Shown: positions 1-64,000 of the stretch, piece after piece | How the letters are laid out: the number at the start of each line of letters is the position of its first letter | Numbering within the stretch: position 1 is the first letter of the stretch | DNA from: Bacteroidales bacterium | GTDB lineage: Bacteria; Bacteroidota; Bacteroidia; Bacteroidales; JAGOPY01 | DNA length: 64,000 bases | Direction: 5' to 3' | Assembly (NCBI GenBank): GCA_046484945.1 | Contig: JAWOHY010000026.1 | Location: forward strand, 2,073-66,072 | Program-made: the position numbers and the translations under genes | Notes under the pieces: generated by a model | What the model saw: the letters and a program-made list of their open reading frames with translations, nothing else | What the model was told of the DNA's origin: nothing | Databases searched by the model: none

Positions 1-173
1 ACTACGATGGTCACTTCTTCAATGTTGGCGTCTATGGCTTCTGGTGGACGTCGACGGAGCTCAATTTCGACAGCGCTTGGCACCGTCGCCTCACTTACGA
101 CACCCCGGAAGTCTACCGGTACTACAGCGGCAAGCATCGCGGTTTCAGTGCCCGTTGCCTTAGGGATTATTGA
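1..173 (+). CDS. 3' end of a FISUMP-type (Fibrobacter succinogenes major paralogous domain, TIGR02145-like) protein gene, truncated by the window edge
   Basis: Frame 3 (codons from nt 3) reads YDGHFFNVGVYGFWWTSTELNFDSAWHRRLTYDTPEVYRYYSGKHRGFSARCLRDY, with stop TGA at 171-173. The G-x-WW-[ST]-S-TE ... G-F-S-A-RC-L-RD ending is characteristic of this domain. The supplied ORF 7..189 is a different, low-complexity frame. Confidence 0.55.
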   Translation, partial: YDGHFFNVGVYGFWWTSTELNFDSAWHRRLTYDTPEVYRYYSGKHRGFSARCLRDY

Positions 174-247
174 CAATTTGACATTTTGACATGCGAAAAA
201 GCAGACAGATTCCTCTGCAATCGTCACGGAAGGACGAATGATTATAG

Positions 248-428
248 CCCGGGACGGCAGTCCCGGGTTTAAAAGCGACAATTCCATTTATAGTCCCATC
301 GGGACGACAGAAGGCAATATCCATATTTATCTCTTTTCTGTCGTCCTTACAGGACTTTCATTTTGTAATATTCCTTTCAACCCCGGGATTTTCATCCCGG
401 GCTAATTTCGGATGTCCTTTCAGGACAT
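248..428. repeat. Cluster of four stem-loops (REP/MITE-like palindromic units)
   Basis: 248-267 CCCGGGA-cggcag-TCCCGGG. 302-346 GGACGACAGAA/TTCTGTCGTCC (11-bp stem), flanked by TCCC-atc-GGGA (294-304) and GTCC-ttaca-GGAC (343-355). 382-401 CCCGGGA-ttttca-TCCCGGG. 412-428 ATGTCCT-ttc-AGGACAT. Confidence 0.75.
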
Positions 429-513
429 GGGGGCCGGCCGCAGATCTCCCTCGGAAAGCAGCCTTATTGAAGCAGGTTCATATCAAGGGGGAGAGCGCCT
501 GATCAGTTTCTAT

Positions 514-521
514 TATCTTTG
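514..521 (+). promoter_or_regulatory. Bacteroidota -7 promoter box TAnnTTTG (esterase gene)
   Basis: TATCTTTG, 19 nt upstream of ATG 540. Confidence 0.4.
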
Positions 522-539
522 CTGTAAATAATACAGCAA

Positions 540-1637
540 ATGAAAAAGTGGGTTCTCTTCATCTCAGTCTTTACATGGTGTACATTATTATTTAGCCAGG
601 AATACTCCATCATCCATAACGGGCTGACCCGGACTTACCGCTTGTACTTGCCCGATGGATACAATCCTTCGGAATCTTATCCGCTGGTGATCAATATGCA
701 CGGGATGGGATCGAATGCCCTGGAGCAGGAGATCTATACGGAATTTAACCAGGTGTCTGATACGGGGGAATTCATTGTTGTGTATCCCAACGGTGTGAAT
801 AAGCTGTGGAATGTCAGTTCCACCAGCGGCGTGGATGACGTCGGGTTTATTTCCGCACTGATCGATACCCTGGATGTTTTATACAGTATTGATCTTCAAC
901 GGGTATATGCCACCGGCATGTCGATGGGAGGGTTCATGAGCTACCGGCTGGCCTGCGAGCTGTCGGACCGGATTGCAGCGATCGCTTCGGTGACTGGCCT
1001 GCAGGCATTTTTCCCCTGTACGCCCTCCAGGCCGGTCCCTGTTCTGCAAATGCATGGCACAGCCGACGGTGTAGTGCCTTATGCCGGCGTAGCGCCTACC
1101 ATCGCCAACTGGGTGGGGTACAATGCCTGTTCCACCGATCCTCTGGTGTATGACCTGCCGGACATCGACACCACCGACAATTCTACCGTAACTGTCTCAC
1201 AATATTTTCCCTGCGATGATTCATCTGAAGTATTGCTTTATACCATTAATGGGGGAGGGCACACCTGGCCCGGATCGAACATCATAATTGGTATTACCAA
1301 CCAGGACATCAAGGCCAGCAACGAGATCTGGGGATTTTTCCGAAAATACACTTTGGAAGGGACCTCCAGCCTGGCAGAGAGGTATGCTGAGGATGCCATA
1401 AAATTATCCATTTATCCGAACCCTGCCGGCGACTATGCGGCGATCGAAGCCGGGGGAATTTACACCGGGCAGGCTGTCATGAATGTATATGATATTACAG
1501 GGAGAATGCTCAGGCATGAGCAAATCCTGATCCCCGGCCGGTACTTGTTCGAAAGAAAAGATCTTCCCGGCGGCCTGTACGTAATCAAGGTGGAAACACA
1601 TGCTAATATTAGCGCTAAAGTATTAATATTAAAGTAA
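540..1637 (+). CDS. Secreted esterase / PHB-depolymerase-family (LpqC-like) hydrolase with T9SS C-terminal sorting domain
   Basis: 365 aa with a signal peptide. Contains HGMGS, the nucleophile elbow GMSMGG, and HGTADGVVP. The C-terminal segment LSIYPNPAGDY...GLYVIKVE matches the Por/T9SS CTD pattern. Confidence 0.75.
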   Translation: MKKWVLFISVFTWCTLLFSQEYSIIHNGLTRTYRLYLPDGYNPSESYPLVINMHGMGSNALEQEIYTEFNQVSDTGEFIVVYPNGVNKLWNVSSTSGVDDVGFISALIDTLDVLYSIDLQRVYATGMSMGGFMSYRLACELSDRIAAIASVTGLQAFFPCTPSRPVPVLQMHGTADGVVPYAGVAPTIANWVGYNACSTDPLVYDLPDIDTTDNSTVTVSQYFPCDDSSEVLLYTINGGGHTWPGSNIIIGITNQDIKASNEIWGFFRKYTLEGTSSLAERYAEDAIKLSIYPNPAGDYAAIEAGGIYTGQAVMNVYDITGRMLRHEQILIPGRYLFERKDLPGGLYVIKVETHANISAKVLILK

Positions 1638-1650
1638 TTAACCGTTATAA

Positions 1651-1692
1651 TTTCTTGTTTCTTGTTTCTTGTTTTTTGTTTCTAGTTTCCAA
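1651..1692. repeat. Tandem heptamer array (TTTCTTG) x6
   Basis: tttcttg tttcttg tttcttg ttttttg tttctag tttccaa. Confidence 0.9.
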
Positions 1693-1699
1693 GTTTAAA

Positions 1700-1742
1700 T
1701 TCTAACTTCTAAAATTCTAACTTCTAACTTCTAACTTCTTAA
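1700..1742. repeat. Tandem heptamer array (TTCTAAC) x6
   Basis: ttctaac ttctaaaa ttctaac ttctaac ttctaac ttcttaa. The array ends 2 nt before ATG 1745. Confidence 0.9.
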
Positions 1743-1744
1743 AC

Positions 1745-2173
1745 ATGTACAGCATATTACTCCACATTCACTCCGGACTTCGCTGGTTCGTCCTGGTTTT
1801 CCTTGTCTGGGCCATTATCCGGGCGGCGATGAAATCTTACCGGAAGGAGGGCAAGCCCCTGGCCGCCCTGTTGGGTCTCATTTCCACGCATGTACAACTG
1901 GTCATCGGGTTGATCCTGTATTTCATCAGCCCGAAAGTGATTTTCGCCGGCTCGTCGATGAGCAACAGCGTGTTGCGGTTTTACCTGGTGGAGCACATAG
2001 CGCTGATGCTCGCTGCCGTGATCCTGATCACCATGGGTTATGTCAAAGCCAAACGCGCTGCTGAAGATCTGAAGATGAACAAAAGCATCCTGTGGTATTA
2101 TTCGATCGGGCTGCTGCTGATCCTGGTGAGCATCCCGTGGCCGTTCAGGAACCTGGGTGCGGGGTGGTTTTGA
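1745..2173 (+). CDS. Small integral membrane protein, function unknown
   Basis: 142 aa with about four hydrophobic helices. The ATG lies directly after the tandem array. No catalytic motif recognised. Confidence 0.5.
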   Translation: MYSILLHIHSGLRWFVLVFLVWAIIRAAMKSYRKEGKPLAALLGLISTHVQLVIGLILYFISPKVIFAGSSMSNSVLRFYLVEHIALMLAAVILITMGYVKAKRAAEDLKMNKSILWYYSIGLLLILVSIPWPFRNLGAGWF

Positions 2174-2363
2174 ATGTACAATAGTAAATTCTACATGACA
2201 CTCATCTGTTTTTTTGCAAAAACTGCAACATCCATTCGTCATTAAATCATCTATACCCAAAAAACACAAAACCATCCCGGTAATACTACCCCTTTTAATT
2301 AATTAACACTTAATCAATCTTTATCATCCGGAATAGCAATTTCCTCAAGGCGTGCCGGAGTGC

Positions 2364-2371
2364 TAACTTTG
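2364..2371 (+). promoter_or_regulatory. Bacteroidota -7 promoter box TAnnTTTG (OM beta-barrel gene)
   Basis: TAACTTTG, 66 nt upstream of ATG 2437. Confidence 0.35.
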
Positions 2372-2436
2372 GTTCAAGTTGATTGGAATTCCACATCAAT
2401 AAAAAAATCAACGTAAAACCATTAAAAAGAAAAACC

Positions 2437-3105
2437 ATGAAAAAGATTGCATCAATCATCATCGTGCTGTGCTTTTTTGCCCAGGGAGGCGTAAATGCAC
2501 AGACAGAAAAGGGGAAGCTCCTGGTCGGGGTTTCCTCGCGCACCAGCTTCGGGATTTATAACTTCACCCCGTGCACACCCGACCTGATGAGTGTCGGATT
2601 CTCCACCGTAAAGTACAAGGATGACAATGGAACAGATGAGGGCAAAGACAAATTCACCAGCCTGAACATATCACCGAGGATCGGGTATTTTGTTGTAAAC
2701 AACCTCGCCCTGGGTCTGGACCTGAACCTGTCTTATCTAAATGTCGGGGATACCGAATCGGATTACAACACCCAGATCACGACCTTCACTGCCGGTCCAT
2801 TTGTCCGTTATTACATTCCCACAGGCAAAGTCAAACCCTTCGTGGAAGCAGGAGGCGCTTTCGGCAACCTGGTGTATAAATGGGATGGATGGGAAGGCGA
2901 GGAGGAGAAGATGAAACATAGCCTTACAATGTTCAATGGCGGCGTAGGCCTGGCGGTGCCCATCGGCAGCCGAGCCAGCTTCGACACCATGATCAGCTAC
3001 AACTCCCTAACGATCAAGGAAAAAGAGGACAACCCCGAAAACTCCAGGGAAATAATCGGAACTTTTGGCATAAGGTTCGGTTTAACTGTATCTCTCGGAG
3101 AATAA
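2437..3105 (+). CDS. Outer-membrane beta-barrel protein (small porin / OmpW-like family)
   Basis: ORF 2383..3105. ATG 2437 gives the signal peptide MKKIASIIIVLCFFAQGGVNA. The rest shows an alternating amphipathic strand pattern rich in G/Y/F. A terminator hairpin lies downstream. Confidence 0.65.
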   Translation: MKKIASIIIVLCFFAQGGVNAQTEKGKLLVGVSSRTSFGIYNFTPCTPDLMSVGFSTVKYKDDNGTDEGKDKFTSLNISPRIGYFVVNNLALGLDLNLSYLNVGDTESDYNTQITTFTAGPFVRYYIPTGKVKPFVEAGGAFGNLVYKWDGWEGEEEKMKHSLTMFNGGVGLAVPIGSRASFDTMISYNSLTIKEKEDNPENSREIIGTFGIRFGLTVSLGE

Positions 3106-3151
3106 CAAATGTCCTATAATTAATATTATGTTAAATCTTGCTTTTAAAACA

Positions 3152-3186
3152 GAGGGAGGATCATTCAATTGTCCTCCCTCCTTTTT
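3152..3186 (+). terminator. Rho-independent terminator after the OM beta-barrel gene (possibly bidirectional)
   Basis: GAGGGAGGA-tcattcaattg-TCCTCCCTC followed by CTTTTT. An A-run lies on the other side. Confidence 0.7.
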
Positions 3187-3193
3187 AAATCTA

Positions 3194-4336
3194 TTATTCA
3201 TTTTTCAATAGTAAATCGATCTCCGCCAGTTTTTCCATCATTCCCAGGCGAGTATAGATTTCCTTCAGTGAAACCAGGGTGTTAAGGTCATCGGGCATCA
3301 ATTCCAGCGATTTTTCAAGATACGGTATTGATTTTTTCAGCATATCATTCGCAAGCTTTGTCTGTTCTTCATATTCTTTGACGGCATCAAGCGGTAGATT
3401 GTTAGCTTTATCCAGAATATCAGCTGCCATATTTACATAAAGAGCGCCCAGGTTATAGTTTGCTTCAAAATAATCGGGGTCCAGTCCGATGGCCTGTTCA
3501 TAGGCATCAATTGCCTTATCCACATCCCCCATCTGATCGTATATTGTTCCGACGGCGAAGAAAATGGATTGATTTGTCTTATCGATCTCCTTGGCAATTT
3601 CCAAATTTGAGATGGCCTTCTCATTCTCTTCGGTTGTCAGGTAAACATTCGTTTCGGCAATCAACAAATTAAAATCCTCCGGAAACAATTCCCTTCCTTC
3701 CACCACAGTGGCAAGCGCAAGCGCAGTATCGCCTTCTGATTTGTAAATTTCTGCAAGAGTGGCATATATATCTGGTCTGTAGTATTCAAGCTCCAGCACT
3801 CTTTCATAATAGCCTTTCGCCATTTCGGTTTCCTGGCCCAGGACTGCTGCCACTGCTGCATTATACAAAGCCGAGGTATCCACCCTTCCTGCTCCCAGGC
3901 TGACATCGAATGATTTCTCAAAGCTTATAGCGGCACCTTTGAAATCCTCGTTATTATAATCAATCACCCCCTGATTGTAATACCCCTCCCCGATCGCTAA
4001 TGTAAATCGTTCTATATCATCAGTATACTCATTTTTTGAATCATATTCTTTCGCTTTTTTATAGGATTCCAATGCAACGCCCAGGGGGTCCGGATCCAGG
4101 TTCCGGAAATTTTCATCGGAACTCATGGCGATGTCGTAATAAATGTTGCCCCTGTAGAACCAGGTCCTGGCGTCATTAATGGTTTTGTCATGCTTTGCAG
4201 CATCATCAATGGCTTCTTTCGCCAGATCCAGTTTCCCATAACGATGATAGTTAAAGGCGCTGGTCCTCTTGTTCGTCTGGCCGAATAAGGCAGAAACCAT
4301 CAATACAGTCAGTAAGATCAAAACAATTCTTTTCAT
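3194..4336 (-). CDS. TPR-repeat protein with signal peptide
   Basis: ORF 3194..4363. The internal ATG at 4336 gives MKRIVLILLTVLMVSALFG. Multiple TPR-like A/Y/L repeats are present (AxxxYxxAL...P). Confidence 0.7.
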   Translation of the reverse strand: MKRIVLILLTVLMVSALFGQTNKRTSAFNYHRYGKLDLAKEAIDDAAKHDKTINDARTWFYRGNIYYDIAMSSDENFRNLDPDPLGVALESYKKAKEYDSKNEYTDDIERFTLAIGEGYYNQGVIDYNNEDFKGAAISFEKSFDVSLGAGRVDTSALYNAAVAAVLGQETEMAKGYYERVLELEYYRPDIYATLAEIYKSEGDTALALATVVEGRELFPEDFNLLIAETNVYLTTEENEKAISNLEIAKEIDKTNQSIFFAVGTIYDQMGDVDKAIDAYEQAIGLDPDYFEANYNLGALYVNMAADILDKANNLPLDAVKEYEEQTKLANDMLKKSIPYLEKSLELMPDDLNTLVSLKEIYTRLGMMEKLAEIDLLLKNE

Positions 4337-4419
4337 AGTGTGTATTATTAGATTGGTTAACATATTAACAAAGATATCAATAATTTACAGGTAATACTGC
4401 AATTTCTTTGCCAAATATC

Positions 4420-6933
4420 TTAATCATTAGTTTCCAGATGGTTATTATCATCAGCATCCATATCTGATTCAAAATCGTCAACTATATCTTCATCCATTGC
4501 AACTTTGGCTACCGAAGCGATAGCATCTTCATCTCTCAGGTTGATCAGCCTTACGCCCTGGGTGGCCCGTCCCATTACGCGCAGATCCTTCACCCCCAAC
4601 CTGATCAATATCCCGGAGCGGTTGATGATGATCAGGTCATCGGTATCGGTGACCTCTTTAATGGCAATCAGGTTGCCTGTTTTGGTTGTAATATTGATGG
4701 TTTTCACCCCTTTACCCCCCCTGTTGGTAACACGGTAATCCTCCAGGCTTGACCTCTTGCCATATCCTTTTTCCGAGACAACCAGCACGTCATAATTCCC
4801 ATTTTCCAGGCAGATCATCCCCACCACTTCATCATGGTTGCCTGCCGGGGTAATGCCTTTGACACCGGCGGCGTTTCTGCCCATGGGCCGGACGGTTTTT
4901 TCGTTGAACCGGATGGCCCTGCCGGACCGCAACGCCAGCAGCACCTCATTGGTGCCATTGGTCAGTTTGGCGGCAAGTAATTGATCATTTTCATTGATGG
5001 TGATGGCTATAATTCCGGCTTGCCTGGGGCGGGAAAAAGCTTCCAGGGTTGTTTTTTTAATAATTCCACGTTTGGTGCACAGTATAATAAAGTTGTTGTT
5101 CAGATAATCTTCATCGGCCAGGTTCTTCGTATTGATAAAGGCCCTGACCTTATCATCCGGTTCTATATTCAGAAGATTCTGTATGGCCCTGCCCTTTGAA
5201 TTTTTTGCCCCTTCGGGGATTTCATAGGCGCGCAACCAGAAGCATTTCCCTTTTTCGGTGAATAGCAGCAGGTAGTTATGGGTACTGGCGACAAAAAGGT
5301 GTTCCAGGAAGTCCTCCCCTCTCAGGTCGCTGCCGCGGGCCCCTCTCCCACCCCTGTTCTGCCGGCGGTATTCCACCAGCGGTGTGCGTTTCATATATCC
5401 CAGGTGCGATATGGTGATCACCACATCCTCGTCAGGGATCGTATCCTCAATGCGAAAATCTTCTGCTGTATATTCGATACTGGTCCGGGGCTCATCGCCG
5501 TATTTATCACTGATCTCCGCCAGTTCATCTTTGATGATCTGCATCCGCATCGACTCGTCTGACAGTACAAGTTTGTAATGTTCAATCTGTTTCAACAGGT
5601 CCTGATATTCCTGCCTGATTTTATCCCGTTCCAGTCCGGTAAGCCTTTGCAGGCGCATTTCCAGAATAGCTTTCGCCTGGATTTCGGTAAGTCCAAACTG
5701 ATTGACCAGGCCTTCCCGGGCTTCATCGGGTGTACGGCTGGCCCGTATTAGGGCGATGACTTCATCCAGGTGATCCAGGGCTACGAGCAGGCCCTCGAGA
5801 ATGTGTGCCCTTTTTTCGGCCTGTTCCAGTTCATAACGGGTTCTCCGGATAACGACCTCATGCCTGTGTTCCACGAAATAATGGATCAGGTCTTTCAGGT
5901 TCAGCATTTTCGGTTTTCCGTGAACCAGGGCGACGTTATTCACATTGAAGGCCGTCTGCAGCGCGGTCATCTGGTATAATTTATTCAGGACCACATTGGC
6001 GACCGTATCTTTTTTGAGGTCGTAGACAATCCTGAGGCCCTGGCGGTCCGACTCATCGCGGATATCTGTGATCCCCTCAATTTTTTTCTCGTTGACCAGC
6101 TCGGCGGTCCGGCGGATCATTTCCGCTTTATTGACCATGTAAGGGATACTGGTGACGATGATGCGGTCTTTCCCGCCCGGGCCCGGTTCGACGCGGGCTT
6201 CGCCCCTGACAACGATCCGGCCGCGCCCGGTTTCAAAAGCTTCCCTGACACCTTCGTAACCGTATATAATTCCGCCTGTCGGAAAGTCGGGGGCCTTGAT
6301 GTACTGCATCAGCTCCTCGATGGTGATGTCCCGGTTGTCAATATAGGCAATGGTTCCGCTGACGACCTGGGAAAGATTGTGCGGCGGCATGTTGGTAGCC
6401 ATTCCCACTGCGATTCCCGATGCCCCGTTGACCAGTAGGTTTGGGATCCTGGTGGGCAGTACCCTGGGCTCTTCCAGCGAATCATCAAAATTCAACTGGA
6501 AATCGACAGTATTTTTATCAATATCTTCCAGCAGTTCTTCAGCGATCTTTTTCAGGCGGGCCTCGGTGTAACGCATGGCCGCCGGGCTGTCGCCGTCGAT
6601 GGAACCAAAATTCCCCTGCCCGTCAATCAAAGGATACCTTAACGACCATTCCTGGGCCATTCTGACCATGGCATCGTAAACGGATGTATCTCCGTGCGGG
6701 TGATACTTGCCCAGCACCTCCCCGACGATCCTGGCGGACTTCTTGTATGATTTGTTGGAGAGAACCCCTAAATCAAGCATTCCATAAAGCACTCTTCTGT
6801 GAACCGGCTTCAAGCCATCCCTGACATCAGGCAAAGCCCTTGATACAATAACTGACATCGAATAATCGATGTAAGCCGTTTTCATTTGCGCTTCGATGTT
6901 AACCTTTACTATTTTATCCTCTCCTGTCTGCAT
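4420..6933 (-). CDS. gyrA: DNA gyrase subunit A
   Basis: 837 aa. Contains [16 protein letters not shown], the catalytic-Tyr motif [11 protein letters not shown]-terminal beta-pinwheel repeats and an acidic tail. Confidence 0.97.
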
Positions 6934-7216
6934 AATGATATTTAAAAAATTGATTATCAGTAAATTAAATATAATAAACTTATGATGCGAATGTACTCAT
7001 TTTTTCGGTAGGAGACTCAATTTTCTTACTCTTTTATTACTAACACGGACTTGTTTATATTTATGGTAAAAATCGGACAAAATATCCTTTGCAGCTGTTT
7101 AGATTTGTTTCATCAAAAACCCATCCCGGTTTTCCCGGTGAACTTTTTCAAACCAAATACGTTTAACAACCAGTAAGCCTTGCAAAGCGTCTATATTTTA
7201 GTAGCAGTTTTTTATA

Positions 7217-7224
7217 TAATTTTG
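7217..7224 (+). promoter_or_regulatory. Bacteroidota -7 promoter box TAnnTTTG (clpC)
   Basis: TAATTTTG, 29 nt upstream of ATG 7253. Confidence 0.45.
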
Positions 7225-7252
7225 CAGTGTTTACGGCAAGCAAATTAATCTG

Positions 7253-9787
7253 ATGGAAGCAAAATTTTCGCAACGGGTCAAGCATGTTCTAACTCACAGC
7301 CGGGAAGAGGCTGTCAGGCTTGGTAATAATTATATTGGCCCGGAGCATTTACTGCTTGGTATTTTGCGGGAGGCTGACGGACTTGCCTTTCATCTCATAA
7401 AGTACTTCGGACTTGATCCGGGTGATTTGAAGGCCATGATTGAAAAGGCCGTGGCAACTGACGGCGTATTCACAGGAAATCCTGATAACATTCCCCTGGT
7501 CAAGCAAGCGGAAAGGGCTTTGAAAATTACTTATCTGGAAGCCAAGATATTCAACAGTGAGCTGATCGGCACCGAGCATCTTTTGCTTTCTATTTTAAGG
7601 GATGAGGACAATATTGTGACAAGATATTTTGAACGGAATGGTATCGATTATGATACGGCAAAAGAGGAATTAAAGAAGATATTAAAAGAAAAGAAAGCCG
7701 GTGAGCGGGTAGATCCCACATTTGATCTCCCCGGCGATGCGGCTGATGAGGAGGCGGAAGAGGCAGGCAGGAGTTATGGCAGTTCCACAAGACGCCCGGT
7801 AGAGAGCAAGTCCAAGACCCCCGTCCTGGATAATTTCGGAAGAGATATCACCAAAGCCGCCGAAGACGGACGTCTGGATCCTATCGTAGGGAGGGAAAAG
7901 GAACTGGAACGGATTGCGCAGATCCTCAGCCGCCGGAAGAAGAACAACCCTGTCCTCATCGGCGAGCCCGGTGTGGGTAAATCGGCCATTGCCGAAGGCC
8001 TGGCCGAACGGATCGTCAACAGAAAAGTATCCAGGGCCTTGTTCGATAAGCGGATCATTGCCCTTGACCTGGCCTCGCTGGTGGCCGGGACAAAATATCG
8101 CGGACAGTTTGAAGAACGGATGAAAGCCGTGCTCAACGAACTGGAAAAAAATCCCGATATCATCTTATTCATAGACGAGATTCACACCATTGTCGGCGCC
8201 GGCAATGCTTCCGGTTCGCTCGACGCCTCCAATATGTTCAAACCCGCCCTGGCAAGAGGTGAAATTCAGTGCATCGGCGCAACCACGCTCGATGAATACC
8301 GGCAATATATAGAAAAGGACGGCGCCCTGGAGAGAAGGTTTCAAAAGGTCCTGGTCGATCCTACCACACCCGAGGAAACGCACCAGATACTAAGCAATAT
8401 CAAAGAAAAATACGAAGACCATCACCTGGTTACGTATTCCGACGAAGCCATTCATGCCTGCGTCCAGCTGACCAATCGTTACATCACCGACCGGTATCTC
8501 CCGGACAAGGCCATTGATGCACTCGATGAAGCGGGTGCAAGGGTCCATATTACCAATATCCATGTCCCCTCGGAAATCATCAGCATTGAAAACCGTATCG
8601 AGGAGATCCGGCAAAAGAAGACCCAGGCCATTAACAGCCAGAAATTTGAAGAAGCCGCCGAATACCGCGATATTGAGCGGAAATTGCAGGATAGCCTGAA
8701 TGCCGCCAAGAAAAAGTGGGAAGAGGAATCCAAAGTGAACCGGGAACTGGTCAGCGAAGATAATGTTGCTGAAGTCATTGCCATGATGACAGGTATACCC
8801 GTTCAGCGGATTGCCAGAAATGAAGGAAACCGACTTGTTCATATGGAGGAAGAACTGGCCGGCAGTGTGATCGGACAGGATGATCCGATCAAAAAGATCG
8901 TCAAATCCATCAGAAGGAACCGCGCCGGGTTGAAAGACCCCAGGAAGCCAATTGGTTCCTTTATTTTCCTTGGCCCCACCGGCGTTGGGAAAACCCACCT
9001 GGCCAAAGTGCTGGCCAAATATCTCTTCGACTCTGAAGATGCCCTCGTGCGTGTCGACATGAGTGAATATATGGAAAAGTTTGCAGTTTCGCGACTTGTC
9101 GGCGCCCCTCCGGGATATGTGGGCTACGAAGAAGGGGGGCAATTGACCGAGAAAGTCAGAAGAAAACCTTACTCCATTGTACTGCTTGATGAAATTGAAA
9201 AAGCACATCCCGACGTTTTCCATCTGCTGCTGCAGGTCCTGGATGATGGCGTGCTGACCGATAGCCTGGGACGTAAAGTCGATTTCAAGAATACCATTAT
9301 CATCATGACTTCCAACATTGGCTCGCGCCAGTTGAAAGACTTCGGGGAAGGAATTGGCTTCTCTACCGCGGCCAAACGCACCTCAAAGGCTAATTTTGCC
9401 AGGGGTGTCATCGAAAATGCCCTGAAAAAAACATTTGCCCCTGAATTCCTCAACCGGGTTGATGATGTGGTCATCTTCGACTCCCTTGAGCTGGAAGATA
9501 TCCACAAGATCATCGATATTGAATTGAAGGATGTGTTCAAGCGGGTAGAAGAACTCGGCTTTACAGTCAAACTCAGCGATGAAGCCAAAGCATTTATTGT
9601 TGAGAAAGGATGGGATGCCCAGTTTGGCGCCAGGCCCCTTAAAAGAGCCATCCAGAAATATTTTGAAGACCCCCTGGCCGAGGAGATCATCAAGTCGAAA
9701 ATATTGCCGGGCGATATCATTGTCATGGATTTTGACAGTGAATCGAGTGAAATAAAGCTCGAGATTCAGAAAGCCCCGAAAGAATAA
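7253..9787 (+). CDS. clpC: ATP-dependent Clp protease ATP-binding subunit ClpC (class I AAA+ chaperone)
   Basis: 844 aa. Has a duplicated Clp_N repeat, Walker A motifs GEPGVGKS and GPTGVGKT, and a UVR-like linker QKFEEAAEYRDIERKL. Confidence 0.9.
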   Translation: MEAKFSQRVKHVLTHSREEAVRLGNNYIGPEHLLLGILREADGLAFHLIKYFGLDPGDLKAMIEKAVATDGVFTGNPDNIPLVKQAERALKITYLEAKIFNSELIGTEHLLLSILRDEDNIVTRYFERNGIDYDTAKEELKKILKEKKAGERVDPTFDLPGDAADEEAEEAGRSYGSSTRRPVESKSKTPVLDNFGRDITKAAEDGRLDPIVGREKELERIAQILSRRKKNNPVLIGEPGVGKSAIAEGLAERIVNRKVSRALFDKRIIALDLASLVAGTKYRGQFEERMKAVLNELEKNPDIILFIDEIHTIVGAGNASGSLDASNMFKPALARGEIQCIGATTLDEYRQYIEKDGALERRFQKVLVDPTTPEETHQILSNIKEKYEDHHLVTYSDEAIHACVQLTNRYITDRYLPDKAIDALDEAGARVHITNIHVPSEIISIENRIEEIRQKKTQAINSQKFEEAAEYRDIERKLQDSLNAAKKKWEEESKVNRELVSEDNVAEVIAMMTGIPVQRIARNEGNRLVHMEEELAGSVIGQDDPIKKIVKSIRRNRAGLKDPRKPIGSFIFLGPTGVGKTHLAKVLAKYLFDSEDALVRVDMSEYMEKFAVSRLVGAPPGYVGYEEGGQLTEKVRRKPYSIVLLDEIEKAHPDVFHLLLQVLDDGVLTDSLGRKVDFKNTIIIMTSNIGSRQLKDFGEGIGFSTAAKRTSKANFARGVIENALKKTFAPEFLNRVDDVVIFDSLELEDIHKIIDIELKDVFKRVEELGFTVKLSDEAKAFIVEKGWDAQFGARPLKRAIQKYFEDPLAEEIIKSKILPGDIIVMDFDSESSEIKLEIQKAPKE

Positions 9788-9802
9788 CCAAATATTTGGC
9801 TA

Positions 9803-11587
9803 ATGGAATACAGCAAAAATTTGACAGGAGGCGATTTCCTGATCAATGAAGTCAGCGCTAAAGACATTTTTATTCCGGAAGAATTCAACGAGGAACAGAA
9901 AATGATCTCCCAGACCTGTGAAGATTTTCTTGAATCGGAAGTTTTTCCGATGCTTGACAGGATTGACAAGCAGGAGCTTGGGCTGATGCCGAAACTGCTT
10001 GGCAAAGCAGGAGAATTGGGATTGCTGGCCATCTCCATACCGGAGGAATATGAGGGTTTCGGGCAGTCGTTTCTGACCGCCATGCGTGCCAACGAATCGC
10101 TGGGGGCAGGGTATTCATTCACAGTGGCTTATTCTGCACATGTTGGTATCGGAACAATGCCTATCGTTTATTACGGTAACGAAGCACAAAAACAAAAATA
10201 TCTTCCCAGGCTGGCTACCGGGGAATGGATTGCTGCTTATTGCCTTACTGAGCCCAATGCCGGTTCGGATGCCAACTCAGGCAGGACGAAGGCTACCTTA
10301 TCGGACGACGGCATGCATTATATCCTGAATGGCCAGAAAATGTGGATTACCAACGGGGGATTTGCCGATACGCTGATCGTTTTTGCCAAGATCGATAACG
10401 ACAGGGTATTGAGTGCATTCATCGTGGAAAGCAACCTTCCCGGCATCAGTATGAACCCGGAAGAGAACAAGATGGGCATCAAAGGGTCATCTACCCGCCA
10501 GATATTTTTCAATGATGTAAAGGTTCCGGCAGAAAACCTGCTGGGAAAGCGTGGGGAAGGATTTCGAATCGCACTGAACATCCTGCACATGGGAAGGATC
10601 AAGTTGGGCGGCATTGTGCTGGGGGCGGCCAAGCGCGCCATCAACCAGTCGGTCAATTATGCCAACGAAAGAAAACAGTTCGGTTCGCTCCTGTCGAGTT
10701 TCGGGGCGATCAAGTCCAAGCTGGCAGAGCAGGTGATCAGGACATTTACCAATGAATCAGCGGTTTACAGGACCAGCAAGAACATTGAAGAGGCGGCTAA
10801 ATTAAACCTGGCGGCCGGAATGGAAAAAGGGAAAGCCGAAATAGATGCGATTGCGAAATTCTCCGTAGAGTGTGCCATGTTAAAGGTATTCGGCTCGGAG
10901 GCGCTCGATTATGTTGTTGACGAAGCGGTCCAGATCTATGGCGGGATGGGTTATTCGGCGGAGGCGCCGGTTGACAGGGCGTATCGTGATTCCAGGATCA
11001 ACAGGATATTTGAAGGGACCAATGAAATTAACCGGCTGCTGGCAGCCGATACAGCCATTAAGAAGGCGCAGAAGGGTGATTTCGACCTATTTACCAACGC
11101 AAAGGCGGTTTTTGAATCCATTGATTCACTGGAAGATATTATCCCGGAGTTTCCTGGTTACTATGAAGAAAAGGCCCATTATATCCAGAATATGAAGAAG
11201 GCTGTATTGCTTGTCATTTATGCTTTTTCCGAAAGATTCAGAAAGAATCTGATCAACGAGCAGGAGATCATGATGAATGTTTCCGAAATGATGATGCAGC
11301 TATATGCGGCAGAGTCTACCCTTTTACGTGTTCAGAAAATGCATAAAACAACGGACGATAAGCACATCAGTATTTATCAGGACATCCTGGACATATTTAT
11401 TTATGATGCGGCTGCCAGGATCATGAAATCGGGAAAAGATGCGCTCGGTGCCATTGAGGAGGGCGATCTGCTGGTCCGGCTGAACCAGGCCATCGAGATT
11501 TTTACCCGCGTAGCCCCTGTCAATGTAGTAGATGCCCGCCGCCGAATCGCCGACAGGCTGATATACGACAACCGTTATACTTTCTGA
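9803..11587 (+). CDS. Acyl-CoA dehydrogenase, long (about 590 aa) form with C-terminal extension
   Basis: Contains CLTEPNAGSDA, the ACAD middle and C-terminal domains (YGGMGY, IFEGTNEINR), and an extra helical domain of about 150 aa. Confidence 0.88.
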   Translation: MEYSKNLTGGDFLINEVSAKDIFIPEEFNEEQKMISQTCEDFLESEVFPMLDRIDKQELGLMPKLLGKAGELGLLAISIPEEYEGFGQSFLTAMRANESLGAGYSFTVAYSAHVGIGTMPIVYYGNEAQKQKYLPRLATGEWIAAYCLTEPNAGSDANSGRTKATLSDDGMHYILNGQKMWITNGGFADTLIVFAKIDNDRVLSAFIVESNLPGISMNPEENKMGIKGSSTRQIFFNDVKVPAENLLGKRGEGFRIALNILHMGRIKLGGIVLGAAKRAINQSVNYANERKQFGSLLSSFGAIKSKLAEQVIRTFTNESAVYRTSKNIEEAAKLNLAAGMEKGKAEIDAIAKFSVECAMLKVFGSEALDYVVDEAVQIYGGMGYSAEAPVDRAYRDSRINRIFEGTNEINRLLAADTAIKKAQKGDFDLFTNAKAVFESIDSLEDIIPEFPGYYEEKAHYIQNMKKAVLLVIYAFSERFRKNLINEQEIMMNVSEMMMQLYAAESTLLRVQKMHKTTDDKHISIYQDILDIFIYDAAARIMKSGKDALGAIEEGDLLVRLNQAIEIFTRVAPVNVVDARRRIADRLIYDNRYTF

Positions 11588-11594
11588 TTATATC

Positions 11595-12737
11595 TTACTT
11601 AAGAATATGTTTTGAAACGACCAGCCGGTTGACCTGGTTGGTGCCTTCATAGATTTGTGATAATTTGGCATCCCGCATCATCTTTTCCACTGGATGTTCC
11701 CTTGAGTAGCCCTCTCCTCCCATCACCTGAACTGCATCGGTGGTCACTTTCATGGCAACATCCGTGGCATAATACTTCGACATGGCGGATAACTTCGAGA
11801 AATCTTTTTGCTGGGTGTCATAAGCCCAGGCAGCTCTCCACACCAGCATCCGGGCAGCCTCAATTTCGGTGGCCATATCGGACAGCATAAAGGAAACCCC
11901 TTGCAAAGCGGTGACGGGATGTCCGAACTGTATTCTGTTCTTTGCCCATTCACGGGAATAATCATATGCTGACCTTGCATTGCCGACAGCTGCACCCGCC
12001 ACTCCGGTACGGGTGCGGTCGAATGTTTTCATGGCGATCAGAAAACCATACCCTTCACCCCCCAGCAGGTTGGTGGCCGGTACTTCGACATTCTCAAAAA
12101 CAATCTCATTCTGGACCGAGGCCCGCTGTCCCATTTTTTCAAGCCTGGATATCATCCTGATCCCGGGGGAGTCTTTCTGGATGGCAAACGCGCTCAAACT
12201 GCGCGACCCCCGTTCCGGGTCAACCAGGGCAAAAACGGTGATATATTCTGCTACTTCTCCGTTGGTAATGAACCGCTTGTGCCCGTTAACAATATATTTA
12301 TCCCCGTGTTTGATCGCGGTGGTCTTGATTCCCTGCACGTCACTGCCGGCATTGGGCTCGGTCAATGCGTAGGCGGCGACACCTTTTTTTTCGATGATCT
12401 CTCCAAAGAACCGCTTTTTTTGCTCGTCTGATCCTGTGAGTAGTAACGGGGTGAGGGCCAGGGTACTGGCGTCAATGCAAATGCCAATGCCGGTGCACCC
12501 GTAACCCAGTTCTTCGGAAGATAATGCCCCGTCTAAAATGCTGAAGTTTTGTCCACCGTATTCCACTGGCAGCGATGCATTGATAATTTTTTCGTCATAA
12601 GCTGCATGGACAATATCCCAGGGAAAAGTTGCCAGTTCGTCATATTTCATCCTGTTGGGAACGATCCAGCGGTTAGAGAAATCGCGGTATTTTTCAATGA
12701 TTTCCTGTTGTCTTTTATCCAGTTGAAAATCAAGCAT
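11595..12737 (-). CDS. Acyl-CoA dehydrogenase (short/medium-chain type)
   Basis: 380 aa. Contains ALTEPNAGSD, GGEGY and QIYEGTNQV, the canonical ACAD motifs. Confidence 0.9.
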   Translation of the reverse strand: MLDFQLDKRQQEIIEKYRDFSNRWIVPNRMKYDELATFPWDIVHAAYDEKIINASLPVEYGGQNFSILDGALSSEELGYGCTGIGICIDASTLALTPLLLTGSDEQKKRFFGEIIEKKGVAAYALTEPNAGSDVQGIKTTAIKHGDKYIVNGHKRFITNGEVAEYITVFALVDPERGSRSLSAFAIQKDSPGIRMISRLEKMGQRASVQNEIVFENVEVPATNLLGGEGYGFLIAMKTFDRTRTGVAGAAVGNARSAYDYSREWAKNRIQFGHPVTALQGVSFMLSDMATEIEAARMLVWRAAWAYDTQQKDFSKLSAMSKYYATDVAMKVTTDAVQVMGGEGYSREHPVEKMMRDAKLSQIYEGTNQVNRLVVSKHILK

Positions 12738-12823
12738 AAGGGATGTATTAATGGTTTGACATAAATATTCCTAACAAAGATAGCAGAATATTTCAATGCC
12801 TGACAACAGAAGACAGGGAATTA

Positions 12824-13657
12824 TCAGCACTTATCGCAATTAAAACTGCGGTTGTACATTTCCATGGCTTTCAGGCTCATCCCCATATTCGAGAAGCCCC
12901 CGTCGTGATAAAGATTTTGCATGGTAACCTTTTTGGTGAGATCCGAAAAGAGGGTAATGCAGTAACCGGCACAGTCTTCTGCTGTTGCGTTACCAAGGGG
13001 CGACATCCTGTCGGTAAAATCCATCAGGCCGCTCATTACCCGGACCCCGCTGCCGGCTGTTGTCAAGGTCGGAGACTGTGAGATCGTATTTATCCTGACT
13101 TTCTTCTCCCGTCCGTAGATATATCCGAAGCTCCTGGCTATCGATTCCAGAAGCGCCTTGGCATCGGCCATGTCATTGTAGGCGTAAAGGGTACGTTGGG
13201 CTGCAATGTAAGAAAGAGCGACCACCGAACCCCATTCATTGATGGCATCCAGCCGGAAAGCAGTTTGCAACATCTTATGAAAAGATACAGAAGAGATGTC
13301 GAGGGTGGTTTTGAAAAAATCATAATTTACATCATTGTAAACCCTTTTCTTCCTGACGTTCATCGACATACCGATAGAATGGAGCACAAAATCGATTTTT
13401 CCGCCCAGGATTGCCATTGACTCGACAAATACCTTTTCCAGGTCCGACGTACTGGTGGCATCTGCGGGTATTACAACCGCGTCACATCGGGCAGCCAGTT
13501 CCTCAACCGTTCCAAAACGGATGGCTGTTGGGGTATTCGACAGGGTGAACCGGGCCCCTTCCTCGTGTGATTTCAGGGCGATCTGCCATGCAATGGATTT
13601 TTCGTCCAGTGCACCGAATATGACCCCTCTTTTTCCTTTGAGCAGATTGTATGCCAT
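12824..13657 (-). CDS. fabI: Enoyl-[acyl-carrier-protein] reductase, FabI-like SDR
   Basis: 277 aa. The N-terminus LKGKRGVIFGALDEKSIAW matches the FabI glycine-rich pattern, and a Y-x6-K motif (YNDMADAK) is present. Confidence 0.7.
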   Translation of the reverse strand: MAYNLLKGKRGVIFGALDEKSIAWQIALKSHEEGARFTLSNTPTAIRFGTVEELAARCDAVVIPADATSTSDLEKVFVESMAILGGKIDFVLHSIGMSMNVRKKRVYNDVNYDFFKTTLDISSVSFHKMLQTAFRLDAINEWGSVVALSYIAAQRTLYAYNDMADAKALLESIARSFGYIYGREKKVRINTISQSPTLTTAGSGVRVMSGLMDFTDRMSPLGNATAEDCAGYCITLFSDLTKKVTMQNLYHDGGFSNMGMSLKAMEMYNRSFNCDKC

Positions 13658-13678
13658 AATGAAGATTTTTATGATTTA

Positions 13679-15355
13679 CTACTCCGTGGCTACTTCAGGC
13701 AATGTTTCCAAAAGCTCCCTGGCTGCCGCAACAGAAGCCGGGGAGGTATCCTTCCCCCCGATCATTTTTGCCAGTTCGGTAACCCTTTCCTGTGAGTTGA
13801 GCAGTTTGATCTGTGAATAAGTAATGCTATCAACGAGTTCTTTATAAACGGTAAACTGGTGTGTCGCTTTCCCTGCAATCTGCGGAAGATGGGTGATGAC
13901 TATGACCTGCATTCTAACTGCTGCCGCAGCCAGCACATCCCCTACCCTTCCGGCAATATCGCCTGAAATTCCGTTATCGATCTCATCAAAGACAATGGTA
14001 GGCAGCCGTGTTTTTTCTGAAACAATGGATTTAATGCTTAGCATCACCCTCGACAACTCCCCGCCGGAAGCGATGTCAGCCAGGGGTTTGGGGGAATATC
14101 CCTTATTGGCATTGAAATAAAAACCGATCACATCCCTGCCCAACAGGCCGGGTTCAGTTTCCTCCTGGTGCCTGATCTCAAACTGGCATTCGGGCATGCC
14201 CATGTGCCTGAGCCTGGTAACGATCTCCTTCTCCAGTGAAGGAAACACTGCAATTCGCGCCCCTGTTAACCGGACGGCCCGGGAAGAAATATCCGAAAAA
14301 AGACCGTTGATCAATTGTTCCTGCTGCACGATCTGTTCTTCCAGGGAAGAGTAATCTTCCAGTTCTGCATGCAGACTGTCCCGCATATCCAACAACTCCT
14401 GAATGGTGTTTACCTGGTGCTTCCGCTGTAAACGGTATATCATATCAAGACGTTGTTGCACCTGGTATAATTCATCGGGATTAACATCCAGACCATCCAG
14501 CATTCCATTCAGTTCCTGGTAAATATCTTTCAGGTCAATCAGATTAGAGCTTACTCTGCCTGTAATGTCCTCAAGTCCTGAATAATATGCCGATACTTTC
14601 TTTAAAGTGCCTTCTGCGTCAACCAGGGAGGTGATCATGCCCCTTTCTTCCTGCCCCAGGATCTCTGTGACTCTGTGCAAACCATTCTTTATTTCCTCAG
14701 CATGAGCCAGTAAAGACTGCCGGTTTTCCAGAATTTCCTGTTCATCGGCAGCGAGTTTGGCTGCCATGAGTTCTTCCAGTAGAAACAGTTTAAAATCATA
14801 AGCAGACCGGCCTGATTTTTCCTTTTCCCTTAACTCGTTCAGATATGCAACATTTTTTTGCCATAGGTGAAATTGCAGCTGATAATCAAATAGTTCTGAT
14901 TCAAGGCCTGCATAATTGTCGATTACCGATAACTGGAAACCCGGATCCTGTAATGAGGTGGTGGCGTGCTGGGCATGTATGTCGATCAATTTGTCGCCCA
15001 GAGCTTTTAAAATCGTGAGATTAACAGGCGTATCGTTGATAAATGCCCGTGTTTTGCCATTCGGGTATATTTCCCTTCGTAATACCGTATCGTTGTCATA
15101 ATCGAGCCCTGTTTCCTCAAAAAATGAATGCAGGTGATAATTCGCGATATGAAATGTTCCCTCAACCACACATTTTCGGTCAGGATTTGACAGGATCTGG
15201 GTGTCGGCTCTTTTACCCAGCACCAGATCAAGGGCGTCCATCAGGATGGATTTACCGGCGCCGGTTTCACCCGTTATGGCGGTAAAACCCTGAGCAAAAC
15301 CAATATCCAGGCGATCGATCAGTGCATAGTTTTCTATGAACAAATGCTTTAGCAT
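13679..15355 (-). CDS. recN: DNA repair protein RecN
   Basis: 558 aa. Has the N-terminal Walker A GETGAGKS, a long coiled-coil middle region, and the C-terminal SGGELSR signature with Walker B VFDEID. Confidence 0.95.
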   Translation of the reverse strand: MLKHLFIENYALIDRLDIGFAQGFTAITGETGAGKSILMDALDLVLGKRADTQILSNPDRKCVVEGTFHIANYHLHSFFEETGLDYDNDTVLRREIYPNGKTRAFINDTPVNLTILKALGDKLIDIHAQHATTSLQDPGFQLSVIDNYAGLESELFDYQLQFHLWQKNVAYLNELREKEKSGRSAYDFKLFLLEELMAAKLAADEQEILENRQSLLAHAEEIKNGLHRVTEILGQEERGMITSLVDAEGTLKKVSAYYSGLEDITGRVSSNLIDLKDIYQELNGMLDGLDVNPDELYQVQQRLDMIYRLQRKHQVNTIQELLDMRDSLHAELEDYSSLEEQIVQQEQLINGLFSDISSRAVRLTGARIAVFPSLEKEIVTRLRHMGMPECQFEIRHQEETEPGLLGRDVIGFYFNANKGYSPKPLADIASGGELSRVMLSIKSIVSEKTRLPTIVFDEIDNGISGDIAGRVGDVLAAAAVRMQVIVITHLPQIAGKATHQFTVYKELVDSITYSQIKLLNSQERVTELAKMIGGKDTSPASVAAARELLETLPEVATE

Positions 15356-15366
15356 ACGAGATTTGC

Positions 15367-16278
15367 CTAATTCTGAAGAATTTTCTGATAAGTCATGGTA
15401 TTGGCCGGGTCGATTTCGCGAAGCAGATTATAAGCATCGTTTTTTTCTGATGTAGTACCTTCGGAAAAAACATTTACCAGTTCATCCCTTTTCGAGTCAG
15501 CGATAATCTGGAGAAACAACAAATTAGGCCTTGACTTTTTTATCTGCTGGATGTATTTCAGGGTTTCCAGGATCACTTTTCTGCCCTTTTCAGGTGTTTC
15601 AAACATAACATCGAGTCCCTGAAGATGATACTCATAATAGAAATTCCGGATGCCTACATAGGACGGGTTAGTTATATTTTCAAGCAGCCAGAACCTGTTA
15701 CGGGTACTTTCAGAAGATTTCCAGCCCCGGTATTCATAATTTTGTGCATTATTTACAACCTGCTGGGCAGCTTCAAAATATGGGTTTCCGCCCAGCCTGG
15801 AAAAGGAGTCGAAGTCAAGACCTAACATAACGTAGGCATAATATGCCAGGACAGAGGTAAGGTTGGAGGAGAACATTCCCTGGTTGAAATCGAGCGGCTG
15901 GTTTTCAATATAATTTATCTCAATGTCTCTGTCGATATAATTAAAGAGAATTGTATTATACGTTGAATTAAACACGGGTCTTCTGAGTGCAATGGTCAGT
16001 TCACATTTATAAATATTGCCGGCAGGCTGTTCCAGGATAGTCCATAACATGGAGCATTCAAGCCGTTCATAATACTGGTACTTGTAATTGGTGAAGCTCT
16101 GGTTGTTCATGAATTCATACATGGCGCTCCGAAGTGTTTCAAATACCCTTCTGTCGGATGTCTGAATTTGCTGCGAATTTACTTCAACCGAGCAAATAAA
16201 TTCCTGTCCTTTCAGGTTAAAAAGCAACAGGCTCAATATGGTTATGATGATCCCTTTAAACATAAAGTATATATTCAA
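15367..16278 (-). CDS. DUF4835-family protein (annotated PorD/T9SS-associated in some Bacteroidota)
   Basis: 303 aa with a signal peptide. It occupies the conserved position between recN and coaBC seen in Bacteroidota. The family assignment is from memory of that synteny and sequence style. Confidence 0.5.
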   Translation of the reverse strand: MNIYFMFKGIIITILSLLLFNLKGQEFICSVEVNSQQIQTSDRRVFETLRSAMYEFMNNQSFTNYKYQYYERLECSMLWTILEQPAGNIYKCELTIALRRPVFNSTYNTILFNYIDRDIEINYIENQPLDFNQGMFSSNLTSVLAYYAYVMLGLDFDSFSRLGGNPYFEAAQQVVNNAQNYEYRGWKSSESTRNRFWLLENITNPSYVGIRNFYYEYHLQGLDVMFETPEKGRKVILETLKYIQQIKKSRPNLLFLQIIADSKRDELVNVFSEGTTSEKNDAYNLLREIDPANTMTYQKILQN

Positions 16279-16303
16279 TCAAGGCGTGTTAAATAATTAT
16301 ATA

Positions 16304-17503
16304 TCAGATTACTGATGCAATAATTCTGACAATATCTTTGGCAATTTCCGGTTTGGATTTCAGGGGCAGGTGCTGAACATTTCCATTGGATGAAAGGATG
16401 GTCACTTTATTTGTCGGTTTATTAAAGCCGGCTCCTTCATCGTTCAGGGAATTCAGGAAAATCATATCCAGGTTTTTATCATTGAGTTTTTTCCTGGCAT
16501 TTTCCTCTTCATTTTCTGTTTCAAGGGCGAATCCGGCAAGAAATTGTCCTGGTGTTTTACTTTTACCGAGTTCAGCCAGGATGTCTTTAGTTAGTGAAAG
16601 TTTCAGCGCTGTGGGTTTGGCTGATTTCTTGATTTTCAAAGGGGAAGGGCTTGCCGGAGAAAAATCAGCCACAGCGGCAGCCATGACAATAATATCTTTG
16701 GCGCTGGCGGCCGCGATACATTCATCAAACATTTCAGCGGCGGTAACCACATCAATTCTGTGGATCCCGGTCATTTCATTTTGAATACTCACCGGTCCGG
16801 AAATGAGTGTGACATCTGCCCCCTGCCTTGCAAATTCATCTGCAATGCAGAATCCCATCAACCCTGAGGAATGATTGCCGATAAACCGCACCGGATCGAT
16901 TGGTTCATAGGTTGGGCCTGCAGTTACCATTACTTTCTTACCGTAGAAAGGCGCATTTTTTAAATTAAAGAATTCACTGATCAAGTCGAAGACAATCTCC
17001 GGCTCTTCCATTCTTCCGGCGCCGCATAGTCCACTGGCGAGTTCGCCGACGGTAGGCTCGATCAGGTGGTGCCCGTATGACCTAATGATCTCTATATTTT
17101 TTTGTGTAGTGGGGTGCCGGAACATGTCCAGGTCCATGGCAGGGGCGAAAAATACCGGGCATTTGGCTGACAGGTAAGCTGTCATCAGGAAATTATCGGC
17201 TATCCCGTGGGCCATCTTTGCCAGGGTATTGGCCGTTATTGGGGCAAGCAGGTATAAATCAGCCCATTGACCAAGTTCCACATGGCTATTCCATGCCCCG
17301 GTATTGCTGTCAAACGGTTCGATTATGACCGGATGGCCGGAAAGGGTTGATAATGTAAGGGGGGTGATAAAATCCTTTGCGGCCGGTGTCATCATCACTT
17401 TGACATCAGCCCCCTCTTTCTTGAATAGCCGGATAAGCGCCGGTATTTTAAATGCGGCAATGCTTCCGGTTATTCCTATGACTATTTTTTTCCCTTTCAG
17501 CAT
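16304..17503 (-). CDS. coaBC: Bifunctional phosphopantothenoylcysteine decarboxylase / phosphopantothenate-cysteine ligase
   Basis: 399 aa. Has an N-terminal flavoprotein domain (GITGSIAAFK) and a C-terminal DFP ligase domain (VTAGPTYEPIDPVRFIGNHSSG). Confidence 0.93.
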   Translation of the reverse strand: MLKGKKIVIGITGSIAAFKIPALIRLFKKEGADVKVMMTPAAKDFITPLTLSTLSGHPVIIEPFDSNTGAWNSHVELGQWADLYLLAPITANTLAKMAHGIADNFLMTAYLSAKCPVFFAPAMDLDMFRHPTTQKNIEIIRSYGHHLIEPTVGELASGLCGAGRMEEPEIVFDLISEFFNLKNAPFYGKKVMVTAGPTYEPIDPVRFIGNHSSGLMGFCIADEFARQGADVTLISGPVSIQNEMTGIHRIDVVTAAEMFDECIAAASAKDIIVMAAAVADFSPASPSPLKIKKSAKPTALKLSLTKDILAELGKSKTPGQFLAGFALETENEEENARKKLNDKNLDMIFLNSLNDEGAGFNKPTNKVTILSSNGNVQHLPLKSKPEIAKDIVRIIASVI

Positions 17504-17518
17504 TTCACCGGGACGGGT

Positions 17519-17854
17519 TTATATTTTCTTCTTTAGCTCACGGTGCGGATTACGAAAATATATCTGTTTACCGAGGAACTCGTGAACAGCGATCAATGTC
17601 GGTTTTGGGAGCCGTTCATAATAACGTGCAATTTCAATCTGTTCCTTGTTTTCAAAAACCTCTTCCAGATTGTCACTTGTCGTGGCGAATTCTTCAATTT
17701 TCTTATTCAGTTCATCTTTTATCTCAAGTGAGATCTGGTTCGCCCGCTTGGACAAAACAACCACACTTTCGTAAATATTTTCCGTCTGTTGACTGAATTT
17801 ACGTGTGTCGCGGGTGATGGCTTCCGATTCTGTCTTAACCTTTTTATAGTCCAT
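17519..17854 (-). CDS. rpoZ: DNA-directed RNA polymerase subunit omega (Bacteroidota type)
   Basis: 111 aa. It sits between bamD and coaBC as in other Bacteroidota and contains an NxYE..V.LSKRA-like core (NIYESVVVLSKRANQI). Confidence 0.6.
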   Translation of the reverse strand: MDYKKVKTESEAITRDTRKFSQQTENIYESVVVLSKRANQISLEIKDELNKKIEEFATTSDNLEEVFENKEQIEIARYYERLPKPTLIAVHEFLGKQIYFRNPHRELKKKI

Positions 17855-17859
17855 ATGAA

Positions 17860-18684
17860 TTAATTAATGATTTCGTTTTCAGCGGAGGGGTCATCCTGTT
17901 GTATTTTGGCCAGGACCACCCGTTTGATACTATTGGCATCCCGCAAAAATTTGCTGTCAGGGTAATGGAATACCAATTCATTATAAGCATCCAATGCGGA
18001 TTGATAACGTTCAGATTGCTTTGTAATTACACTGTTGATGGCGTAATTGTAATATGATCGTAAAATATTATAGAGAATCTGCTCTTTGTAATCTGTATCG
18101 GGATATTCCTTCAGGATATTCTCAAAGGATTTGATGGCCGATTCGTATAATCTCATTTTAAAATAGATGTTGGCAATGTCAATATCTTTTCTCTGCAGTT
18201 TTGCCTGGAGCATGTTGATCAGGTCGGCAGCTTCAGATACCCGTTCGCTGTCGGGGTAATAGTCGATGAACAGCTGCAGCTCCCTGATGGCTGTGTAGGT
18301 ATTTGTCTGGTCCAGTGACGATTTAGGTGAGTCAAGATAATAACAGTACGCATTCATGAAGAGGGCCTCCTCGGCATACTGACTCCGCGGATAATTATTC
18401 ACAAAACGTTTGAAATAATAACTGGCCAGTACATAATCTCTTTGATGGTAATGACAGTAGGCATAGTAAAACTGCATTTTCTCTGCCTTGTCGGTCCCCT
18501 GGTAAAAGTTGATCAGTGTCTGGAACAACTGCAGGGATCGATAATAGTCCTGTTTCTCATAATAGTCAATCGCAGCGGCATATTTAGCCTCATTATCAGT
18601 GCTTTTTAGAAGTTTTTGGTGTTTTCCGCAACTTACCAGCAAAAGAATGGTCAGGACAAGTAATATGTTCAATCTGAAAAACAT
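17860..18684 (-). CDS. bamD: Outer membrane protein assembly factor BamD
   Basis: 274 aa. Has a lipoprotein signal ending LLVSC and TPR-like repeats with the YfiO/BamD pattern (YYEKQDYYRSLQLF..., YPDS...). Confidence 0.8.
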   Translation of the reverse strand: MFFRLNILLVLTILLLVSCGKHQKLLKSTDNEAKYAAAIDYYEKQDYYRSLQLFQTLINFYQGTDKAEKMQFYYAYCHYHQRDYVLASYYFKRFVNNYPRSQYAEEALFMNAYCYYLDSPKSSLDQTNTYTAIRELQLFIDYYPDSERVSEAADLINMLQAKLQRKDIDIANIYFKMRLYESAIKSFENILKEYPDTDYKEQILYNILRSYYNYAINSVITKQSERYQSALDAYNELVFHYPDSKFLRDANSIKRVVLAKIQQDDPSAENEIIN

Positions 18685-18777
18685 CGGGCAAAATTACAAA
18701 AATTCAATGAACTCATAACGGGCAATGCGGGTAATTATTATCATTTTCAATTCATTTGACAAATCTGAATAAATTGA

Positions 18778-18785
18778 TAATTTTG
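18778..18785 (+). promoter_or_regulatory. Bacteroidota promoter: -7 box TAATTTTG with a -33 TTTG at 18755-18758
   Basis: The 19-nt spacing between TTTG and TAnnTTTG matches the published Bacteroides consensus. It lies 50 nt upstream of GTG 18835. Confidence 0.5.
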
Positions 18786-18834
18786 CTGCTGAATTCAATT
18801 CAAATTTTTTTTGGTCATTTAAAAAATCAGTATC

Positions 18835-20082
18835 GTGGATATTTTTGAAAAGATCGTCAATAGGATGGGGCCATTGGGCCAGTATTATGCACAAGGGCAC
18901 GGTTATTACCTTTTTCCGAAGCTGGAAGGAGAGATATCCAACCGTATGATATTCAGGGGCAAGGAAAGGCTGGTCTGGAGCCTGAACAATTATCTCGGAC
19001 TTGCCAATCATCCCGAAGTCAGAAAAGCTGACGCCGAGGCGGCTGCGAAATACGGGCTGGCCTACCAGATGGGTGCCCGGATGATGTCAGGACAAACCGA
19101 ATACCACGAGCAGTTTGAGCGGGAAATTGCCGATTTCATGGGAAAGGAGGCCGCCTACCTGTTGAATTATGGTTACCAGGGAATGGTTTCCATTATCCAG
19201 GCGCTGGTTGACCGGAAGGATGTGATCGTATATGATTCGGAGGCCCATGCATGCATCATTGACGGCATGCAGTTGCATTTTGGGAAGCGGTTTGTTTACC
19301 CGCATAACAACATGCAGAACCTGGAAAAGGAGCTGCAACGGGCCACCAAAATCACTAATGAAACCGGTGGCGGCATCCTGGTGATCACGGAGGGGGTTTA
19401 CGGAATGGCCGGCGACCTGGGGAATCTCCGGGAGATCATAAAGCTCAAAGAGCATTACAATTTCAGGTTATTGGTAGATGATGCGCATGGATTTGGGACG
19501 ATGGGCGCCACAGGCCAGGGCACAGGAGAATTCCTGGGTGTTCAGGACGAAATTGATCTCTATTTTGGCACTTTTGCTAAGGCCTTTGCAGGCATTGGCG
19601 GATTTATAGCCTCCAGGAAGGATGTGATTACATATCTGATGTACAACCTTCGTTCACAGGTGTTTGCCAAATCGCTTCCCGTTGCCATGACCATCGGGGC
19701 TTTAAAGCGCCTGGAAATATTGCGTAATGAGCCACAGCATAAAGATAAGCTGTGGACTATCGTCAATGCCCTGCAAAAAGGGCTGAAAGAACAAGGGTTC
19801 GATCTCGGGAAAACCGAATCGCCGGTTACCCCGGTTTATTTTTCGGGAGGTGCGGGTGAAGCCACGTATATTACCTACGATTTGCGTGAGAACTATAACA
19901 TCTTCTGCTCCATCGTGGTCTATCCGGTGGTCCCAAAAGGCGTCATCATGCTCCGGTTGATCCCGACCGCAGTCCATACACTCGAAGATGTGCAGGAAAC
20001 CATTCTCGCCTTTGCCGAGGTAAAAGAAAAACTTGATGCAGGCAAATATTCCCACACAGAGATCAGGGCAGTAAAAGTCTGA
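18835..20082 (+). CDS. Alpha-oxoamine synthase family PLP enzyme (KBL / 8-amino-7-oxononanoate synthase / serine-palmitoyltransferase-like)
   Basis: 415 aa with a GTG start at 18835. Contains NNYLGLANHPEV, DDAHGFG, and FGTFAKAF with the PLP lysine. Confidence 0.85.
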   Translation: MDIFEKIVNRMGPLGQYYAQGHGYYLFPKLEGEISNRMIFRGKERLVWSLNNYLGLANHPEVRKADAEAAAKYGLAYQMGARMMSGQTEYHEQFEREIADFMGKEAAYLLNYGYQGMVSIIQALVDRKDVIVYDSEAHACIIDGMQLHFGKRFVYPHNNMQNLEKELQRATKITNETGGGILVITEGVYGMAGDLGNLREIIKLKEHYNFRLLVDDAHGFGTMGATGQGTGEFLGVQDEIDLYFGTFAKAFAGIGGFIASRKDVITYLMYNLRSQVFAKSLPVAMTIGALKRLEILRNEPQHKDKLWTIVNALQKGLKEQGFDLGKTESPVTPVYFSGGAGEATYITYDLRENYNIFCSIVVYPVVPKGVIMLRLIPTAVHTLEDVQETILAFAEVKEKLDAGKYSHTEIRAVKV

Positions 20083-20128
20083 TTTCATGTGTTGCTGCCT
20101 GTGACTGGATTTCTGGAATAATAATATA

Positions 20129-21415
20129 ATGTTGTCTGCATCCGGAAAGAAAAAGCGATCCTATTCATTTGTTTATAAGATGTACAGGCGAATCCGGTAC
20201 ATTCGTTATAAGCGAAGACTGGAACGTGAGAAAAACCGAAGATTTCAGCAAGCTGCCTATCTGGAAGAAAAGGAGGTCCGGCAGAAATTGACGGAATTCG
20301 AAAAACAAGAGAAGCTGCGGCAACGAATTAAGTCGAAGGAAGACAAAGCAAAGGCCAGGAAATACAAAGCAGACCTGAAGGCCGAAATCTGGGAACAGAA
20401 GCGACAGGCAAAGGCTGAAATCAGCAGGTTATCGTCGGAGCTCAGGGAAAAGGAGCGTCTCCAAAGAAAGATCGAAAAGAAAAGAAGGAAGCGGCTGCTG
20501 AAGTTTTATTTCAAAACCCGGGTCAGGGATCTGAAGAGCCTCCCCCGCTCCATCAATATCCGGAATATTAAAAAGCTGTCTTCTCTTATCCGGGATATGA
20601 TCAGCACCATCAGGACCTACCTGGTTATCGCCTTCAATTCGACCGTCCTGTTTGTATTGTCATACCTGGTCCTGTTTCTCACCGGGCAGGCTATAACCGT
20701 TCTAACAGCGAGTCTTTTTGATTATCCGACGATTGTCTATTATTGGGAAATCTTTTTTGTAATAAGCCCCGAAGACTGGTATCACGATTCGGTCAAGACT
20801 ATTTTTTCGGCCGGGCCACTGGTCAACCTGGTCATTGGAATATCATTCCTTATTGTCTATAACAACATCCGTGAAAGCAGCGGGACCTTCAAACTATTTT
20901 TTCTCTGGGGTTACCTTCATGCGGTGAATATGTTATTCGGAGCGATGCTTATCGGAACGCTATTTGAAACAGGGGTCGGGCACGTCATCAGCTGGATGTA
21001 CATCATGGATACCGGCCGGGTATTGTATTCAATATTTTCTATTTTTATTCTAGTGATAGCTGGATTGCTCACTACCAGGCCATTTCTGATCTCAGCCAAT
21101 ACTTATTATAATCAGATAGGCATCCGGAACAGGTCGTTTTTCATTTCGGCACAAGTGTTGATGCCATACCTTTTAGGAAATGTTCTTCTCATAGCCATCC
21201 GCTTGCCAAGATTTATTTATTATGACACCTTTATCGTTTTAACACTCATTCTGAGCATAATACCCATACTGTTAGCCAGCAGGGCTTATCCGGAACTGTA
21301 TTTCGAAGAGGATACAAAAAAGCGTCGGGTGGCATGGTTGAATGCCCTTGTATTGATATTCATCCTGTTCATTTTCCGGGGGGTGCTGGAGATGGGCATT
21401 CGATTCGGGGGATGA
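20129..21415 (+). CDS. Membrane protein of unknown function with a K/R/E-rich N-terminal region of about 130 aa
   Basis: 428 aa. Residues 1-130 are almost entirely K, R, E and Q (coiled-coil-like). The remainder has about 8 hydrophobic helices. Confidence 0.6.
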   Translation: MLSASGKKKRSYSFVYKMYRRIRYIRYKRRLEREKNRRFQQAAYLEEKEVRQKLTEFEKQEKLRQRIKSKEDKAKARKYKADLKAEIWEQKRQAKAEISRLSSELREKERLQRKIEKKRRKRLLKFYFKTRVRDLKSLPRSINIRNIKKLSSLIRDMISTIRTYLVIAFNSTVLFVLSYLVLFLTGQAITVLTASLFDYPTIVYYWEIFFVISPEDWYHDSVKTIFSAGPLVNLVIGISFLIVYNNIRESSGTFKLFFLWGYLHAVNMLFGAMLIGTLFETGVGHVISWMYIMDTGRVLYSIFSIFILVIAGLLTTRPFLISANTYYNQIGIRNRSFFISAQVLMPYLLGNVLLIAIRLPRFIYYDTFIVLTLILSIIPILLASRAYPELYFEEDTKKRRVAWLNALVLIFILFIFRGVLEMGIRFGG

Positions 21416-21419
21416 GTAA

Positions 21420-23156
21420 TTACCGGTCGATCACCAGTTTCTTCAAACCCCAGCCTTCAGCAGTTTTAAATCTCAGGTAATAAAAACCATTGGTGACAGG
21501 CCCCAGGTCCAGATGGCCTTCCATCTTGCCTTCAGTCCATTCGGCCAGTATTTTCCCGGACACATCGTATAAACAAACCGATTCTATCAGGTATTCCGAT
21601 TCATATTTTATCATGTAGCCTTTTACCGGATTCGGACGGATCTTTATATGCTGACTGACCAGGTACTGATCGACACTTCCGACTCCTCCTCCGTCGGGTA
21701 CCAGTGATACATCCAGGTAAGTTGCCTGCCTGTTTGCAACAGTGACATTGTGGATCACTTTGGTTGCATATCCGGGTGCAGCATACCTGACCGAATAGGT
21801 GCCGGCCGGCAGCAGCCTGTGATATTTTCCTGTCGGAAGTGAGGAATAAACCCACGAGCTATCCAATTCGTGAGAAAGCGCATACACTTCAGCCTTCATG
21901 GGCCATCCAGTAACGGAGTCTCTGACAATACCCCGGAGGCCAAACACCGACTGCTCCATATAATTCAGTAAAGACCGGTAGTTATAATTCCACCAGGCCG
22001 GCAATTGCTGTGGTGGCAGTAATTTTGTATTGGATATCTCCAGGGTGAATTCGCGGCATTGATGGAAATAATTCATGTAATCCTGCCGACCACCGGTGAT
22101 GGAATACCAGGCATAGCCGTTGGTAATCCCGTTGTCAAAGCCGCTCATGTATCCTGATGGGCTGTAAAGATGCGCTGTATCGGCATATTCACGGCAGACA
22201 TACACCCACCAGTCATTATCGGCCGCCAGGTGAGACCAGGTATCCCAGGGGTAATTACACACCTCCGCCCCGCCGTGAATATTGGCAGACGAGACAAAAT
22301 GATGGTCTTCTGCCATTTGCATAAAGGCTACTGTTTCAACCTGCCAATCATTGCCATCGGGATGGGGACCGGCTTCCGGATCAGGGTAATTCCTGTTGAG
22401 ATCCACACCTTGTGCGTTGTATCTTTTGGCATTGTTCACCGTATTGTTTCCTCCCCAGTAAGTTCCGTCAGGGTTGGCTAGCGGATTGATCCATATTTCA
22501 ATATTATCGACCAGGGATGTGACACGCGGATCGGTTCCATAGTTTGAAAGCAGATAATCAATCAACCGCAGCATCAAAACATAACCAGCGGTTTCGTCGC
22601 CGTGCATGGTAGAAGTATAAAGAAATTGCGGTTCGTTTTCATGAATGCCGATATTGTCCGAAATTCTGGCAATGAGCAATTCCCGGCCCACATTCGTTGT
22701 GCCAATCGAAAAAACCTGGCATAATGAAGGGTACTGTGCAGCGTACTGGTACATCATGTCGACGTATGCTTCATACGTTGGGTAGAAATCCCATTCGAGC
22801 GGTTCCCGGATATCAATCCGGTCTTTCATGTTCAGATCGCCCTCGTAATAACCAGGATGAGGCAATACTTCATAGGGTATCGAATATTCCAGGAAGCTGG
22901 AAAACTCTTTCCTGTTGGCATAGGCATGCACTGTACCGTCGGCCTGCGCCTTATCGATGGAAACGATCCTGCTAAATTCATCGATAACTGCTTTGTCTTC
23001 AACCTGGAAGCGGAAGTAAATCTCCCCGGAATCCTTAAACAAGTTGTCGATGCCGTGATGATACAGCATATTTTGGCCAAATACCGGTCCGGATATCAGA
23101 AATAAGAGAATGGCCAAACGTAATATCCTGGACAACCCCATCATGATCATGTTCAT
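21420..23156 (-). CDS. M14-family zinc carboxypeptidase with T9SS C-terminal sorting domain
   Basis: 578 aa with a signal peptide. Contains the zinc-ligand motif HGDETAG, a carboxypeptidase regulatory-like beta domain, and the C-terminal segment IKIRPNPVKG...GFYYLRFKT. Confidence 0.85.
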   Translation of the reverse strand: MNMIMMGLSRILRLAILLFLISGPVFGQNMLYHHGIDNLFKDSGEIYFRFQVEDKAVIDEFSRIVSIDKAQADGTVHAYANRKEFSSFLEYSIPYEVLPHPGYYEGDLNMKDRIDIREPLEWDFYPTYEAYVDMMYQYAAQYPSLCQVFSIGTTNVGRELLIARISDNIGIHENEPQFLYTSTMHGDETAGYVLMLRLIDYLLSNYGTDPRVTSLVDNIEIWINPLANPDGTYWGGNNTVNNAKRYNAQGVDLNRNYPDPEAGPHPDGNDWQVETVAFMQMAEDHHFVSSANIHGGAEVCNYPWDTWSHLAADNDWWVYVCREYADTAHLYSPSGYMSGFDNGITNGYAWYSITGGRQDYMNYFHQCREFTLEISNTKLLPPQQLPAWWNYNYRSLLNYMEQSVFGLRGIVRDSVTGWPMKAEVYALSHELDSSWVYSSLPTGKYHRLLPAGTYSVRYAAPGYATKVIHNVTVANRQATYLDVSLVPDGGGVGSVDQYLVSQHIKIRPNPVKGYMIKYESEYLIESVCLYDVSGKILAEWTEGKMEGHLDLGPVTNGFYYLRFKTAEGWGLKKLVIDR

Positions 23157-23172
23157 ATTATATGGATTCTTA

Positions 23173-24075
23173 CTAATTTATTTCAACCTCTGACTGCACC
23201 AACAGTCCCACCTGATCGGCGATCAGTGACTGGACGGTTTTGTTCACCTTGACCAGTGGCAGCCGCACATTGCTTTTGCACAGTTCCAGGATTTCCAGTG
23301 CCGCTTTGATACCGGAAGGGTTTCCATCCAGGAATAATGCATTCATAAAATGGAGCAGCTGATAATGTAGCAATCTTGCTTTACTGAATTTTCCTTTCAA
23401 CCCCTGATCCACCATTGTGGAGAAATGTCCGGGAAACGCATTGGCCCCTACTGAAATAACCCCATCGGCACCGATCGAAAGCAAAGGAAGGGTGAGCATA
23501 TCATCTCCTGAAATGACCAAAAAACCCATCGGTCTTTCCTTCAGGATTTCCATGCATTGCAAAAGATTTCCCGAGGCTTCCTTTATCCCGATGATATTCC
23601 TGAAATCTTTTGCCAGTTTGAGGGTGGTCTCAGCCGTGATATTCACGCTTGTTCTTCCCGGGACATTATAAAGAATGACCGGAACTGGGCATGCTCCGGC
23701 AATGGCCTTGTAATGAAAATATATGCCTTTTTGCTGGGGTTTGTTATAATAGGGGCATACCGACAGGATGGCGTCCAGGCCATCAAAAGAGATCGCCTTA
23801 ATGGTATTAATAACTTCCTGTGTATTGTTCCCTCCTACTCCAGCCACTACCGGAACCCTTTTATTTACCGTTTCCACGACAAAATCGAGCACTGCTACTT
23901 TTTCATCTTTGGATAGGTTGACCGATTCGCCGGTTGTGCCGAGGGCAACAATATAATTCACTCCGCCAGTGATTACATGTTCCAGGATTTTCTCAAAAGC
24001 GCCAAAGTCAATATTTCCGCTGTCATGAAAAGGGGTGACAATTGCTACGCCCGTACCTTTGAATGGATCATTCAT
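23173..24075 (-). CDS. dapA: 4-hydroxy-tetrahydrodipicolinate synthase
   Basis: 300 aa. Contains GTGVAIVTPF, GTTGES, YNVPGRT, and IIGIKEASG with the Schiff-base lysine. Confidence 0.95.
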   Translation of the reverse strand: MNDPFKGTGVAIVTPFHDSGNIDFGAFEKILEHVITGGVNYIVALGTTGESVNLSKDEKVAVLDFVVETVNKRVPVVAGVGGNNTQEVINTIKAISFDGLDAILSVCPYYNKPQQKGIYFHYKAIAGACPVPVILYNVPGRTSVNITAETTLKLAKDFRNIIGIKEASGNLLQCMEILKERPMGFLVISGDDMLTLPLLSIGADGVISVGANAFPGHFSTMVDQGLKGKFSKARLLHYQLLHFMNALFLDGNPSGIKAALEILELCKSNVRLPLVKVNKTVQSLIADQVGLLVQSEVEIN

Positions 24076-24649
24076 TTTCCCTGGGATTTAAGATTAACAA
24101 ATACTCATGGATATCGTCCAATAATTTAACCTGGTCATGCATCTCTCCGGTTTTAAAAAGAACGTCATAAATACCTGTCAGATCGCCCTTTTTCAATCCC
24201 GATTCATCATTATGGTAAGACCCTGCCCTTAGCCTGGCCCTGGACATAGCGGCTATATATTTCAGTGGAAAAACATTTTCAGAAGCTAAATTGATACAAA
24301 CATCAAATTCCGTGTCGGTAAAGTCACTGATAAAGCTGGCATGGGGTATATTAAACCAGTTGAGGTGTTTTCTGGTAAATAAGTCAAAAGAAAGAACCGG
24401 CAGGAATTTTTTGGTCAACAATTTATCGTCAGTGTACCCAAGCGCTTTCGTTTTCACTTTTTTGCCTTGTAATTCCTGGAGGTACATATGGACATGCCGG
24501 TAGGTATTTTCGTCTGTTAATTCAAACAAGATTCCCACGGAACCGGCTGAATCGATATTCACCATCTTCCGGTTTCTTTTGATGGTTGTTATCTTTCTTT
24601 TCAGGAAGTAATTACCGGCGTAATATTTTATTTCACTTATAAAACTCAT
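24068..24649 (-). CDS. Conserved hypothetical protein (possibly DUF6913)
   Basis: 193 aa. It overlaps the dapA start by 8 nt, which suggests co-transcription. No motif recognised. Confidence 0.5.
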   Translation of the reverse strand: MSFISEIKYYAGNYFLKRKITTIKRNRKMVNIDSAGSVGILFELTDENTYRHVHMYLQELQGKKVKTKALGYTDDKLLTKKFLPVLSFDLFTRKHLNWFNIPHASFISDFTDTEFDVCINLASENVFPLKYIAAMSRARLRAGSYHNDESGLKKGDLTGIYDVLFKTGEMHDQVKLLDDIHEYLLILNPRENE

Positions 24650-24699
24650 TCACTTTCTTAAGAAGGGAATGGTAAAATTATAAAGAAAAACAAAACTGC

Positions 24700-27150
24700 C
24701 TACGACAAATTTAAAGCATGGGGAACTTTATCTTTCAGTAAGGTGAGGTTTATCACATCCAGCATTTTTTCGACATAGATAAAATCCACCCCTTCGATGT
24801 AATCCTTTTTAATCTCATCGATATCCTTTTTATTTTCTGAGGAAAGGATAATATGATGGATTTTAGCACGTTTCGCTGCCAGGATCTTTTCTTTGATCCC
24901 ACCGACGGGCAATACTTTTCCACGCAGGGTGATTTCACCGGTCATGGCCACGTCGGCCCTGACTTTACGCTGAGTGAACGCGGATGTCAAAGCCGTCAGC
25001 ATGGTAATTCCGGCGGAGGGGCCATCTTTTGGCGTGGCTCCTTCCGGAACATGGATATGGGCATTCCAGTGTCGGAAGATTTCCGGGTCGAGGTTCAGCC
25101 GGTGGGCATGTGATTTGAGGTATTCGAAGGCAATCGTTGCCGATTCTTTCATCACATCGCCCAGGTTCCCGGTGAGTGTCAGTATACCTTTTCCTTTGCT
25201 CAGGCTGACCTCTACCAGGAGGATTTCACCTCCCACGGCCGTCCAGGCAAGGCCCGTAGCTACACCGGGCACGTCATGCTTAGTATCTTTGTCACGCTGG
25301 TACTTAGGTGCACCGAGGATGGATTCTATGTCGTCGGTTTGAAGTTTCGCCATATAATCCTCCTCCATGGCAACGTATTTCGCCCTGTTCCGGATGACTT
25401 TGGCGATTACTTTCTCAAGCGACCGGACACCTGATTCGCGGGTATAATCGTCGATGATCTTCGCAAGCACCTTAACGCTGAATTTGACATGCTTAGTTGT
25501 CAAACCATGCTCCCTGAGCTGTTTTGGGATCAGGTGCCGCCTGGCGATCTCCACTTTTTCTTCCAGCAGGTAACCACTCAGGTCAATGATCTCCATCCGG
25601 TCGCGCAAAGCCGGATGCACCGTTAATAAAGTATTGGCTGTTGCCAGGAACATGATCCGTGAGAGGTCAAAATTGACTTCCAGGTAATTATCGTAGAATT
25701 CGAAATTCTGTTCGGGATCCAGTACTTCCAGCAGCGCGGCCTGGGGGTCTCCCTGTATGTTGTTGCCGCTGACCTTGTCGACCTCATCCAGGACAAACAC
25801 GGGATTGGCTGATCCCGCTTTCCGGAGGCTCTGGATGATCCGGCCCGGCATGGCGCCGATATAGGTTTTGCGATGGCCGCGCAATTCGGCTTCATCACGC
25901 AATCCGCCCAAGGAAACCCGGATGTAATTGCGCCCCAGCGCACGGGCGATCGATTTGCCCAGGGATGTCTTACCGACGCCGGGAGGGCCCACAAAGCATA
26001 AAATGGGCGACTTCATGTCGTTTTTCAGCTTCAGCACGGCCAGATGCTCGATGATCCGCTCCTTGATCTTTTCCAAACCGTAATGATCCTCATCCAGGAT
26101 CCGCTGGGCCTTTTTCAAGTCAAAACTGTCTTCTGTGTAATCATTCCAGGGCAACTCGATCATAGTTTCCAGATAATTCATCTGGATGGAATATTCGGCG
26201 GCCTGGGTGTTCATCCGCTGCAATTTCTTCAGTTCTTTCTCGAAAGTCTTGCCTACTTTTTCAGACCATTTCTTCGTGGCGGCCTTTTCTTTTAAAGCAT
26301 TGATCTCTTGCTCATGCGGGCTGCCTCCCAGCTCCTCCTGTATGGTTTTCAACTGCTGGCTAAGCAGGTAGTCCCGCTGCTGCTTGTCAAGGTCCGATTT
26401 GACCTTGTCCTGGATCTGGCTTTTCAGCTCCAGCATGTGCAATTCCTTGGCCAGGGCTGTGAGCACATCATTGGCCCGTTTGATGAGATCGGGGGTCTCA
26501 AGAAGTTTTTGCTTCTCCGCCAGTTCAATATTCAGATTGGACGATACAAAGTTAACCAGGAAAAAGGGGCTTTCAATGTTTTTGATAGCGAAGGCCGCTT
26601 CGGAAGGTATGTTTGGGGAAAGCTTGATGATCTGGATGGCCAGGTCTTTCAGCGATCCGATCAATGCTATGAAATGCTCATCCCGCTTCAGTTTTTTGTC
26701 AAAGTCGGCCAGATCCGTGATCCTGGCCCTGAAATAGGGTTCATCCTGGATAAACTGCTCTATTTCAAATCGTTTCTTTCCCTGTATGATAACGGTTGTG
26801 TTGCCATCGGGCATTTGCAGGATCTTAAGCAGTTGTGCCACAGTGCCCACCCGGTAGAGATCTTTCTCCTCCGGGTCTTCAAAACTGGCATCTTTCTGGG
26901 CGACAACCCCGATAACCCTTTCGTTACGATAGGATTCCCTGATCAGGCGAATGGATTTATCCCGCCCCACGGTAATGGGGATCACCACACCCGGAAAAAG
27001 GACAGTGTTCCTGAGTGGTAATATGGGAAGGCTTTCCGGCAGGTCTTCTGCATGCATCATCTCTTCCTCCTCTGAGGAAAGGAGGGGAATAAATTCCGTG
27101 TCATTATCCATGGCTTGGGTAAAGCCATTTATGTTAAAGAGGTCGTCCAT
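24700..27150 (-). CDS. lon: Endopeptidase La (Lon protease)
   Basis: 816 aa. Has a LON N-domain, the AAA+ Walker [10 protein letters not shown], and the protease Ser-Lys dyad region [11 protein letters not shown]. Confidence 0.97.
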
Positions 27151-27212
27151 AAATTGTGCGTCAATTTGTCAGTTTATGTTGCCAGACATTTCTTGCCATT
27201 ATGCCAGAAGTG

Positions 27213-28379
27213 CTACAACAACTCATAGACATCCCTGAGGATCTGCTCATCGATGCCCGTAAACTCCAGTCCCCGGCGCCGGTAAACCACCCGGGCTACG
27301 TTAATTGCCCGGTCGATAAGGTAAGTATGATACCCGCTGGTGCCGCCCCAGACAAAGCTGGGGACAAAATTCCGCTGATACCCGGAACCAAAGATATTGG
27401 CATTTATTCCAACAACCGTACCAGTATTGAACATGGTATTGATACCGCACTTGGAATGATCTCCCATGACCAGGCCGCAGAATTGCAGGCCGGTTTCCAC
27501 GAAGGTCTGATCTGTGTAGTTCCACAGCTTGACCTGTTCATAATTGTTTTTCAGGTTGGATGTATTGGTGTCGGCCCCGAGGTTACACCATTCGGCAATA
27601 ACGGAGTGGCCCATGAAGCCGTCGTGTGCTTTATTCGAATAACCGAAAAAGACCGAATTGTTCACCTCCCCTCCTACCTTGCTATGAGGCCCGATTGTTG
27701 TCGGACCATAGATTTTCGCCCCCATTTTCACAACAGCATGCTCTCCCAGGGAAAACGGACCCCTGATGAGACTGCCTTCCATCACCTCCGCATCTTTACC
27801 GATATAAATCGGCCCGGTGGATGAATTCAGGACACTGCATTCCACCACTGCTCCTGGCTCGATAAATACCTGATTGCCTATTACCTGGTTGGTTTTGCTG
27901 ATGGGAGCCGATTTCCGGCCGGTCGTCAGTAAAGAGAAATCTTCCCGGATGGCACGGTCATTCCTGGAAAAAATATCCCAGGTATTGGATATCTTCAAAG
28001 GATCGGTCCTGGATTCAATCATATCCTCCCCTTCCATGCTTTCTTCATCCAGCTTCTCCAGGTCCATTTGCTGCAGCCTCATGGCAATGATGATATCCTC
28101 ATGATGTAAAACCTCTCCTTTTTTAAGGGATTGTATCTCTTCCAGCAGTTCAGGGCTTGGACAAACCGAACCATTGATCACAATATTGTCATCCGCTTCG
28201 ACAATGGGGTACTTCCTGCGTAAATAAGGTTCTGTCAATGTGGAGGTTGGCTCCCCAAGATATTTTTCCCATTTTTCACGGATGGTCAGTATGCCGACTC
28301 TGATATCGGCCACCGGACGAAGATAGGTAAGCGGCAATAAGTTGCTTCTCCAAAAATTGTCAAACAAGATATAGTTCAT
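27213..28379 (-). CDS. Putative sugar-phosphate nucleotidyltransferase with left-handed beta-helix domain (GlmU-like family)
   Basis: 388 aa. The C-terminal half carries hexapeptide repeats (IGxxxxV/I...). The family is widely conserved in Bacteroidota. Confidence 0.65.
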   Translation of the reverse strand: MNYILFDNFWRSNLLPLTYLRPVADIRVGILTIREKWEKYLGEPTSTLTEPYLRRKYPIVEADDNIVINGSVCPSPELLEEIQSLKKGEVLHHEDIIIAMRLQQMDLEKLDEESMEGEDMIESRTDPLKISNTWDIFSRNDRAIREDFSLLTTGRKSAPISKTNQVIGNQVFIEPGAVVECSVLNSSTGPIYIGKDAEVMEGSLIRGPFSLGEHAVVKMGAKIYGPTTIGPHSKVGGEVNNSVFFGYSNKAHDGFMGHSVIAEWCNLGADTNTSNLKNNYEQVKLWNYTDQTFVETGLQFCGLVMGDHSKCGINTMFNTGTVVGINANIFGSGYQRNFVPSFVWGGTSGYHTYLIDRAINVARVVYRRRGLEFTGIDEQILRDVYELL

Positions 28380-28408
28380 ATAAGGCAGAATTTGGGTGTA
28401 AAAATATA

Positions 28409-28438
28409 CAAAAAAGCCCTTGGCGTTGGCGAAGGGCT
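28409..28438 (-). terminator. Rho-independent terminator after rpmE2
   Basis: The minus strand reads AGCCCTT-cgccaacgcc-AAGGGCT followed by TTTTTT. Confidence 0.7.
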
Positions 28439-28460
28439 GATTTATGGGGGATAAACATTT

Positions 28461-28736
28461 TTATTCGGTTGGTTTTTCCTTATTCTGCAAGTGCTGTTTG
28501 TAACGGCTCTTGAACTTATCAACCCTTCCGGCGGTATCCACAAGTTTCATCTTACCGGTAAAATAGGGATGGGACGTATTGGAGATCTCCAGTTTGATCA
28601 GCGGGTACTCCTTGCCATCGTCAAACACGACCGTTTCCTTTGATTTAGCCGTTGACTTGGTAAGGAAAGCATATCCGTTCGACATATCTTTAAACACGAC
28701 AAACCGGTAATCTTTCGGATGGATGTCTTTCTTCAT
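28461..28736 (-). CDS. rpmE2: 50S ribosomal protein L31, type B (no zinc motif)
   Basis: 91 aa. Reads MKKDIHPKDY...SNTSHPYFTGK...GRVDKF and lacks the CxxC pairs. Confidence 0.93.
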   Translation of the reverse strand: MKKDIHPKDYRFVVFKDMSNGYAFLTKSTAKSKETVVFDDGKEYPLIKLEISNTSHPYFTGKMKLVDTAGRVDKFKSRYKQHLQNKEKPTE

Positions 28737-28763
28737 GATTTTTTCCTTTTCAATTTAGGGCTG

Positions 28764-28771
28764 CAAAGGTA
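28764..28771 (-). promoter_or_regulatory. Bacteroidota -7 promoter box (rpmE2)
   Basis: The plus strand reads CAAAGGTA, which is TACCTTTG on the minus strand, 28 nt upstream of the start at 28736. Confidence 0.4.
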
Positions 28772-28821
28772 CTTAAATTATTCATACAACAAAACATGAC
28801 CGGTGATTTTTTATCCCGGAA

Positions 28822-29883
28822 TCAGATATTCAGCAAAAATTCCATCGTATCCACACCATCGGCATAATCCCACAGACGGGGATGCTGGCTTTGCCCGAAC
28901 GGAACAACCGGTAACGCTAAATCACGGTGGGAAACGATGCACTGGATCTGGTCCCGGATGTCAGGCAGTTGCTGATTGAGCAGATCCAGGGAATGATAAA
29001 CTGAATAATTGAGCACCGCTACGGGGGAGATCAGGGCGGGATTTTCCACGGCCATCAGGAATCCATTATCCTCATGGGGAATATTGTTGATGATCATGAC
29101 CGACTTTTGGTAATCATAGTTATTCCGGTACTTATTATGATCCTGAACGTAAGAATAGTGCTGAAAATGGGGCCACAAATTTTGAAGACTGTAACCTTCG
29201 GGAAGATAAACCCCGGAAACATTGCGGCACCCCATCCCGAAATACATAAATACATCATCTGCGAGCAACCCGAGCTCCTGGCTGGTTTCATTTCCCGTGA
29301 TAACGGCCAGGCCATTCCTGTTTTTCCGGATAATGTGCGGATATTTCCCGAAATAATACTCGAAATAGCGGGCTGAGTTATTGCTGCCTGTGGCAATAAT
29401 GGCATCAAAATTTTTCATTGGTCCTTCACAGGTTTTGATCCTGCTTTCAAGAGAGGGTTCTATTTTAAACAGGATTTGAAGAACAGCCGGTATCAGCCGG
29501 TTATCTGCCGATGAAAACCGGATGAGCAGATTATGCCCTGAAGTGATGCCACACAGCAGGTCATGCAATCCCACGGCAGGGATATTTCCCGCCATGATCA
29601 GCGCTACATTCCGGGGATCATGACGCCTGGAAATCCGGTTATCGTAACTGCCCAGCCATTTCCTCAGATCGTCTTCCCTTAAAGCCTTTCCCCAGGCAGA
29701 AAACGCATGTCTGGCAAAATCCGGGGTAAACCATGGATTATCCCGGTGCGCATTCCGGATCTCTCCGGCCAGAATAGCAGTTGGGCTATCATGTTGATTT
29801 TCAATAAATCCGGATAGATCAACCGCAAATGAGAAATGCTTTCCCAGTTCAGAAAATATGTCAACATATTTTTCGGAAACCAT
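28822..29883 (-). CDS. LuxC-like acyl-CoA reductase family protein
   Basis: 353 aa. It sits divergent from serC as in many Bacteroidota. The pattern resembles the aldehyde dehydrogenase-like LuxC family (GNIPAVG, GMGCRNVS). Confidence 0.6.
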   Translation of the reverse strand: MVSEKYVDIFSELGKHFSFAVDLSGFIENQHDSPTAILAGEIRNAHRDNPWFTPDFARHAFSAWGKALREDDLRKWLGSYDNRISRRHDPRNVALIMAGNIPAVGLHDLLCGITSGHNLLIRFSSADNRLIPAVLQILFKIEPSLESRIKTCEGPMKNFDAIIATGSNNSARYFEYYFGKYPHIIRKNRNGLAVITGNETSQELGLLADDVFMYFGMGCRNVSGVYLPEGYSLQNLWPHFQHYSYVQDHNKYRNNYDYQKSVMIINNIPHEDNGFLMAVENPALISPVAVLNYSVYHSLDLLNQQLPDIRDQIQCIVSHRDLALPVVPFGQSQHPRLWDYADGVDTMEFLLNI

Positions 29884-29963
29884 GCCGTTTCAGGACCAGT
29901 CTGTTCGGGGCAAAATTAGGTTTTATTTAATTCCGCTGCTTGCTTATTACCGTCCAAAAATTA

Positions 29964-29971
29964 TATCTTTG
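29964..29971 (+). promoter_or_regulatory. Bacteroidota -7 promoter box (serC)
   Basis: TATCTTTG, 55 nt upstream of ATG 30026. Confidence 0.45.
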
Positions 29972-30025
29972 CGGTTTATGAATGATATTATAATAACCAA
30001 ATCGATACCTAAATAATTAAACGAT

Positions 30026-31099
30026 ATGAAAAAGCACAACTTTTACGCCGGCCCCTCCATCATGCCGGCATTTACGATCGAAAAAACGGCTGAGGCTGTT
30101 TTGAACCTGAATGGAATGGGCCTTTCGCTCATGGAGATTTCTCATCGCAGCAAAGATTTTCAAGCCATTATTGATGAAGCGGTCGCTTTGTTCAAGGAAT
30201 TACTGAAAATACCCGAAGGCTATTCGGTACTCTTTCTTGGAGGGGGTGCCAGCCTGCAGTTTGCCATGGTGCCTTACAACCTGCTGGAAGCTAAAGCCGC
30301 TTACCTGAATACCGGCGAGTGGGCTAAAAAGGCGATCAAGGAAGCAAAGAATTTCGGAGAGGTGATCACTGTAGCATCTTCTGAAGAAAAGATCTTCAAT
30401 TATATTCCCAGGGGTTATGAAATTCCTGCCGATGCCGACTATTTCCATTTCACTTCGAACAATACGATCTACGGCACGGAGATCCTGAAAGACTTCGACC
30501 TGAAGGTCCCCCTGGTATCCGATATGTCGAGTGATATTTTAAGCCGTCCGGTAGATATTTCAAAATATGCACTTATTTATGCCGGTGCGCAGAAAAACAT
30601 CGGGCCTTCGGGTGTAACGGTGATTATCATCAGAAATGACGTGCTCGGCAAAGTGAGCCGGAAAATCCCCACGATGCTGAATTATCAGACTCATATTGAC
30701 AAGGGTTCCATGTTCAACACCCCGCCGGTGGTTCCTATTTTCGCCTGTTTGCAGACGCTGAAATGGCTCAAGGGACTCGGAGGGCTTGCGGAGATGGAAA
30801 AGATGAACATCCGGAAGTCATCGGCGCTCTACGCCGAGATTGACCGCAACAAACTCTTCCGGCCCACGGTACCTGATGCGGCCGACCGGTCGAGAATGAA
30901 TGTTTGCTTTGTGATGTATGATGAATACAAGCACCTGGAGCCTCTCTTCCAGGAATTCGCCACTGCCCGCGGCATGATCGGGATCAAGGGACACCGTTCT
31001 GTGGGCGGATTCAGGGCCTCCCTGTACAACGCCCTGCCGATGGAGAGCGTCGAAGCCCTGATCGCTTGTATGCAGGAATTTGAAAAAGAGAATGCCTGA
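30026..31099 (+). CDS. serC: Phosphoserine aminotransferase
   Basis: 357 aa. Contains NFYAGPS, SHRSKDF, and [11 protein letters not shown] with the PLP lysine. Confidence 0.96.
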
Positions 31100-31137
31100 T
31101 CGTAAAGGCAGGAATGAAAACCTCTAAGCGTATGATT

Positions 31138-32058
31138 ATGAAAAAAGTATTGGTAGCTACCGAAAAGCCTTTTGCCGCAGCGGCGGTGAATGGGATCCGG
31201 TCCATCACAGAGGATACCGGGTATGAATTGATGTTACTGGAAAAGTACACTGATCCGGCCGACCTGCTGAAAGCAGTCGAGTCTGCCGATGCGCTGATCG
31301 TCAGGAGCGACCTGGTCACCCCTGAAGTGATCCGGGCTGGCAGGAACCTCAAGATCGTGGTACGGGCCGGCGCCGGTTTCGACAATATCAACCTTCCCGC
31401 TGCCACGGATGCCGGGGTGGTGGTGATGAACACCCCCGGCCAGAACTCCAACGCCGTGGCCGAGCTGGTTTTCGGTATGATGATATACCAGGTACGCAGC
31501 CAGTTCAGCGGCGCCTCTGGTACCGAACTGCTGGGTAAAACCATCGGCCTCCACGCTTATGGCAATGTCGGCAAAAACGTCGCCCGGATCGCCAAAGGAT
31601 TTGGCATGACAGTCATGGCCTTCGACCCATTCATCGAAAAGGATGTGATGATCCATGATAAAATCAAACCGGTAAACAGTTTAGAAGAGCTCTATTCAAG
31701 CTGCCATTTCGTGTCGCTGCATATCCCGGCCAATGAACAGACCAAGAAGTCGATCAATTATGATCTTATGTCGAAAATGCCGAAGGGAGCCATGCTGGTC
31801 AATACGGCGCGGAAAGAGGTGGTTTGCGAAGACTCGCTGCAGCGCATATTTGCCGAAAGGGACGACTTCCGCTATGTATCGGATGTAGCCCCTGAATGCC
31901 TGGCCGCCCTGAAGGAGAATTACGCCGGACGGTTCTTTGTCACCCCCAAAAAAATGGGTGCCCAGACATCTGAAGCCAACGTAAACGCGGGCCTGGCCGC
32001 CGCACGGCAGATTGTGGATTTCTTCGAAAAGGGAGATACCCGGTTTAAAGTCAATTAA
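31138..32058 (+). CDS. serA: D-3-phosphoglycerate dehydrogenase / D-isomer 2-hydroxyacid dehydrogenase
   Basis: ORF 31114..32058. Start taken at MKKVLVATEK (31132 is also possible). Contains the NAD-binding motif GLHAYGNVGKNVA and the catalytic region HIPAN...NTARKEVV. Confidence 0.85.
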   Translation: MKKVLVATEKPFAAAAVNGIRSITEDTGYELMLLEKYTDPADLLKAVESADALIVRSDLVTPEVIRAGRNLKIVVRAGAGFDNINLPAATDAGVVVMNTPGQNSNAVAELVFGMMIYQVRSQFSGASGTELLGKTIGLHAYGNVGKNVARIAKGFGMTVMAFDPFIEKDVMIHDKIKPVNSLEELYSSCHFVSLHIPANEQTKKSINYDLMSKMPKGAMLVNTARKEVVCEDSLQRIFAERDDFRYVSDVAPECLAALKENYAGRFFVTPKKMGAQTSEANVNAGLAAARQIVDFFEKGDTRFKVN

Positions 32059-32072
32059 CGTCACCATATGAA

Positions 32073-32126
32073 AAGAGGCTGTTCCGGTGCAATCGGTCTC
32101 CCGGTAACATGAACAACCTCTTTTTT
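32073..32126 (+). terminator. Hairpin plus T-run after serA
   Basis: AAGAGGCTGTT ... AACAACCTCTT (one mismatch) followed by TTTTTT at 32121-32126. Confidence 0.5.
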
Positions 32127-32168
32127 ACCTTTTGTTCACTTAAAAGTAAACCAATTAATACTACTATT

Positions 32169-32630
32169 ATGGAAACTGCATCATCCGAAAACAACCCCAC
32201 TTTTTTCAGGTTTGAGGATTTACGGATCTATCACAAAGCCCTGGAGTTTTCCGCCTGGGTCCACAAGGCGACCGTTTCCTTTCCGGAAACTTACCAGGAC
32301 AACATCGGCATTCGTTTCAATGAAGCGGCCCGGTCTATCGCCCTCCATATCGCCGAAGGATCGGCGCGAAACAAAAGCCAGTTTATCTATTACCTGAAGA
32401 TGGCAAAAAGTTCGATCCGGGAATCCCTGGTCATGACTTCCATCGTTTACAGCCTGGGATATCTCACGGAAAAACAACAGGAAGAATCCCGGAATTATCT
32501 AATGGAACTCACCAAGATGACCGGGGCTTTGATCTCGTCATTACAAAGAACATCTACCGGAGGTCATGATACGGATGATGATGATAACGACCCTCCGCAT
32601 CACCGGTATCGTCCTGATGGAAACTACTAA
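32169..32630 (+). CDS. Four-helix-bundle protein (23S rRNA intervening-sequence protein family, TIGR02436 / Avd-like fold)
   Basis: ORF 32109..32630. ATG 32169 gives METASS...FRFEDLRIYHKALEF...IAEGSARNKSQFIYYLKMAKSSIRE, the family signature. The C-terminal tail is unusually acidic and His-rich. Confidence 0.75.
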   Translation: METASSENNPTFFRFEDLRIYHKALEFSAWVHKATVSFPETYQDNIGIRFNEAARSIALHIAEGSARNKSQFIYYLKMAKSSIRESLVMTSIVYSLGYLTEKQQEESRNYLMELTKMTGALISSLQRTSTGGHDTDDDDNDPPHHRYRPDGNY

Positions 32631-32653
32631 CACTCAAATAACAACAAAATCTT

Positions 32654-33901
32654 ATGGCAGTAATTAAAGCTTTTCGCGGACTTCGGCCGCCCGCGGAAAT
32701 TGTAAAAGAATTAGCATCCAGGCCGTATGATGTGCTTGATTCCAATGAAGCCCGGATCGAAGTACAGGGAAATGAGTATTCGCTCCTGCATATAATCAAG
32801 CCGGAGGTTGATCTTCCTGAAGAAACCGATCTGTATTCACAGGCAGTATATGACAAAGCCGCCGAAAACTTCCGCAAGTTCCGGGAGCAGGGATGGCTGA
32901 AGCAGGATCCCGAAGATCATTTGTATATCTATGCCCAGACCATGAACGGCAAGACCCAGTATGGACTGGTGGCCTGCGCTTCTGTCGATGATTACCTGAA
33001 CAACGTGATCCTGAAACATGAGCTGACCCGGCCCGATAAGGAAGAAGACCGCAAGAAGCATGTCAGGGTGACCAATGCCAACATGGAACCGGTCTTTTTC
33101 AGCTATCCGGCACACGCTGAAATAGATAAGATCATTGCTGCATACGTTCAGGAGCATGCACCGGAGTACGACTTCACATCGGTTGACGGGATCGGGCACC
33201 ACTTCTGGGTCATCCGCGACCAGCAGACCAACCGGGAGCTGATCAGGTTGTTTTCAGGCGTGCCGAACGTATATGTGGCTGACGGTCACCACCGGACCGC
33301 AGCGGCGGCGCTGGTCGGGCTCGAGAAAAAGCAGGCCAATCCAAACCATAACGGCACAGAGGAATATAATTATTTCCTGGCTGTGCATTTCCCCGATAAT
33401 CAACTGACGATCATCGACTACAACCGGGTGGTGAAAGACCTGAACGGACTGGATCAGGAGACTTTCCTGAAAAAACTGGAAACGCACTTTGAAGTCAGAT
33501 GGCATGGTTCAGGCATATACAAGCCCGACAGGCTGCATAATTTCGGCATGTACCTGGATAAGAAGTGGTATTCACTGACTGCGAAACCGGGCACATACAA
33601 CGACCAGGACCCGATCGGCGTGCTGGATGTGACCATTCTGTCAAAGCTGGTTTTGGATGAGATCCTGGGGATCAAGGACCTGCGCCGTGACAAGCGGATC
33701 GACTTCGTGGGTGGCATCCGCGGGCTGGGCGAACTGGAAAAAAGGGTTGACAGCGGCGAAATGGCCGTTGCCTTTGCGCTTTTCCCCGTTTCCATGAAGC
33801 AACTGATCGACATTGCCGATACCGGGAATATCATGCCGCCAAAGACCACATGGTTTGAGCCAAAGCTCAGGAGCGGGCTGGTCGTTCACCTGTTGGATTA
33901 A
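32654..33901 (+). CDS. DUF1015 domain-containing protein
   Basis: 415 aa. Contains IKAFRGLRP...YDVL and ADGHHR, and sits in the conserved position after serC-serA in Bacteroidota. Confidence 0.8.
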   Translation: MAVIKAFRGLRPPAEIVKELASRPYDVLDSNEARIEVQGNEYSLLHIIKPEVDLPEETDLYSQAVYDKAAENFRKFREQGWLKQDPEDHLYIYAQTMNGKTQYGLVACASVDDYLNNVILKHELTRPDKEEDRKKHVRVTNANMEPVFFSYPAHAEIDKIIAAYVQEHAPEYDFTSVDGIGHHFWVIRDQQTNRELIRLFSGVPNVYVADGHHRTAAAALVGLEKKQANPNHNGTEEYNYFLAVHFPDNQLTIIDYNRVVKDLNGLDQETFLKKLETHFEVRWHGSGIYKPDRLHNFGMYLDKKWYSLTAKPGTYNDQDPIGVLDVTILSKLVLDEILGIKDLRRDKRIDFVGGIRGLGELEKRVDSGEMAVAFALFPVSMKQLIDIADTGNIMPPKTTWFEPKLRSGLVVHLLD

Positions 33902-33905
33902 GCCC

Positions 33906-35777
33906 TTACATATCGAGGAAGTCCTGGAAAAGCACCTGGACGTAAGATTTTCCCTGACGTATGAAGTCTTCTATTTGCTGTTCGGCGGTTCCTTCCGGGA
34001 AGTCCTTCTTATAAAAGTGCTGCCACTTCATGCTATAGACCACCTCTCCTGCAGGGGTTTTCCACATGTAACCATTGTTGAGAACCACGTAAGCAAATTC
34101 CGGTGAATAAGGATTAAAAAGATCCGATCCCCAGGGAAATTCGTCAGAGGGTAAATTGACCTGGTTGAGCAGGGTTTTGGTAAAACTGGTGTTGTCGGCA
34201 ATCCGGTGCACCTGCGTACCCCGCCATTCGTCTTTCAAAACATCTCCATAGAAAAACAGGGGAATGTGATGGTATTCATAGCTTTCATAGCGCCAGTGAC
34301 GGTATGAGTTATGCCCGTGATCAGCCATGATGACAAACAATGTGTTGGGATACCAGGGTTGCTTTCTCGCTTCCCGGAAAAAATCACCCAGGGCTTTGTC
34401 GGAGTAATAAGCAGAATTGATAAATGGATTTTCCGTCCCCGCCCAGTCGATCACCGGTTCCATCGGATGGTCATAGGGAGAATGGGAGCTAAGGGTGAAG
34501 ATCATGCTGAGGAACGGCTCGGGGAATTCGTTGATCTTATCATGAAACACCTCGTAAAGGAACTCATCATGCACGCCCAGGCGCCCCCTGGGATAATGCG
34601 ACGGGATCGTTTTTTCCTCTATCATGTAGTGGAACTGGTTGAAAAGCGCGTAGGCCCTCATGTTTCCATAATCGAGCTGCCCTCCGTAGAAGAACGATGA
34701 ATGGTATCCTTCATTATTCAGCATCCGGATCATGCTGGGCATCTTTTTGAACTTTTGCGGATTCTCGGTGAAGGTGGTGTAAGGGAGGGCGGGATGACCG
34801 CCGAGCATCGTGGCAAAAGCTTCGTGTGACCGGTTCCCGGAACAATAAAACCTTGTGAATAAGATGCCGTCTTTCTCCAGTCTGGCAAATTCAGGGGTAA
34901 TGCCCGGCTCAGCGCCCAGCGATTCGATCAGGTCGGCCGTCCAGCTCTCCATCAGCAAAATGACAATATTGGGCCGGTTATTTTTCAGGATGCTGATTGT
35001 CGTATCTTTTTCAACATGCAGGATCTGGCGGACTGTTCCACGGGCCTCTTCGATATCATAGAAGCCATACAGGCCATGTTTTTTGTACCTGTTGGTTTCC
35101 AGCATATTGACGGCCAGGTGGTACCCCGAATTCACCGTCGCCCAGTTCAGGATCATGTGGTGGGAATAATGAGCGGCGCTCTGGGAAATGGGGATGGCAT
35201 CGAAACCGCCGCGCAATACCACAAACAGCGATGGCAGGATGATGAGGATGTAAATGACCGGGCTGAGGAGCCACCTGGCCCGGGCGGTGATCCTGGTAAA
35301 AAAGACTTTCAGGTAAAGCAGGAATGAGCCGGTTGTGAGAATGATGAATATGCCCAGCAGGAGAAAAAACAGCCAGGCCGGTATGGAATAATAGGCTTCA
35401 TCGATATGCTGCAGGTGGATGAAAGCACTGGTTGTCAGCTTGGTCTTCCATTCGGGGTAGATCCCCAGTTCGATGGCTGTCAGGAGCGACCAGGCCAGGA
35501 TAACGATGAAGTAGTAAATCTTCATGACGATATCGAGCCATTTCGCCCTGAAAAGCCCCTGCAGGAAAAGAAAAAAGGCAGGGATAACCATAATATAGGC
35601 CGCTGTGGCGGTATCGAGCTTCAGGGCCTGCCAGAAAGACAATAGAGCCTCCCCTGCCCCGATCTCCTCCTGTGATAAAAGCCTTATGTTAAACAGAAGG
35701 AACACAGCCCGGAGGAGCAGGAAAAATACCATCAAAAAAAGGTATTGCTTTAATAATGATAACAGGATCCTTTTCAT
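33906..35777 (-). CDS. LTA synthase-family sulfatase-like transferase (membrane-anchored phosphoglycerol/phosphoethanolamine transferase type)
   Basis: 623 aa. Has 5 N-terminal TM helices and an alkaline-phosphatase-superfamily domain (ESW...D, MADHGH). Confidence 0.8.
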   Translation of the reverse strand: MKRILLSLLKQYLFLMVFFLLLRAVFLLFNIRLLSQEEIGAGEALLSFWQALKLDTATAAYIMVIPAFFLFLQGLFRAKWLDIVMKIYYFIVILAWSLLTAIELGIYPEWKTKLTTSAFIHLQHIDEAYYSIPAWLFFLLLGIFIILTTGSFLLYLKVFFTRITARARWLLSPVIYILIILPSLFVVLRGGFDAIPISQSAAHYSHHMILNWATVNSGYHLAVNMLETNRYKKHGLYGFYDIEEARGTVRQILHVEKDTTISILKNNRPNIVILLMESWTADLIESLGAEPGITPEFARLEKDGILFTRFYCSGNRSHEAFATMLGGHPALPYTTFTENPQKFKKMPSMIRMLNNEGYHSSFFYGGQLDYGNMRAYALFNQFHYMIEEKTIPSHYPRGRLGVHDEFLYEVFHDKINEFPEPFLSMIFTLSSHSPYDHPMEPVIDWAGTENPFINSAYYSDKALGDFFREARKQPWYPNTLFVIMADHGHNSYRHWRYESYEYHHIPLFFYGDVLKDEWRGTQVHRIADNTSFTKTLLNQVNLPSDEFPWGSDLFNPYSPEFAYVVLNNGYMWKTPAGEVVYSMKWQHFYKKDFPEGTAEQQIEDFIRQGKSYVQVLFQDFLDM

Positions 35778-35857
35778 ATTTTTTCAGTGCCGCAAAAATA
35801 TAAATAAAGAATTGAATAAAATTGCGTAACTTTTGCCATTCAAAACAACGATAAATC

Positions 35858-36505
35858 ATGCATCATCTTCATGAAATATTGGCATCGCTTCCCTCCCATG
35901 TCAGGCTGGTCGTGGTTTCCAAGACGATACAGCCCGATGTGCTGATGGAAGTGTACCGTTCGGGCCACCGGGCATTCGGTGAGAACCGGGCGCAGGAACT
36001 GATCACCAAGCAGCCATTGCTTCCACCTGACATTCAATGGCATTTCATCGGTCATCTGCAAACGAACAAAGTGAAATATATCGCCCCCTTCGTCGAAATG
36101 ATCGAGTCGGTGGATTCATTGAAATTATTGAAGGAAATTAACAAGGAAGCGGCAAAGAACGACAGGGTGATCAAATGCCTGCTGCAATTCCATATTGCCG
36201 AGGAAGAGACCAAATATGGCCTTGACATGCAGGAGGCGAAAGATATCCTGACCTGCCCGGACTTTTCTGCAATGAAAAATATCATCATTTGCGGTGTGAT
36301 GGGCATGGCGACATTCACCGATGAAGCGGACCAGGTGCGGCAGGAGTTCCGGAAACTGAAAAAGAACTTTGATGAATTGAAAGACAAGTACTTCCCTGAC
36401 GATCCGTCATTTTGCGAAATCAGCATGGGCATGTCGGGCGATTATCAGATTGCAGTGGAAGAAGGCAGCACGATGGTCCGCATCGGAAGCGCAATCTTTC
36501 ATTAG
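35858..36505 (+). CDS. yggS: YggS-family pyridoxal-phosphate homeostasis protein
   Basis: 215 aa. Contains VSKT (PLP lysine), FGENRAQE, WHFIGHLQTNK and SMGMSGDY. Confidence 0.92.
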   Translation: MHHLHEILASLPSHVRLVVVSKTIQPDVLMEVYRSGHRAFGENRAQELITKQPLLPPDIQWHFIGHLQTNKVKYIAPFVEMIESVDSLKLLKEINKEAAKNDRVIKCLLQFHIAEEETKYGLDMQEAKDILTCPDFSAMKNIIICGVMGMATFTDEADQVRQEFRKLKKNFDELKDKYFPDDPSFCEISMGMSGDYQIAVEEGSTMVRIGSAIFH

Positions 36506-36538
36506 TTCAAAGTTCAAAAGGCAAAGTTCAAAGTTGAG
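36504..36538. repeat. Tandem heptamer array (AGTTCAA) x5
   Basis: agttcaa agttcaa aaggcaa agttcaa agttgag. The first unit overlaps the yggS TAG stop (36503-36505). Confidence 0.85.
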
Positions 36539-36567
36539 TAATTCAGTTTATAGTTTATAATCGAACA

Positions 36568-36606
36568 CTTACCGTCCTACCGTCTTACAGTCTTAAAGTT
36601 TTACAG
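36568..36606. repeat. Tandem octamer array (CTTACCGT) x5
   Basis: cttaccgt cctaccgt cttacagt cttaaagt tttacag. The last units encode the galK C-terminus and its stop (minus strand, 36593-36595). Confidence 0.85.
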
Positions 36607-37789
36607 CCCCAACCCCCTCTCCTATTTCAGGCAAATAGAATTCCGCTGCCAATTTTGTTCTGTTGGAATATTCTTCCTTCACTTTCTTTAAAAAGTCCTC
36701 CAGGCACTCTTCCCTCACAAATGCTACAGCGCAGCCGCCGAAACCGGCGCCGGTCATTCGGGCTCCAGGGACTCCATCCCGGCTCATCATGCTTTCCACC
36801 AGGGCGTCCAGCTCGTGGCCGGTGACTTCATAATCGTCGCGCAGAGACTGATGGGATTCCGTCATGAGCCTGCCGAGCTGTTCCAAATCGCTGTTCATCA
36901 AGGCTTTCACCGCTTCCAGGACTCGCTTGTTCTCCGAAACGACATGCCGTGCCCTTTTTAACGCCACCGGGTCTTTGATCAGGCGCTGGGCTTCCAGGAA
37001 CTGCTCCATGCCGAGTTCCCCCAGGGAACCAATTGCAAAAGTTTTGGAAAGATAATCCAGCGCCTTCCGGCATTCGGCCACTCTTTCGTTGTATTTTGAA
37101 TCGGCCAGGCCACGCTTTTTATTCGTGTTGGCAATCACCAGCCGGTAACCCGGAAATCTGGCCGGCACATGATGGTAGGCCAGCGTGCCGCAATTCAGGA
37201 AAATGGCATGGTCCTTTTTACCGTGCCCCACCGCGAACTGGTCCATGATGCCGCAATTCACCCCGACAAATTCATTTTCAGCCTTTCTGGATAAATGGAC
37301 CAGGTCCGTGACATCCAGGTTCCAGCCGAACATATCGTTCAGGGCAAAGGCGGTAACCATTTCAATGGAAGCTGAAGAGGAAAGGCCGGCTGCCGGTGGG
37401 ATATTGCCTGAGAAAAACAGCTCCAGCCCAGGGGTTTCCAACCCTGGGGTTTCCAACCCCAGGGTTGGAAACCCTCTTTGCCGGAACATTTGGATCACCC
37501 CCAGGGGATAATTGATCCAACTGTCGCTGTGCCTGGTGTAGTGATCCTTGACAGGTATCTCTGCCGTTTCATCGAAATTGGAGCTTCTGAACCGGATCAC
37601 CGGATCGCTTATCCTGCGAACTGCCAAGTGCGTGCCGAAACTCAGCGCGCAGGGCAAAACAAAGCCATTGTTGTAATCGGTGTGCTCGCCGATGAGATTG
37701 ACGCGGCCGGGGGCGAAGTAACAATGAATTCCTTTGCTGCTGCCTCCATAGGCATTTAAGAAACTGTCCTTCAAGTTACCAATAATCAT
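36593..37789 (-). CDS. galK: Galactokinase, carrying an in-frame GLETP repeat insertion
   Basis: 398 aa. Contains the galactokinase signature GRVNLIGEHTDYN, the GHMP motif PPAAGLSSSAS, and C-terminal MTGAGFGGC. The segment GLETPGLETPGLE precedes the GHMP motif. Confidence 0.93.
   Translation of the reverse strand: MIIGNLKDSFLNAYGGSSKGIHCYFAPGRVNLIGEHTDYNNGFVLPCALSFGTHLAVRRISDPVIRFRSSNFDETAEIPVKDHYTRHSDSWINYPLGVIQMFRQRGFPTLGLETPGLETPGLELFFSGNIPPAAGLSSSASIEMVTAFALNDMFGWNLDVTDLVHLSRKAENEFVGVNCGIMDQFAVGHGKKDHAIFLNCGTLAYHHVPARFPGYRLVIANTNKKRGLADSKYNERVAECRKALDYLSKTFAIGSLGELGMEQFLEAQRLIKDPVALKRARHVVSENKRVLEAVKALMNSDLEQLGRLMTESHQSLRDDYEVTGHELDALVESMMSRDGVPGARMTGAGFGGCAVAFVREECLEDFLKKVKEEYSNRTKLAAEFYLPEIGEGVGAVKL
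37427..37474. repeat. In-frame 15-bp tandem repeat plus perfect 13-bp inverted repeat inside galK
   Basis: cccaggggtttccaa / ccctggggtttccaa / ccccagggttggaaaccc. GGGTTTCCAACCC (37447-37459) is the exact reverse complement of GGGTTGGAAACCC (37462-37474). Confidence 0.9.
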
Positions 37790-37830
37790 TACTAATTTTT
37801 TTGCTTAAAGATGCTCGCTCTATCAAAACA

Positions 37831-38586
37831 ATGGCTAAATTTAACAGGAATTTTCACCCATTATTCATGAACCGGATATATTTTAAACAAATAAGGGGTA
37901 TGGCCGTGACTATTGGCAAATGGTTCTTTGGCATCCTGGGGTTGATTGCTTTTCTGATGATAGTATTAAGCTTCACCTCTCTTCCCTACCATGCATATCA
38001 TCACCTGGGGACGAAAAACTCAACGCTGCACGGCGACCCGGATCTCATCATCCTGCTCGGGGGCAGCGGCATGCCCAGTCCGGATGGCCTGATCCGTACT
38101 TTTTACACAGCACAGGCCGCCATGAAACACTCAAAAGCCAGTATCGTTATTGCCCATCCCTTTGGAATGGTCGACAGCCTGAACCACCTTAACCTGATGG
38201 CCAGTGAACTGACCTGCAAGGGGATTGATTCTTCAAGAATAGCATTTGAGCCTCATGGCTTTAACACCCGCTCGCAAGCCTTACAGATTGCCGCCATGTA
38301 TGGTGATGAAAAGAATCACCTTTCAGTGCTGCTGGTCACTTCCCCGGAACATATGTACCGGGCGGTAAAAACATTTAACAAGGCCGGATTTCCCCATGTG
38401 GGTGGATTTTCTGCATTTGAGAGGCCCATTGATGAAGAAAAAATTATCGACACGACAGAAAATGAAGATATAAGAGTCAGGAGCCTGTCGCTGCGATACA
38501 ACATATGGAGTTACCTCCAGTATGAACTGATCGTATTGAAGGAATACTCGGCCATTGCATATTATAAGCTCAAGGGGTGGATTTGA
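37831..38586 (+). CDS. YdcF/ElyC-family (DUF218) protein
   Basis: The ORF is drawn from TTG 37801; the first ATG is at 37831. Has one TM helix followed by the DUF218 pattern ILLGGSG...LLVTSPEHMYRA. Confidence 0.7.
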   Translation: MAKFNRNFHPLFMNRIYFKQIRGMAVTIGKWFFGILGLIAFLMIVLSFTSLPYHAYHHLGTKNSTLHGDPDLIILLGGSGMPSPDGLIRTFYTAQAAMKHSKASIVIAHPFGMVDSLNHLNLMASELTCKGIDSSRIAFEPHGFNTRSQALQIAAMYGDEKNHLSVLLVTSPEHMYRAVKTFNKAGFPHVGGFSAFERPIDEEKIIDTTENEDIRVRSLSLRYNIWSYLQYELIVLKEYSAIAYYKLKGWI

Positions 38587-38652
38587 CCCGTTATTAATTT
38601 ATCTCTCAGCAAAAACAATATTCTGAATGACTGTTCCAACCATTTTTATTTG

Positions 38653-38660
38653 TATTTTTG
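38653..38660 (+). promoter_or_regulatory. Bacteroidota -7 promoter box (tRNA-Arg)
   Basis: TATTTTTG, 17 nt upstream of the tRNA 5' end. Confidence 0.45.
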
Positions 38661-38677
38661 CATCGCTTTTAAGCGAT

Positions 38678-38751
38678 GGACCCGTAGCTTAACTGGATAG
38701 AGCATCTGACTACGGATCAGAAGGTTGGGGATTCGACTTCCTCCGGGTTCA
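38678..38751 (+). tRNA. tRNA-Arg (anticodon ACG)
   Basis: 74 nt cloverleaf folded by hand. Acceptor stem GGACCCG/CGGGTTC, D-arm GCTTAACTGGATAGAGC, anticodon stem TCTGA/TCAGA with loop CTACGGA (anticodon ACG), and T-arm GGGGATTCGACTTCC. No CCA is encoded. A TAnnTTTG box lies 17 nt upstream. Confidence 0.9.
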
Positions 38752-38762
38752 CGGATAGTTTT

Positions 38763-38787
38763 CAGGAGACAGGAGACAGGAGACAGT
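38763..38787. repeat. Tandem heptamer (CAGGAGA) x3 just downstream of tRNA-Arg
   Basis: caggaga caggaga caggaga cagt. Confidence 0.8.
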
Positions 38788-38812
38788 CAATAGTAAGGTT
38801 GGCTGTTTTTTT

Positions 38813-38820
38813 TATCTTTG
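38813..38820 (+). promoter_or_regulatory. Bacteroidota -7 promoter box (alpha/beta hydrolase gene)
   Basis: TATCTTTG, 8 nt upstream of ATG 38829, implying a very short leader. Confidence 0.35.
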
Positions 38821-38828
38821 GTATCATA

Positions 38829-39830
38829 ATGGAAAAAATTCAGAGCAAGCCTATAATTGCGCTCCATATCATTCACGGTATGATGGAGCATTCGGCACGC
38901 TACGAACCATTTGCAGCGTGGCTGGCAAGCCGGGGCATTGCAGTTTATATGGCCGATCTGCCGGGGCATGGAACAGCGGCCGCCAGCCAGGATGAGCTGG
39001 GGCATATTGCTGTCGATAATGGGTGGGATGAGATACTGGAATCGGTCAGAAAGCAGCAGGATCAGATCAGGGCCGCTCATCCCGGACTGCCTGTCGTGAT
39101 GCTGGGGCATAGCTTCGGTTCGATCGTTGCCCGAAGTTTTGTACAATGCTATGCCCGGGACTACCCGTTGCATGGATTGATCCTATCGGGGGCCATGCAG
39201 CTGCCGGCAGCGCTTTTAAAGACCGGGCTCGGGCTGGCTGCCTTGCAGAAAACAGCGTATGGCATCCGGCACCGGTCCAGACTGATGATCGCCCTGGGCC
39301 ATGGGCAGTACGCGAAACATTTTTCTCCCAAACGAACCGGGTTCGACTGGCTGTCATCCAACCCGGCCGTAGTCGACGCCTACCTGGCCGACCCGCTGTG
39401 CGGTTATGCCTGCACCCTGGGGTACTATACCAATTTCTTCCACGCACTGCTGGATACCTGGAAGTGTATAAATATTCACAAAATGCCTCCTGGTATGCCG
39501 GTGCTGTTCATGGGCGGCCAAAGCGATCCGGCCATCCGTTTCGGTAAGGATACGCATATGCTTGCGACAAAATATCAACTGTGCGGTGTCAGGCGGGTAG
39601 AGATCAAACTTTGGGAAAACGGCCGGCACGAGATGCTGAATGAATTGAACAGGGAGGAGGTTTGGCAGTTTGTCCTGGATTTTGTTTTGTTCCAGAGTTC
39701 CAGGGTTTCAGGGTTCCAGGGTTCCAAAGTTCCAGGGTTCCAAAGTTTCAGGGTTCCAGGGTTTCAGGGTTCCAGGGTTCCAGGGTTCCAAAGTTTCAGG
39801 GTTCCAGAGTTCCAGGAGTCAATTGAATGA
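38829..39830 (+). CDS. Alpha/beta hydrolase (lysophospholipase / monoacylglycerol-lipase-like) with a repeat-encoded C-terminal tail
   Basis: ORF 38799..39830. ATG 38829 lies just after a TAnnTTTG box. Contains HGMMEHSARY and the nucleophile elbow GHSFGS. The last 45 aa or so (SRVSGFQGSKVPGFQSFRVPGFQ...) are translated from the 8-bp tandem array. Confidence 0.8.
   Translation: MEKIQSKPIIALHIIHGMMEHSARYEPFAAWLASRGIAVYMADLPGHGTAAASQDELGHIAVDNGWDEILESVRKQQDQIRAAHPGLPVVMLGHSFGSIVARSFVQCYARDYPLHGLILSGAMQLPAALLKTGLGLAALQKTAYGIRHRSRLMIALGHGQYAKHFSPKRTGFDWLSSNPAVVDAYLADPLCGYACTLGYYTNFFHALLDTWKCINIHKMPPGMPVLFMGGQSDPAIRFGKDTHMLATKYQLCGVRRVEIKLWENGRHEMLNELNREEVWQFVLDFVLFQSSRVSGFQGSKVPGFQSFRVPGFQGSRVPGFQSFRVPEFQESIE
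39689..39816. repeat. Tandem octamer array (GTTYCARR) x16
   Basis: 16 contiguous 8-bp units (gttccagg / gtttcagg / gttccaaa / gttccaga). There is no TAA, TAG or TGA in any plus-strand frame. Confidence 0.95.
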
Positions 39831-39986
39831 CCACCGTCGTATGACAACTGTATGACAACCGTATGACAACCGTATGACAACTGTATGACAACCGTATGAC
39901 AACCGTATGACAACCGTATGACAACTGTATGACCACCGTATGACAACCGTATGACAACTGTATGACCACCGTATGACAACCGTATG
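39827..39986. repeat. Tandem 11-bp array (GTATGACAACY) x14, each unit holding an ATG and a TGA
   Basis: ATGs at 39827 and at 39841 + 11n up to 39984. Each unit reads ATG ACA ACY GTA TGA, with the TGA overlapping the next ATG. Confidence 0.95.
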
Positions 39987-40568
39987 ACAGATTACACTAA
40001 AATAATCCACAGGTATTATCCACCAGGCACGCTGCGACATCAGATCTATGTGCCCCATTGCCAGGCAGTAAGGGATCTTGCGCTTTCAATTGCCAGGGCG
40101 AATCCGGCCCTGGGAGCCGATCCTGCGATCCTGGAGGCGGGAGCGATGCTGCACGATATCGGCATTTTCATGACCGATGCGCCTGAGATCGGCTGCCACG
40201 GAGACCTCCCCTACCTGGCGCATGGGTACAAAGGACGTGAGCTGCTGGAGAAAGAAGGGCTGCCTGAGATCGCCCCGGTGTGCGAGCGGCATATCGGGGT
40301 GGGGATCACGGTACAGGATATTTTAAACCGAAACCTGCCGCTTCCTCACCGGGATATGACACCGCAGACGCTCGAAGAAAAGATCATATGCTATGCCGAT
40401 AAATTTTTCTCCAAGTCAGCCACTGACCTTCTCAAACCAAAGCCGCTGAAAAAGGTTAAAAAAAGCATCAGCAAATACGGAGAGGATAAATGGCAGATCT
40501 TTGAAGAAATGATGGCGCTGTTCGGCCTGGACCAGGTTTACTCAAACACCAGCTCACCGTCAAGGTAA
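39984..40568 (+). CDS. HD-domain phosphohydrolase
   Basis: 194 aa. Contains H...HDIG (MLHDIGIF) and downstream metal ligands (ERHIGVG, YADK). The ATG is the last unit of the 11-bp array. Confidence 0.8.
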   Translation: MTDYTKIIHRYYPPGTLRHQIYVPHCQAVRDLALSIARANPALGADPAILEAGAMLHDIGIFMTDAPEIGCHGDLPYLAHGYKGRELLEKEGLPEIAPVCERHIGVGITVQDILNRNLPLPHRDMTPQTLEEKIICYADKFFSKSATDLLKPKPLKKVKKSISKYGEDKWQIFEEMMALFGLDQVYSNTSSPSR

Positions 40569-42175
40569 GTCTTTAAAACGCTGACTCCCGGTATTTCCTC
40601 CGGGGGGATCTCCATGATATCCCTGTCAAGGATCACGAAATCGGCGAATTTCCCTGGCTCGATGCTTCCCTTGATGTCTTCTTCGAAACTCCCTTTCGCG
40701 GCCCAGATGGTCATGGAACGCAGCGCTTCTTCCCGGCTGATGGCGTTTTCCATCTGAAATCCGCCTTCGGGGTAACCCTGCCTGTCCTGCCTGGCTATTG
40801 CTGCGTGAAAAGTATACAGTGGATTGATCTCTTCCACGGGAAAATCAGTGCCGTTCACCAGCCAGCCGTTTTCTTCCAGCAGTTGCTTATAAGCATAAGC
40901 ACCCTTGATACGCCCGGGTCCCAGACGGTCTTCCGCCCAGTACATATCCGACGTACAATGTGTGCTTTGGATCGAAGGAATGATGCTGTATTTTCCGAAA
41001 AGCGCAAAGTCATCAGGATGGATCACCTGTGCATGCTCAATCCGCCAGCGACGGTCGTTGGGCTCCTTCAGCACATGACCATACAAATTGAGCATCAGCC
41101 GGTTGGCTGCATCGCCTATGCAGTGGGTGTTCACCTGGAAATTCTTTTCATAGGCCTTCTCCAGGATGCCGCGGAAATATTCCTTTGAAGACATCAGCAG
41201 TCCCCGGTTTGCCGGATCGTCGGAATAAGGCTCCAGGAGCCAGGCGCCACGGGAACCCAGGGCGCCATCCGTATACAGTTTGATGGAATTCACCGTCAGC
41301 CGTTCTTTCTGGAACGGCCCTTTATCGACAAATTCTGACAGGTTCCGGTCGGTCGGACTGAGCATGGCATTCACCCGCATCCGCAGTTTTCCGGCTATCT
41401 GCAATGAATCAATCAGCATGACCGTTTCATAATCGAGCCCGGCATCCACCACCGACGTGAGTCCCACGGCAAAGCATGCTTGCTGGGCTTCGGTCAGTGC
41501 ATCGGCCTTTAACAAAGCCTCCGGCTCCGGGATGACCGCTTTCAGCAAGCCGGCTGCTTGATCGATCAGGATCCCTGTCGGCTTTCCATCTTTCAACAGC
41601 ACCTCTCCCCCATCCACTTTGGTATCAGCTGTGATACCGGCGCGTCGCAATGCCTCGCTGTTGGCCAGCACCGCGTGTCCGTCGACCCGTGTCAGGACCA
41701 CCGGATTCTCCGGAAAGAGTTTATCCAGCAAGGCATTGTCCGGAAACTCCTTCACCACCCAGTCGTTCTGGTCCCATCCCCTGCCCAGGATCCAGACATA
41801 CGGATGCGTTTCATGATAATTCCGCAGCACCTGCAACACATCTTCAAAGGAGGCCGTCCCTCTCAGGTCAACCGACTGGTTTCGACCCAATGCGTAACCG
41901 TAAAAGTGGCAATGCCCGTCAATAAAGCCCGGGTAAACAGCCTTGCCGCCGGCATCGATCACCAGGTCGGCGGTGTATTTACTGGTGATCTCTTCCGTGG
42001 CGCCTGTTGCCAGGATAAGGCCATCGCGCATGGCAAATGCTTGTGCGACTGAAAATTCATCATCGACGGTATAAACGATTCCATTGACCAGGATCTGGTC
42101 GGCTTTCTCTTTCATACTGCATCCGGATATAATGAAAAACAATAAAAACAGGGAAACAATCGGCAGGTATTTCAT
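40538..42175 (-). CDS. Amidohydrolase-family metallo-dependent hydrolase (YtcJ-like), lipoprotein
   Basis: 545 aa. Has a lipobox ISGC, the metal motif DGHCHF, and the later motifs HCIGD, EHAQ and GTDFPVE. Confidence 0.85.
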   Translation of the reverse strand: MKYLPIVSLFLLFFIISGCSMKEKADQILVNGIVYTVDDEFSVAQAFAMRDGLILATGATEEITSKYTADLVIDAGGKAVYPGFIDGHCHFYGYALGRNQSVDLRGTASFEDVLQVLRNYHETHPYVWILGRGWDQNDWVVKEFPDNALLDKLFPENPVVLTRVDGHAVLANSEALRRAGITADTKVDGGEVLLKDGKPTGILIDQAAGLLKAVIPEPEALLKADALTEAQQACFAVGLTSVVDAGLDYETVMLIDSLQIAGKLRMRVNAMLSPTDRNLSEFVDKGPFQKERLTVNSIKLYTDGALGSRGAWLLEPYSDDPANRGLLMSSKEYFRGILEKAYEKNFQVNTHCIGDAANRLMLNLYGHVLKEPNDRRWRIEHAQVIHPDDFALFGKYSIIPSIQSTHCTSDMYWAEDRLGPGRIKGAYAYKQLLEENGWLVNGTDFPVEEINPLYTFHAAIARQDRQGYPEGGFQMENAISREEALRSMTIWAAKGSFEEDIKGSIEPGKFADFVILDRDIMEIPPEEIPGVSVLKTYLDGELVFE

Positions 42176-42267
42176 AACAGGGGATAATTAATTATATTTC
42201 GAACAAAATTAAGAAAAGCCTGTTAATTAAAATCTATTTAACAACCGGCATAATGTTAAAACCTTGT

Positions 42268-42275
42268 TATATTTG
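42268..42275 (+). promoter_or_regulatory. Bacteroidota -7 promoter box (DUF6580-like gene)
   Basis: TATATTTG, 24 nt upstream of ATG 42300. Confidence 0.4.
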
Positions 42276-42299
42276 TGCTCTGATTTAAATTGTTGTCAC

Positions 42300-42854
42300 A
42301 TGAATAAGAAATACGCCCAGACCAGCCTGATAGTTATCATTTCCATTATCATTTCCGGGGCATTGTTCCGGTTCATCCCCCACTGGCCAAACTTCACGCC
42401 CATTGCAGCCATGGCTCTGTTTGGCGGCGCTTACCTGGGAAGGAAATATCTTGCTTTCATCATCCCGTTTGCTGCCATGTTCCTCAGCGACCTGCTCCTG
42501 GGATTTCATACCGGTATGTGGGCTGTTTACCTGGCCTTTGGGATAACGGTGATGATCGGCACGCTCATCCGGAAAAATCCGCGTTTTGCCAGCATATTTG
42601 GCGCTTCGTTAGCCTCCTCTGTGATCTTCTTCCTGCTGACCAATTTCGCCGCCTGGCTGGCCAGTCCGTTCTACCCGCCTACCCTTGCCGGTCTGATGCA
42701 ATCTTATATAGCCGGGCTCGCCTTCTTCCATAACGGATCGCTGGGGATTTCCTTTTTCATCAATGAAGTCGCCGGCACCCTCTTCTACAGCGGTATCTTC
42801 TTCGGCGCCTATGCCATGGCACGCCAGTGGATGCCGGCGGTGAATGGTCGTTAG
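42300..42854 (+). CDS. Integral membrane protein (DUF6580-like)
   Basis: ORF 42264..42854. ATG 42300 follows a TAnnTTTG box at 42268. About 5-6 TM helices, with an N-terminus of the form FRFIPHWPNFTPIAAMALFGG. Confidence 0.55.
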   Translation: MNKKYAQTSLIVIISIIISGALFRFIPHWPNFTPIAAMALFGGAYLGRKYLAFIIPFAAMFLSDLLLGFHTGMWAVYLAFGITVMIGTLIRKNPRFASIFGASLASSVIFFLLTNFAAWLASPFYPPTLAGLMQSYIAGLAFFHNGSLGISFFINEVAGTLFYSGIFFGAYAMARQWMPAVNGR

Positions 42855-42904
42855 GTATTGGGTATTAGGTATTAGGTATTAGGTAATGGGGTATTGGGGT
42901 ATTG
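42855..42904. repeat. Tandem 7/8-mer array (GGTATTR) x7
   Basis: Starts directly after TAG 42852-42854: gtattgg gtattag gtattag gtattag gtaatgg ggtattgg ggtattg. Confidence 0.88.
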
Positions 42905-42920
42905 CGTTTTATTACTCATC

Positions 42921-42955
42921 TTCTGACTTCTATATTCTATCTTCTATCTTCTCCT
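42921..42955. repeat. Tandem heptamer array (TTCTATC) x5
   Basis: ttctgac ttctata ttctatc ttctatc ttctcct. Confidence 0.85.
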
Positions 42956-42965
42956 GAATTTTCTA

Positions 42966-42973
42966 TACCTTTG
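42966..42973 (+). promoter_or_regulatory. Bacteroidota -7 promoter box (small protein-mutL operon)
   Basis: TACCTTTG, 16 nt upstream of ATG 42990. Confidence 0.4.
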
Positions 42974-42989
42974 CCTGAAACCGCCTGGC

Positions 42990-43292
42990 ATGAACATTTA
43001 TTTTTTCAGAAGGCCGAAGCCTAAGCAATTCGACTATAAACCGGTGTATTACGATCCGGTGAAGGAAGAAATGGAGGAGCGGAAAAAAGCAGCAGGCCAT
43101 GCAGAAGGGGATGATCCCAGGGAGCGGTTCCGTTCGAATGTCAGACGGCACTGGCGGAAGGAGGAGCCTGTGAAAGACAGGTACAGCCAGTTTTTAAGGG
43201 TTTTCTTCTACGTGATATTTGCCGTCTTTGTCATCTACTTCATTTTCTTTACTGATTTTATCAACCGGATGGTCTCATTTTTCATGCGATAG
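42990..43292 (+). CDS. Small membrane-anchored protein, unknown function
   Basis: 100 aa. Has a basic/acidic N-terminal half and one C-terminal TM helix. It ends 3 nt before mutL, and a TAnnTTTG box lies at 42966. Confidence 0.5.
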   Translation: MNIYFFRRPKPKQFDYKPVYYDPVKEEMEERKKAAGHAEGDDPRERFRSNVRRHWRKEEPVKDRYSQFLRVFFYVIFAVFVIYFIFFTDFINRMVSFFMR

Positions 43293-43295
43293 ATC

Positions 43296-45125
43296 ATGGC
43301 TGATATCATACAACTTCTCCCCGACTCTGTAGCCAACCAGATTGCCGCCGGCGAGGTTATCCTTCGCCCGGCGTCTGCTGTGAAGGAATTGCTGGAGAAT
43401 GCCGTCGATGCGGGCGCCACGGAGATCAACCTGATCATCAAAGACGCCGGCAAAACCCTGATACAGGTGGTGGATAACGGCAGCGGCATGACCGAAAGGG
43501 ATGCCCGCATGTCGTTCGAGCGGCATGCCACCAGTAAGATCAGACAGGCCAACGACCTTTTTGCCATCCGTACGCTGGGTTTCCGCGGGGAAGCGCTTGC
43601 CTCGATCGCTGCCATCGCACAAATAGAAATGAGGACCCGCAGGCAGGAAGATGAACTGGGCACACTTATCGAAATAGAAGGTTCGCGGGTAAAAAAACAG
43701 GAAAACTGCAGTTGTTCCGTCGGGACATCGATCCAGGTAAAGAACCTGTTCTTCAATGTGCCGGCCAGGCGTAGCTTTCTGAAAACGGAAACGGCTGAGT
43801 TCAAACATATCGTCGATGAGTTTTTCAGGGTCGCGCTCGTCCGGAACAATATCCGGTTCACTTTCCACCAGAACCAGAAAATCCTTTACCAGCTGGCACC
43901 AGGAACCAGGAAACAACGGGTCATCGCCCTTTTTGGCTCAAGCTACCAGGAAAGGCTGATGAATGTGGAACACATTTCAGAGGCAATGTCGGTTACAGGC
44001 TTCATCGGCAAGCCCGAATTTGCCAGGAAAACCAAAGGAGAACAGTACTTCTTTGTCAACGACAGGTACATTCGCCATCCGTACCTGCATCACTCCGTTG
44101 AAAATGCGTATCGCGAGCTGATTCCCCACGATACGGTTCCCAGTTATTTTATCTACATCGAAACCGACCCCGGAACCATCGATATCAACATTCACCCGAC
44201 CAAGACGGAGGTGAATTTCATGGATAACAAAGTGATCTACGCTGTCATCCGGGCGGCCATCAGGCAGACATTAGGGCTTCATAATATTATCGATACGATC
44301 AACTTCGACGTTGAAAAGAGCCTGGATTTCGGGCCACCTCCCCCGGGGTACGAAATAAAAAACCCGTTCGATGTGCCGCCCACTGATTTCAATCCATTCG
44401 AGTCATCCGACGGAAAAAGCACAGCCATTGAGAAGGGCTGGTTCAGAAAACCGGCTACCGGTTGGGAGAAACTGTTGGAAAAACCTGATAAAGAAGCGGA
44501 TGAACTGTCACCCGGGCTCATACCGGATGAAGATGACAGTACCGGAGGGATCAAATTATTAAAAGAGCATGTCTTTCAGTTTCAAAACCGCTACATCGTC
44601 AGCATGATCAAAACAGGTCTGATGGTCATTGACCAGCAAAGGGCGCAGGAAAGGATACTGTACGACCGTTATCTTGACCAGATCAGGCAGCAAAGCCAGG
44701 TTGTGCAGCAGGAATTGTTCCCGATGCAGGTCTCTTTTTCCCCGGGTGACGCCGGACTGCTGGATGAGATCATGGGTGAGCTGAACGTTCTCGGCTTTCA
44801 TCTGAACAAACTGGGACAGCATACGTTTGTAGTAACAGGGACGCCATCCGGCATCGCCGAGAACGACCTTCAACCGTTAATTGAAGGGTTCCTGCAACAA
44901 TACAAGCGAAACATGGCAGACCTGGATCTGGATAAAAGCACTAATTTAGCCCGTTCGCTTTCTCGCAGCATGGCTGTGAAATTGAACAGGCAGTTGCACC
45001 CGGAGGAAATGATCCATCTGATCAGCGAGCTGTTCTCCACATCGGTGCCGGAACAAACCCCGGAAGGGAAAAGGATCTTTACCGTGATAACACAGGAAAA
45101 CATACATCAGCTCTTAAACCGTTAA
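43296..45125 (+). CDS. mutL: DNA mismatch repair protein MutL
   Basis: 609 aa. Has the GHKL ATPase motifs (IAAGEVI, ELLENAVDAG, DNGSGM, GFRGEAL) and a C-terminal dimerisation domain. Confidence 0.96.
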   Translation: MADIIQLLPDSVANQIAAGEVILRPASAVKELLENAVDAGATEINLIIKDAGKTLIQVVDNGSGMTERDARMSFERHATSKIRQANDLFAIRTLGFRGEALASIAAIAQIEMRTRRQEDELGTLIEIEGSRVKKQENCSCSVGTSIQVKNLFFNVPARRSFLKTETAEFKHIVDEFFRVALVRNNIRFTFHQNQKILYQLAPGTRKQRVIALFGSSYQERLMNVEHISEAMSVTGFIGKPEFARKTKGEQYFFVNDRYIRHPYLHHSVENAYRELIPHDTVPSYFIYIETDPGTIDINIHPTKTEVNFMDNKVIYAVIRAAIRQTLGLHNIIDTINFDVEKSLDFGPPPPGYEIKNPFDVPPTDFNPFESSDGKSTAIEKGWFRKPATGWEKLLEKPDKEADELSPGLIPDEDDSTGGIKLLKEHVFQFQNRYIVSMIKTGLMVIDQQRAQERILYDRYLDQIRQQSQVVQQELFPMQVSFSPGDAGLLDEIMGELNVLGFHLNKLGQHTFVVTGTPSGIAENDLQPLIEGFLQQYKRNMADLDLDKSTNLARSLSRSMAVKLNRQLHPEEMIHLISELFSTSVPEQTPEGKRIFTVITQENIHQLLNR

Positions 45126-45138
45126 ACAGAAGTAAGAT

Positions 45139-45990
45139 ATGTCAGATCAATTCAGGCCCAGGGGCTTCACACTGCTTCCGACGGTAGTTAAAAACCTGCT
45201 GATCATTAACATTCTGATGTTTCTTGCCCAGATAGCCGTCGGCAAGTCGTTTAATATCGGGCTGGAAGACATACTGGGACTGCATTATTTCGCCAGTCAG
45301 GCTTTCAAGCCCTGGCAGATCATTACCTATATGTTCCTGCATGGCGATTTCATGCACCTGCTATTCAACATGTTTGCCCTCTGGATGTTTGGCTACGCCC
45401 TTGAAAATGTCTGGGGAGCCCGTCGTTTTCTATTCTACTATTTTGTTACCGGTATCGGTGCCGCCGCTGTCCATTATTTTGTCATATTTCTGCAAATCAA
45501 TCCAACGATAGTGGAACTGAACCAGGTGATTGCCAGCGGTGATGCAGTAGCCATTTTTAATTTTGTCGGACAGCACCAGTTCAGGATAAGCCAGTACTCA
45601 GGAGAGATTTATTTTCAATTCAATAAATTCCAGCTGGCGCTGGCTGAACTGAACGTCAACCCGGAAAGCCGGGAGTCGTTGCAAATCGCCAAAAATTTCC
45701 TGGTTGATTACCGGGAGTATTTTCTCAACCTGCCGAATGTGATCGGCGCCTCAGGGGCCGTTTTCGGGATCCTGCTGGCCTTCGGCATGCTGTTCCCCAA
45801 TGCGTTGATATACATCTATTTCCTCTTTCCTATCAAGGCCAAATATTTCGTGATCATATACGGAGCCATTGAGCTTTATTACGGTTTCAGCGGAAGCGGA
45901 TCCAACATCGCCCATTTTGCCCACCTCGGGGGTATGATCTTCGGGTTTTTCCTCATTCAATACTGGAAGAAAAAAGGCAGACTATATTAA
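45139..45990 (+). CDS. Rhomboid-family intramembrane serine protease
   Basis: 283 aa. Contains HLLFNM, the catalytic serine motif GASGAVFG, and the catalytic histidine motif AHLGG. Confidence 0.88.
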   Translation: MSDQFRPRGFTLLPTVVKNLLIINILMFLAQIAVGKSFNIGLEDILGLHYFASQAFKPWQIITYMFLHGDFMHLLFNMFALWMFGYALENVWGARRFLFYYFVTGIGAAAVHYFVIFLQINPTIVELNQVIASGDAVAIFNFVGQHQFRISQYSGEIYFQFNKFQLALAELNVNPESRESLQIAKNFLVDYREYFLNLPNVIGASGAVFGILLAFGMLFPNALIYIYFLFPIKAKYFVIIYGAIELYYGFSGSGSNIAHFAHLGGMIFGFFLIQYWKKKGRLY

Positions 45991-45994
45991 TCCC

Positions 45995-46888
45995 ATGATC
46001 TATCAGCAACGAAATCCAATGGAAGAGATCGGGCGTTATTTCAGATCGCCCGCCATTTTGCCCCGGCTTATTCTCATCAATATCGCCATCTGGCTGCTGA
46101 TCGCCGTGGCACGGGTTTTCTCATTCCTCTTCAATATTCCCGATTCAACCGTCGGTGATGCCATTGCCGACTATCTGGCGCTACCCGCTAAAATCAGCAC
46201 GCTGCTGAGCAGGCCGTGGACACTGGCAACTTATATGTTCCTGCATATAAGTTTTTTTCACATTCTGTTCAATATGCTCTGGCTCTATTGGTTTGGTAAA
46301 ATATTCCAGGAATTTCTGCGGTCGAAGCAATTGTTATTTGTTTATATCGCGGGCGGTTTGTCAGGCGGCTTGCTGTATATCTTGTTTTACAATGTTTTTC
46401 CCGTCTTCAGAATGACGGTCGATCAGAGCGTTGCCCTGGGCGCATCGGCCTCGGTCATGGCCATTGTGACAGGCATTGCAGTGTATGTACCCGGGTATGC
46501 CTTGAATATGCTGTTGTTCGGACGGGTCAGGATCATCTACATTGCCGCCATCTTGTTTGTCCTTGATTTTTTCATGATCCGTTCCTCTAATGCCGGCGGT
46601 CATATCGCTCATATCGGCGGCGCTTTGTTCGGGTTGCTGTTTGCTTTGTCGCTGCGGAAAGGATTTAGCTTTAAAAGGGTTTCCAACCCTTTCCGCAGAC
46701 GAAGGAAGACCTTCCGTCCAGGAATAAAGTACCCTAACGAACGACCGCTCAGCGATGATGAATTCAACTTACGAAAGGCGGCCAGGGAAAAAAGGATCAA
46801 TATGATCCTCGAAAAAATAAAAAAATCCGGCTATGAAAGCCTGAGCGAAGAAGATAAGGAGATCCTGTTTCGGGCAGGAAAGAAATAG
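45995..46888 (+). CDS. Rhomboid-family intramembrane protease (second paralog)
   Basis: 297 aa. Contains HILFNM, GASASVMA, AHIGG, and a basic C-terminal tail. Confidence 0.82.
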   Translation: MIYQQRNPMEEIGRYFRSPAILPRLILINIAIWLLIAVARVFSFLFNIPDSTVGDAIADYLALPAKISTLLSRPWTLATYMFLHISFFHILFNMLWLYWFGKIFQEFLRSKQLLFVYIAGGLSGGLLYILFYNVFPVFRMTVDQSVALGASASVMAIVTGIAVYVPGYALNMLLFGRVRIIYIAAILFVLDFFMIRSSNAGGHIAHIGGALFGLLFALSLRKGFSFKRVSNPFRRRRKTFRPGIKYPNERPLSDDEFNLRKAAREKRINMILEKIKKSGYESLSEEDKEILFRAGKK

Positions 46889-46893
46889 CGAAA

Positions 46894-46928
46894 AGGTTTA
46901 AGGTTTAAGGTTTAAGGTTCAAGGTTTA
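46894..46928. repeat. Tandem heptamer array (AGGTTTA) x5
   Basis: aggttta aggttta aggttta aggttca aggttta. Confidence 0.9.
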
Positions 46929-46930
46929 AG

Positions 46931-46954
46931 TGTTCGATGTTCAATGCTTCGATG
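46931..46954. repeat. Short tandem repeat (TGTTCRA) x3 containing the candidate start codons of the EEP gene
   Basis: tgttcga tgttcaa tgcttcga tg. ATG 46937 and ATG 46952 span unit junctions. Confidence 0.75.
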
Positions 46955-48058
46955 AAATTAGGATGGTTTGGTCGGTTCATGCTGGGATTGAATTTCTTTT
47001 TCATTCTCCTGTTATTATTATCGCATCTGTCGGTTCATGTCAGCCCTGCCAAGATCTGGCTGCTTCCGTTCTTCGGGCTGCTATATCCTTATCTGGTCCT
47101 GGTGAACATCTTTTTTATCGCCTGGTGGCTTTTAAAAACGAGATGGCTGTTTATTCTCTCATTGATTGTCCTGCTTATCGGATGGGACCATTTCGGCCGT
47201 ACTTTTCGGTTGACTGCCCCTCAGGTGCCTGCTGAAGAAATTCAATCACACCAGCTTTTAAGCTTCAACGTTAAAAACTTATCCAATGAAAACGTTGTCC
47301 TTTTGAATAAAGATATCCGGAACCAGGTTATTGATTATCTGCGCGATGCAGATCCTGACCTGATGTGCCTGCAGGAATTCCTGGTCATGCATCCCGATCC
47401 GCATTCTTTTGTTGATTCCTGTTCCAGGCTATTCAGGATGCCTTATCATGCCTATGCCCGATACAATGAACAGTCCAAAAGGCAGGTGGATGCCATCATC
47501 ATTTTTTCCCGTTTGCCCATCATCAATTCTGATCGCATCCCCTTTGATGAATCGCACAACCTGGGTGTTTTTGCCGACCTGCTGATGTTTAATGACACCG
47601 TCAGGCTTATGAATGTGCACCTGGAATCTGTCAGGCTCAAACATGAGGACTACCGTTTCATTTCCGGGTTTGATTTTCAGTTTGAGGAGAGGGAGGGCCT
47701 GAGGGACGGCGTCCGTCAGATCTTCAGGAAGTTAAGGCTGGCCTATACCAAAAGGGCCTTTCAGGTGGAACGGCTTTCGGAGATGATCCGGAAATCGCCT
47801 TACCCGGTGATCCTTTGCGGCGATTTCAACGACACCCCCACCTCATATGCCTATCAGCGAATGACCCGTGAACTGGTCGATGGGTTCCGTGAAAGCGGAC
47901 GCGGATTTGGAAATACCTATGCCGGAATACTGCCTTCTTTCAGGATCGATTATATTTTGTATGATAAGATGTTCACATCTTACACATTCCGCCGTGACCT
48001 GATCCAATTATCGGACCACTATCCCATTTCATGCCTGATAAGTAAAAGAATTCTTTAA
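46937..48058 (+). CDS. Endonuclease/exonuclease/phosphatase (EEP) family protein with N-terminal membrane anchor
   Basis: 373 aa. Has 3 TM helices followed by the EEP motifs (SFNVKN, CLQE, GDFN, SDHYP). The start is ambiguous: ATG 46937 or in-frame ATG 46952, both inside a short repeat. Confidence 0.8.
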   Translation: MFNASMKLGWFGRFMLGLNFFFILLLLLSHLSVHVSPAKIWLLPFFGLLYPYLVLVNIFFIAWWLLKTRWLFILSLIVLLIGWDHFGRTFRLTAPQVPAEEIQSHQLLSFNVKNLSNENVVLLNKDIRNQVIDYLRDADPDLMCLQEFLVMHPDPHSFVDSCSRLFRMPYHAYARYNEQSKRQVDAIIIFSRLPIINSDRIPFDESHNLGVFADLLMFNDTVRLMNVHLESVRLKHEDYRFISGFDFQFEEREGLRDGVRQIFRKLRLAYTKRAFQVERLSEMIRKSPYPVILCGDFNDTPTSYAYQRMTRELVDGFRESGRGFGNTYAGILPSFRIDYILYDKMFTSYTFRRDLIQLSDHYPISCLISKRIL

Positions 48059-50100
48059 TGGACTTCAAGCTGATATCTGATTTTTCACCTACCGGCGACC
48101 AGCCGGATGCCATCCGGCAGTTGGTGGAAGGTTTGAACCGTGGGGACGAGGCGCAGGTCCTGCTGGGTGTAACAGGTTCCGGAAAAACCTTCACTGTCGC
48201 CAATGTTATCACACAGGTGAACCGGCCCACCCTGGTGCTGAGCCATAACAAAACGCTGGCGGCACAGCTCTATGGTGAGTTTAAACAGTTTTTCCCCGAT
48301 AATGCCGTTGAATATTTCGTATCGTATTATGACTATTACCAGCCTGAGGCTTATTTGCCGGTAACAAACACTTATATTGAAAAGGATCTTTCGATCAATG
48401 ATGAGATCGAAAAGCTCCGGCTGAGCACTTCATCATCCTTATTATCAGGCAGAAGGGATGTGATCGTGGTATCATCTGTTTCCTGTATTTTCGGCATTGG
48501 CAACCCTGATGACTTTACCAGCAATGTTGTCAGGGTGAAGGTTGGCGACCGGCTGAGCCGCAACCGGCTGCTCTATTCGCTGGTGGATGCCCTGTATTCC
48601 AGGACGGAGACCGATTTTGGCAGGGGCCGGTTCCGTGTCAGGGGCGACAGTGTTGATATTTTCCCGGCCTACACCGACTTTGCATACCGTATCATCTTTT
48701 TTGGCGATGAGATCGAAAGCATCGAGTCGTTCAACCCGCTCAACGGCTTTCGCCTGGATCAGCACAGCGGGGTCACCATATTCCCGGCCAATATTTTTGT
48801 CACCTCACAGGATAAAATGAAAGAGGCATTACGGGAGATTGAGGAAGATGCCTGGAAACAGGCGGCATACTTCAGGGAAACAGGCAAGGTGTTGGAAGCC
48901 AAGCGGCTGGAGGAACGGGTGGCCTATGATGTGGAGATGATGCGGGAGCTGGGCTACTGCTCCGGCATCGAGAACTACTCGCGGTATTTTGATGGCCGGG
49001 CGCCAGGTACGCGGCCGTTCTGCCTGATGGACTATTTCCCGGATGACTACCTGCTGGTGATCGACGAGAGCCATGTGACCATCCCGCAGATCAGGGCGAT
49101 GTACGGCGGCGACCGTTCCCGCAAACAAACCCTGGTAGAATATGGATTCAGGCTGCCTTCGGCACTGGATAACAGGCCGTTGAAATTCGACGAGTTTGAA
49201 TCGATCGTCAGCCAGGTGATCTTTGTCAGCGCCACCCCTGCCGACTACGAGCTGCAGAAAACGGGCGGGGTGGTGGTTGACCAGCTGATCCGACCCACCG
49301 GCCTGCTGGATCCCGTCATCGAGATCAGGCCCAGCCAGACCCAGATCGATGACCTGCTGGATGAAATCGACCGGACGGTGAAAAAAGGGAGCCGGGTGCT
49401 GGTAACCACGCTCACGAAAAGGATGGCAGAGGAACTGACCAAATACCTCGGCCGGTTGAATGTAAAGAGCCGTTACATTCATGCAGAGGTTGAAACGCTG
49501 CAAAGGGTGGAGATCATGCGCGACCTGCGGCTGGGGGAATTCGATGTGCTGGTTGGGGTGAACCTGCTCCGGGAGGGGCTTGACCTGCCCGAAGTGTCGC
49601 TGGTGGCCATCCTGGATGCCGACAAAGAAGGCTTTTTACGATCGGAACGGTCGCTGACCCAAACCGCAGGCAGGGCCGCCAGGAACATCGACAGCCGGGT
49701 GATCATGTACGCCGATAAGATCACCGATTCGATGCGGAAGACCATCGATGAAACCAACCGGAGACGGGAAAAACAACTGGCTCATAACATAGCCCATAAC
49801 ATCACTCCCACTCCAATTATCAAAACGGTCGAAAATATCCTGGGGCAAACCGCCGTGGCCGATTCCAGGAAGAAAGAACCTCAGCCATACATTGAAAAGC
49901 AAAAAACCGACATCGCTGCCGATCCTGTTTTAGGGTACATGACAGATGAACAACTCACCAAATCCATAGCGGACCTGCGAAAGGAAATTGAGAAAACGGT
50001 GAAAGAACTCGACTTTGTCAATGCAGCCAAACTGAGAGACGAAATGTATGCCCTGGAAGATTATCTGAAAGAGAGAAACGCTGATAAAAGAGAAAAGTGA
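48058..50100 (+). CDS. uvrB: Excinuclease ABC subunit B
   Basis: 680 aa. Contains GDQP, Walker A GVTGSGKT, helicase motifs, and the C-terminal UVR domain (AAKLRDEM). Its ATG overlaps the upstream TAA by 1 nt. Confidence 0.97.
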   Translation: MDFKLISDFSPTGDQPDAIRQLVEGLNRGDEAQVLLGVTGSGKTFTVANVITQVNRPTLVLSHNKTLAAQLYGEFKQFFPDNAVEYFVSYYDYYQPEAYLPVTNTYIEKDLSINDEIEKLRLSTSSSLLSGRRDVIVVSSVSCIFGIGNPDDFTSNVVRVKVGDRLSRNRLLYSLVDALYSRTETDFGRGRFRVRGDSVDIFPAYTDFAYRIIFFGDEIESIESFNPLNGFRLDQHSGVTIFPANIFVTSQDKMKEALREIEEDAWKQAAYFRETGKVLEAKRLEERVAYDVEMMRELGYCSGIENYSRYFDGRAPGTRPFCLMDYFPDDYLLVIDESHVTIPQIRAMYGGDRSRKQTLVEYGFRLPSALDNRPLKFDEFESIVSQVIFVSATPADYELQKTGGVVVDQLIRPTGLLDPVIEIRPSQTQIDDLLDEIDRTVKKGSRVLVTTLTKRMAEELTKYLGRLNVKSRYIHAEVETLQRVEIMRDLRLGEFDVLVGVNLLREGLDLPEVSLVAILDADKEGFLRSERSLTQTAGRAARNIDSRVIMYADKITDSMRKTIDETNRRREKQLAHNIAHNITPTPIIKTVENILGQTAVADSRKKEPQPYIEKQKTDIAADPVLGYMTDEQLTKSIADLRKEIEKTVKELDFVNAAKLRDEMYALEDYLKERNADKREK

Positions 50101-50113
50101 AAAGAGAAAAGTG
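50086..50113. repeat. Direct 14-bp duplication AAAAGAGAAAAGTG x2 bridging the uvrB stop and the cysQ start region
   Basis: Copy 1 is 50086-50099 and copy 2 is 50100-50113. The uvrB TGA (50098-50100) spans the junction. GTG 50111 lies in copy 2. Confidence 0.9.
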
Positions 50114-50119
50114 AATGTT

Positions 50120-50920
50120 ATGCGTGAAAATGAACTATTGGCAACAGCAATCCTTGCTGCGGTTAAGGCTGGGGAAGAGATCATCCGGGTTTACCAGCTT
50201 GATTTCAGCGTAGAATACAAAACCGATAACAGTCCCCTGACCATGGCCGACAAAGCGGCACACGAAGCTATCACGGAGATATTGTCAATGACCGGGATTC
50301 CGGTACTGAGCGAAGAGGGCAAGAAAATGCAACATGCAGAACGGAAAGGGTGGAAACGCTTCTGGCTTGTCGACCCGCTGGATGGCACCAAAGAGTTTAT
50401 CAAAAGAAACGGCGACTTTACGGTCAATATCGCCTTAATGGATGAAAACAAGCCCGTTATGGGGATTATTTATGTCCCTGTCAGTGGTATGTTATACTTT
50501 GCATCAAAGAGTGCAGGAGCTTACCGCATCCTCTTATCAGACAATAACACCTTTGATGTTGAGTTTATTATAAAAAGTGCCACGGGGCTACCTGTACCGC
50601 AGCCAAAAAGGAATTACACTGTTGTGGCCAGCCGGTCACACCTGTCAGATGAAACGATTCACTTCATCGATGAACTGAAAAAAGAGACCCCTGAAATCGA
50701 TTTCGTTTCTGTGGGGAGTTCCTTAAAGCTATGCCTGATCGCCGAAGGGAAAGCAGATCTTTATCCCCGCTTTGGCCCGACAATGGAATGGGATACTGCC
50801 GCCGGGCATGCCCTGGTCGAGATTTCGGGCGGATATCTCAAAAGGGCCGATAATGGCAATCCATTGGATTACAATAAGGAAAACCTGTTGAACCCCTGGT
50901 TCATTGCCGGCAGGAATTAG
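50120..50920 (+). CDS. cysQ: 3'(2'),5'-bisphosphate nucleotidase CysQ (inositol monophosphatase family)
   Basis: ORF from GTG 50111; the first ATG is at 50120. Contains EE...WLVDPLDGTKEF and WDTAAGHAL. Confidence 0.88.
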   Translation: MRENELLATAILAAVKAGEEIIRVYQLDFSVEYKTDNSPLTMADKAAHEAITEILSMTGIPVLSEEGKKMQHAERKGWKRFWLVDPLDGTKEFIKRNGDFTVNIALMDENKPVMGIIYVPVSGMLYFASKSAGAYRILLSDNNTFDVEFIIKSATGLPVPQPKRNYTVVASRSHLSDETIHFIDELKKETPEIDFVSVGSSLKLCLIAEGKADLYPRFGPTMEWDTAAGHALVEISGGYLKRADNGNPLDYNKENLLNPWFIAGRN

Positions 50921-50935
50921 CCGGGCAACTGGAAA

Positions 50936-52282
50936 TTATTCCACTTCTAACAGCTCCACATCAAATATCAATGTGGCGTAAGGCGGGATGACATTTCCGG
51001 CTCCCCTGTCCTTGTATGCCATACTGGAAGGGATGATCAAGGTAGCTTTCCCCCCTTCTTTCATCAGGGCAATGCCCTTATCCCATCCTTCAATCACAGC
51101 GCCCCGGCCGATAACAAACGTAATGGGCTCTCCCCTGTCGAAAGATGAATCGAACACATTCCCGTCGATCAATTTGCCGGTATAATGCACTTTCACATTC
51201 TGACCTTCCGCCGGCTGGGCTCCCGTACCCGCCTCTTTCTCGATGTACACCAGTCCGCCGGGCAATACAGTAGTTGGCGTTATATCATTGTCTTTCAAGA
51301 ATTTCTGTAACAAAACTTCTTCTTCCTGTTCCTTTTTGGCCATATCAGCCTGTTTTTTCGCTTCGCTTTCGGCCTGCTTCTTTTCCCATTCATCCGGTGT
51401 GATCACATCCACCAGTTCGATTTCATAATACAATGAGGTGAATGGAGGAACAATCCCGTTACCGGCACCCTGGGCACCAAAAGCCATGGATGAGGGCACA
51501 ATGACATTGGCTTTCCCCCCTTCTCTCATAAGCCCCACTGCCTCCTGGAATCCCGGGTTTTCAAACTGGTTACCAAACTTGAATTCAATGGGTTCGCCGC
51601 GGTCCAACGTGGAAAAAAGCATATCCCTTCCCAGGATATAAACGGAAAAATGAGCTGAAACATAATGGTCCGGCTGAGGTGGTAGCCCTTTGCCCCTTTT
51701 GGTTTCAATGTAAATAACACCCGATTCGGTAGGCTGTGCGGTGATATTATTCACGTCAATGTATTTTTCAAGTACCCGCATCTCCTCTTCCTCCAGTTCC
51801 TTATTCCTGGCAAGGGTTTCAAGTTGCACTTCTTCTTCAGTCTGGATCTTCACCACAACAATGTCAAAAAACAGATCCGTATCATCGGTCATGAAGTCTG
51901 GCAGAGAAGGCTGCTGGAAAGTGGTTTTAAAGAAGGGGCCTGCTTTCAGGATAAAGGTCCCGCTGTCACCCAGGGCAAAAAGCTGCAAAGCCTCATAAAA
52001 ATCGCCTTCATAGGTAGGTTCGATAACGGGCAAAACAACAGGTTCAGGCATATTACGCCCATCATACAAGATGGAATCCTTCAGGCCATATTGCAGGTCC
52101 AGCGTAACAATGCTGCCGATATGCACATGGGTGGTATCCTGGTTCTCCGGCGTGTAGATCTGATAGTAGATCCCTGTTTCTGTCTTTTTAAACCCGGGAT
52201 GGTCACTCGTGCTGCAGGAAAGGACCAGGGCGGCCCCGATAGCCAGAATAAAGGCGGGGATAAATAAATTTCTGAGGTTCAT
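50936..52282 (-). CDS. FKBP-type peptidyl-prolyl cis-trans isomerase, two FKBP domains, lipoprotein
   Basis: 448 aa. Has a lipobox LSC and two FKBP_C modules (VHYTGKLIDGNVFDSS...; IPPYATLIFDVELLEV). Confidence 0.88.
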   Translation of the reverse strand: MNLRNLFIPAFILAIGAALVLSCSTSDHPGFKKTETGIYYQIYTPENQDTTHVHIGSIVTLDLQYGLKDSILYDGRNMPEPVVLPVIEPTYEGDFYEALQLFALGDSGTFILKAGPFFKTTFQQPSLPDFMTDDTDLFFDIVVVKIQTEEEVQLETLARNKELEEEEMRVLEKYIDVNNITAQPTESGVIYIETKRGKGLPPQPDHYVSAHFSVYILGRDMLFSTLDRGEPIEFKFGNQFENPGFQEAVGLMREGGKANVIVPSSMAFGAQGAGNGIVPPFTSLYYEIELVDVITPDEWEKKQAESEAKKQADMAKKEQEEEVLLQKFLKDNDITPTTVLPGGLVYIEKEAGTGAQPAEGQNVKVHYTGKLIDGNVFDSSFDRGEPITFVIGRGAVIEGWDKGIALMKEGGKATLIIPSSMAYKDRGAGNVIPPYATLIFDVELLEVE

Positions 52283-52304
52283 ACAAGTTATAAATTAATG
52301 ATTT

Positions 52305-52841
52305 TTAATACATTCTGATGAATTCCACATCATAAACCAGGGAGGCTTTATGTTGAATTTTGTTCTGGTCCCCGATGAGACCAAAAGCAAGGTGCGAAGG
52401 TATAATAATTTTCGCCCGGTCGCCAACCCGGAGCAATAAAATTGCCTCCTCCAGTCCCGAGATCACCTGTCCCTTACCCACCTGGAAGATCAAAGGGCCA
52501 TCCCTGTCAGAGGTATATACCGTATCACCACTTAACAATGTAAGGGCATATTCCAGTTCAACCTTTCTTCCGGGTTCTGCCATGGCGCCGGTCCCGTTCC
52601 TTGTGATCATATAACGGATACCGGTTTCGGTAGATTTTGTTTTCCACCGGTGCCGCCTGATAAAATCATCGATTTGCTCCGCCTCCACCCGGACTGCCTC
52701 CTGGTTGGCTTTGATCAGCGGGTCCTTGTATACCGATGGATCGTGCGCCTGCTTCTCCGAACCGGGCTGATGGCATTGATTCAAAGAAAAAAACAATGTG
52801 ACTGCCGCAATATAACTGACAAGTTTTGAAGATGATAACAT
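52305..52841 (-). CDS. FKBP-type peptidyl-prolyl isomerase
   Basis: ORF 52305..52955. The internal ATG at 52841 gives the signal/lipobox MLSSSKLVSYIAAVTLFFSLNQC and avoids overlap with nrnA. The C-terminus is an FKBP_C domain. Confidence 0.8.
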   Translation of the reverse strand: MLSSSKLVSYIAAVTLFFSLNQCHQPGSEKQAHDPSVYKDPLIKANQEAVRVEAEQIDDFIRRHRWKTKSTETGIRYMITRNGTGAMAEPGRKVELEYALTLLSGDTVYTSDRDGPLIFQVGKGQVISGLEEAILLLRVGDRAKIIIPSHLAFGLIGDQNKIQHKASLVYDVEFIRMY

Positions 52842-52851
52842 ATTCTGTGGT

Positions 52852-53877
52852 TCAGCTAAAAGAACGGATAATCTCTTCCCGGTATTGCAAAAGGATGCTT
52901 TTAAGTTTATCGGTGGTTTCTTCCATAGAGAGGAAAGAATCGCCGCCGGCGGCATTTTTATGTCCGCCGCCGTTGAAATGCTCCCTTGCCAGCCGGTTCA
53001 CCGAAAAATCCCCTTTGCTCCTGAAAGAGAGCCTGATCCGGTCCTTTCGCTCTGTCATGATCACCGCAAGGTGGACCTGGGCCATGGAAAGGGCATAGTT
53101 CACGATCCCCTCGGTATCCCCGGGCTGGTAGTGAAACCTTTTCAGCTCCGCTTTCGTCAGGGTAATGTAGGCAGTCCGGAGATCAGGCAGAATGGTCAGC
53201 TTTTCTGCCAGGCAAAATCCCAGCAGGCGCAGCCGGTGCTCTGAATAGGTATCGTATACCAGCCGGTGAATGCGCTCTGGTTCAACGCCCCTTCTGATCA
53301 GGTCGGCGCTGACCTCAAAGGTTTCGGGATAATGGCAGGCATAACTGAAGGAGCCGGTGTCGGTCATGATGCCGGTGAACAGATTGATGGCGATGGAAGG
53401 GTTGATAAGATCCGACCATCCGCATCCCCTGATAAAGCGATACAACAGCTCTGAAGTGGAGGAAGTTTCAATGACGGAGTAGTACAGATCGAAGTCGTCG
53501 AGGAAAGGATCAGGATGGTGATCGATCAATATTTTCACGGCAGGAGATTCTTTCAGTGGTTCGTACATGGCGTCGGTACGGTGCAATGCATTGTAATCCA
53601 GGCAGAAGACCACGTCAGCCTCGCCGATAATCTTTTTACCCCTGTCGGGATCTGCCGAAAACACCAGCATGTTTTCCCCGGAGGGCATCCATTTCAGGAA
53701 ACCGGGGTAATCATTCGGGACGATGGGCACGGATGCCTTGCCCAGGCTGGTGAGCAGGCCATTCAATGCAAGGACAGAACCAATGGCATCACCGTCGGGA
53801 TTATGATGGCTCGTAACAGCGATCATCTGGCTGTGTCCAATCAGTTCACGGATCTGTTCAAATTCAAAATTTTTCAA
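52852..53877 (-). CDS. nrnA: Bifunctional oligoribonuclease / pAp phosphatase NrnA (DHH-DHHA1)
   Basis: 341 aa. Contains SHHNPDGDAIGS, DHH (IDHHP) and GGGHKNAAG. Confidence 0.9.
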   Translation of the reverse strand: MKNFEFEQIRELIGHSQMIAVTSHHNPDGDAIGSVLALNGLLTSLGKASVPIVPNDYPGFLKWMPSGENMLVFSADPDRGKKIIGEADVVFCLDYNALHRTDAMYEPLKESPAVKILIDHHPDPFLDDFDLYYSVIETSSTSELLYRFIRGCGWSDLINPSIAINLFTGIMTDTGSFSYACHYPETFEVSADLIRRGVEPERIHRLVYDTYSEHRLRLLGFCLAEKLTILPDLRTAYITLTKAELKRFHYQPGDTEGIVNYALSMAQVHLAVIMTERKDRIRLSFRSKGDFSVNRLAREHFNGGGHKNAAGGDSFLSMEETTDKLKSILLQYREEIIRSFS

Positions 53878-53960
53878 ATATTATGTTTTTCTGATAAAGC
53901 AAAGAAAGTAATTTTCCGGCGGAATTGAAAACATCCGGATGCTTCCGGCGAATTTAATTC

Positions 53961-53968
53961 TATTTTTG
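53961..53968 (+). promoter_or_regulatory. Bacteroidota -7 promoter box (ndk)
   Basis: TATTTTTG, 26 nt upstream of ATG 53995. Confidence 0.45.
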
Positions 53969-53994
53969 CAGCCAAAATCAATAAAACTTTTATT

Positions 53995-54414
53995 ATGGCA
54001 GGAAATATCACGCTCACCATGATCAAGCCCGAGGCGGTCAGAAACGGCAATACGGGGAAGATACTGGACAAGATCATAGAAGGCGGCTTCGGGATCATTG
54101 CAATGAAGTACCTCAAGCTATCGCGGGCACAGGCTGAACAATTCTATTTTGTACACCGGGAACGCCCGTTTTATAAAGACCTGGTGGAATTCATGTCGTC
54201 GGGTCCGATTGTAGCAGCTATTCTTCAGAAAGACAATGCAATAGAAGCCTATCGTTCATTCATCGGTTCAACCAATCCAAAAGAAGCCGCTCCCGGTACC
54301 ATCCGTGCGCTTTATGGTACGAATATCCAGGAAAATGCCGTGCATGGTTCTGATAGTGACGAGAATGCCATTATCGAAGCGGCATTCTTTTTCAGTGCAT
54401 TGGAGCGAATATAA
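53995..54414 (+). CDS. ndk: Nucleoside-diphosphate kinase
   Basis: 139 aa. Contains TLTMIKP, with NAVHGSDS holding the active-site histidine. Confidence 0.96.
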
Positions 54415-54457
54415 GCATTACCGATTTCTTTTCTTTTCATTTAGTTTCGTTTATCGT

Positions 54458-54555
54458 CTCTGTGGTTCTCCGTGCCTTCTCTGTGGTTCTCCGTGTAATT
54501 TTTTATTTCACGGAGTAACACGGAGGAGACACTGAGGGGCACGGAGTTTTTTTTT
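54458..54555 (+). terminator. Long imperfect hairpin built from CTCYGTG words, followed by a T-run; probable ndk terminator and member of a palindromic element family
   Basis: The left arm ctctgtggttctccgtgccttctctgtggttctccgtg pairs imperfectly with cacggagtaacacggaggagacactgaggggcacggag. The loop-proximal stem CTCCGTG/CACGGAG is perfect. TTTTTTTTT follows at 54547-54555. Confidence 0.6.
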
Positions 54556-54721
54556 ATTATCAGCAATTCACAAATGTAAACTCATATTTGCATCAAAAAT
54601 ACTATTTTGCATTATCTGCAATCCCTGTTTTAAATTATTGTATACTATGTATATAATATTGATTATTTAATATTTAAATTTAAGTAAATTAGAATATATC
54701 GAGATTTATTCCTGAAATTAA

Positions 54722-54752
54722 TTCACAAATGTAAACTAATTACTTTTGTGAA
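54722..54752. promoter_or_regulatory. Palindromic operator-like site overlapping the -7 box of the HTH regulator gene
   Basis: TTCACAAATGTAA-actaa-TTACTTTTGTGAA (12 of 13 positions symmetric). The right half contains TACTTTTG (TAnnTTTG) at 54741-54748, 38 nt before ATG 54786. Confidence 0.5.
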
Positions 54753-54785
54753 CATTATGAAAATATTATTACATTTGTAACCATT

Positions 54786-55148
54786 ATGAAAGACCGGATC
54801 AGGAAAATACTGGAATTAAAAAACGAGAGTGCGTCTGATTTTGCAGAGAAGCTGGGTGTGCAGCGATCATCCGTTTCACATATCATGTCGGGAAGGAATA
54901 ACCCCGGTTTAGAATTTCTGCAGAAAATACTTACCTCCTACCCTGATATCAATCCCGACTGGCTGCTTTTAGGAAAAGGTGAAATATTCAGGAAACAAAC
55001 GGAAAGCGTTAAGCTCCCGGATCTTTCCTGTGTGCGCTCCGAAGATCCGGTGGATTATAAAACAAAAAAGCAACAGGTTCCGGAAAAAGTGATTGTTCTT
55101 TTTTCTGATGGCACTTTCCGCTATTATGGTTCGTCCGATCTTTTGTAG
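54786..55148 (+). CDS. XRE-family helix-turn-helix transcriptional regulator
   Basis: 120 aa. Contains the HTH segment SASDFAEKLGVQRSSVSHIMSGRNNP and the Bacteroidota-typical WLLLGKGE motif. Palindromic sites lie upstream. Confidence 0.8.
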   Translation: MKDRIRKILELKNESASDFAEKLGVQRSSVSHIMSGRNNPGLEFLQKILTSYPDINPDWLLLGKGEIFRKQTESVKLPDLSCVRSEDPVDYKTKKQQVPEKVIVLFSDGTFRYYGSSDLL

Positions 55149-55171
55149 TGAGGTTGAATCAAAAGTTCTTT

Positions 55172-55272
55172 AACCACAGAGATCGCAGAGAAGGCACAGA
55201 AAACACAGAGTGTTTAGTGATTGATAATCAATTCTCTGTGTTCTCCGCGCATACTCCGTTATCTCTGTGGTT
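55172..55272. repeat. 101-nt palindromic element of the CACAGAG-word family
   Basis: The outer 12-bp stem AACCACAGAGAT (55172-55183) / ATCTCTGTGGTT (55261-55272) is perfect. The inner stem is CACAGAG (55204-55210) / CTCTGTG (55234-55240). Confidence 0.8.
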
Positions 55273-55334
55273 AATAAAGAATTTGACTTTTGATGCAACC
55301 TCTTCGAATACTCTGGAAAGCCGGCAGATATGCT

Positions 55335-55399
55335 CCGACGACTAAAGCCGTCGGTTCCAATTTTGTAACATACTCAGAACCAACGGCTTTAGTCGTTGG
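55335..55399. repeat. Palindromic intergenic element, copy 1 (20-nt arms CCGACGACTAAAGCCGTCGG / CCAACGGCTTTAGTCGTTGG)
   Basis: The arms pair at 19 of 20 positions counting one G-U wobble (18 Watson-Crick pairs, one C-A mismatch). Each arm is also a small hairpin on its own. It lies next to the S8 peptidase stop codon. Confidence 0.85.
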
Positions 55400-55416
55400 A
55401 GTACGGCCCGAATCGA

Positions 55417-57105
55417 TTATCTCTTGATAATCTTAAAATTATAACTCTTTTCCTCAACCTTCAGTTTAAGTAAATAGATCCCAGGAGGCATGTTTTCCGG
55501 GAGGGTTAATTTTGCAATGCCGCCAGTCAAAACGTACAAGTCAGACACTATAAGCCTTCCGCCGATATCGGTAATCGAAACATTAGCCTGGTTTGCATTT
55601 TGATTTGAAAAACGCACATTTATCTCATTTTGTGCTGGATTGGGATAAATGTGAGTGTTGAACGGTTCGGGTTCGAAGGCGTCAATAACCGTCAAAATAC
55701 TGTTGGCTACGATGAAATCGGGTATACCGTAACCCAGCATATCATCAGGGTTAAGGTACTGACTGGCGCTTTTCCGTATGGCATCGGCTACCTGCATGTT
55801 GGTATAGGAGGGGTTTGCCTGCCAGAGGCATGCGGCCATACCAGCCAGGATGGGCGAAGAGAAAGAGGTGCCTCCGCCTGAGGTGAATGAACCATATGGA
55901 TCTGCCACATAAACACCGGACCCTTGTGCTACCACATCCGGTTTCACGCGGCCGTCGTAGGAAGGCCCGCGGGAGCTGAAAAAGGCATAATTGCCACCCG
56001 GATCCACTGCGCCGATCCCCATCACGCTGTCGCCATCAGAGGGAGCGCCCAGGTAAAACCAGGAGCCCGAACCGGAGTTTCCCAGGCTGTTGACCACCAG
56101 GATGCCCTTTTTAGCCGCCATATCGGCGCCGATGGTGATGGGTGTGGTATTGCCGTCCATATCCGAATAAGTGTGATTCTGTGATGGGTCGTCGAATGTA
56201 GTGTACCCGAGCGATGAGTTGATGATGTCGGCCCCGACGCTGTCGGCGAATTCGGCGGCGGAAACCCAGTTATATTCTTCGATGATATACTCCGTGGCCC
56301 CATCTTCTGATCTGAGCAGCCAGTAAGAGGCTTTGGGCGCGGTACCGATAAGTTGTCCCGGGTAATTCGCGCCCATGGTAGAAAGCACCATCGTACCATG
56401 AATATGATCGTTGAAAGTCACCTCCCCTCCCGCTACAAAATCGCGGGTGCCCAGGATCTGGTTATTTTGCCAGAGGCTGTCGAAAACAGGATGTGTATGG
56501 GTGTTTGTAAAACCTGCATCCAGCACGGCGATTACCATCCCCTCTCCCCTGTGGCCGAGGGCATGAACTTCATCGCCCCGCAGCATCTGGATCTGGTTCA
56601 GGGAAGGACCGTAATTAAAATCGCTCAAACCTTTCCCCATTTTCACATTCGCCGGAAAAGGCTGGTTGTAATCCTCATACTTAAAGAAAGGTTTTTCATC
56701 CAATTGATCAATACCGGAAACATCACCCGGTGCAACGGAAGATTTGGTGACGCCCTGCACATAGGGAAGAGCGGCTATATCGGCCAGCACGCCCGGGTCT
56801 GTCGTATAGATGGTAACGCCGTTGAACCATTTGGTGGGGTTCAGGATCGTGGCGCCAGTGGCGGCCACACCGGAAAGATAAGAAGGATTCACCGGAAGAT
56901 CGGAAACCTCTACCGGTATGTTCTGCTTGATCCTGCGGTCGATGGCACGCTGTGATAAAAAAGCCGAAGGATTGTCTATAGAATAAGGAGAATTGTTTTT
57001 ATCGGTGAATTTGACAAAATACTTGTTGGGTGCGATCTGAGACTGACCCATTGAAAAGAGCAATACAAGAACAAAGAGTGGCAGAAAAGATTTTTTCATC
57101 ATCAT
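55417..57105 (-). CDS. S8-family (subtilisin-like) serine peptidase with T9SS C-terminal sorting domain
   Basis: ORF 55417..57156. Start taken at the [11 protein letters not shown] signal peptide. The catalytic triad regions are VAVLDAGF, HGTMV and GTSFSSP. The C-terminal segment is [10 protein letters not shown]...GIYLLKLKV. Confidence 0.9.
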
Positions 57106-57167
57106 TAAATTTGGGTGCAAATTTACAAAAAAGCATCGTGATACCGGTTTTTTCATACTTTTATCAC

Positions 57168-57854
57168 ATGCGAATAGACATTATCACATTGTTCCCCGGC
57201 ATGTTCAGCGGTCCTTTTGACCAGTCGATCGTCAAAAGGGCACTTGAAAAAGGATTGCTTGACATTCACCTTCACGACCTCCGGGATTACACGGCCGACA
57301 AATACCGCAGCGTGGATGACTATCCTTACGGCGGGGGCGCCGGCATGGTCCTGATGATCGAGCCCATTGCCAGGTGTTTGGAGCGCCTGAAATCGGTCCG
57401 GGTTTATGACGAGGTGATCTATCTGACCCCTGACGGAGCGCTTTTCGATCAGAAAGCAGCCAATGAATTATCCATTAAACAAAACCTGGTATTATTATGC
57501 GGTCATTACAAGGGGGTTGACGAGCGTGTCAGGGAGCATCTTATAACCCGTGAGATTTCCATCGGAAACTATGTCATTTCAGGGGGTGAACTGGCAGCGG
57601 CTGTGGTGACCGATAGCCTGGCCCGCCTGATTCCCGGGGTGATCGGAGATGAAACCTCGGCCCTGTCCGATTCCTTCCAGGACGATTTACTCTCACCACC
57701 GGTCTACACCCGTCCGGCCGATTACAATGGGTGGAAGGTACCGGATATCCTTTTATCAGGGCACGGGCTAAAGATCAGGGAATGGCGCATGGAACAGGCC
57801 CTGAAAAGGACAAAGGAGAGGAGGCCCGGACTGATGGAAAGTATGGATGAATGA
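57168..57854 (+). CDS. trmD: tRNA (guanine37-N1)-methyltransferase
   Basis: ORF 57030..57854. ATG 57168 gives [13 protein letters not shown]. Also contains [13 protein letters not shown] and [14 protein letters not shown]. Confidence 0.95.
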
Positions 57855-57927
57855 TATGCGCCCAGGGGGTTCCGGCGACCGAACCATTAATTTTTTCATA
57901 CCCTCTTTGGATTATCCCAAATAGTTG

Positions 57928-57935
57928 TATATTTG
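57928..57935 (+). promoter_or_regulatory. Bacteroidota promoter (rplS): -7 box TATATTTG with a -33 TTTG at 57906-57909
   Basis: 18-nt spacing between the two boxes. It lies 37 nt upstream of ATG 57973. Confidence 0.5.
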
Positions 57936-57972
57936 CACTCTTTTTTAAGAATCGCGATAATACCTGATAAAG

Positions 57973-58329
57973 ATGAGCAAGAATGAAATCATGCAGTTTG
58001 TTGACGGTCTTTCTGTTACAAAGGAATTTCCCGCTTTTAAGGCAGGTGATACGGTGACGGTGACTTATAAGATCCGTGAAGGTGGCAAGGAGAGGCTTCA
58101 GAAGTACCAGGGAGTGGTATTACAGCGGGTCGGCTCGGGACCTACCGAAACTTTCACCGTCCGTAAAATATCTGCCAATATTGGCGTCGAGAGAATATTC
58201 CCCATCGCCTCCCCTTTCATTGATGATATCCAGGTAAACAAAAGGGGCCGCGTCCGCCGGGCCAGGATCTTCTACCTGCGCGAACTGAAAGGCAAAAAAG
58301 CCCGTATCAAGGAAGCCAGATACAAATAG
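57973..58329 (+). CDS. rplS: 50S ribosomal protein L19
   Basis: 118 aa. Contains [14 protein letters not shown] and RRARIFYLR. Confidence 0.96.
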
Positions 58330-58383
58330 AGACCTTATCCAGAGGGTGTCTTAAAAGTCAGAAAATTTCGTTTTTTTAGTAGT

Positions 58384-58449
58384 CCGACGACTGAAGCCGT
58401 CGGTTTTAGTATTTGCAACATACTCGGAATCAACGGCTTTAGTCGTTGG
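58384..58449. repeat. Palindromic intergenic element, copy 2 (about 85 percent identical to 55335-55399)
   Basis: ccgacgactgaagccgtcgg ... tcaacggctttagtcgttgg, with the conserved loop core aacatactc. It lies between rplS and the Kef-type antiporter gene. Confidence 0.85.
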
Positions 58450-58588
58450 CGCACGACCTAAATCCCGTCAATAATTTGATTACACAGACTTTTAAAACAG
58501 CCTGTTTTATTTCTCTAATTCCCCTGATTGCCTCCAGGGCCGGGATCAATGAAATTATTTTTTTATTTTTGATTGAGAAAACCTGTAA

Positions 58589-60295
58589 ATGCATTTTGGC
58601 CTTCTGACAGATATCGTCCTTACCCTCGGCCTGGCAATCATTGTCATGTTTATATTCTACAGGTTCAAATTTCCGGCCATCATCGGACTTTTGCTTGCAG
58701 GTATCATTGCCGGGCCTCATGGCGTAGGCCTTATATCCGGTATTGAAGAGGTTGAGATCCTGGGAGAAATAGGCGTTATCCTGCTTTTATTTGCCATAGG
58801 CATTGAGTTTTCCATGAAAAACCTGATCCGTCTCCGGAAAACCTTATTGCTGGGCGGATCAGTGCAGGTGTTGCTGACCATCATGATAATCACGGTTATC
58901 GCCTACTATTATAAAGATAACAGTATCCAGGAAGCCATCTTCATTGGCTTCCTGATTGCCCTGAGCAGTACCGCTATTGTCCTTAAATTATTGAGGGACA
59001 AAGGAGAACTGGAAAGCGCTCATGGTCGTGTAATATTGGGTATCCTGATATTCCAGGACCTGATCATTGTCCCCATGATCCTGCTGATACCATACCTGTC
59101 AGGAGATATGGCAGCATCCAGCCAATCCATATGGATGGTTATGCTCAAATTTATTTCGATCATCCTTTTTGTTTTGATTGGATCAAGATATCTGATACCA
59201 AGGATACTTTTTTTGATCGCAAAAACGCAAAGCAAGGAATTGTTCAACCTGAGTATTATTGTCATTGCTTTTTCCGTCGCATTTATTACCCAGAGCATGG
59301 GGTTGTCACTGGCCCTGGGTGCGTTTCTGGCAGGACTTATGATATCAGAATCCGATTATAGTCAGGCTGCCCTGGGGAATATCCTTCCTTTCCTGCACGT
59401 GTTTACCAGCTTTTTTTTCCTTTCCATTGGAATGATGCTGGATATCAGTTATGTATTGGCAAATCCACTCCATATCCTCTTTTTTACCGTATTGGTTTTA
59501 TCGATCAAGACCCTAATCGCGGCACTGGCAGCTTTTATACTGGGATATCCCCTGCGGACGGTTATCCTGGTGGGTTTTACGATCAGCCAGGTGGGAGAAT
59601 TCTCCTTTATCCTGGCTTTGCAGGGGTCTTCTGCCGGTTTGTTATCTCCGGAAAATTACCAGCTCTTTTTAAATATTTCCGTTCTGAGTATGGCCACAAC
59701 CCCCCTTGCCATTTTATTTGCCAGCAAATTCGGGAGCCGGGTGATGAAGCTTAACATTCCCGACACCATTCGGTTTGGATATGCCAACATACCTGAAAGC
59801 AAGGTGGCCAGCATGGATGATCATGTGGTGATTGTCGGATACGGGATCAATGGCCGGAACGTAGCCCGTGCCACTAAGCATGCTGATATCCCGCATGTTA
59901 TCATCGAACTGAACCCTGAAACGGTACGGCAGGAAAAGGCTGAGGGGGAGATCATATTTTTTGGTGACGCCACCCAACCCGAGGTATTGGAGCATGCTTT
60001 TATCCAATCAGCCCGCATTCTGGTCATCACCATACCCGGTACGGGAGAAGCCGCCAGGATCATTGGAATAGCCCGTGCCATCAACCCGGAACTTTTTATT
60101 ATTGTCAGGACCCACCTGGTCCATGACCTGACAGCTATGTATGATGCGGGCGCTGATGAAGTGATCCCGGAAGAATTTGAAACATCGGTGGAGATATTTA
60201 CCAGGGTTATGCAGAAATATGACATTCCAAAGGATCAGATAGAGACACTCATTGATGATGTCCGTTCGGACGGGTATCAGGTATTCAGAAATTAA
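58589..60295 (+). CDS. Cation:proton antiporter (CPA2/Kef-type) with C-terminal TrkA-N (RCK) domain
   Basis: 568 aa. Has about 12 TM helices followed by the Rossmann motif VVIVGYGINGRNVA. Confidence 0.88.
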   Translation: MHFGLLTDIVLTLGLAIIVMFIFYRFKFPAIIGLLLAGIIAGPHGVGLISGIEEVEILGEIGVILLLFAIGIEFSMKNLIRLRKTLLLGGSVQVLLTIMIITVIAYYYKDNSIQEAIFIGFLIALSSTAIVLKLLRDKGELESAHGRVILGILIFQDLIIVPMILLIPYLSGDMAASSQSIWMVMLKFISIILFVLIGSRYLIPRILFLIAKTQSKELFNLSIIVIAFSVAFITQSMGLSLALGAFLAGLMISESDYSQAALGNILPFLHVFTSFFFLSIGMMLDISYVLANPLHILFFTVLVLSIKTLIAALAAFILGYPLRTVILVGFTISQVGEFSFILALQGSSAGLLSPENYQLFLNISVLSMATTPLAILFASKFGSRVMKLNIPDTIRFGYANIPESKVASMDDHVVIVGYGINGRNVARATKHADIPHVIIELNPETVRQEKAEGEIIFFGDATQPEVLEHAFIQSARILVITIPGTGEAARIIGIARAINPELFIIVRTHLVHDLTAMYDAGADEVIPEEFETSVEIFTRVMQKYDIPKDQIETLIDDVRSDGYQVFRN

Positions 60296-60311
60296 CAACG
60301 ACGAACGCATC

Positions 60312-60638
60312 ATGTCCTGCTCAAAAACGATCCGGAAAATAATCATCGCCCCCGCCATCGGACTGGTTTACATTTATAAATACCTCATCTCCCCTATTCT
60401 CCCGGCCGGGTGCCGCCATCTGCCCACCTGTTCCTCCTATGCCATCGATGCCCTGAAAATGCATGGCCTTTTCCGGGGAGGTTACCTGGCCGCAAACCGC
60501 ATCCTGCGTTGTCACCCCTGGGGAACCAGCGGCTATGACCCTGTCCCGCGCTTTCTCTTCAAGAGTTATAAGACCGGGAAATCTTTCAGGTTATGCTCCC
60601 ATGCACATCCCTGTTCCGACAGGCTGAAAAAGCACTGA
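60312..60638 (+). CDS. yidD: Membrane protein insertion efficiency factor YidD
   Basis: ORF 60252..60638. ATG 60312 was chosen. Contains YKYLISPILPAGCRHLPTCSSYA and RCHPWGTSGYDPVP. The C-terminal extension is longer than usual. Confidence 0.88.
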   Translation: MSCSKTIRKIIIAPAIGLVYIYKYLISPILPAGCRHLPTCSSYAIDALKMHGLFRGGYLAANRILRCHPWGTSGYDPVPRFLFKSYKTGKSFRLCSHAHPCSDRLKKH

Positions 60639-60705
60639 GCTGTGGCAATATTTCTTATTTTTGTATGATGATCAGACGCCTTTTTAATCTTCAATAAAAT
60701 TCGTT

Positions 60706-61146
60706 ATGGTTGCAAATAAACCCCCGGAAATTGTCACTGCCTGCAGAAAGGCACATTTCAACGCCACCCACCGCCTGCATAACCCCAACTGGGATGATGA
60801 TAAGAATGAGAAAGTATTCGGAAAGTGCAACAATGAGAATTACCACGGCCATAACTATAACCTGGTGGTTAAGGTAACGGGCCCTGTTGACCCTGAAACG
60901 GGATATGTCATCGACCTGAAAGACCTGAATGACATCATCCGTGATCATATCGTTGAGAGATATGACCACAAGAACCTTTACCTGGATGTATCCGATTTCC
61001 AGGACCTGAACCCTTCCGCAGAGAACATTGCCATCCGGATCTGGCATATCCTGAAGGGATTGCTCGACCCGCGTTTTGACCTGAGGATCGAGTTATACGA
61101 AACCGAACGTAATTTTGTCGAATACTCCGGACCTTCCAAAGCCTGA
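60706..61146 (+). CDS. queD: 6-carboxy-5,6,7,8-tetrahydropterin synthase (6-pyruvoyl-tetrahydropterin synthase family)
   Basis: 146 aa. Contains the zinc-ligand pattern FNATHRL...C..NYHGHNY and DHKNL. Confidence 0.9.
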   Translation: MVANKPPEIVTACRKAHFNATHRLHNPNWDDDKNEKVFGKCNNENYHGHNYNLVVKVTGPVDPETGYVIDLKDLNDIIRDHIVERYDHKNLYLDVSDFQDLNPSAENIAIRIWHILKGLLDPRFDLRIELYETERNFVEYSGPSKA

Positions 61147-61153
61147 ACACTTT

Positions 61154-62224
61154 ATGGAACACCACCACCACCACCATGATCACGGCGCGATAAGCCTTGA
61201 TACTTTTATTTCCGTAATGCAGCACACCCTGATGGTTACTTTCTTCGTGCTGGTGATGATGCTGCTCATCGAGTACATCACGGTGCAGACAAAAGGGCGC
61301 TGGAGCAAACCGCTGGGCCGCTCGGGCTACCTGCAGATCACCGTGGCCGCCATCCTGGGGCTGATCCCGGGCTGCCTGGGTGCTTTTACCGCCGTGTCCC
61401 TGTATATCCACCGCACTTTCAACTTCGCCGCCCTGCTGGCTGCCATGATCGCCACAGCGGGCGACGAAGCCTTCATCATGTTCTCCATGTACCCGGCCCA
61501 GGCCCTGAAGATCCACCTGGCTATTTTCCTCATCGCCCTGCTGGCTGGCTATTTCTATTATTTCTTCTTCAAGGATAAAAGCCCGCTGAAACATCCTGAA
61601 AAACATTTCCCGATCCACAAGGAAGACATGGCCTGTACCAGTTTTGTCCCGGGCCAGATCATCCCCCAGCTGCGGAAGATCACCTTCACCCGGGCGCTGC
61701 TGATGGCCGGGGGATTGTTATTCCTGCTGCATTTGTTCACCACAGCCGAATATCACGATACCGGCGGGTGGGAAAAGCCTACCTATATTATCGTCACTTT
61801 GATCGGACTGTTTATCGTGACTACCGTGCCCGACCATTTTCTCACAGAACACCTCTGGAAACACACCATCAAGGTTCACCTGCCCAGGATCTTTCTCTGG
61901 ACATTGCTGGCTTTCCTGGTGATTGATGTCGGACTGATCTATTTCCACCTGGAGCACTGGATCAGCAGCAACCTGCTGATCATGCTCGGACTGGCGCTGC
62001 TGGTCGGGATCATCCCCCAGTCAGGCCCGCATATCCTGTTTCTGACCCTGTTCCTTAGCGGCAACATACCCTTCAGCATCCTGCTGGCCAATACCATCGT
62101 ACAGGACGGGCACGGGGCCATCCCGCTGCTGGCCGAATCGGGCAGAAGCTTCGTGCTGATGAAGGCGATAAAGGTGGCCCTGGGACTGCTCGCCGGCGGG
62201 GCGGGGCTCGTGATGGGGTTCTGA
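61154..62224 (+). CDS. Putative 10-TM metal transporter (ArsP_2 / PF11449-like) with a native N-terminal His6
   Basis: ORF 61115..62224. ATG 61154 gives MEHHHHHHDHG. About 10 TM helices. The family assignment is from memory of the pattern and carries moderate confidence. Confidence 0.55.
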   Translation: MEHHHHHHDHGAISLDTFISVMQHTLMVTFFVLVMMLLIEYITVQTKGRWSKPLGRSGYLQITVAAILGLIPGCLGAFTAVSLYIHRTFNFAALLAAMIATAGDEAFIMFSMYPAQALKIHLAIFLIALLAGYFYYFFFKDKSPLKHPEKHFPIHKEDMACTSFVPGQIIPQLRKITFTRALLMAGGLLFLLHLFTTAEYHDTGGWEKPTYIIVTLIGLFIVTTVPDHFLTEHLWKHTIKVHLPRIFLWTLLAFLVIDVGLIYFHLEHWISSNLLIMLGLALLVGIIPQSGPHILFLTLFLSGNIPFSILLANTIVQDGHGAIPLLAESGRSFVLMKAIKVALGLLAGGAGLVMGF

Positions 62225-62269
62225 TTTATTATATATTCCTGAACCCTTTATAAATGCTGTATTCAATAT

Positions 62270-62363
62270 GCCACAAAAACACCAAATCACCAACTTACAC
62301 CAAAAGTTGAAAATCAAAATATTAACACATTAGAGTTCTTTAGTGTTTTTGTGCTTTTGTGGC
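62270..62363. repeat. Palindromic element of the CACAAAA-word type
   Basis: GCCACAAAA (62270-62278) pairs with TTTTGTGGC (62355-62363). The internal cacaaaaacac is the reverse complement of gtgtttttgtg (62343-62353). An A-run follows. Confidence 0.7.
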
Positions 62364-62439
62364 GAAAAAAAAATTGGAGTATTTAAATAGATGAACATTT
62401 ATGCTTCTGATATTGTTAACCAACCAGTAAGATTCAATC

Positions 62440-62991
62440 ATGAAATTTACATTGATATTATTGGCATTGGTTATGTCTTCTACTTTTTTGGCCGGACAGA
62501 ATTCAGCATCACAAAATCATGCCGTCAGCTTGAAAGGCAATCCGAAAGAGGTCGTAAACCAGGATGGTTTCACTATCCCTGTTTATGATTTTGAAGGGTT
62601 CAAGCCCATTTTGTTTCCGGATGACGACATCACCTACGTGATCAACTTCTGGGCGACCTGGTGCAAGCCCTGTGTGGAAGAGATCCCTGATTTTCTCAGG
62701 CTGTCGGAAGAACTGGCCGGGAAAAAGGTCCGTTTTATTTATGTAAGCCTTGATTTCAGGAGAAACCTGGAGAGCGGTGTCATACCTTTTATTAAAGCGC
62801 GCGGGATGAAAGATGGCGTTGTCATGCTGCACGATCCCGACGCCGACAAATGGATCGGGCAGGTCAGTGAAGCCTGGTCGGGCGCCATACCCGCGACCCT
62901 GATCGTCAGGGGCGATAAAAAAGAATTTTTTGAAAGCAAACTTCATTATACAGAACTCAAATCGATTGTTCAACAATTTTTAAATTTATAA
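62440..62991 (+). CDS. TlpA-family thiol:disulfide oxidoreductase (thioredoxin fold)
   Basis: 183 aa with a signal peptide and the WATWCKPC active site. Confidence 0.85.
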   Translation: MKFTLILLALVMSSTFLAGQNSASQNHAVSLKGNPKEVVNQDGFTIPVYDFEGFKPILFPDDDITYVINFWATWCKPCVEEIPDFLRLSEELAGKKVRFIYVSLDFRRNLESGVIPFIKARGMKDGVVMLHDPDADKWIGQVSEAWSGAIPATLIVRGDKKEFFESKLHYTELKSIVQQFLNL

Positions 62992-62993
62992 CC

Positions 62994-63608
62994 ATGAAAA
63001 AGATCACTGCTATGTTATTGATGTTCACTTTAGTTTCAGGTTCCGGATTCGTAGCCAATGCAGGCGGTTACGAGGTTGGTGATAAGGCGAAGGATTTCAA
63101 GCTGAAGAATGTCGACGGGAAATGGGTTTCCCTGAGCGATTATTCTGATGCGAAAGGCTTTATCGTCATGTTCACCTGCAATCACTGCCCGTATGTCATC
63201 GCTTATGAAGACCGGATCATCGAGCTGAACAAAAAATACGCCCCGCTGGGTTACCCGGTGATAGCCATCAACCCGAACGATGTTACCGTTTCGCCGGGCG
63301 ACAGCTTTGACAAGATGCAGGAACGGGCGAAGGAAAAGGGATTTACCTTCCCTTATTTATACGATGAAAAGCAGCAGGTTTATCCCGTTTTTGGCGCCAC
63401 CCGCACCCCGCATGTTTATATCCTGAGCAAAAAGGACGGCGAGATGTTCGTGGAATATATCGGCACCATAGATAACAACTACGAAGAGGCCTCGAAGGTG
63501 ACGGAAAAGTATGTGGAAAGCGCCGTTGATGCGTTGCTGAACGGCAAGAAACCGCTGGTGACGAACACCAGGGCGATCGGGTGCACGATCAAGGTGAAGA
63601 AGGGGTAA
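62994..63608 (+). CDS. Thioredoxin-fold redoxin-family protein
   Basis: 204 aa with a signal peptide. Contains a FTCNHCPYV CxxC-like motif and a redoxin-like fold pattern. Confidence 0.75.
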   Translation: MKKITAMLLMFTLVSGSGFVANAGGYEVGDKAKDFKLKNVDGKWVSLSDYSDAKGFIVMFTCNHCPYVIAYEDRIIELNKKYAPLGYPVIAINPNDVTVSPGDSFDKMQERAKEKGFTFPYLYDEKQQVYPVFGATRTPHVYILSKKDGEMFVEYIGTIDNNYEEASKVTEKYVESAVDALLNGKKPLVTNTRAIGCTIKVKKG

Positions 63609-63612
63609 AACC

Positions 63613-64000
63613 TCAATTCTTCGGAAAAGCCCCGAAGAGTTTCGACAGGAATCTGTGAAACTTATGGATCCCTCTGGGATCTGCGTACATCAGGATACAG
63701 GAGCCGCACACCAGTTTCACGCCATTCTGTTTGGCGATCTCATAGGCATCTTTGGTTTCGGCCCCCTGTTGGATCCAGACATGTGTCATGCCATGATGAA
63801 TGGCATTTTCCACCGCTCCGGCGGTGTTTTTTTTAGGGGTCATGAACAGGCCGTGCCTGACATCTTCAGGCAATTGAGAAACATCCTGGTAGCATTTGAT
63901 CCCTTCCAGGTCATCCATTTCCGGGTTCACGGGGTACATGTCGTATCCCTTGGCCAGCAGCTCTTTGAAGACAGCCCGGCTGAACTTCTTCGGGTCGCGC
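63613..64000 (-). CDS. CoA-binding domain protein (YccU-like), 5' end beyond the window
   Basis: The supplied ORF starts at M 63939, but the frame stays open to nt 64000 (RDPKKFSRAVFKELLAKGYDMYPVNP...). That stretch is the normal N-terminal part of CoA-binding proteins. Confidence 0.7.
   Translation of the reverse strand, partial: RDPKKFSRAVFKELLAKGYDMYPVNPEMDDLEGIKCYQDVSQLPEDVRHGLFMTPKKNTAGAVENAIHHGMTHVWIQQGAETKDAYEIAKQNGVKLVCGSCILMYADPRGIHKFHRFLSKLFGAFPKN

Follow-up and report, generated by a model that had tools for sequence, protein, structure and literature searches.

A ladder of ATGA start-stop mini-ORFs at a hydrolase/HD-domain gene junction of a Bacteroidales genome, probably one locus of a dispersed tandem repeat

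The junction between an alpha/beta-hydrolase gene and an HD-domain gene was analysed in a 64-kb stretch of Bacteroidales DNA (hereafter the window). It is occupied by a ladder of mini-ORFs, each ending on the start codon of the next. On balance, this ladder is probably one locus of a dispersed, slippage-prone repeat and a tolerated by-product of that repeat, not a purpose-built translational relay. The features of the region are the following, in window coordinates.

38799..39830, + strand: alpha/beta-hydrolase ORF (Hydrolase_4), with its stop TGA (39828-39830) inside the first ATGA and a likely start at ATG 38829
38813..38820, + strand: TATCTTTG, resembling the Bacteroidota -7 promoter motif, just 5' of the likely hydrolase start
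39689..39816, + strand: 8-bp tandem array, GTTCCAGG x16
39817..39826, + strand: edge sequence AGTCAATTGA, containing CAATTG, which recurs as left boundary of the GTATGAC arrays of unrelated loci
39827..39844, + strand: first mini-ORF, ATG ACC ACC GTC GTA TGA (MTTVV), a 14-nt unit whose ATG overlaps the hydrolase stop
39841..39987, + strand: thirteen 11-nt units ATGAC[A/C]AC[C/T]GT, MTTV mini-ORFs, each TGA overlapping the next ATG
39984..40568, + strand: HD-domain gene (HDIG/TIGR00295-like), 194 aa, whose ATGACA start is the truncated last array unit

A re-scan of the window reproduced the coordinates given in the preliminary description, together with its 14 mini-ORFs, the hydrolase stop in the first ATGA and the TGA codons in three frames. 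The ATGA motifs are located at 39827 and, with n = 0 to 13, at 39841+11n (39841 to 39984), there is no other ATG in 39780-40010, and the fifteenth ATG, at 39984, is the HD start. The ladder was divided into 14 units, ATGACCACCGTCGT followed by the thirteen 11-nt units, which encode MTTVV once and MTTV thirteen times. TGA is found in all three frames across the ladder at intervals of at most 14 nt, and the reverse strand is open in all frames over 39841..39987. As a small correction, the frame-2 stop at 39824 sits in TTGA and not in ATGA. The 11-bp array was recovered by TRF with a period of 11, a score of 262, 13.8 copies and 91% matches, and a two-unit pattern gave 13 matches in the window where shuffled sequence would give 0.22, so that chance does not account for it. 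The arrangement is that of an upstream-ORF or minigene leader, with fourteen ORFs of 4-5 codons of which the last stop overlaps the HD ATG; it is not the -4/-1 overlap of a coupled gene pair, since the first ATG, on the hydrolase stop, lies 157 nt from the HD ATG. The array RNA is less stably folded than shuffled sequence (z = +1.5 and +2.6), the base at -3 of each ladder AUG is C instead of the favoured A (preference from PMC6847099), and the Rfam 15 covariance models gave no match over 39500-40200 at E <= 1.

In the hydrolase ORF, the Pfam Hydrolase_4 match ends at residue 283 of 343, and the last ~45 residues, beyond this match, are the translated 8-bp array. That array had been described as stop-free, which holds in all + frames over 39689-39816; its copy number differs in relatives (4 in L090, about 5 in L001), and its length alters only the hydrolase tail after the Pfam domain. 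The HD N-terminus aligns with homologues from residue 1, in support of the start at 39984. An exact look-up of the HD protein of the window gave no match and cluster members were used instead. The motif TAnnTTTG was counted 53 times against 39 expected, with many copies just 5' of ORF starts, and TATCTTTG can be read as a promoter in view of what is established for Bacteroidota promoters. In the motif scan, TAnnTTTG was absent from the + strand between 38821 and 42267, so TATCTTTG is the last copy before 42268; a terminator-like site between the hydrolase and HD genes was not found by motif scan, and a scan for sigma-70-type promoters gave nothing above shuffles. Judged from these scans, co-transcription of the hydrolase and HD genes is plausible. 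Neither of the two has the appearance of a gene for surface or host-interaction functions.

The hydrolase/HD junction is hypervariable among related assemblies. Unit-number polymorphism, proposed in the preliminary description as a check, was indeed observed, with 14 units in the window, 15 in L092, 13 in L090 and 6 in L001/L093, exact numbers that derive from short-read assemblies in which arrays of 140-170 bp are near read length. The ladder is absent from L002, L003 and L010, where a 7-bp array plus a 40-nt spacer is found instead, and from L158, whose junction carries a TGGAAC-type array, the inverse of the 8-bp unit of the window, in opposite orientation. In L004, whose HD protein is 75% identical, a hydrolase orthologue of 319 aa without array (9045..10004) directly overlaps the HD gene (10001..10591) by ATGA. 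This relative suggests that the ancestral hydrolase/HD junction was probably a 4-nt ATGA overlap. The ATGACA start of the HD gene is also present in the relatives devoid of the ladder.

Where the ladder exists, both ends of the array are in exact register in each of the four distinct alleles (window, L092, L090 and L001), and the array persists across ~17% nucleotide divergence of the HD gene. A stop, TGA or TAA, is kept in 48/48 units of these alleles. The hydrolase ends on the first ATGA wherever its end is assembled (window, L090, L001/L093), despite the differing length of the 8-bp array, an outcome with a chance of ~1 in 9 if frames were free. The sole variant within ATGA at the HD locus is the stop-preserving ATAA, in which the ATG is lost; three such units in L090 and two in L092 leave 11-nt gaps without a restart codon. 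The unbroken chain of -4 overlaps reported for the window thus extends to L001 and is interrupted in L090 and L092.

The unit is not confined to this locus. It belongs to a 10/11-bp family with the consensus GTATGAC[A/C/T]AC[C/T], the left edge of which is often CAATTG[T/A]ATGAC. In one metagenome scan, the 27-nt pattern ATGACNACNGTATGACNACNGTATGAC matched 64 contigs of 30-69% GC, some of the matches representing other taxa or chance. Only L145 is the HD locus; the others match the window solely within the array. Two or three separate arrays were present per contig in L136, L153 and L154, and the 64-kb window holds just one. Six contigs unlinked to the window (L103, L097, L101, L108, L127 and L154) match its tetranucleotide profile with r = 0.90-0.94, and true orthologous relatives do so with r = 0.89-0.94. 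The density of short arrays per 10 kb is 6.7 in the host contigs of the family, 2.66 in the window and 0.89 as the median of the loci collected by that stage; adjacent arrays in these genomes are built from unrelated units of 7 and 8 bp.

A cross-genome search for ATGA-unit arrays abutting start codons had also been proposed earlier. According to crude ORF-based gene calls, about 26 arrays overall point towards the start of a downstream gene, and about 33 adjoin the end of a gene on the opposite strand. The orientation was verified for three contigs. In L101, an inverted array lies between two co-directional genes; in L154, arrays stand 4 nt past the stops of two genes with C-termini resembling type IX secretion sorting domains; and in L097, a gene reads into an inverted array. 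Copy number per array spans 3 to 26, and at one aminotransferase locus the five samples have 4, 6, 8, 23 and 26 units. Within arrays, 10-bp and 11-bp periods are mixed, CAATTG is situated no more than 25 nt from the first unit in 16/65 arrays, and inverted arrays join at a perfect palindrome in L098 and L113. Judged by eye from the sequences, no common function was apparent among the genes downstream of arrays, which include aminotransferase-like, dehydratase-like, recombinase-like and cyclophilin-like proteins. Rfam searches on 11 family loci returned only tRNA matches, a known RNA being dropped as a reading, and a phage or plasmid origin was dropped likewise, with no match in viral contigs. 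The unit sequences were not found in the literature searched, and neither the family nor its common edge nor its mode of spread appears to have been described.

Conservation over the family does not peak at ATGA: T2, C5 and A7 reach 0.93-0.98 and A1, G3 and A4 only 0.80-0.84, so that positions 5 and 7 surpass ATGA. ATGA is intact in 92% of the units of forward arrays and 81% of those of reverse arrays, and stops in 98% and 92%, respectively, a suggestive yet weak difference, as units are non-independent and loci recur. Selection on an MTTV peptide was considered, as the units of the window vary only in third codon positions (6 and 9). Family-wide, reverse arrays included, these two positions are again the most variable, and this variability is therefore a property of the family and not a synonymous constraint. 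A special tie of tandem arrays to this HD gene was also rejected: an array lay within 300 nt upstream in 12/76 distant loci against 4.1 expected for random positions, which reflects general intergenic enrichment.

These observations are in agreement with the following course of events. The family would fill short intergenic spacers, in either orientation, in uncultured repeat-rich Bacteroidales. At the present locus, an array with ATGAC forward would have filled a junction that was ancestrally ATGA-coupled, in register with the ATGACA start of the HD gene, and would then have grown and shrunk to the 6, 13, 14 and 15 units of the sampled alleles. Such an array may be self-neutralising, each unit closing its own ATG after four codons and stops standing in all three frames. 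As every unit closes itself and stops occur in all frames, the hydrolase would always terminate and no extended or out-of-frame product would enter HD; the array would be tolerated because each unit carries its own stop. The fixed termination-reinitiation coupling would thereby have been replaced by an unstructured leader of 66-165 nt with 6-15 decoy start-stop mini-ORFs, and HD synthesis would depend on serial reinitiation and/or on internal initiation at the last AUG. Termination-reinitiation coupling drops steeply with distance, ~20 nt being enough to nearly abolish it (PMC10666635), and Bacteroidetes do not use Shine-Dalgarno sequences and are depleted of AUG near start codons (PMC6847099). 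We infer from the sequence that translation of HD is probably lower than with a direct overlap and varies with unit number, as a by-product rheostat.

The preliminary description had offered, as a fallback, that the array was an amplified HD start junction without function. This requires correction, the unit coming from a dispersed family with a CAATTG left edge; the ATGACA start of HD probably only set the register. A birth of the unit from the hydrolase 3' end was likewise abandoned: the end of the hydrolase in L004, ...CGTAACAACTCGAACCGCTCATGA, resembles the unit with a score that was reached by 441/5000 shuffles and by 7% of real 51-nt windows, and is not significant.

The main proposal of that description was a frame-resetting relay or attenuator scaling with unit number. 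Under a selected relay of this kind, ribosomes that have finished the hydrolase or have entered at one of the AUGs would pass from one ATGA to the next by termination-reinitiation, the number of units would set the HD level and slippage would provide heritable tuning. We consider this unlikely. The unbroken chain in the window and L001, the exact register at both array ends, the retention of stops in every unit, the unstructured array RNA, the plausible co-transcription of the two genes, the ATGA-coupled ancestral junction and the slightly higher ATGA integrity of forward arrays are all consistent with a relay. Against it stand the ATAA alleles, with their gaps lacking a restart codon; the relatives without ladder (L002, L010, L004, L158); the dispersed arrays, about half of which lie opposite to the neighbouring gene and put no ATGA on the mRNA, and some of which are found at gene 3' ends; and the conservation pattern, in which other unit positions are better kept than ATGA and positions 6 and 9, 'synonymous' in MTTV, vary just as typically in reverse arrays. 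In addition, inefficiency would be multiplied over fourteen serial steps, very short ORFs have a tendency to peptidyl-tRNA drop-off (PMC2490762, PMC10192219), and AUGs near start codons are generally avoided in Bacteroidetes (PMC6847099).

A related reading, to which we give a small chance, is that the GTATGAC[N]AC[N] arrays form an undescribed dispersed family spread by a sequence-specific mechanism and that, placed forward at an operon junction, one of them became a heritable, copy-number-tunable ladder setting the ratio of two proteins. The common CAATTG or palindromic edge and an interspersed GC-rich module were noted as hints of sequence-specific spread.

The repeat may also act at the DNA level, its 10-11-bp direct repeats, of about one helical turn, and its palindromic edge GTCATACAATTGTATGAC forming phased sites bound by a regulator, by a nucleoid protein, or by a recombinase or transposase that also spreads the family. 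The mixing of 10- and 11-bp periods within arrays, the enrichment of the CAATTG edge (16/65), the perfect palindrome where inverted arrays meet in L098 and L113, and the presence of the unit at many loci whatever the direction of transcription all suit such a role, as does TGTCATA on the reverse strand of the unit at the 11-bp repeat spacing, which we take to resemble OmpR/PhoB-type operators. It is nevertheless quite improbable: the flanking genes have no evident common function by eye, placement at 3' ends is as frequent as at 5' ends, copy number is unstable (3 to 26), and no candidate protein was found. The unrelated 7- and 8-bp arrays of the same genomes point to a general slippage tendency rather than to one binding protein. 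A Pho-box or response-regulator reading was dropped for the lack of a common theme, by eye, among the downstream genes, and an OmpR/PhoB-type operator because no regulon or fixed orientation was seen, arrays occurring in both orientations and at 3' ends.

At the RNA level, the A/C-rich, G-poor and unstructured repeat could be a landing pad (enhancer) for ribosomes or S1, a site for another RNA-binding regulator, or a Rho-loading site by which transcription is tied to translation. The weak folding of the array relative to shuffles fits this, initiation in Bacteroidetes is tuned through a low degree of structure and through the sequence upstream (PMC6847099), and regulator binding has been proposed for heptamer repeats directly 5' of start codons (MacGregor 2015, PMC4679880). 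The family is, however, orientation-agnostic, so that the transcribed sequence differs among loci, and the C at -3 of each AUG is not the favoured A (PMC6847099); the chance of such a platform appears slim. An assembly artefact, in which the array or its length would come from short-read mis-assembly, is suggested by one Logan contig (L091) that ends within the array and by array lengths near read length, and can practically be dismissed, as the array occurs with the same flanks and register in five independent assemblies (NCBI, three from ENA, JGI) and the variant units inside the array stand in an order unique to each allele.

The reading as a by-product of a dispersed repeat finds its closest parallels among short tandem repeats: the family has a head-to-tail unit in the 5-11-nt range, many unlinked loci and unit-number differences between strains, as in the LSSR, STRR and TAACTGA types. 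Cyanobacterial STRR heptamers are similar intergenic tandem repeats. For LSSR of 5-11-nt units, a genome-wide excess of intergenic 7-11-nt tandem arrays has been ascribed to polymerase slippage (Mrazek et al. 2007, as reported in PMC4679880), and units that are not a multiple of three are, in that account as in the GTATGAC family, kept out of coding regions. The GTATGAC family differs from both LSSR and STRR in occurring in uncultured Bacteroidales and in consisting of a specific 11-mer common to many contigs, apparently across taxa of differing GC. The TAACTGA heptamers of Beggiatoaceae, Cyanobacteria and some Bacteroidetes (MacGregor 2015, PMC4679880) are alike in being a short tandem unit at many intergenic loci, with stops in three frames in forward orientation and array ends that often coincide with or adjoin a start codon or overlap an upstream stop, and in showing whole-unit indels between strains, unrelated downstream genes and no nearby Shine-Dalgarno sequence. 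The GTATGAC unit, on the other hand, is 10-11 nt long, has another sequence and combines start and stop codons into mini-ORFs; moreover, its family has a recurrent CAATTG edge and does not show the strong forward/start-codon bias of the repeats in the 'Maribeggiatoa' genome (PMC4679880).

Coupled gene pairs with ATGA or TGATG overlaps (Huber et al. 2019, PMC6728339; 2023, PMC10666635) have an exact counterpart in L004 for the same two genes, and each step of the window ladder is itself an ATGA overlap. In contrast to such pairs, the genes of the window are 157 nt apart, a distance that nearly abolishes coupling in the systems tested, and the chain is interrupted in some alleles. No precedent is described for coupling in series through 14 ORFs of four codons. 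The minigenes of lambda bar and axe-txe (PMC2490762, PMC8708949) are comparable as very short ORFs (2-8 codons) that, when translated, can sequester tRNA or modulate the gene downstream, whereas the ladder has 14 in tandem, each overlapping the next, as putative ORFs known from sequence. Contingency loci of phase variation (PMC11868660, PMC12721329) share a hypermutable unit number in or near the 5' region of a gene, and intergenic repeats can modulate expression there; the ladder lacks their ON/OFF frameshift logic, as the 11-bp array is outside both ORFs and has stops in all frames. The tandem repeats of Borgs (Schoelmerich et al. 2023, PMC9879509) are similarly pervasive, fast-evolving and found between genes and at gene ends, with disordered protein tails that recall the hydrolase tail; they are described there as arising independently, whereas the GTATGAC unit recurs at many loci and its host is a bacterial chromosome.

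If the ladder is a by-product, it illustrates how an ancestral translational coupling can be lost from a repeat-rich genome while both genes continue to work, expansion at such a junction being open only to units that include a stop. Should the unit number tune HD output, it would constitute a new and simple heritable expression rheostat and a natural test bed, in Bacteroidota, for the disputed alternatives of scanning and immediate reinitiation after termination (PMC10666635, PMC7538156), in a setting where start codons are chosen without the aid of a Shine-Dalgarno sequence and AUGs are as a rule kept away from starts (PMC6847099). Were sequence-specific spread to be the true reading, the natural alleles, which have 0, 6, 13, 14 or 15 units and in some cases ATAA breaks, would provide a ready-made series on the behaviour of post-termination ribosomes in the same setting. 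The arrays are also a hazard for annotation, since gene callers run ORFs through them, as seen in the hydrolase tail, in the false N-terminus of P0062 and in the YGGHTVVMR tail in L097.

All ATGs were indexed and 39300-40400 was read, which placed ATGA at 39827 and at 39841+11n (n = 0-13), with no other ATG in 39780-40010. The ladder comprises 14 units, ATGACCACCGTCGT followed by 13 of the form ATGAC[A/C]AC[C/T]GT, encoding the peptides MTTVV (once) and MTTV (13 times), and each stop shares bases with the following ATG. The 15th ATG (39984) opens the 194-residue HD-domain ORF, whose homologue alignment starts at residue 1. The ORF upstream of it encodes an alpha/beta hydrolase (Hydrolase_4, E = 3e-40), with a Pfam match ending at residue 283 of 343; the remaining residues are the translated 8-bp array, and the stop codon lies within the first ATGA of the ladder. 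The junction is made up of:

39689-39816, stop-free 8-bp array, GTTCCAGG x16
39828-39830, TGA stop of the hydrolase ORF
39827-39987, 11-bp ladder of 14 units
39984, ATG start of the HD gene

ATG indexing and unit splitting reproduced the ATG positions, the 14 mini-ORFs and their TGA/ATG overlaps as given in the preliminary description, and its stop-free upstream array, the hydrolase stop inside the first ATGA and the HD start on the last ATG were all confirmed. It had also proposed that TGAs occur in all three frames, each embedded in an ATGA: the frames are indeed all hit, with TGAs at most 14 nt apart, but the stop at 39824, in frame 2, belongs to a TTGA. Because the 11-bp array has a TRF score of 262 and the window contains 13 matches to the two-unit pattern where 0.22 are expected, the ladder is far beyond chance level.

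The named records nearest to the window are MAGs of uncultured Bacteroidales. The relatives were gathered via the HD protein, its cluster members and contig look-ups, and their junctions were aligned together.

Hydrolase/HD junctions in related contigs (HD identity to the window; unit counts derive from short-read assemblies)
L004 (GCA_964489545.1): 75%; fully syntenic; no arrays, direct ATGA overlap of both genes
L158: 71%; syntenic; spacer of GAAATTA and TGGAAC-type arrays, no ladder
L002, L003, L010: 86-89%; short 7-bp array GTTTCNN and 40-nt spacer, then ATGACAGAT
L001 and L093: 86%; 8-bp unit x5 (approximately), followed by 6 ladder units
L090: 93%; 8-bp unit x4, then 13 ladder units, 3 with ATAA
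L092: 93%; 15 ladder units, 2 with ATAA

The ladder is real, since five independent assemblies carry it; it is variable in unit number, not always unbroken and dispensable in close relatives. The unit-number polymorphism that had been suggested as a check was found (6, 13, 14 in the window, and 15 units), and the ladder is retained between HD genes that differ at about 17% of nucleotides. The chain of mini-ORFs, described as unbroken, is so in the window but not in L090 and L092, where the ATAA units keep the stop (TAA) of the preceding mini-ORF and lack the restart codon. In the four distinct HD-locus alleles, 48 of 48 units retain TGA or TAA. Several lineages have an array hotspot at this junction; an outgroup has the plain ATGA overlap. 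In L158 the spacer (2960-3093) contains some 12 units of TGGAAC type, and TGGAAC read on the opposite strand is GTTCCA, which forms the core of the 8-bp unit in the window.

Several further features of these junctions were observed. In L158, the gene caller ran the HD protein (P0062, N-terminus MEPWNFGTWNIGTLE...) through the TGGAAC-type units. The KA21 MAG contig L010 looks mosaic (1-540), its hydrolase 3' part being 93% identical to the window's and its junction and HD 5' end being of L002 type, which could be due to recombination near the repeat hotspot or to chimeric assembly. In distant relatives (HD about 51% identical), labelled Bacteroidetes (L016, 4326-4500) and Lentimicrobiaceae (L017, 1-60), heptamer arrays (CAGTTGG x13.6 and AAATCCT x7.7) reach the HD start, with final units like the first HD codons, ATGAATCCGTGAATCCC.

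The ladder belongs to a dispersed, hypervariable family of 10/11-bp tandem repeats, of which it is one locus. In one metagenome scan, the pattern ATGACNACNGTATGACNACNGTATGAC was matched in 64 contigs, although some matches may be convergent and a few, of high GC, may be due to chance; L145, the L001 contig, alone contains the HD locus. Six contigs (L103, L097, L101, L108, L127, L154) correlate with the tetranucleotide profile of the window at r = 0.90-0.94, equal to true orthologous relatives, and may share a genome with it. They come from two metagenomes, Ga0209498 and Ga0114946, the latter also the source of the L001 allele. Other carriers have 30-35% GC and must therefore be different taxa. 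Carrier contigs hold 6.7 short arrays per 10 kb, chiefly heptamers, against 2.66 in the window and a median of 0.89 in the loci fetched by then. According to ORF-based gene calls, about 26 arrays face a downstream gene start and about 33 adjoin an opposite-strand gene stop, often 3-30 nt away. By eye, L101 carries an inverted array between two co-directional genes, L154 two arrays 4 nt past the stops of genes whose C-termini resemble type IX secretion sorting domains, and L097 a membrane-protein gene running into an inverted array and acquiring a YGGHTVVMR tail. Across five samples, the unit number at an aminotransferase locus is 4, 6, 8, 23 and 26. The left edge CAATTG[T/A]ATGAC is shared by 16 of 65 arrays, the window's GTCAATTGAATGACC among them, and in L098 and L113 inverted arrays are joined at the perfect palindrome GTCATACAATTGTATGAC. 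Neither viral contigs with a unit match nor Rfam families matching the array were found.

At several loci the array is interrupted by a GC-rich module of about 18 nt (GCGAGGCGAAGCCGAGC-like; contigs L099, L110, L130, L139, L095), which hints at a composite repeat element. In L095, L103, L153, L154 and L116, GTATGACC arrays lie between a gene stop and a conserved GC-rich hairpin (CACGCCTACGGCGTG or CACACCTACGGTGTG; e.g. L154 1591-1775 and 5330-5440). This repeat-hairpin module recurs as a whole at several loci, and the genes 5' of these arrays end in ...GSAKFVVVR, again resembling a type IX sorting domain.

TAnnTTTG is the -7 promoter motif of Bacteroidota. It is over-represented in the window, with 53 copies for an expected 39, many of them directly 5' of ORF starts, and the copy at 38813 lies ahead of the probable hydrolase start. 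A mechanical ORF call set this start at TTG 38799; ATG 38829, 9 nt past the TATCTTTG promoter-like motif, is more likely. Since motif scans detected neither a + strand TAnnTTTG between 38821 and 42267 nor a terminator-like hairpin between hydrolase and HD, co-transcription of both genes is plausible.

We regard the ladder as probably a by-product rheostat on HD translation. Its register would be fixed by HD's own ATGACA start, also present in ladder-less relatives, and the array would have expanded by slippage. It may survive because every forward unit brings its own stop two bases past its ATG and stops fill all frames. In the systems tested, a spacer of about 20 nt almost abolishes termination-reinitiation (PMC10666635). 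Initiation in Bacteroidetes does without Shine-Dalgarno sequences, and AUG is under-represented around their start codons (PMC6847099, PMC7797042). Peptidyl-tRNA readily drops off during translation of very short ORFs (PMC2490762, PMC10192219) and, by folding, the array RNA is less structured than shuffled controls. For these reasons, 6-15 decoy start-stop ORFs would be expected to reduce HD translation, and to uncouple it, to an extent that depends on array length.

A frame-resetting relay or attenuator kept by selection, as initially proposed, is unlikely. The register is exact at both ladder ends, the first ATGA supplies the hydrolase stop in each of the three lineages with an assembled hydrolase end despite 8-bp arrays of unequal length, the sole variant seen in ATGA retains the stop, and ATGA integrity is slightly higher in forward than in reverse arrays (92% vs 81%, a confounded comparison). 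However, the ATAA alleles, the ladder-less close relatives and a unit which is not private to the HD junction, being dispersed to many loci in both orientations with unstable copy number, argue against it. Moreover, the ATGA bases are not the best conserved: when units forced by the search pattern are omitted, T2, C5 and A7 reach 0.93-0.98 and A1, G3 and A4 0.80-0.84, positions 6 and 9 being the most variable. A putative DNA-level binding array would agree with a repeat phased at 10/11 bp, with its palindromic edge and with its placement in either orientation, but seems quite improbable given the unstable copy number, the unrelated 7- and 8-bp arrays alongside and the lack of a regulon theme, no common function being seen by eye among genes downstream of arrays. 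A putative RNA-level platform would suit the low RNA structure and what MacGregor proposed for TAACTGA repeats (PMC4679880), but its transcripts would differ between the two array orientations, and it seems equally improbable. An assembly artefact is extremely improbable, the unit orders being distinct in the five independent assemblies.

The ladder is nearest in kind to dispersed long simple-sequence repeats with a 5-11-nt unit, the closest example being TAACTGA, known in Beggiatoaceae, Cyanobacteria and five Bacteroidetes. Both have stops in all frames, often end at a start codon or overlap an upstream stop, differ by whole units between strains and show no functional theme (PMC4679880). Unlike TAACTGA, the GTATGAC family has another unit length and sequence, includes a start codon, lacks orientation bias and has a shared edge. 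The window's pair is not termination-reinitiation coupled because 157 nt separates the genes, nor is it a classical contingency locus because it has no frame or promoter-spacing switch. The unit strings were not found in the literature searched and, as far as found, the serial ATGA ladder is an emergent configuration with no earlier description.

Other repeats occur in the window. Intergenic spacers contain many 7-8 bp tandem arrays, among them:

1651-1739
36504-36606
38763-38786
42851-42952
46893-46954
50086-50115

Two unlike units are often adjacent, and several arrays begin on or contain the adjoining gene's stop codon: the TTAGGTA array takes in the TAG of the DUF6580 gene at 42852, the CTTACAGT array the galK stop (minus strand) and the AAAAGTG array the uvrB TGA. 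Orthologous spacers in L090 and L093 have other units or copy numbers. Within galactokinase (37422-37464), an in-frame 15-bp repeat yields TLGLETPGLETPGLE, and the protein has 398 residues versus 389 in the L004 orthologue. At 54458-54546, inverted arrays (CTCCGTG and CACGGAG types) pair into an imperfect hairpin of 42 nt, 74% complementary, with a T run after it, a repeat-built structure resembling a terminator. A second inverted pair (62270-62363; CACCAAA and TTTTGTG types) has 24-nt arms, 83% complementary, followed by an A run. Finally, the Rfam small RNA Acido-Lenti-1 has a match at 382-427, scoring 43.6 bits against a gathering score of 37.
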